From positions 96,001 through 160,000 of IMG/VR virus record IMGVR_UViG_3300025770_000006: a DNA stretch of 64,000 nucleotides. One strand, 5' to 3'. The position numbers and the translations under genes are program-made. The notes beneath the pieces are model-generated. The model was not told the DNA's origin and made no database searches. It saw only the letters and a list, made by a program, of their open reading frames with translations. Shown here piece after piece: positions 1 to 64,000 of the stretch (the stretch's first letter is position 1; every line of letters starts with the position of its first letter). Source of the DNA: a virus.

Positions 1-127
1 AATCAATCGGTTCAAACCCTATCTCCAAACAAGCACCTCTAATCAAATCTTCAGCCTCTTCATCAGGTAAGAGTTTGTGATACTCCCACTCAATCTTCCC
101 ATTCACTTTGCGTGTGTATCTTTTCAT
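1..127 (-). CDS. hypothetical protein, partial (runs off the left edge)
   Basis: ATG at 127 just after the stop of 130..366. Hand translation is open to the edge: MKRYTRKVNGKIEWEYHKLLPDEEAEDLIRGACLEIGF... Confidence 0.55.
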   Translation of the reverse strand, partial: MKRYTRKVNGKIEWEYHKLLPDEEAEDLIRGACLEIGFEPID

Positions 128-129
128 AA

Positions 130-366
130 TCAAGCACTCGCTCTAAAGAGCATGGTGTTAAGTGCTTGGATCTTACGCTCTACCCAAAGAACAGTCTTGA
201 GGACAAAGCTCGGTTCGTCCAGCACAGTCAGAGTATTTACCATAGCCTTATAAGCCTTCGGATCAAACTCTAGGTCATCATTATTTGGGATCTTTACATG
301 GTGTGATCCATCTCGCTCGATTATGATGATGATTGATTCTTGTAGATCTCTTTTAGTTAGACTCAT
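130..366 (-). CDS. hypothetical protein, 78 aa (paralog of 59837..60130)
   Basis: ORF track; shares IIIxxxxxG and PSFVLxxxLxxE blocks with 59837..60130. Confidence 0.7.
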   Translation of the reverse strand: MSLTKRDLQESIIIIIERDGSHHVKIPNNDDLEFDPKAYKAMVNTLTVLDEPSFVLKTVLWVERKIQALNTMLFRASA

Positions 367-438
367 GGATAAGTCCTTTTTCCTTTAAGGAGTTTGTAAG
401 TTGCCCCCAAGTCATCGTTGATGTTAGGGGGAGTATGA

Positions 439-599
439 TTGTACTTGTGGTAAAGTTTAAGGTAAGCAACTTGTTCTCCAACCTCACGCTGTTAAGTGTC
501 GGAGCGATTGTCTTTAAAAATCTCTCTAGTCGGCTTTCGCTTAACAGCGTGAGAGGAGTCTCCTTATGAGTCTTGAGGGTTGTACTTGTGGTAAAGTTT
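439..599. repeat. 20-bp direct repeat (439-458, 580-599) enclosing a 14-bp inverted repeat (483-496 / 540-553)
   Basis: TTGTACTTGTGGTAAAGTTT occurs twice; CTCACGCTGTTAAG pairs with CTTAACAGCGTGAG. Confidence 0.8.
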
Positions 600-1754
600 G
601 TTGACATAGATCGCCACCCCTCCCCAAATGCTCTGTAGTGGACAGTCAAGAGGCTTCATACAAGGCTCAACTAGACCACCAAAGTCATCGGTATGATCGC
701 ATTTGTGAGTACAGGAGATGAGAGCCTTGACATGAAACAGACAACCGTCCTTATGGTTCTTTTCTGTTTCAAAGAGTCTTACTGCTTTCAAGGCATACCT
801 AGTATAGCGACCGTCAATCTGATTAAGAGCATCAAGTCGGTCTTGATCTATATCCACAGGGATTATTACATAATCCTCTCGCTTCTTTTGGGTCAACACG
901 ATGTTTCGTGCGACCATGTCTCGGTACACCTCATAGCTACCCTTCACTTCATTTAAAGTCATCTCGATAGGGTCAAAGGAAGCACTCTTGCGAAGCTCTC
1001 TCAGATCATAGCTCGGTTGAGTGTCCTTTTCTACCTCTTGAGTCTCCATATTGCCCTCTACAGGCAGTTCGATCTCAAGGGTAGGTTCTACCACCTCTTG
1101 AACCTCAACAGGCTCTACAGGAGCAACCTCAACCTCAACCTCAACAGGCTCTTGCTCTTGCTCTGCAACAGGCTCAAGTGTAGTCGTGCTTACCTGCACA
1201 CTTGAAGTGATGTACCCATCCTCTACTTTATCAAGAGAGATGCGGTAGTCCTTAGACCCACCGACATTCTCCACCAACTCATTTGTGGTAGTGTCGATGT
1301 GGGCTTCGATGACAGCTGGGTTGTCCACCTCAACAGGGACATGAGTTTCCTCGACCTCTTGAGTTTCCTCGACCTCAAGGGTAGGCTCGACCACAGTTTC
1401 GACCACAGGCTCAACCTTTTTAGCCTTAGCCTTCTTAGCCTTAGCCTTAGCCTTAGCCTTAGCAGGGATTGTGGTAAGGTCAAAGTCGGGGTGGTAGTAC
1501 CCACGCTTATGGGTGATAAGTTCACCACTCTTTTTAAGTTCCTGTATGCAGTCATAGACCTTGACCTGTACGACAGACCAATTGTGCTTACTCTTGGTCA
1601 TGCCGAACTGATCTACGAGAACAGGATTAGCATCACAGTACAGTGTCTCTAACTGTCCTGTACTCTCGCCTGGGTTCGCCTGTACTAGAGCAGGAAGTTC
1701 AGCTCGGATACGAGTCTTGAGGTTTTCGATGTCTTGCTTTGTGTAGGTAGCCAT
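564..1754 (-). CDS. 396-aa protein: putative winged-helix N-terminus, Ala-Lys repeat, acidic E/V/P-rich linker, Cys/His-containing C-terminal domain
   Basis: Start moved to MATYTK (AAGGAG RBS, promoter motif at 1795-1810). ELKKSGELITHKRGYY is wHTH-like; AKAKAKAKAKKAKAKK repeat. Confidence 0.75.
   Translation of the reverse strand: MATYTKQDIENLKTRIRAELPALVQANPGESTGQLETLYCDANPVLVDQFGMTKSKHNWSVVQVKVYDCIQELKKSGELITHKRGYYHPDFDLTTIPAKAKAKAKAKKAKAKKVEPVVETVVEPTLEVEETQEVEETHVPVEVDNPAVIEAHIDTTTNELVENVGGSKDYRISLDKVEDGYITSSVQVSTTTLEPVAEQEQEPVEVEVEVAPVEPVEVQEVVEPTLEIELPVEGNMETQEVEKDTQPSYDLRELRKSASFDPIEMTLNEVKGSYEVYRDMVARNIVLTQKKREDYVIIPVDIDQDRLDALNQIDGRYTRYALKAVRLFETEKNHKDGCLFHVKALISCTHKCDHTDDFGGLVEPCMKPLDCPLQSIWGGVAIYVNKLYHKYNPQDS
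1420..1462 (-). repeat. TTAGCC hexamer tandem repeat encoding (AK)n
   Basis: direct reading of ttagcc units. Confidence 0.85.
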
Positions 1755-1794
1755 GTTGTTCTCCTTAGTGAGTGTGGGCTGATTACATAGAGTT

Positions 1795-1810
1795 ATAAAT
1801 AGGGGGTTAC
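1795..1810 (-). promoter_or_regulatory. early-type promoter motif GTAACCCCCTATTTAT
   Basis: one of 8 copies of GTAACCCCTTATCTAT, each upstream of and oriented toward a gene. Confidence 0.65.
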
Positions 1811-1830
1811 AGCGAAGCACCCGATGAGGA

Positions 1831-2436
1831 CTATAGGGTAGGGTTGTCAATCCCATTCACAGTCGCTGAAGCAGGGAGTTTGTACTGTCTCCATTTACGA
1901 CTGGTGAGGTCTAACTCACGACTGATAGCGTTCTTGATTTGGACATGAAGACCACTTTTAGTCTTTCTCGCATCTCCGTTGGGATCAGCCGAGAGAACAC
2001 GCTCTCCGATGATGATTCCACGAACATGGACATCACCTGTTCCATCGTGGATAGAGACACCCTTCACACCTGCTGGATGATCGCTGTAAGCCTCAAGATG
2101 AGAGTTGTCATCGTTAGACCCTGTGGCTGACTGACGGAGTGCTGTCAGCAGACCTTTCTTGCGTGGCTGATCCCCATCGAGAGCGAGATCAAAGTCAAGA
2201 TCGGTAAAGACCAACCCACGATCCTCAAGATCCACCTTGAGCTTGGCTCGATCAGCCGACTCTACCTTGACCATATCCATAGCGGCGATGGTCTTGTGGT
2301 CAGTACCCACGAGCATCGACACCTCGACAGTATGCCTCCCTCTGACAGTGCCTCCGTCTTTCTTGAGGTCAGCCTTGCCCGACTTGGTTGTAGTGAAAGT
2401 TAAAGTTGTGTTTGGTGTTGCTGTGATGTTCTGCAT
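1831..2436 (-). CDS. hypothetical protein, 201 aa (distant paralog of 3585..4106)
   Basis: ORF with AAAGGAG RBS; VRGIII and IKNAISRELDL blocks. Confidence 0.8.
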   Translation of the reverse strand: MQNITATPNTTLTFTTTKSGKADLKKDGGTVRGRHTVEVSMLVGTDHKTIAAMDMVKVESADRAKLKVDLEDRGLVFTDLDFDLALDGDQPRKKGLLTALRQSATGSNDDNSHLEAYSDHPAGVKGVSIHDGTGDVHVRGIIIGERVLSADPNGDARKTKSGLHVQIKNAISRELDLTSRKWRQYKLPASATVNGIDNPTL

Positions 2437-2523
2437 GGGAGTCTCCTTTCAAGAGATGTGGTTTGCAGTTTGAAATGATTATATGATTGCTGGTAAATGT
2501 TTCCTAGCCTCTCACACTAGGAT

Positions 2524-2539
2524 ATATTTAAGGGGTTAC
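2524..2539 (-). promoter_or_regulatory. early-type promoter motif GTAACCCCTTAAATAT
   Basis: motif copy upstream of 1831..2436. Confidence 0.6.
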
Positions 2540-2542
2540 AGC

Positions 2543-2815
2543 TTACGCTCCCCCGACTCGCTCTAACAGAGATGTTTGAGCGTTCTCGATCAGCTCTGCC
2601 TTGTTCTTCGCCTCATAAGAGTGGAGGACATCGAGTTTGTTCTCACGATTGAGAGAGGCATAGTAAGCAGACACCTTAGATCGTACTGCCTTAACTGTGG
2701 GCTTTTCCTCAGCCTCTCCCATTAAGAGAGAGAAGCTGAGAGAGCTGATGATGTCGCTGATTCTGTTAGAAGCCTCTGAGTAGGTTAAAAGTGCGTTCAT
2801 GTCTTTAGTCTCCAT
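2543..2815 (-). CDS. hypothetical protein, 90 aa
   Basis: ORF directly downstream of the promoter motif at 2854-2869. Confidence 0.7.
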   Translation of the reverse strand: METKDMNALLTYSEASNRISDIISSLSFSLLMGEAEEKPTVKAVRSKVSAYYASLNRENKLDVLHSYEAKNKAELIENAQTSLLERVGGA

Positions 2816-2853
2816 TGGGAGTTAGGGGTGAGGATCGTTCCTCATATAATGGT

Positions 2854-2927
2854 ATAGATAAGGGGTTACGCTTCAGTCAAGTATTTGATTTACTTAGCAA
2901 AAGCGTGTAGCGTAACCCCTTCTCTAT
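2854..2927. promoter_or_regulatory. back-to-back divergent early-type promoter motifs (2854-2869 minus; 2912-2927 plus)
   Basis: GTAACCCCTTATCTAT (-) and GTAACCCCTTCTCTAT (+). Confidence 0.7.
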
Positions 2928-2978
2928 TACCTAACATGAAGGCAATCAAGCCCCACCACCACTCCCAAAGGAGAAAAA

Positions 2979-3368
2979 ATGAAACCACAAACAAAGACTA
3001 GACTAGACGAGATAGAGAGTACCGACCACAAACAAAGTGGCTTCCTCTCTTGCGGGGGAGATGAGTATCAGATCTCTTGTGGAGAGGCAAAATGGGAAGT
3101 GGATAACGCTCTAGCTCTAGCACAGCTCCTCATGTTAATCGAGGAGGATGAAGAAATTCAATCATTTTCCATCTTGAGCGGAGCGAATGGCTATGACCAT
3201 GTTTTTACCCGCTCCAAGTCAGGATGGCTCATACAGGATCATCATCTGGTCAATGGGGTTTGGTTTCAAGAAACCACACGCTCTCCTGTCTCAATGCCTT
3301 TTCTCATTGACTCTTATCCCGATGATTGGGATGAGTTGGATTGGTGGTGCGAAAAAGGGGAAGCGTAA
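2979..3368 (+). CDS. hypothetical acidic protein, 129 aa
   Basis: ORF with AAAGGAG RBS and upstream promoter motif. Confidence 0.8.
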   Translation: MKPQTKTRLDEIESTDHKQSGFLSCGGDEYQISCGEAKWEVDNALALAQLLMLIEEDEEIQSFSILSGANGYDHVFTRSKSGWLIQDHHLVNGVWFQETTRSPVSMPFLIDSYPDDWDELDWWCEKGEA

Positions 3369-3380
3369 CCCCTTATCTAT
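3365..3380 (+). promoter_or_regulatory. early-type promoter motif GTAACCCCTTATCTAT
   Basis: exact consensus, followed by TAACATGAAGGCAATCAAGCCC, which also occurs at 2932-2953. Confidence 0.7.
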
Positions 3381-3428
3381 AACTTAACATGAAGGCAATC
3401 AAGCCCAACTCTCATAAAGGAGACTTTC

Positions 3429-3572
3429 ATGAAAAACTTCCCAACAAAGCATTTGAAGAAGGTCGCTAAAGCTACTCTTGTCTCACTGAGACCAGGGCCT
3501 CGCCCCAACCCTTTTATAAAGAAAGAGGAAGAGGAAATTCCTCACAGCCTTATCACCAAGATTATTAAATAA
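3429..3572 (+). CDS. small hypothetical protein, 47 aa (not in ORF track)
   Basis: AAAGGAG RBS; MKNFPTKHLKKVAKATLVSLRPGPRPNPFIKKEEEEIPHSLITKIIK. Confidence 0.6.
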   Translation: MKNFPTKHLKKVAKATLVSLRPGPRPNPFIKKEEEEIPHSLITKIIK

Positions 3573-3584
3573 AGGAGAACCACC

Positions 3585-4106
3585 ATGACTAACCACCCAA
3601 GAGTAAAACTGTCAAGAATCAACGGAGACAACAAATACTCTGTCATCCTCGACATGACCATCTCATACAAAGAGGTTCTTAACGAGCGTCTTAATCGCCT
3701 CAACGCTTTCGTTGCCGAGAACAGCCTTGAGAGTGCAACTCGCCTCATCAATGAGGCAGGTGTGGCCTGCACGACTAAGGATGTGGACAAGGTGATCTTT
3801 GGTAGCAAGGGTCTTATCCCTAGCACCATCGCTTCTCTTAATGGGAATAATACGAACCGTCCTAAGAGCTACAGTGGCAAGCTCACTCGCAGAGATGGAA
3901 GCCCCCACTTCATCGACCAAAACGGAACAGAGTTTGTCCGAGGTGTCATCGTTGATGGACACTACCCACAGAAGACTCCAACCCATCTCTTCACAGCGAT
4001 CCGAAACTGCATCGAGTCTAACTTGAACCTCCCACGCTACATCCGTCATGAGATCCAAGAGCATGACGAGACTGTGGATCGTGATGAGAACAACAACCCT
4101 CAGTAA
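3585..4106 (+). CDS. hypothetical protein, 173 aa (distant paralog of 1831..2436)
   Basis: AAAGGAG RBS; VRGVIV and IRNCIESNLNL blocks. Confidence 0.8.
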   Translation: MTNHPRVKLSRINGDNKYSVILDMTISYKEVLNERLNRLNAFVAENSLESATRLINEAGVACTTKDVDKVIFGSKGLIPSTIASLNGNNTNRPKSYSGKLTRRDGSPHFIDQNGTEFVRGVIVDGHYPQKTPTHLFTAIRNCIESNLNLPRYIRHEIQEHDETVDRDENNNPQ

Positions 4107-4180
4107 GAGAGCCACCACATGACGCTCAAGCTCATCGTACTAATGATTATCAGAACGGCTCTGCCTAAAGGAGAAGAACA

Positions 4181-4273
4181 ATGCTCTCAACGATCTTAGA
4201 CATCGCGGGTGTAGCGAGCATCTGCCTCATCGGGATTTTCATCGTCAGCTACTATCGCACGAAGAACCTGTAA
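4181..4273 (+). CDS. 30-aa single-pass membrane peptide (not in ORF track)
   Basis: AAAGGAG RBS; MLSTILDIAGVASICLIGIFIVSYYRTKNL. Confidence 0.5.
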   Translation: MLSTILDIAGVASICLIGIFIVSYYRTKNL

Positions 4274-4285
4274 CCCCTTATCTAT
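4270..4285 (+). promoter_or_regulatory. early-type promoter motif GTAACCCCTTATCTAT
   Basis: exact consensus, followed by the hairpin TGAGGA-ACGA-TCCTCA also seen at 2829-2844. Confidence 0.7.
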
Positions 4286-4329
4286 AACCATACATGAGGA
4301 ACGATCCTCAACTCTTTAAAGGAGAAACA

Positions 4330-4557
4330 ATGACCACTACTAGAACACCCCTAAGCCTTAAACTCGATAAGTTAGAGGGTACACCTCTCAAGGCGATGCT
4401 GTGGCACTTGAATGAGGCTGTTAACGGCCCATACATCACCGAAAAGAACATGAAAGGCTGTACAGACCTCGCTATCAACGAAGCTCTCAGTCTCCTCAAG
4501 AAAGAGAGCGAGTCAATGTTCGATGAAGTATCCTCGCAAATGGGAGTAAAAGCATGA
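4330..4557 (+). CDS. hypothetical protein, 75 aa
   Basis: start moved to MTTTRT after AAAGGAG. Confidence 0.7.
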   Translation: MTTTRTPLSLKLDKLEGTPLKAMLWHLNEAVNGPYITEKNMKGCTDLAINEALSLLKKESESMFDEVSSQMGVKA

Positions 4558-4730
4558 GCATCAAAAGACATCTATCAGTTCTGTTCTACCGAGAGCGTTG
4601 CCAGAGGGAGACACTGACCTCAATGCTCGAAAAGTTAAATGAGCAAGAGGCTCATGCTCTATGGAGACTACTCCAAGAGAAAGAGCAACAAGCTAACCGA
4701 GCGAAAAGTAAAGCCAATCGAGGCTGGTAA
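4554..4730 (+). CDS. small hypothetical protein, 58 aa (not in ORF track)
   Basis: ATGA overlap with the previous stop, GGAG RBS; MSIKRHLSVLFYRERCQRETLTSMLEKL... Confidence 0.55.
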   Translation: MSIKRHLSVLFYRERCQRETLTSMLEKLNEQEAHALWRLLQEKEQQANRAKSKANRGW

Positions 4731-4812
4731 AAAGTATTTAAAAGTTTTGTCCGATTCTCAATGTTCAAGTCGTTAGAGATATCAACACTACTCGTAAAGA
4801 GAGAGAACAGTT

Positions 4813-5385
4813 ATGGTAAACATCATCAAGCCAGAGTTTCTAAAGTGGAACTCAAACAATTCTAAAGAACACTTCGACATGAACTTCGACATGAACTCAT
4901 GGGAGACAGGTGGTGAGACTTTTTTCAATGTGTTCAAATCAGAGACTTTCAATCTCTGCACTTACAGTAGAGTAAAGAAAGAATATGTTCTTGAGACCGA
5001 AGGCGTAAACATCATCAGCCAAGAGCAAAAGTCTCAAGAGATGCCATTCTTCGATGACTCTGAGGATGAGATCATATCTGAACAACACGAGATCGAAATC
5101 GAATGGTTGATCACTGATCCTAAAGGTCATGTCTTTATCACTGTTGACGATAAACGAGTAGGCATCGAATGGGCTGACAGAAGGATCAAGGATCTACAAG
5201 GGAATGAAGCAAGACTGATACCTAGTGAACCGTATCGAGTAGAAGAGATCCTTACATCAGATGAACATGATACCCTCATCGAAATCAAACGACTCGCCCG
5301 TTTAAGAGATATGTCAACAGGCAAGACTCGTGAAATGTTAACCTTCAAAATTCTAGGTTTGAGTGTAATAAATGAAAGACTTTAG
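4813..5385 (+). CDS. hypothetical protein, 190 aa (tandem paralog of 5372..5956)
   Basis: ORF track; DLQGNEARL...YRVEEILT. Confidence 0.75.
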   Translation: MVNIIKPEFLKWNSNNSKEHFDMNFDMNSWETGGETFFNVFKSETFNLCTYSRVKKEYVLETEGVNIISQEQKSQEMPFFDDSEDEIISEQHEIEIEWLITDPKGHVFITVDDKRVGIEWADRRIKDLQGNEARLIPSEPYRVEEILTSDEHDTLIEIKRLARLRDMSTGKTREMLTFKILGLSVINERL

Positions 5386-5956
5386 AACCTTCGGTCGGGG
5401 TGGTTGTGAATGGGGCGATTGGGAGGAATCAGCGTTCGATTGCGACTCACCCAATGATCGAAATGGGGCGTGTGCATACTTCGATTCCTGGCCTGAGTGT
5501 TCTGCCATGCAGTTCAGAGTATGGCACATAAAAGAAGATCTACACATAGAACTCAAAGGTGAAGGGTTTAAAGTCACCGATACAAAGACCAAGTTCTTTC
5601 CAGATGATTGCGAAGGGAAAGACTGTAACTCGTACCTTACCACTATCGTCTTTCAGATTATCGAACCTCAAGGAAGGACTGAGGTCGTCATACCTTCGGA
5701 AGATATTTTCCAAGATGAGTGTGTTATCAAGTGGGATAAAAAATATCTCTATGACCTCGATGGTCAAAAAGCAAAACTCGATATAAAATCTGTTGACCAC
5801 TATAAGATCGAAGAGATCCTAACTGCTAAACAAAGAAAAAACTACGCTCTACAGGACAGAACTATCAAGCTAAAAAAGATCGTTCGCAAGATGGGCAGAT
5901 ACGACATCAGTTCTCAAATAGATATAGCAAGGATGTGTGGAGACTTTAATTTTTAG
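5372..5956 (+). CDS. hypothetical protein, 194 aa (tandem paralog of 4813..5385)
   Basis: ORF track; DLDGQKAKL...YKIEEILT. Confidence 0.75.
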   Translation: MKDFRTFGRGGCEWGDWEESAFDCDSPNDRNGACAYFDSWPECSAMQFRVWHIKEDLHIELKGEGFKVTDTKTKFFPDDCEGKDCNSYLTTIVFQIIEPQGRTEVVIPSEDIFQDECVIKWDKKYLYDLDGQKAKLDIKSVDHYKIEEILTAKQRKNYALQDRTIKLKKIVRKMGRYDISSQIDIARMCGDFNF

Positions 5957-6153
5957 TCGCCCACCATTTAAATAATAACTACCGTAAAACCCATTTCCAG
6001 ATTTTAAAACCCAAAATCTTTCTGGGTTTAATCTTAATAGTTGTTTTATTGTTTGTGTGGTAGAATGCACCACAACACACAGACCTACATACATCTTGCG
6101 TGTGTTGTAAGTCTGACAACATTAAGTTTTCTTCTAATAGGGGTTCACATAGT
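5957..6153. other. AT-rich intergenic region with repeats and hairpins at a strand-composition switch; candidate replication origin; contains the late-type motif TAGTTGTTTTAT (6038-6049)
   Basis: AAAACCC twice; ACAACACAC/GTGTGTTGT inverted repeat; plus strand looks C-rich on the left and strongly G/T-rich on the right (by eye). Confidence 0.4.
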
Positions 6154-6702
6154 ATGCCAGTACCAGGAGCAGTGAGTGGAGCGATCATGGCTTCCTCTAG
6201 TAGTAAGACCCCACAAATGGCTCAGATAGCACAGGGTGTAGAGCTTGGTTTATATCAGTGGTTATTAGCGAGTACAGTACAAGGTGTGGCTCAAGGCACA
6301 GTAGGTAGTGGTGTATGTGTAGGCTCAATGGTGGTAGTGCCTAATGCACCTTTAATGGAGACAGCCTTTAAGAGTAATCTGTTAGTGGGTGTCTTTGCAC
6401 CTGTCATGTGGGTTCCGATTATGCTTGGCATAAGTCAGCCTTATTTTTTTGGAGGTGCAGTAGCAGGTGTAGGTGTTGGTTCATTTGTAGGGGGGATAGT
6501 GGGCGACCCTATTTTATTAACACAGTTGTTAGTGAGTAGTTTCACGAGTGTTGGTATTGTAGGATTAGAAGTACCTCGTATATGTAGTGCTTTAGGGCAA
6601 GGGATCAGTTCACACTTTTTAACAACCGTAGCGAATGGTGTAGTAGCAGGAGTTCCTGGTCCCTCAGCATCAGCCACAGGATTTGTAGGGAGATTTATAT
6701 GA
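6154..6702 (+). CDS. Gly-rich hydrophobic virion-type protein, 182 aa
   Basis: start moved to MPVPG; first gene of a translationally coupled structural-looking operon. Confidence 0.65.
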   Translation: MPVPGAVSGAIMASSSSKTPQMAQIAQGVELGLYQWLLASTVQGVAQGTVGSGVCVGSMVVVPNAPLMETAFKSNLLVGVFAPVMWVPIMLGISQPYFFGGAVAGVGVGSFVGGIVGDPILLTQLLVSSFTSVGIVGLEVPRICSALGQGISSHFLTTVANGVVAGVPGPSASATGFVGRFI

Positions 6703-9700
6703 GTAAGATTATATTAGATGTTCGTAGTGGAGAGCGTAATGACAGTACTACGGGTTTATGTCTACGGGTAGTAGATGCTAGTGTGGTAGAGGTAGATGGT
6801 CGTTGGGAGCGTGTGGGTCGTGATCTATATGAGATAGGTAGTAGTTGCGGAGCAGTAGAGTCTTATGCTCTGATTTCTAGTGGGGATGGTGAGATAGGTT
6901 CGGAGAGTGTGGGGGTTAGTTTTGAGAAGTTATTTGAGGATGCGATTGATGGAGTCTATTATTACTTAACGAACAGTCGTGTATGGTTAAGTTCGGTAAG
7001 GGATGAGAATGGTGCAGTCTTAGATCATTTCTTTGGTGGGACGGTGGTTCATTCAGTTCGTTCAGATTTGGACACAGATAATTTGGAGGGTACAGGAGTA
7101 TGTGGTGGTTTATTTTGGTGGAGTCGTAATGATGTGAGTCGGACTAGGTTTTCATATGAGAACAGGGGTTGGTCATTATTGAGGGGAGGTGCTGGTAGTA
7201 TAGTTGGAGAGGTAGGTAGTGAGGACGACATTATAGCTGGGTTAGAGGGTGAGTTAAGGATAGGTGGGGGTAATGTAGCGGAAGTATCTGTTACGGTGTA
7301 TGAGATAGGCACTGAGGGAGTGTTCCCTGTGGTGTCCGAGGGATCTGAGGAAGATGCGTTTAATGGTGGTGTGGAGGGTGTAGTTTTAAACCCATCGGGC
7401 AAGGTTTTATTTAAGGAAGGGAGTGATCATGTTGGTAAGGAGATCTTGTATATATCTGGTACGCTTGGTGATTTTGAATCGAATGTTGTAGGGGAGCAGG
7501 ATTATTTATCTCCGAAGCCGAGATTGAATGAGCGACCTTTATTGCGAGTGGCTGGATATGGTTATAGCGATGTAGAGTTTGTGGCTACCGAAGCTCAATT
7601 GGTTGATGCTGAATATGGGAAAGTGAAGGTGGCGTTGGATAGTGGTCGTATTTTGTCTAGTGGGCAACCTGTGATTTATGATGGTTTGGTTTTATGTGAT
7701 GCCCCTATTGGGGTGGGTGCAGGAGTAGACGGATTAACACCCGTAGAGAAGATGGATATACCAGATGGTTCGGGATTAGAGCCTAGTGGTGTGGCGAGTT
7801 CATTTGATCCTAGTGGTGTGGGTTTAAAATGGGATTACAGATATGAGCGAATGTATGTTCGTTTAGTGGAGGCGGGTCGTACATTACCAGTGGAGCTAGT
7901 AGAGAGGCTACCTAAGAGGTTATCGGTACATCGAGGTTATTTAGTACAAGGCACAACGAGTGTTGTATTGAGTCGTGCTTGGTCTAATCAGACGAAGAAG
8001 ATTTTCGGTGGTCATGTAGCTTTAAACAGAGGGGGATTAAAGCACATGAGTATTTTGAGGCTCACAGGTACTGGTTCATTTAAGGTGGATGGTGCAGTGG
8101 TATCGTTTACAGGGGAGAATGTGGTTGGATCTGGAGTATCTGTAGTAGACGGTTATTTGGTAGTGGACTCTGGATCTATTGTAGATCATCCATCAACGAC
8201 AGAAGAGTTTGAGTCATTAAGGTCTATTGGTCTTGTGCCGAGTTCGAGTCTTGAGACAGGTCTTGAGTTTGTTCTGACTCGATCATCAGTTAAGGGTTAT
8301 TATTCTTTTGATGAGGAGAAGGTAGCGGACATAAGTGGTAGCACAGCATTTCAGTTTTTACAGTTTGAGCCTCGTGTGGATTTCTCAGGTTATGAATCTG
8401 GCAAGTTTTTCAAGATAGGAGATAAGGTACTTGGAGATACGGACATCGAGCCAGCTTTTGGTGGCAACCCAAATGGTTTCCATTGGATTGTAGGTCGTAC
8501 AGTAAGTTCTAAGGTGAACCAAGAGACATCACGCTTGGCTTTAGGTGCTGGATTAAGGGTAGGCACAACATCTATCACGATCACCCAAGAGCAGATGAAT
8601 GGTTCTATATCGACTCAGCCTTTAACAGAGGGAGTTGACTATGACTTGCCGAGTGATGGGTTAGAGGGTCAAGCTCGTTTAATCAGTCGTCTAGGTTCAG
8701 AGGTTTTATCGGGGCAAAAGGTTGGTTCATTAGTAGGTGTAGATTTAGACTTATCCGTAGGAGTGGATGCTACGCAAGTGAGACAGGGAGATTTCTTTTA
8801 TGACGGGTTAAACTATTTTAAGATCGTTGCGATTACAGGCACAGTGATCACACTTAGTTCAGCGTTGGGTATTCAGCTTGGGAGATGGAAGATTTACAGA
8901 GGTTATAGAGAGGGGTTGGAGGAAACCGAGACACCCGATCCTACAAAGGTAGTGGGAGAGATTTTAGATGACCTACCTGTGTTGGATCGTAAGGCAGTAG
9001 AGATATACAAGGTGTATGGAACGCTTGCTTTTGACAAGGTGTTGCCTAGCTCAACTTTATTTATCCGTAAGGGAGATGACTCTTATCCTCTGACAGTCTT
9101 GAGGGATGATGTGTTGTTATCCCCTTATGAGTTGAGTGGTGATCACTACACGAGTGGATCATATCGCATTAAGGTAGGAGAAATAGAATACGAAGCAGGT
9201 GTAGGCCATACCAAAGAAGGTGAGGTTGTAGAGAAGGGTTTTACAGTCACAGATAACAGGGTTGTTTTTGAAAGCCCTATGGGAGTAGCGAACAGCAGTT
9301 GGGTAGATGGTGAGGTGATCTTTGTAAGGAAACCTCGTAGTGGATTGGTTGATACAGCCGAGATGGATTTGAGTTTAACGCTGACGACCCCATTTGACCC
9401 AGACCCATTTGATGATTTCTTAGAGTTGTTAGCGAACCCAAGATTTGAAGCAACGAGTGGAGCGATTAGTTTTGAAGATCCTTTAGAGGTAGGTGTTGGT
9501 GTAGAGGTATCTTATACGCCAACAGATGATCCTGATGGGGTACGCATCATTGAAGCGATGGGATTTGTGGTAATTCAAGAAGAGGCTACAAGGGTTAATG
9601 GTTTTGAGTTTACTTACAACCCTACAGGTAAAGAGGTAGAGTTATTAGCATCACCCACAGTATTGGTTGGTCCAGAGCAGATTAACGCAGGGCTTTATAG

Positions 9701-12700
9701 TATTGGTCAAAACACAATACGATTTTCTTTTGAGGTGTCGAGTACGACATCGGTCAAAGTGTCTTATACGACCTTAACCTCTAACGGTGGAGATGGAACA
9801 GTTCGGACATCTAGTGGTATGGTGATCCCTAAATATAAGATTGATAAGGGAGCGACCTCTTTATCTGTTCAAAGAGACTTTACGAGTGTCTTAGGTGTTG
9901 GAGATTTGATTTATGTAGGCACACAGATCTTCAATGTTGGGTCAGTGAGTGCGAGTAGCATTACAGTGAGTCCACCTGCGAGGGTAAATATAGAGTCCGA
10001 GATGATTGCATATCTCAATGTGCCTTCATTCACATATGGAGCAACAACTAGCTCGTATGCCTTTAGAACGGTGAATAATGCGAACATCACGGCAAAGCCG
10101 AAGAGTCCAGACATTTTGATACAGGGAGATTACAGGGACTTTATTAAGGCTCAATCCATTGTGGTTCTTCAAGGAACTCCGTACCGAGTCAAGGTGGTAG
10201 GTCTTGATGACGCAACAGGTATGACCAAAGTTACTATAGAAGGGTTCACTTCTGGTCATGACTTTACATCTAACAACGACTTCCACATTTCTTTTAGACC
10301 TGTTCTTCTTGAGGGTGCTACGAGTCTTACTTTAAATACTGGTATTGTAGACACTGAGAGTTTTCAACTCATCAAGTACAGCCACACAGAGGGTAGGGGT
10401 CGCCTCCTAACTCCTAATGAGGACTACAAGTTCAACTCAGAAGCAGGGTTAATCAACCTCACTAATGGACATGATGTTAGACCTCAAGTCAGTTATTACT
10501 TGCTCCACACAGCTTTGAGTGGTGTCAAGCCTTTTACTCTTTTAGGTGGTCGGGTAAGTAAGCCCACATACAAAGCGATTTTCAATCAATCAACAACGCC
10601 TAAATCTTATGATGGTTTGGGGTTGAATGTCCGTTGTGTTGTTTCCTCACCAGATACATTCCAAATTCGCATAGCAGACGATGATACTTACTCATCAGAA
10701 ATCGCCAATGAGCTTCAACAGAGTCTTAATCAAGGTACAGGTTCTGGAGGTAAGTTGGTCATTTCTTCCCCTACCTCACAGGGTAAGGCGATAGGGATAT
10801 ATGACTTACTAGCGAATGATGTTGTGGCTCGATCAAGGATCAATCTTTACAATGGTTATGTTCAACCTGTGGATGACATCATCTCTACTACAACGGGTAA
10901 AGTGGTGGGCGATGCAGATGGATCATTTAAGTTTAACTTATTGAGTTCGGGTGATTGGATCGCACCAGGTATGGAGGATCACATCACAAGAGAGATTTAC
11001 CCTCGTTATGTGAGCATGGAGTATCTGACTCCTCTTAATCCATTAAACCCTTTTCCAACACCTGAAGATACTATCTTGATTGGAGGAGTACCTCCAGAGT
11101 CGGATCGGTTATCTTTGTTGTTATTACAGCAGAGGGATTTGATCGAGAATGAGATGGATGACTATGTTCTCATAGGTCAAAGGGAGAAGACATCATTCGA
11201 CTTTGGTGCAGGCATTTTAAACTTATATTTGAGATATGATTATATACCTGTCTATCGAGCCATGTGGAAAAGACATAGGTTCAGTCGGTTATTCCCAACA
11301 AGTACGAGAATGTACTCATATCGCTCACCTGGGACACTTAACACCTCAACCAATGGTAATACCATAGCCAATGTTCAAAACAACGCTCTAGGGCAAATAG
11401 AGAACATCACTTCGCTTCCTATGATTAAGCGTAGGTCAGCTAGGTTTAGGGTCTATGACTTCTCTCTTACAGGATTCCCTAGCATAGATGCAGGATCAAG
11501 TGGGAAGCCGACATTTATCCTTTCGGCTTTACCTTTAGATGAGTTCCCTATTAATAGTGCGACTGGTATTGTAGACACCGCACAGTTCATGTCTGAGGGA
11601 GGAGATCTCGCTGATGTTGTTGTGGGTAATGTTGACAGGACATTTAACGGTCTTAATCCTTTATCTAAAATTAAATTAAGTCGTAATGGTGGGGATTTCT
11701 ATCCAATCCTAAACACAGCCCGAACAGCAACTCTTGTGGACTTAGGTTTATTCCCACCTTTAGAGCAAGAAGCACCTCGTAATGCAACGGTTTCTAGTGT
11801 GTTGAAAGGTTGTTTAGTTGTTCTCAATGGGAACGCATTTACATTAAAGATTAATGGTGAGTCTTTGACTAAAAACCCACCTAAGCGTGGAGATACTATT
11901 ATTGAATCTTTCGCTCGTGATCTTGATGATGAAAGTTCACCGAACACTACATTTAGAGTTGGTTCTGATATAGGTCTTAAGAGTAGCACAGGAGAACTGG
12001 TAGATATAAGCCTCCCAAGTTTTAATGACCCCGATTGGCCTATTAAAGAGATAGTCGGTCAGACAGTGCCTAGTGGTAGATTAGCCTTAGAAGGGGTTGT
12101 TGATTTCACATATACTGAAACCACACCGTTCAGATACCCTGCTTTAGACGGAGACTCTTTAGATGACACAGGGGATGAGTCTATACCGTATATGAGCAGA
12201 TTTAATGAGAGGGACTTATTACCTCAAATACCTCCTGCTTTGAATGGACTTCAAGTACAGACCACCAATGCCATATCGGGTGTTGATGAGTATGCTTATC
12301 CAGATGAAGCTAGAGGTACAGCTAGTATCTCGAATGGGATCATCACAACAAGCGAAGATTTCTCTGCTTTGAATGGGATCTGTGAGCAAGCACCAAGACA
12401 GGGTGATCTGCTTATATTGAAGCCCGATTCAAGCGATGCTTCTACAGGTGTCCTTGAGATCGCAACTATTAATGGGTCTGAGATCTTGCCCCCAACATAC
12501 ACTACACCTGGTGCTGTGTCATGTAGGATACCAAACTTGATGGCAGACTTTAGAGAGTTCTCTAATGGTGTTTTCATCGAGGAAGATTGGCCTTTCAACG
12601 CAGTAACTGGTCTCCATGATAGATCCGAGTTGAAGATGTACTTTTTTCAACACTCGATACAAGAACTCTTTGACAACCCACAAGCTGATTTAGAGATCAC

Positions 12701-15700
12701 AGTTCACATTCATAACTTTGATGACAATGTGACAAACCCAAACATAAACGCTCACTCATTTCGTTTTAGATATGACGGAGCTAACTGGGAAGTTGCTTTA
12801 ATAAATGAGCTTACCCCCTCAGAAACTATCGTACCTAATCTCTCAGTTTCAGCTACAGCCCCTAGTGAGCTAACAATCGTTCAAGATCCCGTACCTAACC
12901 CATTCGATCCCTCTACAGAAACTTGGGCAGACTCTGCGGATATGGGATCTTGGCTTTTTGAAGATTATTGGGACGGTGTAAATCACTTCTATAATCCAAT
13001 ACCCCCTATTGGTGGGTCTACTGGATATATATTCACACAACGACAAGGGGGGTCAATGACTCCCTCAAATTATCGCATTTCTGTTAAGAGTAATGCTACG
13101 GTCTTAGATAATCGTGTGGATGTCGTGTTCCCTATGAGCCTCATTCCTCATGCGTTCATACAAGATCCTATTTATGCAGGTGGTTCTAATACAGATCAAA
13201 AACTAATCATTGATGGAACAACGCTAGGGGTTAAAGAGGAAGGCGGAGTTGGAACAGATACAATCACCTCCGATGTGAATGATGGGGATTTTTATTTCTC
13301 GTCTGTTAACGACACAACATTAAGACCACTATCTCTTGACGGTATCACACGGTCAGATGATCCAATGTCAATCTTCATTGGGTCAGAGGTAGATGAGACA
13401 GATACGATTTTACAAGGCACAGCTCGATCTGGACTTGTCAACTCAGCGGGTAATGAAGATAAAGGTAAAGGCATACTTCGTAATGTGTCCCCTACACAGG
13501 GTACAACGGCTCAAGTCCACACAGGTGATCTGCTGTATATTGAGAGTGGTCACAATGCGGGTACACATCGGGTCTTAGATGTCATAGAGACTGATATAAG
13601 CTCAGAGATCACAGAAACTTTGGGGTCAAGCCAAGTCCTACCCGTAGTGTTCCCTAAAGTTGTAAGCCTAGACACAGGCACAAAAGTTTTAACTACAGAT
13701 GTAGCTGATCTCACGCAATACTTTAGCGACCTCAATGCTGGCTCTATCTACATCATATTAAATGATAACTACACTAACACCCCCACTCCAACATTAGACT
13801 CTACTCCAGCTCTCGTTAAAGACCCAGTATTTGGTGTCTCTATTATTAAGGTCGATTACACTAACATCGCAGGGTCAGAGATCACTTTGGATTTCCCATG
13901 TGAATATGCAGATGGAACAGGTATCGCAAACGCTACTGGTTTGAATACGATCTTAGGGAGTTATAACCAAGTCATTGGCGGGGTGAATAAGATACCTTTC
14001 AACTTAGAGGCAACAGGTTTAGCAAGTAATGGTTTATCTGCCTCCTTTGGGGTAGACCTAACCTTACAGATGATCGTAGGTGGTGGTATCGCAGGTTCAG
14101 CAAGTGCTTCAAATACGCCAGCTAATCCATTCTTAGAGACTCAAGTAGTTAGAACCGATAAAGGTTTAGTCTCACACATAACACTAGATGTCAGCGATGC
14201 TAATCTCTATCCAGTCATTACAGATACAGGGAGTCAAACCTACGGTAAGTCTTTCTTATCTCCTAATGACACCATCACCTTAACTGTTAAGTTGGACGCA
14301 GGTCTTTACCTTGATACAACATTCCCTCTACTCCTTAGAGAAGACTATAATGGCACTGCACCCGTTGAGTTTGGTGATGGCACAAGCCAAGTCAGATCCC
14401 CTATACAATCTACCCTAACAAATCTACCCGCATGGGATTGGTATGAGGAAGTCACATTCACTGTTCGCAGACTCAGACGCTTCACAGATGTGTTCTCGAA
14501 GCTCATCTATGCGTTCGAGGGGTTTCGATACCTTTATGAGCAACGAGTTGGTCGAGTAGATAGTGTGGCTTACGCAAATGGTGTGATTACCCTTACACCA
14601 CTCAAGGTTGATGGTGAGGGTGTTGCTGATGTTAATGGTACAGATACACAGGTAGGGGACTTTGCAAATGTTGTGTCTGTAGGAGATCAAGTACAGTGCG
14701 TTAATGCGTCTAACCTTGAGACTCTTTATTTGAGAATCCTTGAAGTTGGTTCTACGCTCAAATGTTCCGCAATCAGAGGTTCAGTCTCCGTTGTTTCCAA
14801 CGGTGATGTTTTTAAGATCATCACTCGTGTTCCTCTTATCCCCGAACTACAAGCGTTCGATCAGTTTATTGAACATGGCTTCACAGAGGTTCATTCTACA
14901 ACGCCACAGGCTGGTATCTCTGTCGGGTTTGAGAATATACTTACAGACACTAACGCTGACTTCATCTCACTTGGTGTAGCAACAGGTGATTTCTTAGTTA
15001 TCGACCCTCAAGGAGAGTTGGCAGGTTCTAACCCGACCGAATATGGATCACCACCTAAAGGAGATAATGGAGATGGTACTGTAGGGTCATCTCATGTTCT
15101 TGATGACAATAGGGGAGCTTACAAGGTGGTATCTGTAGATGATGCTAACACACTTGCTGTTGAGTTTTATGCAGGGGATAGTGGAACTGCTAGAACAACT
15201 TATAAACTCTTGCCCTCTGTTAATGGGGATGACGCTCAACCATTGCGTGAGACTTCTAGTATAGTCGGTAGCTCCTATGCGACAACCAATCACTCGATCC
15301 ATCCATTCTCTTATCGTATCCTTAGACGGAAGACCACTCTTGGGGAGTCGCTTGCAGGTTCGTTCTTGTTCTTTAGGGAGAGGACGCTTTCATGGGTAGA
15401 GGTTATTCGTTCTTTCAACGCACTCCCTACTCAGCCATACACATGGTCGCAATATGAAACCGAGAACTTGATTGATAGCGTAGGTGTTGCAGACCTCAGT
15501 CACCCATCTAATGATCTCTTATTACAAAACATCTTAGGTAATGAAGTTCCCAATCCTTTTGAGAACAATGAAACTTGTTTATCTGTATATGATAGGCGAA
15601 TGTTGATTGAAGACCCGAAGATGGCAGAAGAGGGGTATGGGACACCCGAAGAGGGCATCCCAACGGTGCTTGAAAATGATATATCTTCTATGAACGCTAG

Positions 15701-15818
15701 AGATAATAGGTACGCATGGATTTCTGTTCGTACCGATCAAGTAAACGGCACTCTCTCTAAACTTAGTAGGGTGAATCTTAACAACCCCGATGACACAGCA
15801 TTGGAGGACATCAAATGA
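6699..15818 (+). CDS. very large virion structural protein (baseplate/tail associated), 3039 aa
   Basis: 9.1-kb uninterrupted ORF, beta-rich with recurring GD(L/F)hxI motifs; operon context. Confidence 0.75.
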   Translation: MSKIILDVRSGERNDSTTGLCLRVVDASVVEVDGRWERVGRDLYEIGSSCGAVESYALISSGDGEIGSESVGVSFEKLFEDAIDGVYYYLTNSRVWLSSVRDENGAVLDHFFGGTVVHSVRSDLDTDNLEGTGVCGGLFWWSRNDVSRTRFSYENRGWSLLRGGAGSIVGEVGSEDDIIAGLEGELRIGGGNVAEVSVTVYEIGTEGVFPVVSEGSEEDAFNGGVEGVVLNPSGKVLFKEGSDHVGKEILYISGTLGDFESNVVGEQDYLSPKPRLNERPLLRVAGYGYSDVEFVATEAQLVDAEYGKVKVALDSGRILSSGQPVIYDGLVLCDAPIGVGAGVDGLTPVEKMDIPDGSGLEPSGVASSFDPSGVGLKWDYRYERMYVRLVEAGRTLPVELVERLPKRLSVHRGYLVQGTTSVVLSRAWSNQTKKIFGGHVALNRGGLKHMSILRLTGTGSFKVDGAVVSFTGENVVGSGVSVVDGYLVVDSGSIVDHPSTTEEFESLRSIGLVPSSSLETGLEFVLTRSSVKGYYSFDEEKVADISGSTAFQFLQFEPRVDFSGYESGKFFKIGDKVLGDTDIEPAFGGNPNGFHWIVGRTVSSKVNQETSRLALGAGLRVGTTSITITQEQMNGSISTQPLTEGVDYDLPSDGLEGQARLISRLGSEVLSGQKVGSLVGVDLDLSVGVDATQVRQGDFFYDGLNYFKIVAITGTVITLSSALGIQLGRWKIYRGYREGLEETETPDPTKVVGEILDDLPVLDRKAVEIYKVYGTLAFDKVLPSSTLFIRKGDDSYPLTVLRDDVLLSPYELSGDHYTSGSYRIKVGEIEYEAGVGHTKEGEVVEKGFTVTDNRVVFESPMGVANSSWVDGEVIFVRKPRSGLVDTAEMDLSLTLTTPFDPDPFDDFLELLANPRFEATSGAISFEDPLEVGVGVEVSYTPTDDPDGVRIIEAMGFVVIQEEATRVNGFEFTYNPTGKEVELLASPTVLVGPEQINAGLYSIGQNTIRFSFEVSSTTSVKVSYTTLTSNGGDGTVRTSSGMVIPKYKIDKGATSLSVQRDFTSVLGVGDLIYVGTQIFNVGSVSASSITVSPPARVNIESEMIAYLNVPSFTYGATTSSYAFRTVNNANITAKPKSPDILIQGDYRDFIKAQSIVVLQGTPYRVKVVGLDDATGMTKVTIEGFTSGHDFTSNNDFHISFRPVLLEGATSLTLNTGIVDTESFQLIKYSHTEGRGRLLTPNEDYKFNSEAGLINLTNGHDVRPQVSYYLLHTALSGVKPFTLLGGRVSKPTYKAIFNQSTTPKSYDGLGLNVRCVVSSPDTFQIRIADDDTYSSEIANELQQSLNQGTGSGGKLVISSPTSQGKAIGIYDLLANDVVARSRINLYNGYVQPVDDIISTTTGKVVGDADGSFKFNLLSSGDWIAPGMEDHITREIYPRYVSMEYLTPLNPLNPFPTPEDTILIGGVPPESDRLSLLLLQQRDLIENEMDDYVLIGQREKTSFDFGAGILNLYLRYDYIPVYRAMWKRHRFSRLFPTSTRMYSYRSPGTLNTSTNGNTIANVQNNALGQIENITSLPMIKRRSARFRVYDFSLTGFPSIDAGSSGKPTFILSALPLDEFPINSATGIVDTAQFMSEGGDLADVVVGNVDRTFNGLNPLSKIKLSRNGGDFYPILNTARTATLVDLGLFPPLEQEAPRNATVSSVLKGCLVVLNGNAFTLKINGESLTKNPPKRGDTIIESFARDLDDESSPNTTFRVGSDIGLKSSTGELVDISLPSFNDPDWPIKEIVGQTVPSGRLALEGVVDFTYTETTPFRYPALDGDSLDDTGDESIPYMSRFNERDLLPQIPPALNGLQVQTTNAISGVDEYAYPDEARGTASISNGIITTSEDFSALNGICEQAPRQGDLLILKPDSSDASTGVLEIATINGSEILPPTYTTPGAVSCRIPNLMADFREFSNGVFIEEDWPFNAVTGLHDRSELKMYFFQHSIQELFDNPQADLEITVHIHNFDDNVTNPNINAHSFRFRYDGANWEVALINELTPSETIVPNLSVSATAPSELTIVQDPVPNPFDPSTETWADSADMGSWLFEDYWDGVNHFYNPIPPIGGSTGYIFTQRQGGSMTPSNYRISVKSNATVLDNRVDVVFPMSLIPHAFIQDPIYAGGSNTDQKLIIDGTTLGVKEEGGVGTDTITSDVNDGDFYFSSVNDTTLRPLSLDGITRSDDPMSIFIGSEVDETDTILQGTARSGLVNSAGNEDKGKGILRNVSPTQGTTAQVHTGDLLYIESGHNAGTHRVLDVIETDISSEITETLGSSQVLPVVFPKVVSLDTGTKVLTTDVADLTQYFSDLNAGSIYIILNDNYTNTPTPTLDSTPALVKDPVFGVSIIKVDYTNIAGSEITLDFPCEYADGTGIANATGLNTILGSYNQVIGGVNKIPFNLEATGLASNGLSASFGVDLTLQMIVGGGIAGSASASNTPANPFLETQVVRTDKGLVSHITLDVSDANLYPVITDTGSQTYGKSFLSPNDTITLTVKLDAGLYLDTTFPLLLREDYNGTAPVEFGDGTSQVRSPIQSTLTNLPAWDWYEEVTFTVRRLRRFTDVFSKLIYAFEGFRYLYEQRVGRVDSVAYANGVITLTPLKVDGEGVADVNGTDTQVGDFANVVSVGDQVQCVNASNLETLYLRILEVGSTLKCSAIRGSVSVVSNGDVFKIITRVPLIPELQAFDQFIEHGFTEVHSTTPQAGISVGFENILTDTNADFISLGVATGDFLVIDPQGELAGSNPTEYGSPPKGDNGDGTVGSSHVLDDNRGAYKVVSVDDANTLAVEFYAGDSGTARTTYKLLPSVNGDDAQPLRETSSIVGSSYATTNHSIHPFSYRILRRKTTLGESLAGSFLFFRERTLSWVEVIRSFNALPTQPYTWSQYETENLIDSVGVADLSHPSNDLLLQNILGNEVPNPFENNETCLSVYDRRMLIEDPKMAEEGYGTPEEGIPTVLENDISSMNARDNRYAWISVRTDQVNGTLSKLSRVNLNNPDDTALEDIK

Positions 15819-16024
15819 GTAATGAAAATAAATGGACTAGAACACCCGAAGAGCCAAACCTTAATGGCACAGAGGTAGGGAAGCTCTTAGATAACTTAAA
15901 GACGCTTCAAGCACACTACGAGGGTAAGCTACAAGGGGATTTAGGTAACTTAGCTGTTCTTGAACAAGCACTCGCTAAGTGGGAACTACAAAAAAGAAAT
16001 AGAAAGGTAGACCCCAATGGCTGA
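15815..16024 (+). CDS. small coiled-coil protein, 69 aa
   Basis: ATGA overlap, GGAGG RBS. Confidence 0.7.
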   Translation: MSNENKWTRTPEEPNLNGTEVGKLLDNLKTLQAHYEGKLQGDLGNLAVLEQALAKWELQKRNRKVDPNG

Positions 16025-18467
16025 GGACAACCCCACTTTTACCGTCAAAGCTCCAGGCTTTAACACTTGGGGTAATGTCGGTATTTCAAAAGACAACGAT
16101 TTTTATAAGCTCTTAGACGAAACCAAAGAGAAAACGGATGCTGTCTTTGAGGTCGTCAATCTTGTTTTTGATCTAGTCAACTCTGCGTTAGATTTTATTG
16201 CTTCCCTACTGATTGACTTCACTAATCCTTTGAAGCCCATCATTGAAGCAATCATCGCTTTCTTAGACTCTTTTATCTCTGACCTTCGCAACTTTGGCTG
16301 GTATCTTACTTACGATAAAAAACAGTTTAAAAACCCAGCTGAAAAACTACTCGGTGGATATCCTGCATTTGAAAGTCGAATAATTGAAAAGCTGTTAAAG
16401 ATCAAAGATCCTACTCGACCTAACTTCTCTCCCGAAAGTAAAGTGTTCGCAATGACCTTCTTTGCAGGAGCAGACGCATCATCACTAGGTGCGATTATTT
16501 CGGCTATAAAGAAGTTACTTAAACTTTTCCTCACCCTTAAAGGTCCGAGCGATAAGGCTGAAGCCCCCATCAACTTACAGGTCGGTTATTACAATGATGT
16601 TGTAGGTAGCATCGAGATACCAAATGTGTATAAACCCGATGGGGTAAGGGTTAAATGGAATCTACCTCCCCCTCCCTCAACAAATAAGATCCTGCCCAAG
16701 TCGTTCATACTACCAGATTATTTCTTATTCTCTGTGGCTACTCGACAGGCAACCGAACGAATCGCTTACATCAACAGAAAACCGAGAGATCCTTATGATG
16801 AGGTGGGTATAGACGCATTCGGACCAGAAAAGTCTACCGTTCAAGAATTAATAGGGGATCTAGACGCTAGACTATGGCCTCTCATCAAGACTGACAGTGA
16901 GTTCACTAAGCTCGATGAGTCTAAAGTTCTTGAACGACTTGATCAGATGCCCGATGGGATTGGCACTCTAGGGTCGTTCATCTTAAAGGGAGATGATGAC
17001 TATTACCTCAACAAGATTGGAGAGGAGAAAATCTCTGATGTTTATAGGTGTTTCGTATATGGAAGTGGTGGGGGAGCATTGTTTGGAGACAATGACTTCT
17101 CTTTCGACATCCCCCTAGAATCCCTAAAGATCAATGACAGTTTAGCGTCAGAGTATTTCATCACGATATATTCTCTCACAATGGAATCAAACGACTATGA
17201 CTCTATATCTAAGAAAAAGAAGGATCTGCCAAGTGGGGGGCTGAACATAAGAGTAGGCACACACGAACTAGTAGAAACAGGCGAATTTCTTATTAATAAG
17301 CCGTGGGGGAACAAATATTATCTAGGGATAGAAGCTGGAGAACTGTCTAAGCCCTCAGCCACAGTAGTAGTTAAAAGCCCATCTGAGATACGAGAAAAAT
17401 ACCTCAAAGCAGTTAAGTTTTATTTCCTCGCTCACTTATTGGCACAGCCATATATTGAAAGCCACAAAGCAAAACTTGGGTATGAAAATCCTGTGGGTAA
17501 AGAGGAAACACTCTTAAAAGAGTTCGCAGAAAGCATCGAAGGAAAACATCTCCATCAAAATAAGCAGAGTCGTAAAGTATTTGCTTTAGGTATCCAAGAA
17601 TGGCTAAGAAAGATCATGATTAGGTTTAAGGAGGGTATGCCCTCAGATGCGACTCTTAGGTCTTTATCTAATAGCCTAGATAAGATCAACAGTTTCCCTC
17701 TTGACTTGGAGGTGCTGGTAAAGAATGAGGTAGAAGGAGAGCATCATGATTTAGATCTTTATCCAGATCTTAGGTCGGTTCTAGATAGCATCAAAAACAT
17801 TGAAATAGAACAGGAACTTATAACTTCTAACTACGATGGAGTTGCACAGTTCATGTATGCAGGTACTAAACCAAAGTATAAGGCTTCAGACTTCATGCAC
17901 GATAAATGGCCAGAGAGTAAACAACCTGTGATCTTTGACGATGCCATGACTGGGTTTGTAGGTCACCTCATCTTCCACAAAGAGTTCAGAGAAACATTCA
18001 GACTCGCACAAAGAGTGGTGACCCTAAGCCCTCCTTCTGTTGGAGGAGGGGAATGGCTAAACCAACGACCTTTTAGAGACTCCGACCTAAGTGCTTTGAC
18101 TAACTTTATAGACACAGTTAAAAAGTACATGGAAGGATTTCTTAAAGGTCTTGAGGGGATTGTCGCTCAAATACTGAAGTTCATCCATATGTTGAAAACT
18201 AGGATAGCTCAAGTGCAGGCGATCATAGCGAGAATAAAAGCTCTCATAGACTTAATACTGAGCTTCAGATTTCCTGCTGGTCTATATGGCACATTCCATT
18301 TAGCTGATGGTACAGCGGGTCTTGTTTCAGCATTACAACAGTCCGAAGATAAGCCCGACATAGGTACTAGTGGTTATGGGACTGGTGTAATGGTGGTTGC
18401 AGGTGGTGTTCCTACTATACTTATTGATTTTTTGATCGCCCTTATGGGTGGAGAGGGAGAGGAATAA
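16017..18467 (+). CDS. putative virion protein, 816 aa, with amphipathic N- and C-terminal helices and an Fn3-like segment
   Basis: ORF in the structural operon; APINLQV...VRVKWNLP. Confidence 0.7.
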   Translation: MAEDNPTFTVKAPGFNTWGNVGISKDNDFYKLLDETKEKTDAVFEVVNLVFDLVNSALDFIASLLIDFTNPLKPIIEAIIAFLDSFISDLRNFGWYLTYDKKQFKNPAEKLLGGYPAFESRIIEKLLKIKDPTRPNFSPESKVFAMTFFAGADASSLGAIISAIKKLLKLFLTLKGPSDKAEAPINLQVGYYNDVVGSIEIPNVYKPDGVRVKWNLPPPPSTNKILPKSFILPDYFLFSVATRQATERIAYINRKPRDPYDEVGIDAFGPEKSTVQELIGDLDARLWPLIKTDSEFTKLDESKVLERLDQMPDGIGTLGSFILKGDDDYYLNKIGEEKISDVYRCFVYGSGGGALFGDNDFSFDIPLESLKINDSLASEYFITIYSLTMESNDYDSISKKKKDLPSGGLNIRVGTHELVETGEFLINKPWGNKYYLGIEAGELSKPSATVVVKSPSEIREKYLKAVKFYFLAHLLAQPYIESHKAKLGYENPVGKEETLLKEFAESIEGKHLHQNKQSRKVFALGIQEWLRKIMIRFKEGMPSDATLRSLSNSLDKINSFPLDLEVLVKNEVEGEHHDLDLYPDLRSVLDSIKNIEIEQELITSNYDGVAQFMYAGTKPKYKASDFMHDKWPESKQPVIFDDAMTGFVGHLIFHKEFRETFRLAQRVVTLSPPSVGGGEWLNQRPFRDSDLSALTNFIDTVKKYMEGFLKGLEGIVAQILKFIHMLKTRIAQVQAIIARIKALIDLILSFRFPAGLYGTFHLADGTAGLVSALQQSEDKPDIGTSGYGTGVMVVAGGVPTILIDFLIALMGGEGEE

Positions 18468-19435
18468 TGAGCTTCGGTTGGAACTGTATGTTTCGTAAAG
18501 GACAGTGGCTAGAGTTTAGACGCTTTGTCCTTCTTCAAAGACAGAATGTAGGTTATCGTATCAACTACATAAATAAAGAGATTAGTCATATAGGAGAAAT
18601 ACGCATCTCTTATGAAAAGGTAGGTGAAGGCGAGGATCAAAGAGTAACAGAAAAAAGAGTGGGTCTTGAAGTTGGCGTGAACTCGGTTCTCGGCAAACTC
18701 TTAAAAGCATATATCGCACAGGGTGGAAATCCTTTTGACATCTCTATGTTTTTAAAGCCAGATTCTTATCAATGGGTAGAGAGAGAGGTAGAGGCAAGTA
18801 GTGAGCAAGGTACAGTCACTGACTCTCAAGGGAACACACAAAATGTGTATAAAAGTTATGATCTGCCCTATGGTGGTACTTTGTGGCCTAGAACAGCAAC
18901 GGCTGAAGAATCCGAACAAGTAGACACATCGGGTTGGTTACCTCTACTAAAGTATCCAGGGTGGAGACTAGGTGGTAGTAATAAAAGCATTTACCCTAGA
19001 GCCGATGAGATAGGTGGGGTGATCTACCATGCTCGTAAATGGGCGACACAAGAAATATCTCATTTAAGGAACAACCTAGAAGCGAGGATCATCAAGCTCT
19101 GTGATTTAAGAGAACAACTCTTAATTGAGAGGGATGATCTCTTATTTAACGCTCTTTCTGGCACTGCGTCTAAACTAGCTCCTTATGATCCTAACATACA
19201 ACTTGATGAGGTACATCTTTCACACATCGTGACCAACATAGATCTCAACTACTTTGAGGCTATGGATCAAGAACAGATAGATCAGATTGAAGGCCCTCCT
19301 GCTCCGAACACTGTTGACCGAGTTGCTTCAAGCGTACCCGACTTTAGCAAACTGAGGGATCGAGGACCAGAACCTTATTATAAATCGTTGCTTGACGATT
19401 ATGAGAATGGTGAAGAAGATAACACAGCTCTATGA
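18467..19435 (+). CDS. putative virion protein, 322 aa
   Basis: TAATG coupling with the upstream gene. Confidence 0.7.
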   Translation: MSFGWNCMFRKGQWLEFRRFVLLQRQNVGYRINYINKEISHIGEIRISYEKVGEGEDQRVTEKRVGLEVGVNSVLGKLLKAYIAQGGNPFDISMFLKPDSYQWVEREVEASSEQGTVTDSQGNTQNVYKSYDLPYGGTLWPRTATAEESEQVDTSGWLPLLKYPGWRLGGSNKSIYPRADEIGGVIYHARKWATQEISHLRNNLEARIIKLCDLREQLLIERDDLLFNALSGTASKLAPYDPNIQLDEVHLSHIVTNIDLNYFEAMDQEQIDQIEGPPAPNTVDRVASSVPDFSKLRDRGPEPYYKSLLDDYENGEEDNTAL

Positions 19436-19752
19436 TTTCTCTTGCTACAAATAAAATCGACTTCAAAAGAGGATGGTCTGATAAAGCCTTAGATGCGTTT
19501 CAAAAAGGCAAATGTAATATGTGTCTCATGTATTTCTCTGTAGGATTAATAGAGAGTGGATTCAAAAAGAACGGAGAGTATGCTGGAATGGAGCGTTGGT
19601 ATTTAGCTGATACGGATATCTATATCTTAGTTAATACAAATACTTCCACTTGGGGATTCAATAATCATAGTCACTACCTCATAAAGGATTCTAAAGACTT
19701 CTTCGACATCATTCGGAAAGTTTGGGATGAGAGGACCAAACCTGTCGAATAG
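19432..19752 (+). CDS. hypothetical protein, 106 aa
   Basis: ATGA overlap. Confidence 0.6.
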   Translation: MISLATNKIDFKRGWSDKALDAFQKGKCNMCLMYFSVGLIESGFKKNGEYAGMERWYLADTDIYILVNTNTSTWGFNNHSHYLIKDSKDFFDIIRKVWDERTKPVE

Positions 19753-20056
19753 TTACTAATACAAGATCTCCGTTCTCTCGAAAGCGACTACGAAGAGTCC
19801 AAGCCATGTCTAGCGACTGATGGCTTTCATCATCACTGACAAATAAAACTTTACATTGAGTGTCTGTGCTAAACTTCACATAGATTAAAATTTGTCCCTT
19901 ACACCCTTTCATGATGTATTCTTTAGGTGAAGCACTTTGCGTTATAGCAAACCCACAATCCGACAACACTTCTTTAAGGTAATCCCATGAGTGTATGTGA
20001 GGATTAGGATGCTCACATTTACGCTTACCATTTATTCTCTGTGTGAACATCGCCAT
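19709..20056 (-). CDS. hypothetical protein, 115 aa
   Basis: ORF track; N-terminus (FTQRINGK...DCGF) weakly resembles the partial ORF at 1..127. Confidence 0.5.
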   Translation of the reverse strand: MAMFTQRINGKRKCEHPNPHIHSWDYLKEVLSDCGFAITQSASPKEYIMKGCKGQILIYVKFSTDTQCKVLFVSDDESHQSLDMAWTLRSRFRENGDLVLVTIRQVWSSHPKLSE

Positions 20057-20354
20057 GCCTAAAAGTCGGAGACAAGATATAAGAGAGTTCTTAGTGATAC
20101 ACTTTAAAAGTGAATCACAACCACAGACTGTGGAGAACTGTCTGAACGCTTATATCATACAGAGAGATTTGGGTGGAGACTATAAACTCAAAACCAACGA
20201 GGTTAAAACATCAAAACCCACTAGCAAAAAGTCTCGTGTTCGACTCAGAGATCAGATCGCCCAAGAGCTAGGTGTGGTGAAGCAAATGGGTTTGATATGC
20301 CGTCTAAGATATGGTGTCTATGTTAAGAAGTACCCACCTAGCAGATCACCTTAA
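20055..20354 (+). CDS. small basic protein, putative winged-helix DNA binder, 99 aa
   Basis: C-terminal GLICRLRYGVY resembles a wHTH wing. Confidence 0.5.
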   Translation: MPKSRRQDIREFLVIHFKSESQPQTVENCLNAYIIQRDLGGDYKLKTNEVKTSKPTSKKSRVRLRDQIAQELGVVKQMGLICRLRYGVYVKKYPPSRSP

Positions 20355-20897
20355 ACGCTTATTGATCTCCCTAACTAATGCAGAAGCGTCATCCTCTGGT
20401 TTAAAGTTCGTGTCTAACTCAAAGTTAAACTTCCTGTCTCTGGAACTCACAACCCAATTACCTTTAAAATCATCATACTCGATTTCGATCATTTCCGTTA
20501 GACTCAAACCCTTGCTCGGATAGATTTCGCCACGACCAATGTTTGAGTGTCCAAAAGTATAGTTTTGGAAATGGCAGTCTGTAAAAGGTTGTTTCTCTTC
20601 TAGGAGAGAAACTACTTTTTTGCCATCGTAATGAACCATCACATAGTCCTTAGTCTTAAAACGACCAGTGATTTCTACCTCCCCACTATTCCCGTCTTGC
20701 TTCTTGAACTCAACACTAGAGACATCCCAATCAACACCTGGGTTGTTCTCTTTGAGGTAACCAATCACATTTTCTTCTATTTCAGAAGCTGTCTCAAAGT
20801 ACATCTCACTAGAGATAGGTAGCAACTGAGCTGACTTTTCAAGTCTGGCGACTCTTGATTCAAGGTCATTAATGATTTCTGAAGCTGATCTTCTCAT
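20346..20897 (-). CDS. MRRSASE-leader protein 1 (183 aa), unknown cargo
   Basis: MRRSASEIINDLESRVARLEKSA. Confidence 0.85.
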   Translation of the reverse strand: MRRSASEIINDLESRVARLEKSAQLLPISSEMYFETASEIEENVIGYLKENNPGVDWDVSSVEFKKQDGNSGEVEITGRFKTKDYVMVHYDGKKVVSLLEEKQPFTDCHFQNYTFGHSNIGRGEIYPSKGLSLTEMIEIEYDDFKGNWVVSSRDRKFNFELDTNFKPEDDASALVREINKRLR

Positions 20898-20906
20898 GGG
20901 TCATTC

Positions 20907-21470
20907 TCAATTCTTTCTATACTCAGCTATAGCAGGTGTAAAATACTCCGATAAAATAACCTCTGAGACTAACCCCTTGCGTGTACTCTTGACTCGACCC
21001 AAAGTGTCTCGTAATTGTCTAATTTTTGATTCCATACAAAGACATATATTAGACCCTTTACCAAAATCTTCAGCGTCTAGCTCTAACCAGAAATCAATCT
21101 CGTATTTTATTCCCTTTATCATGAAAGAAACATCACCCCCCCCAAGTATGCTTTGAGAAATTTTCTCGTTATACATAGTCCCAATATTCATATCACTGCT
21201 GTTCATATGGAAGTTGTGTACTTTAATGTTTGTCGCACCTTTAGATTTAAGTGCTTTCATCATTTGTTTAGGGAAAGTCTTTTGTATTTCAATGTCCACA
21301 CCCCTCGCATACGATAAAAGATATTTTCTCTGTTCATTTAAGTCGCCATAGTCATAAGGATAGCCATCGTCTTCTGGATTGCCCTCCTCGTCTTCTGGAT
21401 AGGATCGTTTTTCAAGTCTAGCGACTCTAGTTTCAAGATTACGGATTATTTCTGATGCTGATCTTCTCAT
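20907..21470 (-). CDS. MRRSASE-leader protein 2 (187 aa), unknown cargo
   Basis: start moved to MRRSASEIIRNLETRVARLEKRS; late motif at 21505-21516. Confidence 0.85.
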   Translation of the reverse strand: MRRSASEIIRNLETRVARLEKRSYPEDEEGNPEDDGYPYDYGDLNEQRKYLLSYARGVDIEIQKTFPKQMMKALKSKGATNIKVHNFHMNSSDMNIGTMYNEKISQSILGGGDVSFMIKGIKYEIDFWLELDAEDFGKGSNICLCMESKIRQLRDTLGRVKSTRKGLVSEVILSEYFTPAIAEYRKN

Positions 21471-21504
21471 AATGGACACACCTTTCATCTAAAAGATGAC
21501 GACA

Positions 21505-21516
21505 ATAAATAAACTA
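21505..21516 (-). promoter_or_regulatory. late-type promoter motif TAGTTTATTTAT
   Basis: recurs upstream of the tail tube gene and leader-family genes. Confidence 0.6.
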
Positions 21517-22377
21517 CTAATCATTGGTTTCACACAAGCCCCACCTAAAACAACCGATTTCATCTCTTCCTAGTTGTTCATCTGTGAAAAGTTCTTGTAA
21601 TCCGTCTTGTTTCCCTTTAGCCCAAGATACCGCTTGCCTTATGTTTCCTTTCTTGAAGAAAGTGGCTTGACTCCCTCGCTCCTCAGATACTCTCTTCTCT
21701 AAGTTCTCTAAGTAGTCTATACGATCTGGATCTATTCTAGCCATATTACGAATGTCTGCTTTATTGGAGTATATACAAGGCCAACATCCAACTCTACTAG
21801 AACCCTTTAGATATAGAGGGTTTGGAGAAACACCGTTTTTCTGATGAATGTAAATCACATCTTCTTCTGACCATTCTAAAATAGGTCTGATTTGTGTCGC
21901 TTCGTCTTGCTCCTCTACATATCCAAAAGTAGATCTTCTGATCGACTCCCCTCTTCTAATACCTGTGATGTTAATGGGGAACTTTCGGTTCTTTAAGAAA
22001 ACCTCCACTGCGTAAGTTCGATAACTTACAAGTTTAAGCTCATTAGTACACCATTTTAAGCGTCCATTCGGGAACATTTTTTTCTGTAATACAGCACTCT
22101 CCATACCATAAGCATGATCTTGGTAGTTGAGTTTTTCATTTTGAAGTTTGACTACTTCAACCCCCAAAATATCACTAAGGGTATCTACATACTTATATGT
22201 CAAAGGGTGTTCCCACCCAGTGTCGCAAAACACTGGAGTGAAAGGTATGTTATGTGTTTTTAACAACAACCCGACTGCTGTAGAGTCTTTTCCCCCACTA
22301 CAACTTAAGATTAGAGGTCGATCTGTTTCTTTTAAGAATGCTATCGTTTCTTTTTCAGTGTTTAGTTCTAATGTCAT
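21517..22377 (-). CDS. phosphoadenosine phosphosulfate (PAPS) reductase family / DndC-like PP-loop protein
   Basis: SCSGGKDS PP-loop, DTGWEHP, GIRRGESxRR, RVGCWPC. Confidence 0.85.
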   Translation of the reverse strand: MTLELNTEKETIAFLKETDRPLILSCSGGKDSTAVGLLLKTHNIPFTPVFCDTGWEHPLTYKYVDTLSDILGVEVVKLQNEKLNYQDHAYGMESAVLQKKMFPNGRLKWCTNELKLVSYRTYAVEVFLKNRKFPINITGIRRGESIRRSTFGYVEEQDEATQIRPILEWSEEDVIYIHQKNGVSPNPLYLKGSSRVGCWPCIYSNKADIRNMARIDPDRIDYLENLEKRVSEERGSQATFFKKGNIRQAVSWAKGKQDGLQELFTDEQLGRDEIGCFRWGLCETND

Positions 22378-22397
22378 TGTTCTACCTTTTTAAGAAG

Positions 22398-22458
22398 AGG
22401 TTTAATGACATTATACTATTTAAGGTTTAATGACATTATTATACTATTTAAGGTTTAA
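22398..22458. repeat. tandem duplication (25/28 bp) AGGTTTAATGACATTA(TTA)TACTATTTA upstream of the PAPS reductase gene
   Basis: direct reading; each copy carries TATAAT on the minus strand. Confidence 0.75.
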
Positions 22459-22567
22459 AATAATCGAATAACCTTTTCCAATCAAGAGGGTGTTTTAATC
22501 TGCCGAACTAGTTGTAAGCGATCTTTTGGATCATCTGGTAGGAGATGTGACATCCAACTTGGTGGAT

Positions 22568-23482
22568 TTAATAATACAGTCTTCTCATAGGTCTAGTGAT
22601 TGGGCTTGGTCTTCTAACAAAACCATCGTCAAGTCTAGCAAATCTTTTCTTTTCAACAGGGTACTTTTTAACTTTAGCTCTGTACTTTGTACCTAACTTG
22701 CCCTCTACTTTACCTAGAACTTCACCTCTAGCGATTTCTACAGCCTTAACACCTGCTGGGTTCGCCAACTTACCATAAGCACTTGCACCCACAAAAAGAC
22801 CTGTATCTTGATCTTCCCAAAGAACAAAGAAATGGAACTGACCTGCTCTTGAACCTACTCCCTCTAAATACATTGTACCAATCTCATTATAGTTAGATAC
22901 ACCTGTTTTACTTTCAAGTGCTTGGTAAGCCGATCTGGATAACGCTTCTGTTTTTGATAAATTATCAGAAGAAATCTCGTTATCAAGTTCCTTTTGTTTC
23001 TTATAGTTCTCTCTTCTTCTTGCCTTATCTTCACCCATAGCTTTAGGTTTCGATCTTGGTTCTCTCAAAAACCACCCTTGATCTTCGGCGTGTTCAGCTT
23101 CGCCCACATAACCAGGTTTACCAGACTTTCCCCAACACTCTTTGTGGAAAACTGAAAAAGGAGCATTTTTCGCACTGCCGAGAGGTAGTCGTTTACCATT
23201 CATATTATAGTATCCGTCATAAGCCTCATCAATCTCAACTTTGCCGTTTGGGTGGACAACGACCAACTCACTCATCCATTTAGACTTATCAGACCATGCT
23301 TTAGGTTGTTTTGGAGTACGAACACCTGGGATAACAGGTAGGGGTGTTGTGTCCCATTTAAAGTGGGAAATGATAGACTTGCCACAAGCCATACATTTCC
23401 AAGAACTGAACCCTGCTGTTTTTTCAAGACGAGCGACCCTTGTTTCAAGATTATGGATAATTTCTGATGCTGATCTTCTCAT
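22568..23482 (-). CDS. MRRSASE-leader protein 3 (304 aa): Cys/His (Zn?) domain plus a WGR-like C-terminal domain
   Basis: leader...KTA|GFSSWKCMAC...HKECW; FHFFVL...AYGKL...KVKKY; late motif at 23528-23539. Confidence 0.8.
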   Translation of the reverse strand: MRRSASEIIHNLETRVARLEKTAGFSSWKCMACGKSIISHFKWDTTPLPVIPGVRTPKQPKAWSDKSKWMSELVVVHPNGKVEIDEAYDGYYNMNGKRLPLGSAKNAPFSVFHKECWGKSGKPGYVGEAEHAEDQGWFLREPRSKPKAMGEDKARRRENYKKQKELDNEISSDNLSKTEALSRSAYQALESKTGVSNYNEIGTMYLEGVGSRAGQFHFFVLWEDQDTGLFVGASAYGKLANPAGVKAVEIARGEVLGKVEGKLGTKYRAKVKKYPVEKKRFARLDDGFVRRPSPITRPMRRLYY

Positions 23483-23555
23483 AATGGTTTTCTCCTTTGG
23501 GTTTAAATCATATAAACATGGTGACCAATAAACAAATTACAAAAGGATTTGAATC

Positions 23556-23813
23556 ATGACGAGAGGTAGAAATAAAACACCCGCAGAGAGAGCGTTGGAG
23601 GTCATCTGTACTATGGCTGGTGTCTCATTTGAAGAGTTCGAGGAGCAACTTAAGAAGTCTCAAGGAAACACAGCGACTGAGAGAGCGTTTCCCGAATCCT
23701 CATATAAAATGGTCAAGACGAACTACTTTAAGAACAGTTCAATCAGCCAACAGGAATGGAAAGACCTGTATCAGCACATCACCAACCCGAAGAGCAACTT
23801 TGGGGCTAACTAA
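23556..23813 (+). CDS. hypothetical protein, 85 aa
   Basis: AAAGGA RBS. Confidence 0.7.
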   Translation: MTRGRNKTPAERALEVICTMAGVSFEEFEEQLKKSQGNTATERAFPESSYKMVKTNYFKNSSISQQEWKDLYQHITNPKSNFGAN

Positions 23814-23884
23814 TGCCTTTAATCATATAAGAAAGATATCTACAAACCACTACTGTTCCAATATGAGAAACAGGAGATGAAAAT

Positions 23885-24253
23885 ATGAGTAATAACTTTA
23901 GACCCAAGCGAGGTTCAAGTTTCTTCCTTAAATCAATGCCCCGATCACAGTATGCGTTCGGGATCTGTCTGTCCTCTAAGTCTGATGAAGATGACGAGTA
24001 TAAGATCATTCGCACAGATTTTGCAGATAATCCTTCGGAAGCTCTCAAACTCGCACTCGTACACACAGATATGTTCGACTTCCAAGACACTGACCTTTAC
24101 GGTGTGGTCGAGTGGGATAAGACGATTGTTAAATCTCTGTCCCGTAAGCAACTTTTTGGTAAAGGTCTTGAGGTTCGTTTACTCACACATGACCAAGAGC
24201 AACCCTCCCCTTTTGTCGAGGAAAGCGTAGAAACTCTCTTCATCGAGGATTAG
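23885..24253 (+). CDS. hypothetical protein, 122 aa
   Basis: AGGAG RBS. Confidence 0.7.
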   Translation: MSNNFRPKRGSSFFLKSMPRSQYAFGICLSSKSDEDDEYKIIRTDFADNPSEALKLALVHTDMFDFQDTDLYGVVEWDKTIVKSLSRKQLFGKGLEVRLLTHDQEQPSPFVEESVETLFIED

Positions 24254-24257
24254 GTTT

Positions 24258-24273
24258 GTAACCCCTTGTCTAT
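24258..24273 (+). promoter_or_regulatory. early-type promoter motif GTAACCCCTTGTCTAT
   Basis: motif copy upstream of a lipoprotein gene. Confidence 0.6.
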
Positions 24274-24295
24274 TAAGTCTTGAAAGGACAACACT

Positions 24296-24583
24296 ATGAA
24301 AACACTTACACTTTTTTTTCTTCTTCTTTCCACTGCCTGTACCGATGCTACTTGGGATAAGTACGCTGTCTTAGGGAATAAGGCAGAGGTCAAGTGCTAC
24401 TCTGGCCCCTTGCTTATCTTTCATGGGGTCAGCACAGGAAAGATAAGCAATGAGCAAAACAGCGATGGCTACTTTGCTCGATGGAATGTCATCTCTGTAG
24501 ACGGAAAATGGAAACACATCGACACTACTAAGCCTGTTAGTGCAGGTGTAAGTGGGAACTGCACAATCATCTACATCGACTAA
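24296..24583 (+). CDS. putative lipoprotein, 95 aa
   Basis: MKTLTLFFLLLSTAC signal peptide and lipobox. Confidence 0.75.
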   Translation: MKTLTLFFLLLSTACTDATWDKYAVLGNKAEVKCYSGPLLIFHGVSTGKISNEQNSDGYFARWNVISVDGKWKHIDTTKPVSAGVSGNCTIIYID

Positions 24584-24625
24584 GCAAGGATCTTATTCAT
24601 ATCACTATATAAAGGAGAACCGAAT

Positions 24626-25093
24626 ATGAACCAGCAAGCCATTGACGCAAAGATCAAAGAGACACAATCTAAGATCAAAGAGTTGCATCCCAACTCTTGC
24701 ACCTCATGTTCGGGTAGAGGTGGTCGGATAGTCCCTTCTTGGGAAGACAGTCGAGACATCGTACTATGTGGTGGGTGTGTCCTCAAAGGACTTGACCCCC
24801 TCGACATGACCAAAGATCTCATCCCCTTTGATTATGAGGGGGAGTACGGTACAGAATATATCGAGGAATGCATCCTTGATGGATATGACCCCCGTGAGGT
24901 CTCTGAAATGAATGGTCTTGAACTAGAGGATCACTATAAAAATTGCACCTCACCAACTCTAAGTGAGGGGATACTTTATGGGGCGTGGACAGGATTGCCT
25001 ACCTTAGTTCAAAATCTGCTCGACCTAAAAGAAGAGATTCATCAAATACAAAAGAGGTATGCGAACCTCGTATTATCGGAGGACATAAAATGA
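24626..25093 (+). CDS. hypothetical protein with a CxxC...CxxC zinc finger, 155 aa
   Basis: CTSCSGRGG...CGGC; AAAGGAG RBS. Confidence 0.75.
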   Translation: MNQQAIDAKIKETQSKIKELHPNSCTSCSGRGGRIVPSWEDSRDIVLCGGCVLKGLDPLDMTKDLIPFDYEGEYGTEYIEECILDGYDPREVSEMNGLELEDHYKNCTSPTLSEGILYGAWTGLPTLVQNLLDLKEEIHQIQKRYANLVLSEDIK

Positions 25094-25485
25094 AAGAGAT
25101 CAAAGCAAAAATCCAAGACATAATGGAAGCCTACCCTAACATGAACATTGAGGGTATCTCACTGCCCATATTGTACACTAAGAGGGAGTCTCCTGCTCAA
25201 CGCAAAGAACGACTCCAAATGCTTCGAGAATCTCTCTTAACTGATGTTGGGTGTGTAGAGGTGGCTACTGTCATAAAGTGGCTCAGAACCTCAAATAAGG
25301 CTCGTAGAACTAAACTGATGAACACTAAGTACAGTAGCTTTGGTCTAAAGACTTATGTAGAACAAGATATGGGTGTTGGAATCTCTAATGGTTCATTCAT
25401 CGTAGGGGCGATGATTTGTGGATGCCGAGCCGAGCAAGTAAAAGCCTCAGAGAACGCACACCTCAACTTAAGGGTTAAAGGTTAG
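25090..25485 (+). CDS. hypothetical protein, 131 aa
   Basis: start moved to MKEIK (GGAGG RBS); SFGLKxxxE...ISNGxFI block. Confidence 0.7.
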   Translation: MKEIKAKIQDIMEAYPNMNIEGISLPILYTKRESPAQRKERLQMLRESLLTDVGCVEVATVIKWLRTSNKARRTKLMNTKYSSFGLKTYVEQDMGVGISNGSFIVGAMICGCRAEQVKASENAHLNLRVKG

Positions 25486-25775
25486 CCCTCAACTCTTAGG
25501 GAGATCTCATCTCGAAGAACAGGTTCAACTAAAGCAAAGATCGCTTCATCTAAAGACTCGTGTGTGGATTTATTCTCAAGGTAGACAACAACCCACTCTG
25601 AGGCATCCCTCCTAAGCACCACACTCAAACCTCGCTCGGTAATCAATGTGATGGAGGTAGGGGAGAGGTTTAAACGCACCCTAAGAGCAGTTTCTACCCC
25701 CCCTCTAGGGAAACTACCCAATGGGGCAGAAAACAAGCTCTTAACGATTTTTATGGCTTCATTTAGTGTTCTCAT
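25482..25775 (-). CDS. hypothetical protein, 97 aa
   Basis: start moved to MRTLNE (AAGGAGGT RBS); late-type motif TAGATTATCTAT at 25804-25815. Confidence 0.65.
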   Translation of the reverse strand: MRTLNEAIKIVKSLFSAPLGSFPRGGVETALRVRLNLSPTSITLITERGLSVVLRRDASEWVVVYLENKSTHESLDEAIFALVEPVLRDEISLRVEG

Positions 25776-25834
25776 AGACACCTCCTTCATATAAGGATTG
25801 ATGATAGATAATCTATGAGGAGATAGAGTAATGT

Positions 25835-25850
25835 GTAACCCCTTATCTAT
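25835..25850 (+). promoter_or_regulatory. early-type promoter motif GTAACCCCTTATCTAT
   Basis: exact consensus; downstream CACCACTCCCAAA leader as at ~2957. Confidence 0.7.
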
Positions 25851-25904
25851 GAGATAATATAAGGGGTCGATAACCGACCACACCACTCCCAAACGGAGAA
25901 CAAA

Positions 25905-26396
25905 ATGAATACTCTAAAAACCAAAATCGCATCCAGCCTCTCAGTCACCTCAGCCATCATGCTAGTGATCATCCCGATGGTCATGGTTGTGTCTTGCATA
26001 GACACATTCAATAATGATTTGGGGGGGATCGAGGACGAGATTAGAGAGATCAACCGATCTGTCCAAGCTCAGATGTATGTCTGTGATGGTATCGAAGAGC
26101 CTGTCTACTATCGGGGGAGGAAAAGGTACAACGGGAATCACACCCGTTATCACAGGTACCAGTCAACAACGACTGGTCAAATGTATCGCCCCCGCCACAG
26201 ACCCATCTGTCAAGAGTTAGGGGAAAGACCTTTCACAGAAGATAACCTTGAGCGAATCGCACAACTCAACTCTGAGATTTGCAAGGAAGGTGACGACCTA
26301 TGGTACAGAAACTTGTGGTTCATCTGTCTTTGGGTCTTCTTCCTTGGATTCAATTTCTACCTCCATAGGGGAGATCGTAAACAACCTCGATTATAA
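25905..26396 (+). CDS. membrane protein with two TM segments, 163 aa
   Basis: hydrophobic N- and C-terminal stretches; GGAG RBS. Confidence 0.75.
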   Translation: MNTLKTKIASSLSVTSAIMLVIIPMVMVVSCIDTFNNDLGGIEDEIREINRSVQAQMYVCDGIEEPVYYRGRKRYNGNHTRYHRYQSTTTGQMYRPRHRPICQELGERPFTEDNLERIAQLNSEICKEGDDLWYRNLWFICLWVFFLGFNFYLHRGDRKQPRL

Positions 26397-26398
26397 TG

Positions 26399-28696
26399 TT
26401 AAGGGGTGATCGCTAGGTTCTGACCTCTAGGTGGGCAGAAGGTCAAGAAAGGTATCCCCAAAATTGGATGGATGTCCGACCCACATATGATAGGGCCAAC
26501 TGACGCTCCTGGCGAACCAATCACTACAGATGCTCCACTGATAGACACATTAGCGTTTCCCCTTAACGCAACCACATTAGCTGTCATCGCAATGACTGTA
26601 CCTGCTGTGGCTACAACTGCACCAGCAGGAGCAAGGAACTTAGTGCCTGTAGGATCAGTCATTTGAACAGTCGTTCCCACAACTGTTTGGTCAGACCCTG
26701 CCACAATGGTTTTAGTCTCTGTACCTACAGCAATCGTCTTAGTGTTCGTAGCAGGCCCAATGTATATTTCTGACTTACCTCCAAACGCATTGGTGTATGA
26801 GTCAGAGGGTAAACCTGCACCACCCGTTACAGGAGACTCGGTTACTGTTACTTTACGAGCTGGTGATGCCAACGCATTAAACCCTGCTGGTCCTCCACAC
26901 ACTTGCTCAAAGCTACCCATTGAGGATTGCTTAATCGTGTCTGCTGTCTGTGATAATCCTGCACCAGTATTAAACTCCATTTGATCTGACGAAGCTAACC
27001 TTACTTGACCGACCTGTGAGAAATCTACAATAGGAGCTTTGAACGCTATTGCTGTACCCGACTGTATGCTAATCCTTTTAGTTCCTTTGATGATGACTGA
27101 TACTGAAGCATCCGAACCATCTAAGGGATCTCCCTCCTCACTACCCGAACCATTGACTTCAACAGCCCCTAAAGAGCTAATGGTCGTCTTTGTTGTGGTT
27201 GCGAAGGTTGATTTATCACTCTGCACAAGCAGGTCATTATTAACCTCTAACAACGCTCCACCCTCTACTCTAGCTTCCATAGCATCTTGTGAAGGACTAG
27301 AAATGTTAGCCTTGAACTTCCCTCCTTTTGTGAAGGACACAAAAGAGTCGGCTATATTAGGTACGACAGGTGTAACTCTTAAAAGAGTAGCGGCATGATC
27401 CGAGAATGGTGTAGATTCATTCGCCACACCAAGCGTTGTTAAAGAAGGTACGACAGGTAGTCCGTAGTCCTCTTTACCCTTCGCTGAAAAAGCATCGTTG
27501 CCTACAGGTGTTCCTAACACCCACTCAATAAATGGAGGTGCGTTATTTACATCAGGTCGATTACTTGCCCTATCGGAATCAAACCCATCTGTCTGTTCTG
27601 TCACAGGCAGACTTCCATCTGCCGTGTGATTCATTTCTATACGATACTCGGTAAAGGCTAGACCGTTATTAAAAGCATTTTTACCAAACTCATTACCAAC
27701 ACGAAGGATAGACTTCCCACCATAAATGATGTCGCCTTCTCTGTTTAACTCATCATAGTTCTCATCCACAAACCCTGCGTTATACAAGAATACATACGGA
27801 TCTAAATGCGTAGGGAAATCCCCATTAAAACCAGTACGCTCTCCCTCAATGTTTACACCTAACCCGTCAAAATCTTCTCTTTGAAAAACTGGGTGGGGCT
27901 GTAGTTCTCCTTGTTCTAAAGGGTTCTTGAAACCCTCACCACCACTGAAAGGGTTATAAGGATTACCCTCAGAGTCTATCTGTATGTCGGCATCCCACTT
28001 GATCCCGTCAGAGAACATCTCTCTCGGTAGAGTTCTAGCATCTCTCTGAACCATGCCTGCGTACACCCTAGCTCCCGACATCGCATGGAACTGTTGTAAA
28101 GACCTCATCACAATCGCTTGGTCTTGATCCCTTATGATGATCTCATTGGCTCTCCTATTACTCAATAGAACGCTCTCATCAAGTACCATATCAGCCCCTT
28201 GAGATGAACTCGCTCCTATATTGCCAGGTGAGAAATGTCTCATCTTATGTCGAACACGCTGATGGAAGTTTTGGACAATCTGTCTGTTCTTATTGTCCTC
28301 TAGGACACCCTCTTGAGGATCAAACCCTTGAGTCATGTGCCAATCATGTCTAACCCAAGGTGTTGAAGGCCACCACGCTAATATCGCAGGTGTCTTACCC
28401 GCTGTACCTGCTCTCGTGTCATTCGCAAACCAACCCACAACACACTGATCCCCTATCTCTGGTATACCTCCCATAAAGTGTCGGTTGCCCATAGAGGGCA
28501 TCAATAACTCAACCCCTGTTAAAGCTCTCGTGTCCGCACCACTCCCGTTAAGGATTTCTAAAGTGCATCTCATCTCCTCCCAATGCATCTCTACAATCTG
28601 TGCAATGCACATAGAGAGAGCTGACCAACCCCTACTTGAATCAGCAGACTTACTCTCAATCGCTTTCTGTTCCCTCATTAAATTTACATCAGTCAT
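26399..28696 (-). CDS. baseplate central spike, gp5/gpV/VgrG-like (OB fold plus beta-helix)
   Basis: GGIPEIGDQCVVGW OB-fold motif; C-terminal T/V/G-rich beta-strand repeats; follows the hub gene. Confidence 0.75.
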   Translation of the reverse strand: MTDVNLMREQKAIESKSADSSRGWSALSMCIAQIVEMHWEEMRCTLEILNGSGADTRALTGVELLMPSMGNRHFMGGIPEIGDQCVVGWFANDTRAGTAGKTPAILAWWPSTPWVRHDWHMTQGFDPQEGVLEDNKNRQIVQNFHQRVRHKMRHFSPGNIGASSSQGADMVLDESVLLSNRRANEIIIRDQDQAIVMRSLQQFHAMSGARVYAGMVQRDARTLPREMFSDGIKWDADIQIDSEGNPYNPFSGGEGFKNPLEQGELQPHPVFQREDFDGLGVNIEGERTGFNGDFPTHLDPYVFLYNAGFVDENYDELNREGDIIYGGKSILRVGNEFGKNAFNNGLAFTEYRIEMNHTADGSLPVTEQTDGFDSDRASNRPDVNNAPPFIEWVLGTPVGNDAFSAKGKEDYGLPVVPSLTTLGVANESTPFSDHAATLLRVTPVVPNIADSFVSFTKGGKFKANISSPSQDAMEARVEGGALLEVNNDLLVQSDKSTFATTTKTTISSLGAVEVNGSGSEEGDPLDGSDASVSVIIKGTKRISIQSGTAIAFKAPIVDFSQVGQVRLASSDQMEFNTGAGLSQTADTIKQSSMGSFEQVCGGPAGFNALASPARKVTVTESPVTGGAGLPSDSYTNAFGGKSEIYIGPATNTKTIAVGTETKTIVAGSDQTVVGTTVQMTDPTGTKFLAPAGAVVATAGTVIAMTANVVALRGNANVSISGASVVIGSPGASVGPIICGSDIHPILGIPFLTFCPPRGQNLAITP

Positions 28697-31600
28697 TATC
28701 ATCTCCTCCTACTCGTTTTGAGGCGGCTTTAATTGCTTTTGCTTGATCACTTAGTTGATCTAAACCTGCACTTGCACTTGAAACTGCTCCTGCAAATGGA
28801 TTTCTAAACGATGTCTGTAAGGTATCTGCGTCTTCATCTACCTCAGTAAATGAAGATAGCAAGCGATTGTTACCTCGATTGTTAAAATCAAATCCATCAC
28901 CAAAACCACTTGAAGTAGCAAAACCCCCTTGACCTGGTGGCACTCTCTCGATATTTTCACCTCGTAAAGCTGTCTGATGCTCTCTCCATTCAACTGATTT
29001 CTTCTCGGTCATATTTCTAATGCCTCTCAGTGCTGGGTTCTCAATCTCTAAGAAGTTGTCTAAGTCTAATGACCCCTCCAATAAGATTGCGTCTGTGCTG
29101 TGTATTCTACATTCGCAAACCACATTCCCATCTTCACTAGGGTAAATCTCTGAAAGAGCTGAAGGGATGTTCGTAATGATCTGTTCATCACTACGAGTCA
29201 TTAACCTATTCGCTAACACACTCGCATCATCCTTGGTTATTGCGTTATCATCTGTATCTCGTTTTTCTGCGTCTAACCCTAACCCAACCCTAAGACGATC
29301 TCTATCTTCTGCTGATAGAGACATTACTCTGCGTATATACTGTTGCTTCAATCTCTTTCTAAAATCTGTTTGGTTACTGGCTTCATCTAAGTTATCCATC
29401 GCTTCATCTAACCCTTTCGGAGTCAATACCTGTGAGGGATCTTGCCTTAAAAGAGCGTCAAATAATGTGCCTCTTGAGGGGCTTAAACCACGACCATATT
29501 GATACGCCCCAAATACCTCATACCCCTTAGCATCAGAAATAGGGAAGATTGGTGTGATGGTAGGAGTCGTATCTTTTTTCGTTGTGTATGTAGTCCCACT
29601 GAGTTCTACCGTACCCAAATCTGCTGTAGGGAGGATCGTATTTGGTTTAATCGTTCTATATACAAAACCCCTCACCGCAGTTATTAACTCTTCTTGCGTT
29701 TTGACATTTGCTTCTGTGGGGTTTGCAGTTAGCTCTTTCCATTTATCTTCATTGTACGCAAGCTTTACTTTCTCTTTAGTCAACTTTCTAAGAGCATATA
29801 CGATGACGGAAGCAAAGTGGCTGGCCAACGAGTTTGTATTTGTGACTACTTTACCCGCCCGACTCCGTTTAGCAGTTGGAGGGAACTTAATGTCTAGTCC
29901 TGTACTTTTACTTTTTTTAGAAGAGGCTAAGGTTTCCGTTGTTCCTGCAAAGATCTCTGTACCATTTGCAAAGTAATCACTTGCTTCTGCACTATCCCAA
30001 TTCGCTACAGGAAAGTCGATTCTAAGAAGAGGTACTTTCAGTTTGTCTATTTTAGGGTCTGCTGATGCATTGAAGAATCTTTCAATGATAGTACCAGCCT
30101 TTGTATTTTGATTGAAGTTTTTTGCTTTAAGCAATGCACCTTTAATATGTCTATACAAACCCTCCCAATACTCAGTTCCTGGTTTATAGTTCCTTTGAAA
30201 CCAAACCTGTGAGATTTTAAGTATAGGGCCTTTTGACTTACTTACAGAGAATTGACTAGTAACTTGAAAAGACAAAGATGTGATGTCTTTAGTCGGCACA
30301 TACTCTACACCATTAGAATACATTGTTTTCGTCATCAAACCCCTAACGATCTGTCCACGAGTGGATGAATCATTGCCGAAGACAACGGTATCCCCATCTC
30401 CATCGGGTTTAGCCTTGACTACATTATCCTTAACAGTGTCGGGTACATTGTCATTGAAACGAAGTTCGGGAACTTCTCTTTGTGTGTCTATGTTGTACTC
30501 AGTCAACTCTGGACCTTGATGTTCGGGACTTGGGTGTGATGATGAATAGTATCTAAAGTAACCCTGTGCTTTCGGAACAAAGCTCGATTTCTTATCCGAG
30601 AGAGCTGACATCAAGTTCTGTAAGGGAGAGTTGCTAGGATTACGACCCTGTGGTGATTGGATAAGGTAAATAAGGTCAAGGATCGTAGCTGTATTAGATT
30701 CCCCTGTAGGGTTGGGGTTTTTCTTTGTGCCTGCTTCACCATAGACACCTGCTGTACCTACTGCCTTCTGGATGTCGCCCTGTACTGATTCCAATCTATT
30801 AGCTTCTTTTTTCCTTGCTTTTTCAACCTTCGCGGATTGACCCCCTTTCCCTATCGCCAATGCGGCATTCCCTGCGTCCTTACGAGATTTATCCGTAATC
30901 GTCTTTAACTCTGCTGTGCCTGCAATCTCACCCTTCACTAAAGGAAGCACTACTTTTCTTGGTGCAGACCCATCACTTGAAGGGACCATTAAAAACCAAG
31001 GGCCTTTACGAAGATCCACATTAGGCTCTGCATTGAGAATACCCAATCGCATACCCTCATTGATAATCATGTTCCTATAACGCACACGCTCCTTTGGTTT
31101 TTTACCTCCTATGTTATGGAAGTCTGGTGTATAGAACAACATACTTGGACTAATGTTCTGGTGGTCAAAAGCCATGACCACATTGGGGAATCCAGTGATC
31201 TTTTTATAAGCAACATCACTGTCTTGTGATTGAGCATTAATTTGTCTGCTACCCTCATCTGTTCGATCATACCTCTTGTAAATATATCTTTCGGGTAACT
31301 CGGTGCGACCTAGATCTACTGCACGAGAAGGATCATCCCTATACTTAACTGAAGCATCTCCTGGTGGAATAAACTTTTTACGCTGACAAGTTAAGGTAAG
31401 CGATGTCGTGCATGAGCCACCATAACTGAATGAATGATTGATTGATTCCACATAATAATAGCAATCGTTCTCCTCAATGTAGACAGGATATCCTGCTTTC
31501 ATTTCGGGTCTTAGAGGAATGGTCACACTACACCCCTCTGTCGTCTTATTTTGCTTGTCTAATTCTACAGCCGCCGCATAGTATGCTTGCCTTCCATTAC

Positions 31601-33077
31601 TGTAAAAAGATGAGTCAAAATCTTGACCCTTCCAACCATATTTGGCGACCAAAGCGTAGTCCACATAGACACCCTTAACACCCCATTCTCCTGTAGGGGC
31701 GACTCCATTAAAGTTCCTAAAGTGAGATCCCTTCATAGTAACATAAGTCGCTTCGGGTTCAGCATGGGTAAAACTAATGTCGATTATATCTTCTCTGTAA
31801 ATGTTATAGACTCGATCAGAAGAGGTATCCATGTTGTACATAGGGGGTTTAAATACTAAGTCTCCATCCATGTCTTGGTAGAACTCATAGCCAGTTGCTT
31901 CACATACACGATTCGCTATGCTTTTCTTACTCTCCATGTTTGACTCAAAGAAAGAGATTTGACCAAATGAACCTAAGTCGGGTACGAAAGGTTTTAGTTG
32001 GAAAACACTCAACCCTTTCTTATCTTTCTCTGTTACTTTACCTAATAACCTCGCGTCCATTGTCCTTTGAACACGACCCTGTGTTGCGTTGTTATGTTCA
32101 AACGCTATCAAACCAGCCTTAACCATTCGAGAGAAAGAAATCCCTTTACTTTTCTCTTGTGAATAAGGTTTCTGTTGTTGTTTAATTACTCCCCTAAACT
32201 CAGCCTGCTTTTCACCTTTAGTCACAGTTTTATTCGCTACGATCTGTGTCTCTATCGCTGAATACATACGACCCGATGCACCATACATACGAAGCCCATA
32301 CATACCATTCTTGAATCGTTGCTCTAAGTACCTAATCATCAATGAGTAAAGCTGAGGTCCTGTACCCGATCTCGCTTTAATGTTCGACTTCTTTGATAAA
32401 GCGAAACCAGTACCCTCTGCACTACCTCCTGAATCTAAGAACAAATCATAAATGACTTGGTGAGGGGTCATCCCTGTATATACATGACCTCTAAGATTAA
32501 CTGAACCACGAGACATCGTAGGATCAGCGGCAAAGTATCCTTGCTGTGTATTGATCTGTTGGTTATCCCAAAAAGAGAGCATATTTCTCGTGGATATAGA
32601 CACATCATACGCCCCGTCCGTTAGTGAGACATCAACTCCCGATATGACTCCATGAAAGACAGGGTAATAAGGTCGAATCTCAGTATCTGGTGCTGATAAT
32701 GTTTCTCCATTCTCTAGGTCTATATTGTCAGCTTTTAAGGCAAGCTCTTTTACTTGGAAGAATCCCCTATAATAAACGAAAACCTCAATCCCCGATACGA
32801 GGATAAACTTACCGTCTTTATATACAGAGTCTCCATAAGCCCAAGGGATCTTCAAAGATATATCACAACCGTTAGATCCATCTACCCCACCACTTGCACT
32901 CACTGTAGTGATGAATCTTGAGAAATCAATCTTGTTCCTACAAGTTGGGCAACCAGGTAATGTTGTTTCACCATTAAAAGTAACGATGGCATCGGGAGTC
33001 CATGAACGAGTCTTTCGGTACTTATTTACAAAGTCTTCTGACCAGTTTCCTGCGTATGGTCTATTACTTACTTTCAT
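28689..33077 (-). CDS. baseplate hub protein (gp27/gpD-like) with large C-terminal extension, 1462 aa
   Basis: EFYQDMDGDLVFKPP; PLRPEMKAGYPV...YYVESINHSFSYGGSCTTSLTL. Confidence 0.75.
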   Translation of the reverse strand: MKVSNRPYAGNWSEDFVNKYRKTRSWTPDAIVTFNGETTLPGCPTCRNKIDFSRFITTVSASGGVDGSNGCDISLKIPWAYGDSVYKDGKFILVSGIEVFVYYRGFFQVKELALKADNIDLENGETLSAPDTEIRPYYPVFHGVISGVDVSLTDGAYDVSISTRNMLSFWDNQQINTQQGYFAADPTMSRGSVNLRGHVYTGMTPHQVIYDLFLDSGGSAEGTGFALSKKSNIKARSGTGPQLYSLMIRYLEQRFKNGMYGLRMYGASGRMYSAIETQIVANKTVTKGEKQAEFRGVIKQQQKPYSQEKSKGISFSRMVKAGLIAFEHNNATQGRVQRTMDARLLGKVTEKDKKGLSVFQLKPFVPDLGSFGQISFFESNMESKKSIANRVCEATGYEFYQDMDGDLVFKPPMYNMDTSSDRVYNIYREDIIDISFTHAEPEATYVTMKGSHFRNFNGVAPTGEWGVKGVYVDYALVAKYGWKGQDFDSSFYSNGRQAYYAAAVELDKQNKTTEGCSVTIPLRPEMKAGYPVYIEENDCYYYVESINHSFSYGGSCTTSLTLTCQRKKFIPPGDASVKYRDDPSRAVDLGRTELPERYIYKRYDRTDEGSRQINAQSQDSDVAYKKITGFPNVVMAFDHQNISPSMLFYTPDFHNIGGKKPKERVRYRNMIINEGMRLGILNAEPNVDLRKGPWFLMVPSSDGSAPRKVVLPLVKGEIAGTAELKTITDKSRKDAGNAALAIGKGGQSAKVEKARKKEANRLESVQGDIQKAVGTAGVYGEAGTKKNPNPTGESNTATILDLIYLIQSPQGRNPSNSPLQNLMSALSDKKSSFVPKAQGYFRYYSSSHPSPEHQGPELTEYNIDTQREVPELRFNDNVPDTVKDNVVKAKPDGDGDTVVFGNDSSTRGQIVRGLMTKTMYSNGVEYVPTKDITSLSFQVTSQFSVSKSKGPILKISQVWFQRNYKPGTEYWEGLYRHIKGALLKAKNFNQNTKAGTIIERFFNASADPKIDKLKVPLLRIDFPVANWDSAEASDYFANGTEIFAGTTETLASSKKSKSTGLDIKFPPTAKRSRAGKVVTNTNSLASHFASVIVYALRKLTKEKVKLAYNEDKWKELTANPTEANVKTQEELITAVRGFVYRTIKPNTILPTADLGTVELSGTTYTTKKDTTPTITPIFPISDAKGYEVFGAYQYGRGLSPSRGTLFDALLRQDPSQVLTPKGLDEAMDNLDEASNQTDFRKRLKQQYIRRVMSLSAEDRDRLRVGLGLDAEKRDTDDNAITKDDASVLANRLMTRSDEQIITNIPSALSEIYPSEDGNVVCECRIHSTDAILLEGSLDLDNFLEIENPALRGIRNMTEKKSVEWREHQTALRGENIERVPPGQGGFATSSGFGDGFDFNNRGNNRLLSSFTEVDEDADTLQTSFRNPFAGAVSSASAGLDQLSDQAKAIKAASKRVGGDDND

Positions 33078-33086
33078 ATTAACTCC

Positions 33087-34160
33087 TTAAAAGCCACCTA
33101 GATCAACATCGCCTGCTATAGAAGATAAAGCGTCAAGGGTACTTTGACCAATCGAACTAGCACTGCTTCCTATATCACTGAGATCATCACCCATCTGACC
33201 TATGCTACCCACTTGATCGGCACTCGCTGAAGGTGGCTTCATAGGCAATAAATGAGACTTATATTCAAAGCCCTCTTGGGTGTGCTTAAACACCGTAAAG
33301 CTCATACTAAACTCAATCCCACCATGTGGTTGATCTTCGCTTAAAGAATACTCCATGCTCTTAAGACGACCTTCCCAAGTCTGTCCATCATAGTGAATAC
33401 ATTGTGTACCCACTGCATGATAAGCTCTCGACCTACCAAGAAGATCTACAATAGTCGCACTGTTCCTATATAAAGCGAGGATGGATGTTAGATTTCTGAA
33501 CGCTAAACTATCTCTGCGACTCACATATTGTAAGCCAGATATGCCTTGAATGTTCCCGTCAAAGTCTGGTACTTCTACTTTATCTCTACCTGCTATAAAT
33601 GCACCTATCGTACAGTTGATTGTGATCTCGGTTTGTTCCTCTCCCCAACGATGAAAGATAAAACCATAGCGAGTTACATCTCCATAACTCTGCCGATCTG
33701 TATAGTTAAAAGAAATAGAGTTAGGGTTGATAGCAAATACAATAGGGGGCAAGTCTAACATACGCCTGTGTTGTGCCATGATTGAACGGATCTGATCTCG
33801 GTCTGTAAACCCAGCATCTTGTCTTAACTCATTGTTCTCATCTCTTCTCGCTCCATCTATTGGTCTTAATGCGTAAGTAGGGAGATTAGGCTTGAACATC
33901 GCCACCTCTTTATTCTGCATTGAAGAAATCCTGCCCCTAGACTGACTGACACCACTAAAAGGCTGACCACTAGGGTTTTTTATATACTCACCAATGTAAG
34001 GTGGGTTTAGCCTCAATACAAAAGGAGACATGGATCTTAAATGTTCCATACGACCATGTTCTAAAGGGATCGCCCCTGGATTATCTTCGGGGAATAAAAT
34101 AAACTCTTCTGTGGTTGGTAAGTCTACAAAGGGCTTTGTGTCTACTGTTGCTTTAGCCAT
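33087..34160 (-). CDS. baseplate / tail-tube initiator-like protein, 357 aa
   Basis: AINPNSISFNY...WGEEQTEITI; paralogous to 34163..34834; lies after the tape measure gene. Confidence 0.65.
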   Translation of the reverse strand: MAKATVDTKPFVDLPTTEEFILFPEDNPGAIPLEHGRMEHLRSMSPFVLRLNPPYIGEYIKNPSGQPFSGVSQSRGRISSMQNKEVAMFKPNLPTYALRPIDGARRDENNELRQDAGFTDRDQIRSIMAQHRRMLDLPPIVFAINPNSISFNYTDRQSYGDVTRYGFIFHRWGEEQTEITINCTIGAFIAGRDKVEVPDFDGNIQGISGLQYVSRRDSLAFRNLTSILALYRNSATIVDLLGRSRAYHAVGTQCIHYDGQTWEGRLKSMEYSLSEDQPHGGIEFSMSFTVFKHTQEGFEYKSHLLPMKPPSASADQVGSIGQMGDDLSDIGSSASSIGQSTLDALSSIAGDVDLGGF

Positions 34161-34162
34161 GA

Positions 34163-34834
34163 CTAAAACCTTTCTGAAGGCATTTGAGTTCTTACTCCAT
34201 GATACTCCCTCTCCACTTGCATCGCCAAACTCACATTAAAACTGTAAGGTGTGTTTGCGTCATCTGTCACACTAAAAGACTGAAACCACCCGAACCATAC
34301 CCCTCCGTCAAAGATCATCTTGATCTTACCTTGTACGATGACCCTACCTGTCTGATCATAGATCGACCCATTGTTATGAAAGAGAGCGAGTAGGTCGAGG
34401 TACTTATCATAAGTGATTGTCTCTCGTCTTGTGCCACCTATACTTGTTCCGATAGTTGTTTCTTTAAGTGGTGGAGGACCCATGAAATCAGTGTAAGTTG
34501 TCGATGTTTGAGAGTTAGGGGGGATTGTTACTGGGCCAGTCACTGCACTTAGACCAGTATAGGGTCTGATGAAAGCACCACTAGATGCTTCAAGTGATAT
34601 GGTCGTAGGGTTATCTCCCCAATAGTATTCAATCCAACCACTCAGCGTGGGAGAAATCTCATGCTTCTTCTCGTATGAGAATGAGATGTTCTTCGGGTTT
34701 GCGTGTAAGGTCATCTTCACATCATCGGGCAACAAAGAGGTAACCCCATCGGGAGCGACTATATCAAAGACAAAAGGTCTAATACCTAGATTGGAATCGG
34801 CTATGTCTTTATGTGGTATGGGTGATTTAATCAT
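34163..34834 (-). CDS. baseplate / tail-tube initiator-like protein, 223 aa
   Basis: ANPKNISFSY...YWGDNPTTISL; GWFQSFSVTDDA. Confidence 0.65.
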   Translation of the reverse strand: MIKSPIPHKDIADSNLGIRPFVFDIVAPDGVTSLLPDDVKMTLHANPKNISFSYEKKHEISPTLSGWIEYYWGDNPTTISLEASSGAFIRPYTGLSAVTGPVTIPPNSQTSTTYTDFMGPPPLKETTIGTSIGGTRRETITYDKYLDLLALFHNNGSIYDQTGRVIVQGKIKMIFDGGVWFGWFQSFSVTDDANTPYSFNVSLAMQVEREYHGVRTQMPSERF

Positions 34835-37800
34835 CTAGTCCCTCCCATGATTTTATCTTGTGCTTTTTTGATTTCGTTCACAACTTGACGACCAGTGTCC
34901 ACAGGGTTCTTTGATCCATCAACAGTGATTGAGATGTTAAAGTTCCCACCTCCACCTCCACCTCCATATTTAGAGATGGCTTGATCTACATAGTTATTGA
35001 CAGCCCCACCTGGTTTGGTCATCGCCATTGCACCACCACCTAAAGGGGAGGGGAGATCTTGAGGGTCAATGCTCCAAAGATTGCCTCGTCCATCAAGCCA
35101 AAAGTCCTTCTTTTTTTTAGCTTTAGCTACTATTTTTTTAGCTTTAGTTTCTGCTGGAGTACCTGCTGTGTTACCTGCTGTAGTACCTGCTGGAGTACCT
35201 GCTGTGTTACCTGCTGGAGTACCTGCTGTAGGAGTTCCTGCTGTAGCAGGTGTAGAGTTAAAGCCTAATAGAGATCTTGCCGCTTGATTGCCAGTTAAAG
35301 CCCTACTATTAACCATACGCTGTATCCCCTCTTCTCCTTTTCTCTTTTGATAAGCGTCATAGACCTTTCCAGCGGAAGCCTCTTTACCTAAACCAAGCAT
35401 ATCTCGCATCTCTTGTATCTCTTTATCTTCCATTTCTTTTTGGGCCTGAATATACGCATTTTTTGCAGTTTCTTCCTCTATCTCTTGTCTTGCTTTAGCG
35501 TCTACCTTCGCTTGGTTTTGGAGGTCTGATTTCTTTAATGGAGCGTTTAACTCTGCGACTGCCTCTTTCGATAGTTCTGCATTTACATCCTTTTCACTTA
35601 TGTTTTTTCCAATCTCCTTATCCCATACATCTTCAACTAAAGTTTTATCCTTTCCTTCCTTATCCTTCCCTATTAGTTTCCTGGTAGATTGACCCATCGC
35701 CATACCCTTAGAAGAAAGATCCAATCTCATTTCATTTTGTGCCATAAATTTCAATACTTCGGGAGACATTTCTTCTCTCTTTGTAGTAGTAATATACTTC
35801 ATAAGATCACGATGCGTACCCCCTCCTATAATATCTGCGATAGGGGCAAACTGTTTAGCGATCTTATCCACTGCTTCCCCTAAAGCACCCTCCTCTTTAC
35901 CTGTCCTCGCTCTTGTTTTTAGTGCTGTGTCGCCACTCAATCTTAGCATTTCCTCTTTGGTCTGAGTTCCAACTCCTAAATGATACGAGGTGGTCTGCAA
36001 GTTCCTTAACTGTTCTCTTGATCTACCCTCTCTTGCCTTTAACTCAACTAGATCTTTTTCTTTCTGAGCTAGTGCTTTTTGGTCAGCCTCATACTTTTTC
36101 TTCTCCTTACCGTCCATTTTCTTTTTAAAAGACAAACTGTGGAGTCTTTCTTTTTCAGCCTTAATCTTAGCTTCTTCTAACTTTTTCTCCTCAGATAGAG
36201 CTTGGACTCGCTCTCCCACGAGTTCTAAGGCATCTTTTCTGTTCTGTTTCTCAGCAGGATTAGCCCCCTTACCAGAGAAGAAAGACACCATATTATATAT
36301 CCCACCCGAAATGTCATTCAAGATCCCTGCTATCGTGTTATTCAAGACATCGAATACAGAGGTAGTTGCTTTGATTCCTTCAGATAAATACTGCTCTTGG
36401 GTTTTAGCCGCTTCTTCTGGTTTGAGTCCTTCAAACTTAGCCTCGTCTTGTGCTTGCAAGTAATCAGAGAAGTTATCAACAGCCGTCTTAGTTGATAAGG
36501 AAATAAGTTTACCGTCTTTTGCTTCCAACCCTTGTTTCGCTAAGAAGGTCTTTTCCTCTGAAGTAAGTTTTCTATCGTCCTTATTAGCCACCTTAGCGAT
36601 TTCTTCGGCTTTCCTCATATCACCCTTCATTGTTGTTTGAAGTTGGGCGAACGCTTCTATTTGCTCTTTAGTGACATCAAACTTAGTTAACATTTCTTTT
36701 GTAACCACGCCTGCATCATTTAAATCCTTGTCTCCAATCCTAGACTCGATCATAGAAAACTTAGTCTTTAAGTTTGCCGAGGCCCCCTGCTCTTCTTGAG
36801 CACCTTGCACCTCTGCCGATGTCGCTTTATCTTTTGTACCTCTAGCAAGCCTTATGAACTTATATAGTTGATCGGTGAACTCTCCAGTTGCATCCTCCCC
36901 CCCTACTTCTTTCATCCTCGAAAATAAGTCCTGTCTTCCCTTATTATCAAGATGTGCTAACTTTTTGATCAGATCTGCTTCATCTTCCGCACCTAGCGTT
37001 TTATCCTCCATAAGTTTTTGCATCATGCCCCCTTTCCCAGTCTCACCCCCGAAAGACTCCTTAAAGGATTTCCCAAACTTAATCGCTTCTACCTTTAATG
37101 TCTTTTTGACTTCCTTTGACTTGGCCAGCATATTACGCTTCATTTGTTCAAGGTATCCCTCACTTCTGAACCCAGAGAACAGAGATTGTAGAGCTTTATC
37201 TAGTCCACTCTTACCAAGGACAGAAGCGAATCTAAGGAATAAAGTACCAGCTTCTTTTGTTCTGTAGTTCATGTTCTCAAGTTGGTCAGTGAGTTCTTGT
37301 ACCTTCTTGAAAAAGTTCCCTGTAGAGTAGCTTGATTGTAAAGCCATATCTCTAATGTTGGCAAAGTCTCCTGCCATTTTGCCAATAATAGAACCGTCTT
37401 TAGCAGACACCCCTAAGTCATGTGAAAACTTAGCCATGTACCCTTGGGCTTCGTCCATCGAGATACCAAGACCAAAAGCCATACCCTTAGCTGACTTCAT
37501 GGCTTCTTTCATTTTCACCATGCTTGATTCTTCACCCCCAAACTGTTTGATACCCATATTCAAACTATTAAAACCAGCCACTAGAGCCATCGTATCTGCA
37601 AGGGGTATACCCATAGCGTTGGCAAAGTCTTTATCTCTAAAGGTGTCTCTTACTTTCTCAAGATTTTTCTGTGTGTCTCCTGTCCCTAATTTAATATCGT
37701 CAATCGCCACACCACCCTCTAAGAGAGCTTTATTTGCTTCGAGGACAGTTCCCTCTACGAACTGAAAGAGCTTTACGAGCATCATGATTGAGCCACCTAT

Positions 37801-38517
37801 AACAGCAACCGTACTTACTACCTTAGACAGTCCACCGAGCATATCCGCAAACTCTTTACTTCCTTTACCTGCCCCCGCCTTTTCTTCTGCTTCACCTGCT
37901 TTCTCAGATAAAAACCCACCTAATGATTTAAGACCTCCTGCAAAAGTGTTACCCCAACTCTCAAGATCCTTAGCTCCCGAAGTGAAAGCACTAACTGACG
38001 CTTCAAACCTGTTAGAGAACTTTTCTTCTATCATAGCACCAGTTTTACCAAGTTCTTTGATACGCTCTTCTCGGTTCTCTAGCACTTTAGAGTATTGTAG
38101 GAGACTATGCTCTGCCCCCTTACCAAACTCAGCGGCATTCTTCTGCATCAGTTTAGCTTCTCTAGCCAACTTGTTTATTTCTTGATTGATTTTCCCAACG
38201 ACCTTGAGCTGTGCGTCCCTCCCTTTTGCATTACCCTCTTGATCTAATTTGAGGAGCTTTTCCTTTGCCTCTCTAAGATTGTTAGTCGCCTCAACCTGTG
38301 CTTCTTGAGCTTGCTTTGCGGCTGTAATGATACGCATTGCAGATTTCTCATCGCCTGCCCTAAGAGTCTTGTCGATGAGTTTGTCTTGTTCTTTAAGGAC
38401 AGCTTGTAGGTCTTTAATCGACCCGATTGACCCCTTTAATATGTCAGACTGACCAGACTCGTTGATCTCTTTAAGAACAGTTGAAAAAATGTCCGTTAAC
38501 TCTGTAGTGTTAGCCAT
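34831..38517 (-). CDS. tail tape measure protein, 1228 aa
   Basis: long helical A/G/K-rich protein downstream of tube and chaperones; C-terminal NISITVDG block. Confidence 0.8.
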   Translation of the reverse strand: MANTTELTDIFSTVLKEINESGQSDILKGSIGSIKDLQAVLKEQDKLIDKTLRAGDEKSAMRIITAAKQAQEAQVEATNNLREAKEKLLKLDQEGNAKGRDAQLKVVGKINQEINKLAREAKLMQKNAAEFGKGAEHSLLQYSKVLENREERIKELGKTGAMIEEKFSNRFEASVSAFTSGAKDLESWGNTFAGGLKSLGGFLSEKAGEAEEKAGAGKGSKEFADMLGGLSKVVSTVAVIGGSIMMLVKLFQFVEGTVLEANKALLEGGVAIDDIKLGTGDTQKNLEKVRDTFRDKDFANAMGIPLADTMALVAGFNSLNMGIKQFGGEESSMVKMKEAMKSAKGMAFGLGISMDEAQGYMAKFSHDLGVSAKDGSIIGKMAGDFANIRDMALQSSYSTGNFFKKVQELTDQLENMNYRTKEAGTLFLRFASVLGKSGLDKALQSLFSGFRSEGYLEQMKRNMLAKSKEVKKTLKVEAIKFGKSFKESFGGETGKGGMMQKLMEDKTLGAEDEADLIKKLAHLDNKGRQDLFSRMKEVGGEDATGEFTDQLYKFIRLARGTKDKATSAEVQGAQEEQGASANLKTKFSMIESRIGDKDLNDAGVVTKEMLTKFDVTKEQIEAFAQLQTTMKGDMRKAEEIAKVANKDDRKLTSEEKTFLAKQGLEAKDGKLISLSTKTAVDNFSDYLQAQDEAKFEGLKPEEAAKTQEQYLSEGIKATTSVFDVLNNTIAGILNDISGGIYNMVSFFSGKGANPAEKQNRKDALELVGERVQALSEEKKLEEAKIKAEKERLHSLSFKKKMDGKEKKKYEADQKALAQKEKDLVELKAREGRSREQLRNLQTTSYHLGVGTQTKEEMLRLSGDTALKTRARTGKEEGALGEAVDKIAKQFAPIADIIGGGTHRDLMKYITTTKREEMSPEVLKFMAQNEMRLDLSSKGMAMGQSTRKLIGKDKEGKDKTLVEDVWDKEIGKNISEKDVNAELSKEAVAELNAPLKKSDLQNQAKVDAKARQEIEEETAKNAYIQAQKEMEDKEIQEMRDMLGLGKEASAGKVYDAYQKRKGEEGIQRMVNSRALTGNQAARSLLGFNSTPATAGTPTAGTPAGNTAGTPAGTTAGNTAGTPAETKAKKIVAKAKKKKDFWLDGRGNLWSIDPQDLPSPLGGGAMAMTKPGGAVNNYVDQAISKYGGGGGGGNFNISITVDGSKNPVDTGRQVVNEIKKAQDKIMGGTR
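35152..35250 (-). repeat. 12-bp degenerate tandem repeat encoding (PAGT/TAGN)n in the tape measure gene
   Basis: ACCTGCTG(G/T)AGT units. Confidence 0.8.
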
Positions 38518-38521
38518 GATC

Positions 38522-39592
38522 TTACCTCTCTAACTTCGGTAAAGGTCTGTTCGCAATCTGCTCTTGCAAAGATGGCATCTTGCCACCAGGGACTTGTTGT
38601 GACTTAAAGTATCTCTTGGAAAGATGTTCAGAGTATTCTTGACCTTCATCAAAGTTAATCGTGCTTCGTTCTCTTCCTTGAGTCATCTGAGCCACCTCTT
38701 CATCTGTGTATGCTCTAATAGGTGAACTCATAGATAAACTATTCATCTCGTGAACTTGCATCGCCATTTCACGAGCTTCTTGTGCTTGACGACTAAGAAA
38801 TCCTTTTCTTTTTTCCATGTGCTCCATCACTTGGGATTTATATTCTTTCACCGCTTTATCGTGATTGTCCTCTTTACCCTCAATCCAATCCCAATACTCG
38901 CCCTGTAGCTCCTCTACCGATTTCTCGGCTTTGAGTTTTTCTTTCTTCTCATCATTTAAATCACCTTTATTCGCCTCCTCGATTAACCTCTCTCGATACT
39001 CCGATTCTTTCTTCTTTCGCCCTTCCCAATCCCTCTGTGCTTTTTGAACACCTTTAGGGTTCATTGAAGAAGCAATGAAGAACGCCCGACCCCATTCGTC
39101 TTCTATATCACCCTTCTTATCTTCTGCTTCGTTATAGGCGATCCAACTCTTTTGTAAATCGGTGAGGGGAAAGCTCTGTGCTGTAAAAGTCATCCCGAAC
39201 CGAGATGCTTGTTTCCACTCTTCCCACAAAACACGAGACTGATGTGTATAGCAAAACGCTTCAAAGGAACTCGCAAAAGAGTGAGACTCCTTCACACAAC
39301 ACCAGTAATATCTTATGACTCTCGTAGTAAAACGAGGGCAAGATAGAAAGTGTTTTAAGACCTCAAACGAGACATCTTGAGAGACATCAAACCCCCCAAT
39401 AGACTGCAAAGTCCTAGCCAAGATGAAAGAGCTTTTTTCGACCTCGTACTCAGCATAGTCATCACTACGATGTACATCTTCGAGCATAGGTAGTCGAAAC
39501 CGAAGTGTATATCCCTTTTTAACAGAGACTACTAAGCCTTGACCACCAGTCTTAATGTAGTCGTGTATGGCTTCATGGTACTTCTTTTTCAT
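38522..39592 (-). CDS. putative tail assembly chaperone 2, 356 aa
   Basis: position between tube and tape measure. Confidence 0.55.
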   Translation of the reverse strand: MKKKYHEAIHDYIKTGGQGLVVSVKKGYTLRFRLPMLEDVHRSDDYAEYEVEKSSFILARTLQSIGGFDVSQDVSFEVLKHFLSCPRFTTRVIRYYWCCVKESHSFASSFEAFCYTHQSRVLWEEWKQASRFGMTFTAQSFPLTDLQKSWIAYNEAEDKKGDIEDEWGRAFFIASSMNPKGVQKAQRDWEGRKKKESEYRERLIEEANKGDLNDEKKEKLKAEKSVEELQGEYWDWIEGKEDNHDKAVKEYKSQVMEHMEKRKGFLSRQAQEAREMAMQVHEMNSLSMSSPIRAYTDEEVAQMTQGRERSTINFDEGQEYSEHLSKRYFKSQQVPGGKMPSLQEQIANRPLPKLER

Positions 39593-40112
39593 CGTTCTCA
39601 AGATTTTCTAACTTTTGAGAAACTTCAAGGTTTTCAATACGAGCTTTCAACTGCTCTTTTTCTACCTCTGTGTCCTCAATGTTTATCTTTAAACTCTCGT
39701 CTAGTCCTTGCTCTAGCTCCTCTGATAGAAGCCCATACTGCTCGAATAACTTAGATAGTACATACTTAGACCAACTGTCCATTACTTGAACAACTGCTTC
39801 TTCTTTAGAAACCTTAACTGCTTTACCATTTGGTAATGTGTCGCCTGTCTCGATTTCTTTTAAACCACGCAAATCGAGATCACCTACTTGAATGATAGAC
39901 CGAGCAAGTGTCTCTCTACGAAAGGTGTCCGCAAACTCAACAGCAGATGAACCCTCAAGTTCGGGCAACATTTTCTGTACCTCAAGCTCCTCTTTTGGAG
40001 TGAGGTGCTTGATGAAGACCTTAATACCTTTAAGGTCTACTTCTCTTTCTCTTTGACAGAGTTGAGTAAGAGGAGACATCAACTCAAAGAGTTGTGATAA
40101 ATTGATTGTCAT
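39573..40112 (-). CDS. putative tail assembly chaperone 1, 179 aa
   Basis: position directly after the tube gene; IKHLTPKEE...LARSI. Confidence 0.6.
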   Translation of the reverse strand: MTINLSQLFELMSPLTQLCQREREVDLKGIKVFIKHLTPKEELEVQKMLPELEGSSAVEFADTFRRETLARSIIQVGDLDLRGLKEIETGDTLPNGKAVKVSKEEAVVQVMDSWSKYVLSKLFEQYGLLSEELEQGLDESLKINIEDTEVEKEQLKARIENLEVSQKLENLENDEKEVP

Positions 40113-40182
40113 TTTATTTTCATCCTGTCCGTTTATTTGTAGAGGGTACGGCTACCCTCATAGTACCATGTTAGGCTAAAGA

Positions 40183-41043
40183 TTATGCAGGTGCTTCAGG
40201 TGCTGGAGCTACACCTGAAGCAGACGCACCTGCTGAACGACCCGTAGCAGTAGCCGCTCTCTCATTGTACAGGAGTGAACTGTTCTGACCAAGTGTTGGA
40301 TCATTACCAGTAGCCATGAACTCACCATAGGTAGAGTATAGGTCATGCACATCTGTGATCTGAGCTTCGATATTCTGCTGAATGATGCCACCATCGGCTG
40401 ACATCTCACCATGATCCATCGAAGTGATCCAACAACCCTCACAATAAGTGATGAGTGCTTTGTGTATTTGTGAACCCACTGTACCAGCTTCACCCTCGGC
40501 ATTAGGTACAGCACCATCTCCTAATGCATTATTTGAATTCAATCCTCCTGTCGCATTTTGCGATGAGAAATCGACATCAACAAGGCCATTGGGGCCAGTA
40601 GCAGGTGCTTCGGTGTCAGCAAGAGTTGAGAACACAAGCTGTTGCTCAATGTCGAAAGGCCATCTGTGATGTTGTAAAGTACGAACGGGTCCATCAACAC
40701 CACCTGCAAAACCAAATGCTTGGTGAGCATTTGAGAGATAAAGAAGGGTACGAACAAATGAAGCACTGTGAGGGTCTGAAACACCAGGTACGAGTTCAGC
40801 AATCTGATCCCCGAAACCTACACCACGATATGGTTCTGCACCTCTTGAAGATCCAGAGATTGAGAATGAAGCAACCACACCGATCTGATATAGAAGTCCA
40901 TCTGTACTTCCATAAGCAGGTGTGAGAATACGACACTTTTGAGAAACAACGGCACGAGTGTTTGGGGATGAATTGAACTTATACAGGGCAGAAGTACCTG
41001 CGATACCTGCTTGTGGGTTCATATCTTTATTATTTGCTGGCAT
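40183..41043 (-). CDS. major tail tube protein, 286 aa
   Basis: RGVGFGDQIAELVPG, WPFDIEQQ, GCWITS; head of the tail operon with AGGAGG RBS. Confidence 0.75.
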   Translation of the reverse strand: MPANNKDMNPQAGIAGTSALYKFNSSPNTRAVVSQKCRILTPAYGSTDGLLYQIGVVASFSISGSSRGAEPYRGVGFGDQIAELVPGVSDPHSASFVRTLLYLSNAHQAFGFAGGVDGPVRTLQHHRWPFDIEQQLVFSTLADTEAPATGPNGLVDVDFSSQNATGGLNSNNALGDGAVPNAEGEAGTVGSQIHKALITYCEGCWITSMDHGEMSADGGIIQQNIEAQITDVHDLYSTYGEFMATGNDPTLGQNSSLLYNERAATATGRSAGASASGVAPAPEAPA

Positions 41044-41106
41044 AATGTCCTCCTAGATTGACATGAGAGCTAAGGGAAAGTTTTGTTATTCATTTATATT
41101 TGAACT

Positions 41107-41118
41107 ATAAACGAACTA
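41107..41118 (-). promoter_or_regulatory. late-type promoter motif TAGTTCGTTTAT upstream of the tail operon
   Basis: same motif as before leader-family genes. Confidence 0.6.
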
Positions 41119-41143
41119 TTAAAGACTATGTGAGGTTGTGTAT

Positions 41144-41893
41144 ATGTCATTTACATCAAATGAGAAATCTTATGGTGGGTATTCGTCTTTCTCTCCCATG
41201 CGTCACGCTGAACGAGAAGGCGATAAAAAAGAGAGAAACAAGAATGTACCCGCTTATGTTCATGATAAGGTAGAAGAGATCATGGAGAAGCAAAAAGATA
41301 AAGATGAGGGTAAGGCATGGGCTGTGGCGTGGTCGATTTATTGTAAATATAAGAAACCAGGATCGGATCACTGTAAAAAAGAGAAGGACGATTATTTCCC
41401 TAGTCGGAATAAAAAAGCCACATGGACAAAACAAGAGCAACGAGAGATCAGAAGAAGAACACTTAGGATCATGGGTAAATTAGATCAGCTCGTGAGTAAA
41501 GGTCTCCAACACATCACTAAGATCATTAAAGTGAACACGAATACAGAGCGTGAAGAACAACTTGTATGGCATATGTTAACCTACGGTAAGTTCCCTACCT
41601 ATATGTTCAAAATATCTACCGAAGCTCGTATCTTAGGTAAGATTTCTGGCCTAATGCACCACGATAAGAAGGTGTCTGACATCACTTACCAAGAAGAGAA
41701 GGTGGCTTACAAAACACTCTATAAGATTTGTAAATACTGCCACATTTATTGGTCTAGTAAAGTGTGGTCAAAAGTATGGATTGCATCGGGCGACATTCCG
41801 ATTCGTACTATTCGTGTTGAGTTTTTAACGCTTCATAATGTTGAGTTCAATGTAGAATATACAAGATTGCTTAGGTACTTATTTGATAGCTGA
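41144..41893 (+). CDS. 249-aa protein with a ChaB-like N-terminal segment
   Basis: VPAYV...DEGKAWAVAWS resembles the ChaB AxxVAW helix. Confidence 0.6.
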   Translation: MSFTSNEKSYGGYSSFSPMRHAEREGDKKERNKNVPAYVHDKVEEIMEKQKDKDEGKAWAVAWSIYCKYKKPGSDHCKKEKDDYFPSRNKKATWTKQEQREIRRRTLRIMGKLDQLVSKGLQHITKIIKVNTNTEREEQLVWHMLTYGKFPTYMFKISTEARILGKISGLMHHDKKVSDITYQEEKVAYKTLYKICKYCHIYWSSKVWSKVWIASGDIPIRTIRVEFLTLHNVEFNVEYTRLLRYLFDS

Positions 41894-41940
41894 AATCATA
41901 TAAAGTACATTCCACACCCATAAAGGAGGGGTGTACTCAT

Positions 41941-43542
41941 ATGGACAATAAGAAACTACTCGCTACGATTGAAAAGCTCAGAGAGATAAGAGTCAAAGAA
42001 GATCTTACCCCACCTGCTTGTAAGATGCTTAATACACATATGCCTAATGGTGGGGAGATAAAGCTAAGACAGTATCAGATACAAGGTGTGCTTCACCTTT
42101 TGGCAATGCCTAGATTCGTTCTAGGTGATGATACAGGACTTGGGAAAACCCTACAAGTAATCGCAACACTCGCTTATTTATGGGAAAAACGACCCGATAT
42201 ACCAGCAATCATCTGCACGACTAAGAGTGCTGTTGGTCAATGGGAATCCGAGTTCGATAAGTTCACTACAGGAGTAACGATCTTCAAATGCTTGGGGACT
42301 AAAAAGAAAAGAGCGAAAATCCATGCCGAGTTTAAAGAATTTGTGGGACCAAAAGCTATGGTCATGGGATATAGAACAGCAGTAAATGACTTTCAATACC
42401 TTCAAAGCATGACGGGTCATGTAATGGTCTTCGATGAAGCGACTGCTTTTAAAAATGATCGTGCTCAAGTTCACCAAGTCTGTCTACACCTTGCAGGTTC
42501 AGCAGAGCGTGTATGGTCTTTATCTGCAACCATCATTAAGAATAGACTCATGGAAGCATGGGCTATTTATAAGGTGACTGTCCCCCATATCTTTGGGAAT
42601 AAAACTAACTTTATGCGTGAGTATTGTATCACTAGAGATCAAACAATACCTGGTTCTCGTAGGCGTATTAAGATTGTGGTTGGACACCGTAAGCGTGATA
42701 TAGAAGCCTTTCGTGAACACATTGATCCTTACTTTTTAGGTAGACCAAAACATGAAGTCGCTAAAGAGTTACCCCCACTGACAACTAAAGTCATCCACTG
42801 TGATTTGAGTAAACCTCAAAAGAATAAGTATGCCGAAGCCCTACAAGGTCTACTTGAATACACAGACCCCGAAACTGGCGAGGTGATGGAGCGAGAAGTC
42901 ACGAAACTCACAGCAGTTACAGTTTGTCAGCAAATTGTAAACCACCCTGCACTTATCGACTGCGATGGGGAATCAGGTAAACTAGAGACTCTACTTGATG
43001 TTTTAGATAATGAACTTAACGGTGAAAAAGTGATTATCTTCTCTCGATTTAGGGGCATGATAGATATTCTTGAGGCAGAACTAGAAGCAAAGAAGATTAA
43101 AACCGTTCGTATCACTGGTACAGAGAATGGTAATCAGCGTATGGCTAGTCAAAAGGCATTTCAAGATGAGAAAGATGAGACTAAAGTTTGTCTCATTACA
43201 ATGGCGGCGGCTGAAGGTATTAATCTCCAACTCGCTAAAGCGGTTGTCTTTTATGACACCCCTTGGAGTGCTGGTGATTACTTGCAGATCATTGGTCGTA
43301 TGATTCGTATTGGATCAATTCACGAGAAGGTATTCAGTTATCATATCTGTGCTCCTAAGACCATTGATGAGCGTGTAATGAAAACCCTAAAGGCTAAGAT
43401 GGGTTTGATTGAAGCTGTCTTAGGAAAGCGTCTTAAAGAGGATGGGGAAGAAGACTCAATTCTTGAAGTCGGTCAATCCGAGATTGCTGATCTCTTTGAT
43501 GGTCTACTTGACGATGCGAGGGACATTATAAAAGTTAAGTAA
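41941..43542 (+). CDS. SNF2-family (SF2) helicase/ATPase
   Basis: LRQYQIQG, GDDTGLGKT, FDEA, SAT, EGINL, QIIGRMIRIG. Confidence 0.92.
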   Translation: MDNKKLLATIEKLREIRVKEDLTPPACKMLNTHMPNGGEIKLRQYQIQGVLHLLAMPRFVLGDDTGLGKTLQVIATLAYLWEKRPDIPAIICTTKSAVGQWESEFDKFTTGVTIFKCLGTKKKRAKIHAEFKEFVGPKAMVMGYRTAVNDFQYLQSMTGHVMVFDEATAFKNDRAQVHQVCLHLAGSAERVWSLSATIIKNRLMEAWAIYKVTVPHIFGNKTNFMREYCITRDQTIPGSRRRIKIVVGHRKRDIEAFREHIDPYFLGRPKHEVAKELPPLTTKVIHCDLSKPQKNKYAEALQGLLEYTDPETGEVMEREVTKLTAVTVCQQIVNHPALIDCDGESGKLETLLDVLDNELNGEKVIIFSRFRGMIDILEAELEAKKIKTVRITGTENGNQRMASQKAFQDEKDETKVCLITMAAAEGINLQLAKAVVFYDTPWSAGDYLQIIGRMIRIGSIHEKVFSYHICAPKTIDERVMKTLKAKMGLIEAVLGKRLKEDGEEDSILEVGQSEIADLFDGLLDDARDIIKVK

Positions 43543-43593
43543 TCTGTTCTTTATTGATCTCTTATTCATATAAGGTGTAGCAAAGGAGTCATT

Positions 43594-44292
43594 ATGGATA
43601 AATGTAAAAAATGTGGTGGTGTAGGCTACACACAAAAAGATAATGGACACATGGGTATGCCTCAAGCTATCCAATGCGATTGTGTTATTGATAAAGCCCT
43701 AGATGAACAAGCAGAGAGGGCATGGACACATTTAAGCGTAGCTCCCATTCGCAAGCGTTCTATGCTTAACGGTAAGGTTTCTAAGAACCTTGTCATCACA
43801 GCCACTACAGATCAGTTGAGATTACATCTTAGATCTGCGTTAGGAAATCTTAGGAATCCTAATGTGTTTGTCAAAGTCATTGGGGATCACACGCTCATGT
43901 CTTCTTGGCTAGGGTCTATGATGATTCAAGGGAAAGACATAGCAGACCCAGACTTTCAGAGAGACTTAAAAGTTTACTCTTTGGATGACCTTGCTGAAGC
44001 ACCGTATCTCATGGTGATAAGGCTTGGTACAAAAGTAGCACGAAATGCGGCTATGTCTGAGGTCGTTGTTGAAACGATTGAGATTCGAGAACATTTGAAG
44101 AAACCTACTTGGCTTATCATTGATCCCGACAAACCACTTGAGGAAGGGCATATTGCATGGAGTCAATTATTAGAGGACACGATTCACCCTTGGGATCGTA
44201 TAAACCTTAATGAAAATACTTCCTCAAGTCGTACCCGAACTTCAAAGAAAAGCGTATCTAATATGGGGCAACATAAGCGAGTGAAACTATGA
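43594..44292 (+). CDS. DnaC-like helicase loader (N-terminal Zn ribbon, degenerate AAA+)
   Basis: CKKCGG...CDC; directly upstream of and overlapping DnaB; no intact Walker A. Confidence 0.55.
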   Translation: MDKCKKCGGVGYTQKDNGHMGMPQAIQCDCVIDKALDEQAERAWTHLSVAPIRKRSMLNGKVSKNLVITATTDQLRLHLRSALGNLRNPNVFVKVIGDHTLMSSWLGSMMIQGKDIADPDFQRDLKVYSLDDLAEAPYLMVIRLGTKVARNAAMSEVVVETIEIREHLKKPTWLIIDPDKPLEEGHIAWSQLLEDTIHPWDRINLNENTSSSRTRTSKKSVSNMGQHKRVKL

Positions 44293-45815
44293 GTGATATT
44301 TTAAGAAGCATACTCCCAGATGAGCCAAGAGGTGATGACCCTAAGCTCATGTTTCAAAACTACTGTTCTCTTAAGGAGTCTGTCTTACGCTTTGACTTAC
44401 CCTCAGAAGTCAATGTGTTCGAGTATGTTGAGGACTTCACTCTCAAGCATGGTCATTTACCTTCGCAACAGGGAGTTAGAGAATACTTTGAAGAGAATCA
44501 ATCCTTTGATGAAGCAGATCGTATTCAACAGATCGCTAACCGACCAGTCTCTTATCGAGGTGACTTTGTATCCCTAATCGAAAGACGAGTTGAAGAAGGT
44601 CGGATGACTAAGTTAGCTTCTGTTATGGCTGACGCTAAAGTCATCGCTCGTACAGGGCTTGAGGTTAAAGAAGGTCGGACAAAGAAGATCATTAAGGGTT
44701 CAAGGGATGCGGGGAACTTCCTACTCAATGAGATTGCTAAGATAAACACCCCTACCTTTGGCTCTCGTATCGGGGGAGAAATCTTAGGTGATGGTGAAGA
44801 CTTTTGGAATGAGTATGAACGCACTTGTAATAAACAAACTGACATCCTCCCACAAACAGGGCTATCTATTATTGATAATGCTATCGGTGGGTTCAAGAGA
44901 AAAGAACTATACATCATGGCGGCTTTTACAGGTCACCTTAAATCTACCTCAAGTTTAAATTGGGTTTACAATCAGTCTGTCTATGGAGGGACTGATACAC
45001 TGTATTTCTCTCTTGAAATGCACTATACTCAATGTAGACGCATCATCTATGTCTATCATTCTATGCACCCTAAGTTCCGAGATAAGCGTATCGCTTTGGG
45101 TATACAGCAGGGTCAAACAGATGCAGGTATTGATCCAGACAAGATCAAAAAGGGAACACTTACAGAAGATGAGCGTTCTTACATGAGAGATGTCATTGAA
45201 GATCTCGACAACGGTATGAAACAAGGAAATTATGGGTCAATCCACATTGAGGTTGCCGATCCCGATGTTCTTGACTTCACAGTTGAAAACATCCGTACTA
45301 GAGCCGAGCTACTTTATCAAAAGGCCCCTTTCAAGATGATGGTGGTAGACCATGCTTTATTGGTCTCCCCTCGTAAGTGGGTAGCGTCCACTACGGATCG
45401 GTTAAATGAGGTCATCAGAGATCTTAAAAAGACATCTCTTGGATTTAATCGTGGTGAAGGTATTCCTGTCTTATGTCTGTTTCAGATCAGTCGTGAGGGT
45501 TATAAGTCAGCCGAGAAAAACGGTGGGTCTTACAACCTCACTCACTTGAGTTATGCAAATGAAGCAGAGCGTTCTGCTGATCTTGTGATCTCAAGTTGGT
45601 ATGGTGATGATAAGCGTGAGAACAGTTTGGTTAAATACCAATGCCTCAAGTCTCGTGACCAAGCCCCCTTTGAAGAGTTTGACGCACAAATCGCTTGGCC
45701 TTATGGTCGTATCCTCGATATGCCTTTACAGTTCCAAACGAACACCTCTTATAAGAGCAAAGGTAAAAAGACTGAAGTGTTTGACGATCCTTTAGACGCT
45801 CTCATGGATCTGTAA
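44289..45815 (+). CDS. dnaB: DnaB-like replicative DNA helicase
   Basis: AAFTGHLKST, YFSLEM, VVDH, FQISRE, ERSADLV. Confidence 0.85.
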   Translation: MSDILRSILPDEPRGDDPKLMFQNYCSLKESVLRFDLPSEVNVFEYVEDFTLKHGHLPSQQGVREYFEENQSFDEADRIQQIANRPVSYRGDFVSLIERRVEEGRMTKLASVMADAKVIARTGLEVKEGRTKKIIKGSRDAGNFLLNEIAKINTPTFGSRIGGEILGDGEDFWNEYERTCNKQTDILPQTGLSIIDNAIGGFKRKELYIMAAFTGHLKSTSSLNWVYNQSVYGGTDTLYFSLEMHYTQCRRIIYVYHSMHPKFRDKRIALGIQQGQTDAGIDPDKIKKGTLTEDERSYMRDVIEDLDNGMKQGNYGSIHIEVADPDVLDFTVENIRTRAELLYQKAPFKMMVVDHALLVSPRKWVASTTDRLNEVIRDLKKTSLGFNRGEGIPVLCLFQISREGYKSAEKNGGSYNLTHLSYANEAERSADLVISSWYGDDKRENSLVKYQCLKSRDQAPFEEFDAQIAWPYGRILDMPLQFQTNTSYKSKGKKTEVFDDPLDALMDL

Positions 45816-47035
45816 TGTTCTTTGAAATCGACAAACCTAAACTCCCACCCCTCAAGGAGCTGAACCTATTAGATAAGAACAACGAGTTCTCGATTCCGTC
45901 CGACCTGTGGGCTTCTATCTTAGACCAATACACGAAGCAAGAAATCATCGAGCATTTTTCGGATCTTATTGAGAACACTCCTGTGCCTTTCCCCTATAGA
46001 GTCTACGGTCTTGGAAATGTCCGTAAGGACTACCTAGAGCTTTGCTCTGATACAGTGAAATGGGAAGAAGAAAGATGGGAGGCACTAAGGACACCTAAAG
46101 ACCTTCCTATGCTCTATAAGGACAGGCCGATACACCTCGATTACATAAGTAAAAAAGGACTGTCTGTGTCGGATATGTTCACACAAGAAATACGAATGGA
46201 GTGTGGACATAAGTCAAGCCCATCGCCCACTCGACAATGGGATCGGGTTGGATATAAATCAAAAGTTAGACCCATCTTAAAAGTCTTGATGGGATTGAAC
46301 TTAAGTAGAACACTGAGGAGTGGTGTGTATAAGACTGCCATGTTTGATTGCCTCCGACTTGGTAGGTACATGGCGAGTCAGTTTAAGCCCTCTTGTGCTA
46401 AAGCTATCTACGATTTCTTTGGTGCAAAGAAAGTGTTAGACTTCAGTGCTGGTTGGGGTGATAGGCTGGTTGGCTTTCATGCCTCTGATGCCGAGTCTTA
46501 CATCGGCATAGATCCAAATACTAGACTCCACATTCAGTATAAAAAGATCTCCTCATTCTGTAACACCGATAAGGAGGTTAGGTTCATCTGCTCTCCTGCT
46601 GAAGATGCAGACTTATCTGATGTTAAAGTAGACTTCATTTTTACAAGCCCTCCTTATTTTGATACCGAGAGATATAGCCAAGAAGGAACTCAGTCGTGGA
46701 AGAGATACCCGACAATGAATGGATGGTTGAGTGGATTTCTTTACCCTACCCTCAATAAGAGTTGGGAAGCGTTAGAGGAAGGGGGTCGGATAGCAATCAA
46801 TATAACTGATGTTCTTGATGGGAGTCATTACTTAGAAATCATCAAACCGATGATTGAGTACATGGAGGGCTTAGGTGCTACTTATGAAGGAGTAGTCGGA
46901 TATAGGACGAAAAAGAGACCAGGCGAAAATCAAGGGATTGTTGGAGGGAGCGTGTTCTGCGAACCTATCTTCATTTGGTCTAAGGGGGAAGCTCTCGAAC
47001 CTAAGTGGCATCAAGATAACTACTTCGGAGTTTGA
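45815..47035 (+). CDS. DNA amino-methyltransferase (N4-C/N6-A), paralog 1
   Basis: motif I DFSAGWGDR, motif IV FTSPPYF. Confidence 0.88.
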   Translation: MFFEIDKPKLPPLKELNLLDKNNEFSIPSDLWASILDQYTKQEIIEHFSDLIENTPVPFPYRVYGLGNVRKDYLELCSDTVKWEEERWEALRTPKDLPMLYKDRPIHLDYISKKGLSVSDMFTQEIRMECGHKSSPSPTRQWDRVGYKSKVRPILKVLMGLNLSRTLRSGVYKTAMFDCLRLGRYMASQFKPSCAKAIYDFFGAKKVLDFSAGWGDRLVGFHASDAESYIGIDPNTRLHIQYKKISSFCNTDKEVRFICSPAEDADLSDVKVDFIFTSPPYFDTERYSQEGTQSWKRYPTMNGWLSGFLYPTLNKSWEALEEGGRIAINITDVLDGSHYLEIIKPMIEYMEGLGATYEGVVGYRTKKRPGENQGIVGGSVFCEPIFIWSKGEALEPKWHQDNYFGV

Positions 47036-47132
47036 CTATGAGACTCATTTATACTGTAGCCTTTATAAGTACAATACCTGTAAAGAACGCAGGGAAAGCC
47101 TGCCTCAATGCAGTCAATCTTTAGGAGAATGA

Positions 47133-48338
47133 ATGTTTTTTGATTATGAAAAAAAAGCCAAAGATAAGATAGACGAATATGAGGTTGTAAGAGGACAAGA
47201 GATCTTCATACAACCTCATCAGTGGTCAGAGATGCTTGATAAGTTTACTCGTGATGAGATCATCACTTACTTATCAACTAAGATCGAAGGGATACCATTC
47301 CCATATACTAAATATACTCCTCAAGAGGTGCATCGTGATTGGTTAGATGTTCAGTCCGACTATATGACACCAGTGGCAGGAGAGTGGGGATTACCTCGAT
47401 GTCAGTTAGAGGATGCTCATACTTACAAAGGTAGGTATCTTTACTTCGCACCTAATAACAAAGGACTCAAAGTCTCTAATCAGTTCACCGAGTTCGCAAG
47501 AGTATTAGTAGACCATCGAGAATATAAAAGTGCCATGACTCAATGGACTCGAATAGGTATGAAGGGCGATAAGAGATACTTCCTTAGACCCTTTTTCACC
47601 CTATACGACAGGTCTAAAGGGGTTAATAGGAAAATGCTCTTTAACGCTATAAATATGTCTTATTACATACCTGCTCAGTTCAAACCAACACTCTCCAAAG
47701 CCATGTATAACTTCTTCGGGGCAAAGAAGGTCTTAGATTTCTCTATGGGATGGGGTGATAGGCTAGTTGGTTTCCTCGCTTCTGACGCTCTGTCGTATGT
47801 TGGTATTGACCCTAATACAAAACTCCATGAGCCTTATGGACAAATAGATTCGTACTGTAATGCAAACAAAGAAACTAAGTTCATTTGTTCTCCAGCTGAG
47901 GATGCTGACCTAACTGATGTTAAAGTAGACTTTATCTTCACAAGCCCTCCTTACTTTGATACCGAGAAGTATAGCCAAGAAGATACTCAGAGTTGGAAGA
48001 GATACCCCAAAACAGATGACTGGCTCAATGGATTTCTTTACCCGACACTCAAGAAATGTTGGGAGGTATTAGAAGACGGAGGACGGATCTGCGTCAATAT
48101 CTCAGACAAGGTTTATGGTGATATACGAGTATGCCAACCCATGATTGAATACATGGAGTCATTAGGTGCTACTTACGAGGGAGTGATTGGTTATAGGATG
48201 TCCAAGAGACCAGGAAATCACCATTCATTGAACGAGGATCTGTCTAAGGTAAGTGTTTTTTGCGAACCTATTTTCATTTGGAGTAAGGGAGAAGCCCCCG
48301 AACCTAAATGGAATCAAGATAACTTCTTTGGGGTATAA
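47133..48338 (+). CDS. DNA amino-methyltransferase, paralog 2
   Basis: DFSMGWGDR, FTSPPYF. Confidence 0.88.
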   Translation: MFFDYEKKAKDKIDEYEVVRGQEIFIQPHQWSEMLDKFTRDEIITYLSTKIEGIPFPYTKYTPQEVHRDWLDVQSDYMTPVAGEWGLPRCQLEDAHTYKGRYLYFAPNNKGLKVSNQFTEFARVLVDHREYKSAMTQWTRIGMKGDKRYFLRPFFTLYDRSKGVNRKMLFNAINMSYYIPAQFKPTLSKAMYNFFGAKKVLDFSMGWGDRLVGFLASDALSYVGIDPNTKLHEPYGQIDSYCNANKETKFICSPAEDADLTDVKVDFIFTSPPYFDTEKYSQEDTQSWKRYPKTDDWLNGFLYPTLKKCWEVLEDGGRICVNISDKVYGDIRVCQPMIEYMESLGATYEGVIGYRMSKRPGNHHSLNEDLSKVSVFCEPIFIWSKGEAPEPKWNQDNFFGV

Positions 48339-48367
48339 TCCTATAAGGGTCTTGAAAGGATTTAAGT

Positions 48368-49600
48368 ATGTTCTTTGATTATGAAAAAACCAAAAAAGAG
48401 AACCTTGAAGAGTATGAGGTTTTGAGAGGGAATGAGATCTTTATCCCACCCCATCAGTGGCTAGAGATGGTAGATAGTTTTAGTAGAGATGAGATCACTG
48501 ATTATCTGTCTGCAAAGATTGAAGATTTACCTTACCCCTTCACTAAGTACACACCACAAGAGATCAAGAAAGATTGGTTAGAGGTTCAGTCCGATTACAT
48601 GATCCCGATTGAGGGTGCTTGGGGATTGCCACGATGTCAGTTAGACGAAGACCATACTTACAAAGGTAGGTATATTTACTTCGCACCTAATAACAAAGGA
48701 CTCAAAGTCTCTAATCAATATAGTGAACCTATGCGTTTAGAGGTAGACCATAAGCAGTTCCCAAGTGCAATGAGACAATGGACACGAACTAACCTCAAGT
48801 CCAAAAAGAGAGCGTTCCTTAGACCTTTATGGACATTGTATGATCCGTCAAAAGGTGTGAACAGCAAGATACTTGTAAACGCTATCGGTATGTCTGGTTA
48901 TATCCCAGCACAGTTCAAACCTACTTTAGCTAAGGCGATGTATAACTTCTTCGGGGCTAAAAGAGTATTGGATTTCTCTATGGGATGGGGCGATAGATTA
49001 GTTGGATTCCTATCTTCTGATGCCGAGTCCTATGTAGGATTAGACCCTAATACAAAACTCCATGAGCCTTATCAGAAGATCGCTGATTATTGTTCTACGA
49101 GTAAGACCACTAGGTTCATCTGCTCTCCTGCCGAAGATGCAGACCTGTCTGATGTTAAAGTAGACTTCGTTTTCACGAGTCCACCTTATTTCGACACCGA
49201 GAAATATAGTCAGGAGGAGACTCAATCATGGAAGCGTTATCCAGAGACTGATGATTGGCTGAATGGGTTTCTTTACCCAACCCTCAAGAAATGTTGGGAT
49301 TGCTTAGAAGAGGGAGGGAGGATATGCGTAAACATCTCTGATAAAGTCAGAGGAAACATACGAGTGTGTCAGCCCATGATTGAGTATATGGAGTCATTAG
49401 GTGCTACTTATGAAGGCGTGATTGGTTATCGGATGGCAAAGAGGCCAGGAAACCACCACTCTTTAAATGATGAGTTGTCCAAGATGGATGTTTTCTGTGA
49501 GCCGATTTTCATTTGGAGTAAGGGAGAAGCCCCCGAACCTAAATGGAATCAAGATACTTACTTTGGGGTGTGTGAGGTCGGTCATGTGGGGAAACCTTGA
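48368..49600 (+). CDS. DNA amino-methyltransferase, paralog 3
   Basis: DFSMGWGDR, FTSPPYF; very similar to paralog 2. Confidence 0.88.
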   Translation: MFFDYEKTKKENLEEYEVLRGNEIFIPPHQWLEMVDSFSRDEITDYLSAKIEDLPYPFTKYTPQEIKKDWLEVQSDYMIPIEGAWGLPRCQLDEDHTYKGRYIYFAPNNKGLKVSNQYSEPMRLEVDHKQFPSAMRQWTRTNLKSKKRAFLRPLWTLYDPSKGVNSKILVNAIGMSGYIPAQFKPTLAKAMYNFFGAKRVLDFSMGWGDRLVGFLSSDAESYVGLDPNTKLHEPYQKIADYCSTSKTTRFICSPAEDADLSDVKVDFVFTSPPYFDTEKYSQEETQSWKRYPETDDWLNGFLYPTLKKCWDCLEEGGRICVNISDKVRGNIRVCQPMIEYMESLGATYEGVIGYRMAKRPGNHHSLNDELSKMDVFCEPIFIWSKGEAPEPKWNQDTYFGVCEVGHVGKP

Positions 49601-50510
49601 TGTATCTAACTTAGATGTATTGACTCCATACATCGAGTCTGCTTTAGAGAGAAATCTCCTGTATTACAATCTCAACCCTTTTGAATTCCTAGCCTTTAAA
49701 ACAAAAGGCAACTTGTTCAAGATTGAAAACAATACCTTACATTTTGGTTGGCATGGTGTAATCGGAGCGAGGTTCTTAAAGCTCTACTTCCCCCCTATTC
49801 ACTTATACGGTGATGAAGAGATTGAAAGGGAATCTGTTTTAAAAGCTACAAATGAGGGATGCTCTTTGTGGATCGAAAAGGAGCACTCGAAGGCTTTAGG
49901 TGTCAAAGCCAAAACTATCTCGGAGTATCGAGGAGCTTATCAGCCCATATACCATAGAGACTATCAACTAGCGGGTAAGAAATATAAAAATATGAGGAGA
50001 GATAGAAATATCCTCCATTCTCTCATTGAGAGTGGTGAGTTAGAGTTTGTATTTGACTACCCCTTAAAAGGTCTTACAGGACTCAATAATGCTTGGCTAA
50101 GTCAGACTGGTCGTAAAAGGTCTGTGTTTGACTTTTGTCTTCAGAACGAAAAGCACCTCACACACAGGATCAAAAACCTAACCCTACTTAACAGAGATGG
50201 TGAGCCTATCACATCCTCTCTGTACGCTATATATTCACCAGATAAATGGCATTGTATAGGTGCGATCTCGGACTATGGGAAGATACCTATTGGTGGGTTG
50301 CAAAGACAGTCTGATCTGTATCTGTTTGAGTTGGAGGAAAAAGTCAACTTAGTGATGGTTGGTGGGTATAGCTATAAAGAGCTGAAGTTCTCTAAATTGG
50401 CATTACCACACAGTGTTTATAGGTTAGGCACACTACCTTCCAATATAACTGTGACCAAAGATATATGGGAGTCCTTTAGACCGAAGCCTCAGACCTATTT
50501 TGGAGTGTGA
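49584..50510 (+). CDS. DUF2156/MprF-C-like (GNAT-fold) aminoacyl-transferase-like protein A, 308 aa
   Basis: start moved to MWGNL (GAGGT RBS); LAGKKYKNMRRDRN and KFSKLALP match the LxGxKYxxxRxxxN and KxxxxP blocks. Confidence 0.6.
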   Translation: MWGNLDVSNLDVLTPYIESALERNLLYYNLNPFEFLAFKTKGNLFKIENNTLHFGWHGVIGARFLKLYFPPIHLYGDEEIERESVLKATNEGCSLWIEKEHSKALGVKAKTISEYRGAYQPIYHRDYQLAGKKYKNMRRDRNILHSLIESGELEFVFDYPLKGLTGLNNAWLSQTGRKRSVFDFCLQNEKHLTHRIKNLTLLNRDGEPITSSLYAIYSPDKWHCIGAISDYGKIPIGGLQRQSDLYLFELEEKVNLVMVGGYSYKELKFSKLALPHSVYRLGTLPSNITVTKDIWESFRPKPQTYFGV

Positions 50511-50511
50511 A

Positions 50512-51435
50512 ATGTGGAACTACCTAACCCCCAAAGACTTTGAGACATTGATACCTTACTTAAAGAGTGCAATACAACGAGGGTGGAAGTATTACGATCT
50601 CTGTGTGATAGATCGTATGTGGTGTTATAATAATCAAATCCTCTTCAAGATAGAGAACGACATATTATATGTGTCTAGGTTGCACCGCTTCATTAATAAC
50701 TTAATCCATAAGATGCAGTTCCCTCCAATCCACTTGTACGGTGATGAGGAACTTGAAAAGAAAGCCTTGCTAGGAGCTTTGGAAATAGGTGTGTCCGTAA
50801 ACGCCACAAAGCAAGTCGCAAAAGACCTCGGATTAAAATACACCTTAATGAGTCAATGGGATGGTGGGTGTGAAGTGGTCTATACAAAAGACCATCTCAA
50901 AATGGACGGTAAAAAATATGCAAAGCGAAGAGGTGAGTTAAACAAAATCAAAAGGTTGATTTCTAGCGGTCAACTCATGGTCAAACTCGATAGTGATTTA
51001 GATTCTTTGTACGGTCTGTTTCAAACATGGAAAAGGCAACAAGGGTACAAAACAGGGATGTATGAATACCTCCTTAAAAACAAAGAATACTTACCCTACT
51101 TAAAAGTCTTTAGTGTGCGTAACTCTGATAAGGTAGTGTTTGCATCTGTGTTCCTAAACATCGACAAATCGACTTGGATTTCCCCTTGCTCAATGACGGA
51201 TTATGAAAATACAGTTAGTGGGTTTCAAAGACTCTCTAAGATCCTCCTGTTAGATATGCAGGAAGATTTAGAAACGATCATCGAAGGTGGGTGGGTCACA
51301 GAAGAAATCAAAAGAGGAAAGACATTGATCCCTCACGAGATATGGAGGATCGCTAAAATCATAAGCCCCAAAAAGCTCTCGAAGATTGAGTGGGAGAGTT
51401 TTAAGCCAAAACCGAATACCTACTTTGGAGTTTAA
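50512..51435 (+). CDS. DUF2156/MprF-C-like aminoacyl-transferase-like protein B, 307 aa
   Basis: start moved to MWNYL; MDGKKYAKRRGELN; shares FPPIHLYGDEE with protein A. Confidence 0.6.
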   Translation: MWNYLTPKDFETLIPYLKSAIQRGWKYYDLCVIDRMWCYNNQILFKIENDILYVSRLHRFINNLIHKMQFPPIHLYGDEELEKKALLGALEIGVSVNATKQVAKDLGLKYTLMSQWDGGCEVVYTKDHLKMDGKKYAKRRGELNKIKRLISSGQLMVKLDSDLDSLYGLFQTWKRQQGYKTGMYEYLLKNKEYLPYLKVFSVRNSDKVVFASVFLNIDKSTWISPCSMTDYENTVSGFQRLSKILLLDMQEDLETIIEGGWVTEEIKRGKTLIPHEIWRIAKIISPKKLSKIEWESFKPKPNTYFGV

Positions 51436-51436
51436 T

Positions 51437-53449
51437 ATGTTATTTGAAACAACATTCAACGCTGAGAGTTTCTACAAGAAGTTTACACCAATCTTAAAAG
51501 AGATCTCTGTACCAGAAAACTTAGTGCCGTTTGCAGAGTGCTTATCCGAGTATCACGAACTAGACTTAGATATTTCCGTTGAGCCTAAAGTATTTGTAGA
51601 TCCACAAGATGGTGGCGACCAAAAAAAAGCCATCGTTCTTTTATCTGGAGGGATTGATAGTGCTTGGTGTCTCTTATGGGCTTTAGAACAAGGTCTGAAT
51701 CCACAACCTTTATTTGTGGATGGGCTGAACGCTTCTCAAAACTCTCGTGAGCGTAAAGCTGTCCAAGTCTTATGTGATAAGCTAGACCTGCCCCTCATCA
51801 CATATAAACACCCAACCCATCTCAAAAAGCTACATAAAGATCCGTCTAATATATTCAAGATACCAGAGAGCTTTGTGAAACTACAGTATGCTCTGATGGC
51901 AATCAAAGATGACATACGAAAAGAGGGCATAGCAGGGGTCATTGTCACCTGCCCTACTAACCAACCCGAATACATTGACCCTACTGCACCTAAGAAAGAA
52001 AATGGGGAACCGCTGACATGGTTTCAAGACTCAGAAGAGTCTATGGAAACTTTCTTACCGTTCCTCTCCGATTATATTGGGTGGGGTTTTAAAGGATACT
52101 ACCCTGTCACCATGAAAGAGCAGAAGATAAAAGCTCTAATGGACAAAGGGATCTTTGAAGATACCTGCTCGTGCGTATGCAATCCTATGTTCTTTTCGGG
52201 TCATCGTAAGAGATCAAAACCCAAGTATTCCAATATGTGCGGCGTGTGTTGGAAGTGCAAAGAAAACCTAGCTTTCATCAGTAAACTTAACCGAGATGAT
52301 GAAGTCGTTGAAGATGAGATGCCAGAAGAGCCTCAAATGAAACCTTGGCAAAAAGGATATGAGTTAGATTATCTTAAAAGCGTAGAGGGTCAGTTCAACG
52401 CTTTTAATGACCTGTGTATTTCCCCATTCCTACAGATGAAAAAAAATAAAGTCGCAGACCACTTACACGATGGCACTTTAATCCTTAAAGACGGATTTAG
52501 GTGCATCCTTAAAAAGTCTAAAACTAGAACGAGTATAAAAGTGTACTCGAATAGGGATCACACCCTCGCTTATAAAGATGTAGGCGAGTTCGCTATGGGT
52601 AAGTTAGTCATTGATGATGTGAGTGAGTTTAAAGAATACTGCGATAAGATTGATCAGAACATTTGGGTCATCAGCTTTGACTCGATTGAGAAAGATCTTC
52701 TCTCATGCGGGTTTGTTAAGCTAGGATATAAATACACCTCCTTTGGTGATGATCTCACTGTGTTCCTTTTGCAAAAGCAAATCGACTTTTTCGGTACGAA
52801 CACAAATAGACTAATCTTTAATGACCCTTTAGAAAGAGCTACCTGTGTGAAACTCGACTCCAACTTTGAGGTTGAGTCCATCGCAGATAAGTTAGCCGCT
52901 TACGAATTTAAGAAGCACTACTCCAACTACAATAGTGGTGGGTGGTCAGCTATCAGTCTAAGAGGGTTTAGCGATGACCCCTCCTTCATTATCAAACCAG
53001 AAGAGATGAATGATAAATGGACGGAGCAAAACTCAGAGACAGATTTCTATCTGAGAGACACCGAAGCGTATGAATATTTTAGCGAGGTAAGGGAGATCAT
53101 AAACACAGTCGCCCCAAACCAAAAGATCGAGAGGGTGAGAATAATGAAGCTCTCTGAAGGATCTGAGATTAAAAAGCATACTGATCTAGTAGATCCAGAT
53201 TGTGGTGTCGGGGTAGGAGAAACAGCAAGGTTTCATGTGCCGATTAAAACAAAAGATGCTGTCTTTGAGGTATGGGGACAAAATGGTAAAGAGTCATTCT
53301 CTTTAGAGAAGGGTTCTCTATGGTATCTCGACACAAGAAAACCACACCGAGTCATTAACCCAACCAGCGATAGATACCATCTTGTTTTTGATGTCTTTGT
53401 TGATCAAGAAATAAGAGAACTTATCAAGAGATGCTTAAATGTTCTTTGA
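51437..53449 (+). CDS. fusion of a QueC-like PP-loop ATPase, a central (GNAT-like?) domain and an Asp/Asn beta-hydroxylase-type 2OG-Fe(II) dioxygenase, 670 aa
   Basis: VLLSGGIDS, CSC...CGVCWKC; HTD...RFHVP...PHRVIN...RYHLVFD. Confidence 0.8.
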   Translation: MLFETTFNAESFYKKFTPILKEISVPENLVPFAECLSEYHELDLDISVEPKVFVDPQDGGDQKKAIVLLSGGIDSAWCLLWALEQGLNPQPLFVDGLNASQNSRERKAVQVLCDKLDLPLITYKHPTHLKKLHKDPSNIFKIPESFVKLQYALMAIKDDIRKEGIAGVIVTCPTNQPEYIDPTAPKKENGEPLTWFQDSEESMETFLPFLSDYIGWGFKGYYPVTMKEQKIKALMDKGIFEDTCSCVCNPMFFSGHRKRSKPKYSNMCGVCWKCKENLAFISKLNRDDEVVEDEMPEEPQMKPWQKGYELDYLKSVEGQFNAFNDLCISPFLQMKKNKVADHLHDGTLILKDGFRCILKKSKTRTSIKVYSNRDHTLAYKDVGEFAMGKLVIDDVSEFKEYCDKIDQNIWVISFDSIEKDLLSCGFVKLGYKYTSFGDDLTVFLLQKQIDFFGTNTNRLIFNDPLERATCVKLDSNFEVESIADKLAAYEFKKHYSNYNSGGWSAISLRGFSDDPSFIIKPEEMNDKWTEQNSETDFYLRDTEAYEYFSEVREIINTVAPNQKIERVRIMKLSEGSEIKKHTDLVDPDCGVGVGETARFHVPIKTKDAVFEVWGQNGKESFSLEKGSLWYLDTRKPHRVINPTSDRYHLVFDVFVDQEIRELIKRCLNVL

Positions 53450-54614
53450 ATATAAGACTGAACTTAACTCACTAGACGACATTGAATATATTAAAGATGG
53501 CTATCTTCACATACGCCCTAACGAATGGAGTATGCTTCGTGAGAAATATACTAAGGAAGATATCAAAGACCATATCGCACCCATCGTTGAGTCTTTACCT
53601 TATCCTTACTCTGAGTACACAACGGAGTCTGCAAAGAAGGACTTCATAAGCCTCAAAGCGAAAAAAGAGCCATTCGTATTTGATGAATGGGTAGCACCAC
53701 GCCAAGCTACTCCCCTAGAGACTACTTATCTAGGTAAGCACATTTACCTCAACAGCTATTACAAAGGTAAAGAGGTGTCTAACCTGTTCACTCAAGAACA
53801 GAGGATGAAATGTAGCTATCGCACACAAGGTAACTCACCTTATGACGAATGGGTCAACGCTAGTAAGAATAACTCGTTCCTACGATGCTTCTTCGGTATC
53901 TGTGAAAATGACATTTATGAGAGGGGTGGGGTCAATAAACAAACCCTTAGAAGAGCATTGAAGATGCACACATATATGGCTAGTCAGTTCAAAGCTGAGT
54001 CTGCTAAAGCTCTCTATGATCTGTTCCAATCTAAAAGCGTCTTAGATTTCTCAGCAGGTTGGGGTGATAGGTTAGTAGGCTTCCTAGCTTCAAATGCCGA
54101 CTCCTATATTGGGATTGATCCTAATACTAAGCTCCATGAACCATATCAGCAAATCGTCAACCTCTGTGATACAGGTAAAGAGGTTAGGTTTATTTGCTCA
54201 CCTGCTGAAAATGCTGACCTCTCTGATGTCAAAGTAGACTTTATCTTTACGAGCCCACCATACTTTGACATCGAAAGGTACAGTACAGAGTCCACACAAT
54301 CATGGAAGCGATACCCAGACCTTAAGGATTGGGTCAATGATTTCTTACTCGCTACCCTCACCAAGTGCTGGTCTGCACTTAAAGATGGTGGCCGGATAGC
54401 CATCAACATTGCGGATAAAAAAGGAGAGGACATCTGCACTCCTATGCTTGAACACATGAAGAATTTAGGGGCTACATATGAAGGGGTGATAGGATATCGA
54501 ATGTCTGAGCGTGGTGGTCAGAAAACAGATTGCCCTACTTGTGAGCCGATCTTTATTTGGAGTAAGGGTTTAACACCCGAACCTAAATGGAATTATAATG
54601 AGTATTTTTTTTGA
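53439..54614 (+). CDS. DNA amino-methyltransferase, paralog 4
   Basis: DFSAGWGDR, FTSPPYF. Confidence 0.88.
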   Translation: MFFEYKTELNSLDDIEYIKDGYLHIRPNEWSMLREKYTKEDIKDHIAPIVESLPYPYSEYTTESAKKDFISLKAKKEPFVFDEWVAPRQATPLETTYLGKHIYLNSYYKGKEVSNLFTQEQRMKCSYRTQGNSPYDEWVNASKNNSFLRCFFGICENDIYERGGVNKQTLRRALKMHTYMASQFKAESAKALYDLFQSKSVLDFSAGWGDRLVGFLASNADSYIGIDPNTKLHEPYQQIVNLCDTGKEVRFICSPAENADLSDVKVDFIFTSPPYFDIERYSTESTQSWKRYPDLKDWVNDFLLATLTKCWSALKDGGRIAINIADKKGEDICTPMLEHMKNLGATYEGVIGYRMSERGGQKTDCPTCEPIFIWSKGLTPEPKWNYNEYFF

Positions 54615-54623
54615 AGAGGTGTT

Positions 54624-55751
54624 ATGCAGTTATTTAACTACAAAAAAATAGGAGGTCAGACCCTTAAATCAAAAGTGGTCTTAGATCCTGTCGTTGAAAA
54701 AGTAGCAAGTGAGTCCGACTATAAGTTCAATGGTGAAACTTCATTTGTTGTACCTGAGTTTGATGTTCCTCCCGACTTCACATTAGGAGTGATATATGGG
54801 CCGAGTGGTTCGGGTAAGTCTACCCTCTTAAAAGAATTCGGAGAAGAAGCTGTTGGAGCATGGGATCAATCTTTAGCTATAGCTTCTCAAGTAGACCCAA
54901 ACCTACTCTTGAGACTCGGATTATCGTCTATCCCCTCTCTTTGCAGACCATATCATGTCTTAAGCACAGGTGAGAAACATAGAGCTGATATAGCTAAAAA
55001 CCTAACAAATGGATGTGTCATAGATGAGTTCACTTCTGTGTGTAATCGAGACTTCGCTCAATCAATCTCTGTGGGACTGAGGAAAGTCATAGATCATTAC
55101 GGATATAAAAATGTGGTCATCGCTACCTGCCACGAAGATGTCATAAATTGGTTAGAACCAGATTGGGTTGCTAACACATTAACGAGGCGGCTCGTAGAAG
55201 GGAGGTCGGAAAGGCGATCTTCAACTTTTAGAGTTCTACCTTGCTCAGTCGAAGTCTGGTCAATCTTCAGCGACCATCATTATCTGAGTGGAGATCTCAA
55301 CAAGGGTGCTCATTGTTGGCTACTCATCAACGAAAATAATACAATCTGTGGCTTCATGTCTGCGATTGCATTACCAGGAGGGAATGTACGCAATGCTTGG
55401 AGAACACATCGAACAGTAATCTTACCCGACTTTCAAGGTATGGGATTAGGGTCAAGACTGTCTAATGCTATAGCTAAGATGTACTACGATAAAGGATGTC
55501 GATTCTTCGGTAAAACTGCACACCCAAAGCTCGGTGAACATCGAAACAACTCTGAACTATGGAAACCCACAAGGAATAATAGAGTCAGCAACAAGAGTAT
55601 GTCCTATGAAAAAATGAAGGACTCCAAATACTCTAAAAAGTTTCTGCAAAAGCACAACAATAGAGTATGTTATGCACATGAATATATTGGCGATGGAACT
55701 ATGAACTTGAAAGGTCAAGAGCCAAAAAAAGAGCATACTCCATTCTTTTGA
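54624..55751 (+). CDS. ABC-type ATPase fused to a GNAT acetyltransferase
   Basis: GPSGSGKST, LSTGE signature, IDEFTS; RTVILPDFQGMGLG acetyl-CoA motif. Confidence 0.85.
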   Translation: MQLFNYKKIGGQTLKSKVVLDPVVEKVASESDYKFNGETSFVVPEFDVPPDFTLGVIYGPSGSGKSTLLKEFGEEAVGAWDQSLAIASQVDPNLLLRLGLSSIPSLCRPYHVLSTGEKHRADIAKNLTNGCVIDEFTSVCNRDFAQSISVGLRKVIDHYGYKNVVIATCHEDVINWLEPDWVANTLTRRLVEGRSERRSSTFRVLPCSVEVWSIFSDHHYLSGDLNKGAHCWLLINENNTICGFMSAIALPGGNVRNAWRTHRTVILPDFQGMGLGSRLSNAIAKMYYDKGCRFFGKTAHPKLGEHRNNSELWKPTRNNRVSNKSMSYEKMKDSKYSKKFLQKHNNRVCYAHEYIGDGTMNLKGQEPKKEHTPFF

Positions 55752-55781
55752 TTTCTTATAACCATAGTGAGGAGTGAGACT

Positions 55782-56129
55782 ATGAGTTTAGAAGAACTAC
55801 TAAAAAGAAATCGGGTGCAACTGCAAAAGAAGCAGGGCGACTATCTGTACTTCATCCAGTCAAGCAAAACAGGGATGATAAAGATAGGTCGATCTAAACA
55901 CCCTAAGAAGAGACTCAAACAACTTCAAACAGGGAACTCAAATACGCTCCGTATTATCGCCTCATTTGAAGGTTTAGGGTGGAGGGAACCCCACCTACAC
56001 GAAGACCTCAAAAAGTGGCGTATACGCCAAAATGGAGAGTGGTTTCACCATGATTGTGTCGGGTCGATCCCTACTGATCTATATGAGATGATCGAATGGG
56101 GAGCGTTTGATGACTGGTGGAAACCTTAA
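55782..56129 (+). CDS. GIY-YIG superfamily (T5orf172/MUG113-like) protein
   Basis: YLYFIQ...IKIGRS..PKKRLKQLQTGN...GEWF. Confidence 0.8.
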   Translation: MSLEELLKRNRVQLQKKQGDYLYFIQSSKTGMIKIGRSKHPKKRLKQLQTGNSNTLRIIASFEGLGWREPHLHEDLKKWRIRQNGEWFHHDCVGSIPTDLYEMIEWGAFDDWWKP

Positions 56130-56146
56130 CGAGTAAAAAGAAACTA

Positions 56147-56293
56147 TTAACAATGATCCTCTTCTATTAAAGGTTGCGAATCTATCTTTCTCAACATCTC
56201 CTTTGGGTCAAGCTCATCAACAGAAGAATTATTCTGCGAGATTGACCCACAAGAGAAAAGAAAAAAGAGGAATAAAGAAAAAAGAAGTCTCAT
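56147..56293 (-). CDS. small lipoprotein, 48 aa (not in ORF track)
   Basis: hand translation MRLLFSLFLFFLFSCGSISQNNSSVDELDPKEMLRKIDSQPLIEEDHC; late motif at 56336-56347. Confidence 0.55.
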   Translation of the reverse strand: MRLLFSLFLFFLFSCGSISQNNSSVDELDPKEMLRKIDSQPLIEEDHC

Positions 56294-56334
56294 GTGTTGT
56301 ACCCTAACTTATTATCAATATCTCTAAAAAAGGG

Positions 56335-56383
56335 TATAAAGAAACTACAAATCCTCGTCATATTCCTGTTGAGCGAGGATTAA
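56335..56383. repeat. short copy of the late motif plus the 3' end of the actin-like gene (matches 56843-56895 except for a 4-bp deletion)
   Basis: TATAAAGAAACTACAAAT...CCTCGTCATATTCCTGTTGAGCGAGGATTAA. Confidence 0.85.
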
Positions 56384-56796
56384 GCCTCTTTTACTTCAAT
56401 CTCTTTATGGTCATAGATAACTTGGAAAGTCATCTTATGAACATAATTTTCAACCCCAAAAAGTTGAAGTTTTCTGGGTCTATCCATCGTACACTTAACC
56501 TCAACTATTAGATCCCCAGCAAGATTAATAGATCGATACCCAAGAACTTTAATGTCTAAGTCGTCTGGTGTGTCTTCGGGAATATCAAAATCAAAAAAAC
56601 CCTCGATGCCCAAGAAAAAGTCATATAAAGCGTCTTCTACCCAGTTTGATCTAACTCTTGACCCCGATAGTTTGCTTAAATCTTTTGCTATCGTGGTGGA
56701 TAGGCTCTTGAGGGTTTCTTCCCGACTTGATTGTTTTTCAAGTCTAGCGATTCTTGACTCAAGGTTACGGATAATTTCACTAGCTGATCTTCTCAT
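56380..56796 (-). CDS. MRRSASE-leader protein 4 (138 aa)
   Basis: MRRSASEIIRNLESRIARLEKQSS; late motif at 56844-56855. Confidence 0.85.
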   Translation of the reverse strand: MRRSASEIIRNLESRIARLEKQSSREETLKSLSTTIAKDLSKLSGSRVRSNWVEDALYDFFLGIEGFFDFDIPEDTPDDLDIKVLGYRSINLAGDLIVEVKCTMDRPRKLQLFGVENYVHKMTFQVIYDHKEIEVKEA

Positions 56797-56859
56797 GGTT
56801 TACTCCAGTGGTTTAAGGTTAATGAGATCACTTATGAGAAGATATAAAGAAACTACAAA

Positions 56860-56995
56860 TCAATCCTCGTCATATTCCTGTTGAGCGAGGATTAACATAC
56901 CCTTAGAGACAGCGTGAAGCGGGTCAGAAGCATGACGAACCTCTGAGATCTCGATAGGGGAACGCTTTTTCTTAGTCTCAAAGACCTCCCTAAAG
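56860..56995 (-). pseudogene. 136-bp duplicated 3' end of the actin-like gene (copy of 57470-57605)
   Basis: 6 mismatches, 5 of them synonymous third positions in HASDPLHA. Confidence 0.85.
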
Positions 56996-57005
56996 TTATT
57001 ATTTT

Positions 57006-57395
57006 TTAACCAACAATGACAGTGTTAGGTCGATCAACCATGTTTGTTTGATACCTGTCCATTAACTCCGCATCAGTATCGAGGATGGCTTTGTTAATTT
57101 CTACTTCAACGCAAAAATGCACTTTGCTTGACGAGATTGTCTTTACATTAGAGACAATACCCATTTGCCGAAGGTTTACCATATCAGACATGAAAGAGGA
57201 AACTGCTGATTTTAGAGTAGATGGATAAAGGTGCGTGAAGCAATACTCATTAGCATGGGAGTTAAAATTCATTAAAATAACACATTCATCTCCGTCAATT
57301 ATTCTGGTATTGTATGCCGCAGTTTTACTTTTACCTTCAAGTCGTGCGATCCTAGACTCAAGATTTCTGATTACTTCACTAGCTGATCTTTTCAT
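57006..57395 (-). CDS. MRRSASE-leader protein 5 (129 aa)
   Basis: start moved to MKRSASEVIRNLESRIARLEGKSKTA; late motif at 57444-57455. Confidence 0.85.
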   Translation of the reverse strand: MKRSASEVIRNLESRIARLEGKSKTAAYNTRIIDGDECVILMNFNSHANEYCFTHLYPSTLKSAVSSFMSDMVNLRQMGIVSNVKTISSSKVHFCVEVEINKAILDTDAELMDRYQTNMVDRPNTVIVG

Positions 57396-57469
57396 TATAG
57401 TTCTCCATTTTGTTAAGGTTAAAGAGATCACTTAAGACCAATTATAAATAAACTATTAACCTTGACAGC

Positions 57470-58471
57470 TCAATCCTCGTCATATTCCTGTTGAGCGAGG
57501 ATTAACATACCCTTAGAGACAGCATGGAGAGGGTCTGACGCATGACGAACCTCTGAGATCTCGATAGGGAAACGCTTTTTCTTAGTCTCAAAGACCTCCC
57601 TAAAGAAGTCCATGAATCCACCTGCGAGACTTGTACCACCACCCACTACGATTGGAATGGGTTTGTTAAGGGTGAGGTGTCCACCTTTCATCACAAACTG
57701 CTGTGCGATGTTATCTAAAGCGTGTTCAATAAGAGCCTTATAATAGAACGAGATCGCTTCTTCTTCTCTATTCTTAGGTGCTTTAAGGTCAATGCCCTTC
57801 TCTTTTACCGCACACATTTTAGAAGCTGTTGCACCTACTGATCGAGCCGCTCCTTGATCAATCCAATCACCACCACGAGCAACGGAGAAGGATAACCCCT
57901 CAATGGTGCTGATAGCGAGAGCGATATTGGTCATACCAGAACCGAAACTAATCCCGACACCAGAAAAACCTTCCTTTGCAGTCTCTGCGAAGACGATAGC
58001 CATAGCTTCGTTGGCGGGGTGTGCAGTATATCCACATTCTTGAACGATGCGAGTGAATACACCCTTATGATAAACAACATCCATATTAGCGTCCACAGGA
58101 GCCGCAGGGATTGAGAAATAACAATGCTCTCCCTCATGGCTAGGGTCACCGAGAACATCTTTGACCATATGTCCGAGAACGGTAAGGGAGTCGATCTCAT
58201 CAGCAGAGATAAGACCTGCTTTAAGGGGTCTACGACCTTCTCTACCGAACATATTAGCTACTTCCATAGCTTCATCCCCAAGTACAAGTAGATTGTCGTC
58301 AGCTTCGATGTATGACACCGAGCCGAGTTTGAGCATCTTTTTAGCCGAAGATGGGAGATCAATAAAGAGGTCACGCATCCTTCTTAGAGTTACTTCATTT
58401 TTCTTAGCACCACTCATGCGAGCAGACACCAAGTTCATAGTTCCAATGTCAAGTCCTACACCTTTACTCAT
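57470..58471 (-). CDS. actin-like ATPase (MreB/ParM/FtsA superfamily)
   Basis: phosphate-1 GLDIGT, connect-1 NEAMA, phosphate-2 ISFGSGMT, adenosine VGGGTS. Confidence 0.85.
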   Translation of the reverse strand: MSKGVGLDIGTMNLVSARMSGAKKNEVTLRRMRDLFIDLPSSAKKMLKLGSVSYIEADDNLLVLGDEAMEVANMFGREGRRPLKAGLISADEIDSLTVLGHMVKDVLGDPSHEGEHCYFSIPAAPVDANMDVVYHKGVFTRIVQECGYTAHPANEAMAIVFAETAKEGFSGVGISFGSGMTNIALAISTIEGLSFSVARGGDWIDQGAARSVGATASKMCAVKEKGIDLKAPKNREEEAISFYYKALIEHALDNIAQQFVMKGGHLTLNKPIPIVVGGGTSLAGGFMDFFREVFETKKKRFPIEISEVRHASDPLHAVSKGMLILAQQEYDED

Positions 58472-59136
58472 TGTTTATTTGCCTTTCTTAATGCTTTCAA
58501 AGCAGAGAGAGCATCCGAGAGTTCTTCAGAACCTTCGGATTTTGTTTCATTCGCCAGAGACTCTGAGGAGGCTATGGTCTTATTAGAGATAATGTTAGAT
58601 GGGATAAAGGTCAATCCTTCATCGGCTGTTGTGTTCATATTACCCATAGGTTGATTGCTTTGAGCGTTATTGTTCACGACAACCTGTTGAGTGGGCATCT
58701 GTTTAGCGACAGCTTCAGCGATAGCTTCGGGAGAGATCATTGTCCCTAACTGTTGGATAAGGATATTAGCAAGAGCGTTCATGTCTAATTGTGGTTGCTC
58801 TGTTTGTTTCTCTACAATCACTTCCTTTTCTACTATCACTTCCTTTTCGACTATCACTTCCTTTTCGACTATCTTCTCAACCACTACAGGTCTTACTTCT
58901 TTAACTACCTTTGACTCATGAATGATTTTAAATCTGTTATTGCTGTTTACCCCTAGTCGAGAGGGAGATGGATTGCCTTTAACCTTGAGAGCGATCAATC
59001 CTGTGTTGACTAAAGTCTTTAGTTCTTGGTTTGAGTCATATTGGGATTTAGTGCAATCAAAGGTCTGCCCTTGTTTGAACTTGAGTCGAAGACTCTTAAT
59101 CTCTATATCTTTAAGGCACTGTGCTACATAAATCAT
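58468..59136 (-). CDS. hypothetical protein with (EKEVIV)n repeats, 222 aa
   Basis: ATGA-coupled to both neighbours. Confidence 0.75.
   Translation of the reverse strand: MIYVAQCLKDIEIKSLRLKFKQGQTFDCTKSQYDSNQELKTLVNTGLIALKVKGNPSPSRLGVNSNNRFKIIHESKVVKEVRPVVVEKIVEKEVIVEKEVIVEKEVIVEKQTEQPQLDMNALANILIQQLGTMISPEAIAEAVAKQMPTQQVVVNNNAQSNQPMGNMNTTADEGLTFIPSNIISNKTIASSESLANETKSEGSEELSDALSALKALRKANKQ
58809..58875 (-). repeat. 18-bp tandem repeat encoding EKEVIV
   Basis: TC(G/T)ACTATCACTTCCTTT units. Confidence 0.8.
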
Positions 59137-59705
59137 TGTTCGCCCTTGCTCATACTTTTAGTAAGAAAGAAAGTAGCCTTTCGTATAGCTTTTATTCTAC
59201 CCTTCTCAATCCCTTGCTCGATGAAGTTAAACTTATAAACTGATGGGTGTATCCATTTGTTTTCTGTTCTAAGAGGAAGATTTCTGAAAACTACTTCACC
59301 TGTTTTTGTCTTAATAGGTACGACCTTCCTTTCCATGTTAGAGTTACGAGTCAACCACCTCATTTCATAAGGATCTTTGCGTTCAAGATACTTTTTGACC
59401 CATTGCCACTCTGACTTGATCTTGATCGCCCCCCCTTTAGATATCTCATAATAAAAGGAGTCTAGGAAATCTTTGGTGCGAGGAATACCACTGCCGAGTC
59501 CTGATGCTCTTTTCGCTTCCTCTTTGATTGCCTTTATTATCTCATCCCCGAAGATCTCTATGACCTTTTTAGAGATGTCTTTGCCTCTTAGGTCAACATT
59601 CTGGAACTGATTTTTACGCACCTTATAAGTACGGAGATCCCAAGGTCTATTTGGATCTCTGTTCTTTGGTGGGTTTCTTCGTGCTCGTCTAGGGTCAAAC
59701 TTCAT
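59133..59705 (-). CDS. basic protein, possible neck/tail-completion protein, 190 aa
   Basis: WIHP...FIEQG C-terminal block; GGAGG RBS; late motif at 59736-59747. Confidence 0.55.
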   Translation of the reverse strand: MKFDPRRARRNPPKNRDPNRPWDLRTYKVRKNQFQNVDLRGKDISKKVIEIFGDEIIKAIKEEAKRASGLGSGIPRTKDFLDSFYYEISKGGAIKIKSEWQWVKKYLERKDPYEMRWLTRNSNMERKVVPIKTKTGEVVFRNLPLRTENKWIHPSVYKFNFIEQGIEKGRIKAIRKATFFLTKSMSKGEQ

Positions 59706-59836
59706 ATCTACACCTCCTCCTCCTGTAGTGTGGATATAAACAACTTACAATAGTCTATTTATATTTGGTTTTTTGATAAAAACCCCTCCCTTATTAAAAG
59801 TAAGGACGGACAGATGTTCACTTTAAGGATCAAAGC

Positions 59837-60130
59837 ATGAGTGGAGATAGTAAACCCCCCGAAGAAATAGACCCTATAGAAACAGAGATTAATCTCATCA
59901 ATGAACTTATAGGAGATAATATAATTATAGTACTCCATCAAAATGGTATGACTATTATGATGGATGAGGACATAGAATATAGGGCTGAAGAGCAACTGAA
60001 GATGTTTAGTCGTTTATATGTAGCCGCTAACCCCAGCTTTGTGTTGAGACTCTTTTTGATGCTTGAGGTGGGGATGCTTCTCGCATGGGACTACCTAGAA
60101 GATTCCTTCAATAAATATATTAAAAGATAA
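59837..60130 (+). CDS. hypothetical protein, 97 aa (paralog of 130..366)
   Basis: NPSFVLRLFLMLE; TAGTCTATTTAT motif at 59751-59762. Confidence 0.7.
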   Translation: MSGDSKPPEEIDPIETEINLINELIGDNIIIVLHQNGMTIMMDEDIEYRAEEQLKMFSRLYVAANPSFVLRLFLMLEVGMLLAWDYLEDSFNKYIKR

Positions 60131-60191
60131 TCTTATCCCCTCCTAAATTGTATAAGGTAAGTGTTCACATTAACCACAATGGAGGTCGCAC

Positions 60192-60656
60192 ATGAGCGAT
60201 AAATGGAAAGCAGGACCTGAAGTCCAAGAGCAGATTAATCATCTCATCGGAAACGCACACCCACACTTGGCTGACATCATGAATGACATTGTAGTCATCT
60301 TTAAAGAGAAGTGTTCACGCAAGGGTGGTCGCCCTATTCTCGGTAAGACCTCAAAAGCACCAGGGATCTTGTCTGTCCTTGGGGATCACGCATACGAGTT
60401 TGTCATTGAGCTTGGGGCAGACTGTTGGAACAACCTTAAAGAGAATGAGCGTATGGCTCTACTTGACCATCTTCTCTGCTTCATCGGAGGTGAAGAAGAC
60501 GAGAAATCGGGTGAGATGAAGTATTATCTCTCGACTCCCGATGTCTTTTATTTCTCTGAGGAAGTTGCTCGTAATGGGAGTTGGCGTGAGGAGATCCTAC
60601 CCGATGGTGTACCCGAAGAGGGTTCAGACGCACCTTTGTTAGACCCTATCGGTTAA
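60192..60656 (+). CDS. phage metallopeptidase-like protein with a degenerate HExxH motif
   Basis: ALLDHLLCF in place of ALxDHELxH; GGAGG RBS. Confidence 0.65.
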   Translation: MSDKWKAGPEVQEQINHLIGNAHPHLADIMNDIVVIFKEKCSRKGGRPILGKTSKAPGILSVLGDHAYEFVIELGADCWNNLKENERMALLDHLLCFIGGEEDEKSGEMKYYLSTPDVFYFSEEVARNGSWREEILPDGVPEEGSDAPLLDPIG

Positions 60657-61231
60657 AGGTCTAACCACCTTTTGAGTTCATTGCGATAGTTCTCACCCTT
60701 GTTGATGTAGTGGCTAACGATTTCATTAGACATGAACCTCATGTGGCATCCGATTGTCCAACGAAGATCACCCTTTCGATCAATCGAAGCATTTTCAAGT
60801 GTCAACATGAAATGGGGATCTTCAGACCCATCAAGAAGTGTTCCTGACTGTAGCACTCGCCGATAATCCCCACCGCTCAGTTTAAATGCCTTTCGTCTAG
60901 GGTCAAACTTTACATACTTTGGGAAAGTCTTATCAAAGGATTCTGATACGGTACCATCAGTATCGAGCTTATGTAGTGATGAAAGAATCTTCATAATATC
61001 TACAACTTCGTCATACAACTCGATATACAACTCTTGGGTAGGGGTGGTTTCTTCTTCTTGTCCAAAGTAATCATCTTTAAAAATCTTTGAGTCATCTTCA
61101 TAGTATGATCTCTCTGCGTCATACATATTAGAGTCAAAATAACCTTGTGGGTATCCTGCTGTCCTTTGGTTTTCAAGACGAGCGATTCTTGACTCAAGGT
61201 TTCTGATTACTTCTGATGCTGATCTTCTCAT
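60653..61231 (-). CDS. MRRSASE-leader protein 6 (192 aa)
   Basis: MRRSASEVIRNLESRIARLENQRTA; TAGTTTACCTAT motif at 61286-61297. Confidence 0.85.
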   Translation of the reverse strand: MRRSASEVIRNLESRIARLENQRTAGYPQGYFDSNMYDAERSYYEDDSKIFKDDYFGQEEETTPTQELYIELYDEVVDIMKILSSLHKLDTDGTVSESFDKTFPKYVKFDPRRKAFKLSGGDYRRVLQSGTLLDGSEDPHFMLTLENASIDRKGDLRWTIGCHMRFMSNEIVSHYINKGENYRNELKRWLDL

Positions 61232-61315
61232 GGGCTGTTCCTTTCATATAAGAACAATGGTATAAAAACACACCTAATGTTAATTATAGGTAAACTATTA
61301 AAAAGGAGTATTGAT

Positions 61316-61801
61316 ATGAAGTACGCAAAATTTGAAAAGATTGATGGAAAAGATCAACTTGTCGTTGTGACCCGTGATGAACTCATTCATTTGGTTGGGT
61401 CAGAAGAAGTGGATCAATACATCTTTGATAATGGGTATACAGACCACTCTGACGAGACATTCAATAACTACCAAGAGATGACCGCACAGACTGCAAAGTA
61501 CCCCCCATCTCAAGCTCTTGAGTACCTTTCACTCGGTATTGCATCTGAGGCGGGAGAGGTAGCAGGTAAGATGAAGAAATGGATTCGAGATGATTCCAAA
61601 CTTTGGGAGATTGAAAAAGAGGAGGCTAAACAAAAGTGGGTTCAAGCGATGTCATCAGAGATTGGGGATGTTCTCTGGTATTGTGCCCGACTCGCAGATG
61701 AGCTTGGTCTAAGTCTCTCTCAGATTGCAGAAGAGAATATGGAGAAGCTCTTAGATCGAAAGGCTCGTGGTGTTATCGGTGGTAGTGGGGATAACCGATG
61801 A
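61316..61801 (+). CDS. MazG-like nucleoside triphosphate pyrophosphohydrolase
   Basis: SEAGEVAGKMKK...EIGDVLWY...NxxKLxxRxxRGVIGGSGDNR; start moved after AAGGAG. Confidence 0.88.
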   Translation: MKYAKFEKIDGKDQLVVVTRDELIHLVGSEEVDQYIFDNGYTDHSDETFNNYQEMTAQTAKYPPSQALEYLSLGIASEAGEVAGKMKKWIRDDSKLWEIEKEEAKQKWVQAMSSEIGDVLWYCARLADELGLSLSQIAEENMEKLLDRKARGVIGGSGDNR

Positions 61802-61855
61802 GGTTTATAAACTGTTTATAATCTCCTTTAGTTATAAAAACTGAGGTTAGTTTAT

Positions 61856-62539
61856 ATGAGACTAGTTTGCATTTCAGACACACACAACCAGCACGATAAA
61901 CTTGAGTTGCCCGATGGGGATGTTCTAATCCACGCAGGAGATTGGACAGGTACAGGTACGCAAAAGCAAGTTATCTCATTTATAAGATGGTTTGCGAATC
62001 AGCCACATAAACATAAAGTCTTGATTGCAGGAAATCATGAGGTGACTCTTGACTCACCTTTTTATCGTACTAACTGGCCTAGATTCCACCCTCAACAACC
62101 CCACAGTTCACATGATATCTCTAACTATGTGTTGAGAGAAGAGGGCATCCACTACCTTGAGGATACAGAGGTGGTTATAGAGGGTGTTAAGTTTTACGGT
62201 AGTCCATGTCAGCCCTCTTTTGGTGGTTGGGCTTTTAATGTAGACAGGGGTTTACCGATACGATCTGTATGGGGGAATATACCCGATGACACTGATGTCT
62301 TGATAACTCATGGGCCTCCACATGGATATGGAGATAAGTTAGCTTGTGGAGAGCGTGTGGGCTGTAAAGATTTACTTGATGAGGTAACGACAAGAATCAA
62401 GCCCAAAGTCCATATTTACGGACATATACATGAAGGGTATGGCACATACGACTTAGAGGGTATAAAGCTAATTAACCCTTCTAGTTGTAATGAGCATTAT
62501 AAGATTACAAATAAGCCTATCATATATGACTTAGAATAA
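61856..62539 (+). CDS. calcineurin-like metallophosphoesterase
   Basis: SDTH, HAGD, GNHE, THGPP, GHIHE. Confidence 0.9.
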   Translation: MRLVCISDTHNQHDKLELPDGDVLIHAGDWTGTGTQKQVISFIRWFANQPHKHKVLIAGNHEVTLDSPFYRTNWPRFHPQQPHSSHDISNYVLREEGIHYLEDTEVVIEGVKFYGSPCQPSFGGWAFNVDRGLPIRSVWGNIPDDTDVLITHGPPHGYGDKLACGERVGCKDLLDEVTTRIKPKVHIYGHIHEGYGTYDLEGIKLINPSSCNEHYKITNKPIIYDLE

Positions 62540-62653
62540 CTTGTTTTCAAGTCGTGCTATTCTTGATTCGAGTCTGAAGCTGATCTTTTCATAATGGTTT
62601 CTCCATTTGGTTAAGGTTAAAGAGATCACTTAAGATCAAGTATAAATAAACTA
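62540..62653 (-). pseudogene. empty MRRSASE cassette: promoter, RBS and frameshifted leader, no cargo
   Basis: ATG AAA AGA TCA GCT TCA GA|CTC GAA TCA AGA ATA GCA CGA CTT GAA AAC; upstream region nearly identical to that of 57006..57395. Confidence 0.8.
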
Positions 62654-62659
62654 TCAAAC

Positions 62660-63670
62660 CTAGTATGGCTCTCTGAAATCTAGGTTTTCTCCCTCAAGGA
62701 GATGAGCAATAAAATTAAGCTCCTTCTTACTTAGACCTCTAAAAGTAAGAGTTGTTTCTAGGTGTCCAGACTCATTTAAGACAGCTTCTGTGAAATGATC
62801 CTCTACACCCCAAGCATATCCAGCATAAACGGAAGAACTATCTTGCTCAAGTACTATTGAAGAGGGTTTGACCTCGACAGACATTAAACCCTCTATTTCA
62901 CCAAACTCACTCTTAACTGCTTCCTCAATGTCTTCCCCCCTCAACTGACCCTTATCTTCCCAAGTAGCGATTATATCCCTATCATCCATAAGTTTGTGGG
63001 TGAGTGTGTAGGTAGTATTTATTCGAGCTGTCTTGTTTTCAAGTCGAGCGACTCTTGATTCAAGACTGTTAATTATTTCACTAGCTGATCTTCTCATCCC
63101 TGCGATCTCCATATCTTTGAGTATTCTATTTAGAACTTTCTTGACTCTACGATCTCTAGTCAAAGAGAGGGCTTTTTCAAAGTCTCCGCTCCATAGTGCG
63201 TCATATTTTTCAGACATTTCATCTCTAAACTCTGGGTCATAGATATAAAGCATTGGTTCATGCTTTTCGATAGCCTCGATTAAGAGATGTTTTACGGACG
63301 AGTGTCTTTTCATGATGTATTCACTTTGTTTGCTTGTGGATGGAAAAGGGGTTGGGTTATATTTAGCCGCCATATCAACCATCTCACGATCTTCATGTGT
63401 GAGTCTTTGTCGATACCAGTCAGAACCCATAGTGATAAGTGCATAATTAGTACGGTCTAAAGATCTCTCCATTTTAGAGAGGTGCTTAGGGATGGCTTCA
63501 AAGTTATCCCCACAACGCTTGTATACTTCTTCTGCGAGTTGCGGGTGTTCTTTGATAGCTTCTACCATCTGGTTGACATGACTACGAACAATGTGAGCTT
63601 CTACACGAGAGGCTGAGACACCTTCAGATAAAATAGACCAAGATGCTTGGCTTGAAGATTTCTTTTTCAT
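62660..63670 (-). CDS. 336-aa multi-module protein with an internal MRRSASE leader (copy 7)
   Basis: start moved to MKKKSS; internal MKRHSS (63313) and MRRSASEIINSLESRVARLENKTA (63097); motif TAGTTCTTCTAT at 63706-63717. Confidence 0.8.
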   Translation of the reverse strand: MKKKSSSQASWSILSEGVSASRVEAHIVRSHVNQMVEAIKEHPQLAEEVYKRCGDNFEAIPKHLSKMERSLDRTNYALITMGSDWYRQRLTHEDREMVDMAAKYNPTPFPSTSKQSEYIMKRHSSVKHLLIEAIEKHEPMLYIYDPEFRDEMSEKYDALWSGDFEKALSLTRDRRVKKVLNRILKDMEIAGMRRSASEIINSLESRVARLENKTARINTTYTLTHKLMDDRDIIATWEDKGQLRGEDIEEAVKSEFGEIEGLMSVEVKPSSIVLEQDSSSVYAGYAWGVEDHFTEAVLNESGHLETTLTFRGLSKKELNFIAHLLEGENLDFREPY

Positions 63671-63717
63671 TATTATCCCCCTTGTCTTTTGTTCTAACGA
63701 CAATAATAGAAGAACTA

Positions 63718-64000
63718 TTACTCAAGCTCTTCTGGTATATCGAAGCGTATCGTTCTTCTATATTTATCTCGATACCCAATTTTAGCTTCTACTTGATGCT
63801 TACAAGGGATCATCTTTCCTGTCTTGATCTTGTGTAAGATTAACTCGTAATCCATGAGATCACCAGGCAATGCCATAATGATATATGGGTTAGCTATATC
63901 AGTTGGTAGGTCTTTAGGGTCAACTACAAGCACAATCGCAGTTGGAGTAGAAATCCAACCTTTAATGTGGATCGTCTGTTTGGTAGCAAGTATTGAGGTG
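63718..64000 (-). CDS. hypothetical protein, partial (start beyond the right edge)
   Basis: frame stays open from 63933 to the window end. Confidence 0.6.
   Translation of the reverse strand, partial: TSILATKQTIHIKGWISTPTAIVLVVDPKDLPTDIANPYIIMALPGDLMDYELILHKIKTGKMIPCKHQVEAKIGYRDKYRRTIRFDIPEELE

Follow-up and report, generated by a model that had tools for sequence, protein, structure and literature searches.

Exchange of small accessory genes at repeated sequences was first described from T4-type phages, with their PeSL cassettes and mini-circles (Arbiol et al. 2010, PMC2839356; Comeau et al. 2014, PMC4122927), the latter detected by inverse PCR in infected cells or virions (PMC2839356). The internal-protein loci of T-even phages, with their capsid-targeting sequence, are a further precedent, and shuffling within a palette of internal-protein genes has been proposed for these phages (Repoila et al. 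1994, as cited in PMC12373910, PMC3012670 and PMC4122927).

The locus described here lies in a window of 64,000 nt, the whole stretch of DNA that was analysed (positions 96,001 to 160,000 of IMG/VR virus record IMGVR_UViG_3300025770_000006), and belongs to an uncultured lineage of marine giant phages with genomes of at least roughly 300 kb. Leader-bearing genes are stacked behind an actin-like gene, and copies of the 3′ end of that gene recur between them. As in PeSL cassettes, small accessory ORFans in a hyperplastic region are bounded by a repeated composite of stem-loop and promoter, here a promoter-like motif; as in T-even internal proteins, the encoded small proteins are unrelated and have only a short N-terminal signal in common. 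The repeated actin ends are likely to be scars left as genes were added step by step in a hyperplastic slot immediately downstream of the actin-like gene.

Results

The array is read on the minus strand. Its conserved anchor is an actin-like gene of the Volactin family (57470-58471, 333 aa), the final 136 nt of which (c1, 57470-57605) are the source of the repeats. A stem-loop with a 10-bp stem and a 16-nt loop overlaps the actin stop codon (57470-57505). Intergenic unit 1 (57396-57469) contains the promoter-like motif TAGTTTATTTAT (57444-57455), a conserved 5′ UTR and a GGAGA ribosome site, behind which the ATG of leader gene 5 opens a frame of 129 aa (57006-57395). A 10-nt A-rich joint (56996-57005), taken to be an illegitimate junction, separates the gene 5 stop from c2, a 136-nt non-coding copy of the actin 3′ end that includes the stem-loop (56860-56995). 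Intergenic unit 2 (56797-56859), with the promoter-like motif TAGTTTCTTTAT (56844-56855), a UTR and a ribosome site, leads into leader gene 4 (56380-56796, 138 aa), whose TAA stop lies inside the second copy, c3 (56335-56383). This copy reproduces the actin stem-loop exactly over 34 nt (56350-56383) and continues, with 4 nt deleted, into a promoter-like motif (56336-56347). A small leaderless lipoprotein gene (56147-56293), which encodes 48 aa including a signal peptide and L-F-S-C lipobox and has no homolog in the fetched relative loci, is the last in the array. Past it lies an orphan promoter-like motif (56135-56146; one mismatch to the motif) with no gene behind, and the array is closed by a convergent plus-strand T5orf172 gene (55767-56129; GIY-YIG-related; PF10544, 2.6e-9), possibly a mobile endonuclease. 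The preliminary description had already listed the actin end, the promoters, leader genes 5 and 4, both copies and the lipoprotein gene in this order on the minus strand, with coordinates for the actin end and the two copies, all of which proved correct, and the array is confirmed as real in the window.

The anchor protein matches the Pfam Volactin family (PF25216) over residues 5-326 of 333 with an E value of 5e-75 and 253 bits (cut-off 35). Relatives of the gene, with 56-99% amino acid identity, were found at 18 IMG/VR loci, and precomputed assignments place the actin-like genes of L056, L061, L062 and L068 in the same family. The GenBank phage collection gave a single weak match of 66%, which lies within the actin gene of an uncultured, unannotated phage of 485 kb. 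The stem-loop at the actin end has a predicted RNA fold of -15.5 kcal/mol (z -2.0), and that of c3 one of -18.4 kcal/mol (z -3.8). Across nine distinct relatives, 95% of cells are paired at the actin end in a register-specific manner, with compensatory changes in two pairs as well as wobble. The 34-mer of the stem-loop occurs three times in the window, always within the array, and found no match in 100 shuffles; a complete 375-kb relative has the stem-loop once, only at its actin end. With three local copies in the window and one in the complete relative, a dispersed repeat of the PeSL type was rejected. The terminator scan did not call the stem-loop, which has a 16-nt loop and an interrupted T-run, and an Rfam search of 55900-57800 returned no match.

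The copies c2 and c1 are identical at 130 of 136 positions, and the repeat search extends the pair to 141 nt. Five of the differences (0-based indices 66, 69, 75, 78 and 81 in the repeat) fall on third positions of the A, S, P, L and H codons of HASDPLHA and are synonymous, while the sixth, at index 35, affects a second codon position (TTC>TCC) and changes F to S; alignment thus bears out the six differences first reported, five of them synonymous and clustered in HASDPLHA. If differences were random over codon positions, at least five of six on third positions would arise with p of about 0.018 (our own calculation). All five clustered synonymous sites of c2 have the same state in the functional actin end of L056, and among functional alleles in the set the 75G state is carried by L056 alone. 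The remaining c2 variants are also found in functional alleles, and F>S alone is private to the window lineage. The gene 4 ortholog of L056, at 65% identity, lies directly behind its actin gene. The proposal that c2 derives from the functional allele of a related phage is supported by both features of L056, and the shared states suggest that c2 is a defunct fragment of an L056-type actin allele that was once functional.

Two further readings of c2 were rejected. Its translation is contradicted by the lack of a start codon and by a frame that does not match that of gene 5 in the window; the c2 of L052 is in frame behind a single stop, solely through one extra A. A clean microhomology origin of its left joint fails in that a 7-nt match between the promoter-like motif and the actin gene misses the exact joint observed. 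The c2 sequences of the window and L052 agree at 132 of 136 positions (97%), against 86-88% in their surroundings. This high conservation is attributed to a shared mosaic tract that also spans the 3′ part of gene 5; selection acting on c2 could be an alternative cause. The shorter copy, originally given as about 33 bp plus a promoter at 56335-56383, is likewise confirmed, with the exact 34-mer noted above, and its likeness to c2 runs on, across the 4-nt deletion, into the promoter-like motif as far as 56335. It appears to have been trimmed to the stem-loop, and may have been kept as an RNA 3′-end or terminator element for gene 4.

The number and content of cassettes behind the actin gene had been predicted to vary among relatives, and states from zero to several cassettes were found. 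L055 is cassette-free, with only a decayed promoter/leader remnant, and L001-L003 have a single cassette that carries the resident cargo, termed X here. In L056-L058 the order is gene 4, a short c3-like scar and X; in L061/L062 it is gene 5 and X, and L061 has this pair without any actin-end copy, an addition without a scar. L052 has gene 5, the 136-nt scar c2 and X, while the window and L068 have gene 5, c2, gene 4, c3 and the lipoprotein gene. X accordingly stands first behind the actin gene in L001-L003 and second in L052, L056-L058 and L061. The gene 5/c2 joint recurs in L052 (with one extra A) and the left joint of gene 4/c3 in L056, L057, L058, L064 and L065. Two tandem gene 4 paralogs, with c3 behind each, are present in L064, and the L056 copy of c3 has lost most of its loop. 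Similarity between the window and L001-L003 extends from the actin gene across the intergenic unit into the leader codons and ends at the cargo. Against L052, tracts of 75-85% and 97-100% identity alternate, with a collapse just past leader 4. L056 is the exact product expected of a crossover between c1 and c2, and could equally represent the donor of c2 and gene 4. The same architecture is found at other anchors: in L034 and its kin the end of a LAGLIDADG gene is present three times, and in L025 and its kin about 30 nt from the end of a 458-aa gene have been copied; the anchor-end copies of L034 and L025 have no evident stem. An ABC/GNAT gene downstream of the array is absent from the records of three relatives, and the region beyond c3 is for this reason regarded as specific to the window lineage.

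Genes 4 and 5 are alike only in an N-terminal leader of 20-23 residues (20 in gene 5), and their cargos are otherwise dissimilar. The leader is carried by seven minus-strand genes of the window and by dozens in relatives, all otherwise unrelated proteins. Leader genes of the window and of many relatives are preceded by a conserved promoter-like motif and 5′ UTR; this promoter/leader unit is dispersed in 7-8 copies, which have the conserved motif TAGTTTNTTTAT in common. The sigma-70 scan gave one match (10/12), in unit 1 only, and the count of promoter-like sites was not above that of shuffles; the motif is a putative promoter. Intergenic unit 2 is almost identical to the unit behind the functional actin gene of L061. 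Orthologs of gene 5 are found in L052 (83%) and, directly behind the actin gene, in L061 (71%), and those of gene 4 include P0002 (81%), P0003 (75%) and P0004 (65%). IMG/VR scans with cargo 4 and cargo 5 gave matches that were almost all leader-only. Look-ups of the exact gene 4 and gene 5 proteins of the window found no record, and a one-residue variant, P0013, led to L068.

No leader protein, those of genes 4 and 5 included, has a Pfam or PHROG match, and such searches were also empty for most large ORFs of the window. The AF2 model of gene 5 (pLDDT 83) comprises an N-terminal helix, a low-confidence linker and a compact alpha/beta domain; that of gene 4 has a pLDDT of 75. The leader is modelled as a separate, predicted amphipathic helix followed by a low-confidence or disordered linker. 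Foldseek searches of the PDB with both cargo models returned nothing at E <= 0.001, and only weak NTF2/VirB8-like and miscellaneous rows above it. The models suggest small ORFan domains as cargo, each preceded by a detachable N-terminal helix, which by analogy with T4 internal proteins is probably a tag for capsid loading.

Discussion

The intermediate states and the allele match support the earlier suggestion that promoter-leader-cargo cassettes accrete by recombination at a conserved gene end. The ancestral state would have consisted of the actin gene, a promoter-like unit and a single leader-tagged gene that carried cargo X. Extra slots would then have been opened by two rare illegitimate joins. 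In one, which gave c3, the end of gene 4 would have been fused to actin sequence 34 nt ahead of a stop codon; in the other, which gave c2, a site 10 nt past gene 5 would have been fused to actin sequence 136 nt ahead of a stop codon. Each join could have come about by unequal crossover between co-infecting relatives whose slots held different cargo, or through the insertion of an excised circle. Once in direct repeat, the actin end with its stem-loop, together with the promoter-like motif, 5′ UTR and leader codons would provide about 270 nt of portable homology, with which general homologous recombination could move, swap and remove whole cassettes among relatives with no need for a dedicated recombinase; mosaic arrays would be the outcome of such exchange, and the direct repeats would also permit precise loss of a cassette. 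Homing-endonuclease-like genes adjoin three arrays and may stimulate the exchange. The claim that no integrase is visible in the window holds as far as it was tested, in that Pfam and PHROGs searches found no recombinase or integrase family among the window ORFs scanned.

Two explanations would deny the array any foreign contribution or any reality. That an assembler stitched two co-occurring strains with different post-actin cargo into a false tandem array is hardly credible. The window is probably from a metagenome assembly, with repeats 96-100% identical, contig L053 ends right at the stem-loop, and both the linkage of c2 to gene 4 and variation within the population are read from assembled contigs. 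However, L068, a k141 contig from an independent assembly, is colinear with window positions 52880-60296 at 99.946% identity (4 mismatches in 7417 nt) and gap-free, covering c1, gene 5, c2, gene 4 and c3 and continuing to the T5orf172 and methylase genes, and a second contig, of 48.9 kb, has the same gene 4 variant. The gene 5/c2 and gene 4/c3 joints are present in other samples, and an assembler would be unable to invent such unique joints; even a false link between c2 and gene 4 would leave c2 and c3 real in their own strains. Internal duplication of the actin end, promoter and leader gene within one genome, with subsequent divergence and no foreign DNA, is a quite unlikely origin. Divergence is uneven, with identities of 96% in the actin end, about 79% in the intergenic part and about 83% in the leader and with unrelated cargo, cargos 4 and 5 being dissimilar beyond the leader. 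Orthologs of each cargo occur as the sole insert directly behind a functional actin gene in other phages (L056; L061/L062), and c2 has the functional allele of L056, unlike that of the window itself. These points weigh against the tandem appearance of the 610- and 512-nt periods, the two gene 4 paralogs of L064, each with its c3, and the general knowledge that tandem duplication through unequal sister exchange is a frequent event in phages.

Three other explanations concern the forces that maintain or move the repeats. It is possible, and compatible with accretion, that the copies, chiefly c3, were kept as regulatory parts in the manner of PeSL, each combining a transcript-ending or stabilising stem-loop with the promoter of the next gene. 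c3 consists of precisely the stem-loop and the promoter-like motif and matches c1 at 34 of 34 positions, where gene 4 is only 65-81% identical to its orthologs, and it lies behind gene 4 in five different downstream contexts; the stem at the actin end is conserved through wobble and compensatory changes, fold z-scores range from -2.0 to -3.8, and PeSL stem-loops are proven terminators (PMC2839356). Yet the terminator features (16-nt loop, interrupted T-run, no call by the scan) are weak, the L056 copy has lost most of the loop, the anchor-end copies of L034 and L025 lack an evident stem, and no role is evident for the 100 nt upstream of the stem in c2, a copy that also carries F>S. It is rather unlikely that free-standing homing endonucleases drive the exchange by cutting nuclease-free relatives, with repair dragging cassettes along and imprecise repair duplicating gene ends. 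The nuclease genes in question are the T5orf172 gene that closes the window array, absent from the fetched relatives (present in L068), the LAGLIDADG endonuclease whose end was copied three times in L034 (PF03161, 1e-19) and a GIY-YIG gene behind the post-actin cassette of L008/L009, and transfer of DNA adjoining homing endonucleases is known in T4-like phages (PMC4122927). No such gene was found, though, in the sequenced parts of the arrays of L052, L056-L058, L061 and L001-L003, a cleavage site is not known, and the adjacency may be coincidence, as plastic regions collect mobile genes. Integron-like site-specific recombination, with the stem-loop as an attC-like site and a recombinase encoded elsewhere in the genome, is very improbable. 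A fixed crossover point would be expected of such an enzyme, and since the joints differ (136 or 34 nt ahead of the actin stop, and scarless in L061), a site-specific recombinase is disfavoured. Each cassette has its own promoter-like unit, and no hairpin is common to the anchor-end copies at other genes. Against this stand the imperfect hairpin at cassette ends and a weak tyrosine-recombinase-like ORF (20-25 bits) in the complete relatives G001 and G002, which reaches the cut-off in G001 only, and there only with neighbouring in-frame matches; in each genome the actin locus is more than 70 kb distant from this ORF, of which the window has no homolog.

Stepwise accretion by general recombination thus remains the preferred reading, and the array is a clear natural example of a known route by which phages gain and swap accessory genes. 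With intermediates, both joints and a donor-type allele from natural populations, it is a rare stepwise record of a giant phage enlarging its accessory gene set. It extends shuffling at a repeated regulatory sequence, first described from T4-type coliphages, to very distant uncultured marine giant phages, and indicates that part of a core gene can come to serve as a recombining repeat. The cassettes pair a shared N-terminal tag with unrelated ORFan domains, which makes the post-actin slot a good hunting ground for phage proteins possibly injected into the host; once such a phage is cultured, the slot would also be a natural entry point for foreign genes. It is tempting to go further and see in the actin-end stem-loop, promoter-like motif and leader codons a dedicated, self-propagating exchange module, whose excised circles would pass between co-infecting giant phages, perhaps helped by neighbouring homing endonucleases, and re-insert behind any module-bearing anchor. 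We regard this as unlikely; if true, it would amount to a recombinase-free, integron-like trade in capsid-loaded proteins, possibly directed against host defence, across the marine phage population.

Comparison with known systems

The nearest parallel is with PeSL cassettes, in which insertions, deletions and replacements between close relatives are bounded by repeats, as they are here. General homologous recombination suffices for exchange there and would suffice here, and by analogy the direct repeats of the array would permit excision and re-insertion of circles. In contrast to PeSL, where the stem-loop is intergenic and dispersed, the stem-loop of this locus lies inside the coding 3′ end of the actin-like gene, and the dispersed unit is instead the promoter-like motif with 5′ UTR and leader codons. 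PeSL units have a strong sigma-70 early promoter, whereas the motif here has no clear sigma-70 consensus; c2 moreover holds 100 nt of anchor coding sequence beyond the stem, and the phages are uncultured marine giants most of whose genes lack a PHROG match.

Like the array, T-even internal-protein loci are polymorphic between close relatives. The leader proteins have no sequence similarity to internal proteins or their tag in Pfam and PHROGs searches, and the leader, a predicted amphipathic helix of about 20-24 residues, differs from the T4 internal-protein tag of about 10 residues. To our knowledge, duplicated anchor-gene ends have not been described for the T-even locus. The resemblance to integrons, in stacked, exchangeable single-gene cassettes by a fixed anchor and in hairpin-forming cassette ends, is one of outcome only: the array has no adjacent integrase and no fixed crossover point, and each cassette brings its own promoter-like unit. 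Morons are self-contained transcription units inserted between existing phage genes, and illegitimate recombination in phage genomes can leave short duplicated gene ends as scars at its joints. The array is similar in that a unit was added between genes and a duplicated end marks the joint, and differs in presenting a full series of intermediates, a scar with a donor-type allele, and scars that would themselves serve as further homology.

Results

Read along the minus strand, the actin-like gene (57470-58471), a full-length match to Pfam Volactin (E 5e-75), is followed by a 74-nt intergenic unit (57396-57469), gene 5 (57006-57395, 129 aa), a 10-nt A-rich joint (56996-57005), and a copy of the last 136 nt of the actin gene (c2, 56860-56995). 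A second intergenic unit of 63 nt (56797-56859) then leads to gene 4 (56380-56796, 138 aa), an exact 34-nt copy of the actin end (c3, 56350-56383) followed by a promoter-like motif, and a lipoprotein gene (56147-56293, 48 aa). All elements of the array of repeated actin ends and leader genes claimed in the preliminary description were found in this order, as were the six differences between c2 and the functional actin end (c1, 57470-57605): one F>S change and five clustered synonymous third positions, which fall inside 16 nt. The sole similarity between genes 4 and 5 is a 20-23-residue N-terminal leader that is also carried by five further minus-strand genes of the window. Just upstream of the actin gene, three 18-nt tandem repeats (58808-58873) encode EKEVIV units in a 222-aa protein.

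Sequence colinearity with L068, a 15.4-kb k141 contig from another assembly, and recurrence of the joints in other loci indicate that the array is not an assembly artefact. L068, to which a gene 4 variant (P0013, one residue different) pointed, aligns with window positions 52880-60296 with four mismatches and no gap, spanning c1, gene 5, c2, gene 4, and c3 and continuing into the T5orf172 and methylase genes. The gene 5/c2 joint was found again in L052 (86% identical overall), and the gene 4/c3 joint in L056, L057, L058, L064, and L065.

The actin gene is present in 18 IMG/VR loci. As had been predicted, cassette content after this gene is variable, the slot holding zero, one, two, or more cassettes in differing orders. 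In L001-L003, whose actins are 97-99% identical to that of the window at the amino acid level, the slot holds one leader gene each, all of a single family (cargo X); nucleotide similarity to the window extends from the actin gene across the intergenic unit into the leader codons and ends exactly at the cargo start. L055 has an actin end identical to that of L052 and no cassette, a decayed promoter/leader remnant alone preceding the next conserved gene. In L052 itself, an ortholog of gene 5 (83%) is followed by the A-rich joint seen in the window, by c2 with 4 of 136 sites changed relative to the window copy, and by a leader-cargo X fusion. The gene 5 ortholog of L061 and L062 (71%) lies immediately behind actin and is followed by leader and X, with no actin-end copy in either array. 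L056-L058 have a gene 4 ortholog (65%) in that position, then a remnant resembling c3, joined on its left as in the window, then leader and X. In L065, gene 4 (81%) and an intact c3 precede the conserved gene usually located behind the array, and L064 has two gene 4 paralogs in tandem with c3 behind each; gene 4 is always accompanied by c3 in the loci compared.

The remnant in L055 (2660-2798) comprises a degenerate promoter-like motif and the disrupted start of a leader, and resembles an "empty cassette" at window positions 62540-62653. Gene content beyond c3 also differs, as seen when window positions 52880-56129 are set against L001-L003 and L061: the window lineage continues with the lipoprotein gene, a gene for T5orf172, and a cluster of DNA-modification genes, the relatives with a conserved series of small genes encoding 91-aa, zinc-ribbon, and 242-aa proteins. 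The array is therefore located at a larger synteny break.

The window contains the 34-mer three times, against no occurrence in 100 shuffles. It forms a stem-loop whose 10-bp stem takes in the actin stop codon. In a comparison of nine distinct actin ends, pairing holds for 95% of stem cells, two stem pairs are altered on both sides, and pairing is lost once the register is slid. The stem-loop with its stop codon lies at 57470-57505 in the window and is also present at the actin ends of L004, L005, and L007. In relatives down to 92% protein identity the stem is retained by wobble pairing and compensatory substitutions (A-U to G-U to G-C; C-G to U-A), which suggests a selected RNA element closing the three-gene actin operon. 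The element is not dispersed; it is single-copy in a complete 375-kb relative. In the array, c3 may be retained as an RNA 3'-end element.

The promoter-like motif of the array is TAGTTTNTTTAT. Between it and the ribosome site, the 5' UTR has the core GTGATCTCTTTAACC (window 57396-57443, 56797-56843, and 62581-62641; also L020, L025, L033, and L034). This UTR is near-invariant in phages from many samples, its conservation exceeding that of the leader codons, and may act as a regulatory RNA or bind a protein; an Rfam search of window positions 55900-57800 gave no match for it. Predicted structures show the cargos as ORFan alpha/beta domains with a separate helix and disordered linker in front, and Foldseek searches against the PDB returned no fold match for the cargo 4 and cargo 5 models. 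By analogy with T4 internal proteins, the leader may be a capsid-loading signal (PMC3012670, PMC12373910). A putative phage metallopeptidase gene (PF18894, 60192-60656), back to back with a leader gene (60653-61231) and also close to the actin locus in L056 and L068, is a candidate for leader processing.

Gene-end copying, judging from these assemblies, is a general habit of these phages. Four assemblies (L034 and relatives) contain a LAGLIDADG endonuclease gene (303 aa; 762-1673 in L034) whose 3' end recurs at two positions downstream (near 2078-2157 and 2713-2780), with the promoter-like motif and then a gene behind each copy; one of these cassettes encodes a secreted protein without a leader. 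Three others (L025 and relatives) have, ahead of a promoter and truncated leader, a copy of the final ~30 nt of a gene for a 458-aa protein. Homing-endonuclease-like genes adjoin three arrays, and such neighbors may increase the rate of exchange. In L008 (7787-8104) and L009 (6809-7126), which have 86% actin identity, a GIY-YIG endonuclease gene lies directly behind the post-actin leader cassette.

Discussion

The origin of c2 in a functional allele of a related phage, proposed in the preliminary description together with the prediction of a relative with a matching actin end, is borne out by L056. Its functional actin end has all five clustered c2 states, and is the only one among the functional alleles compared to have 75G. 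Since the remaining variants of both c2 copies (window and L052) are also present in working actin genes, c2 is taken as a piece of an actin allele that was formerly functional, of the type preceding gene 4; only the F>S change is private to the window lineage. L056 may represent either the donor or the outcome of a crossover between c1 and c2 in which gene 5 was lost.

Between the window and L052, c2 is 97% identical. The identity profile of these two loci alternates between tracts of 75-85% and tracts of 97-100%, dropping off just past leader 4, and one high-identity tract of ~270 nt takes in both c2 and the 3' portion of gene 5. This shared mosaic tract accounts for the 97% identity of non-coding c2 without selection, which may nonetheless contribute. 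The two intergenic units of the window differ in type, unit 1 belonging to the L001 type and unit 2 to the L002/L003/L061 type. On the reverse strand of L052, an extra A brings c2 into the frame of gene 5, past a single TAA stop, and read-through of that stop would add the actin C-terminus to the gene 5 product; c2 of the window is out of frame with gene 5. The frame shift in L052 is probably neutral.

The array would have formed in two stages: two rare illegitimate joins, then homologous recombination of the ordinary kind between co-infecting relatives. The portable homology would be a ~270-nt block running from the actin end through the promoter-like motif and UTR into the leader codons, and each cassette would have been added either by unequal crossover or when an excised circle inserted in the Campbell manner. 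The scars differ in length (136 nt, 34 nt, or none), and a scan of window ORFs found no recombinase gene, in agreement with the earlier remark that no integrase is visible. Together with the patchy identity, these observations fit illegitimate joins followed by homologous recombination and argue against a site-specific system; an integron was rejected on the same three grounds. In the complete relatives G001 (62279-62695, L066) and G002 (85081-85515, L067), a 454-491-aa ORF distant from the actin locus has a weak tyrosine-recombinase match (20-25 bits), and no homolog of it was found in the window.

As proposed here, the array works like modular shuffling mediated by promoter-early stem-loop (PeSL) cassettes of T4-type phages (PMC2839356, PMC4122927), and like the internal-protein locus of T-even phages. 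Unlike PeSL cassettes, it is without a clear sigma-70 promoter and its stem-loop is coding and local, not dispersed; the array is notable for how complete its natural series of states is.
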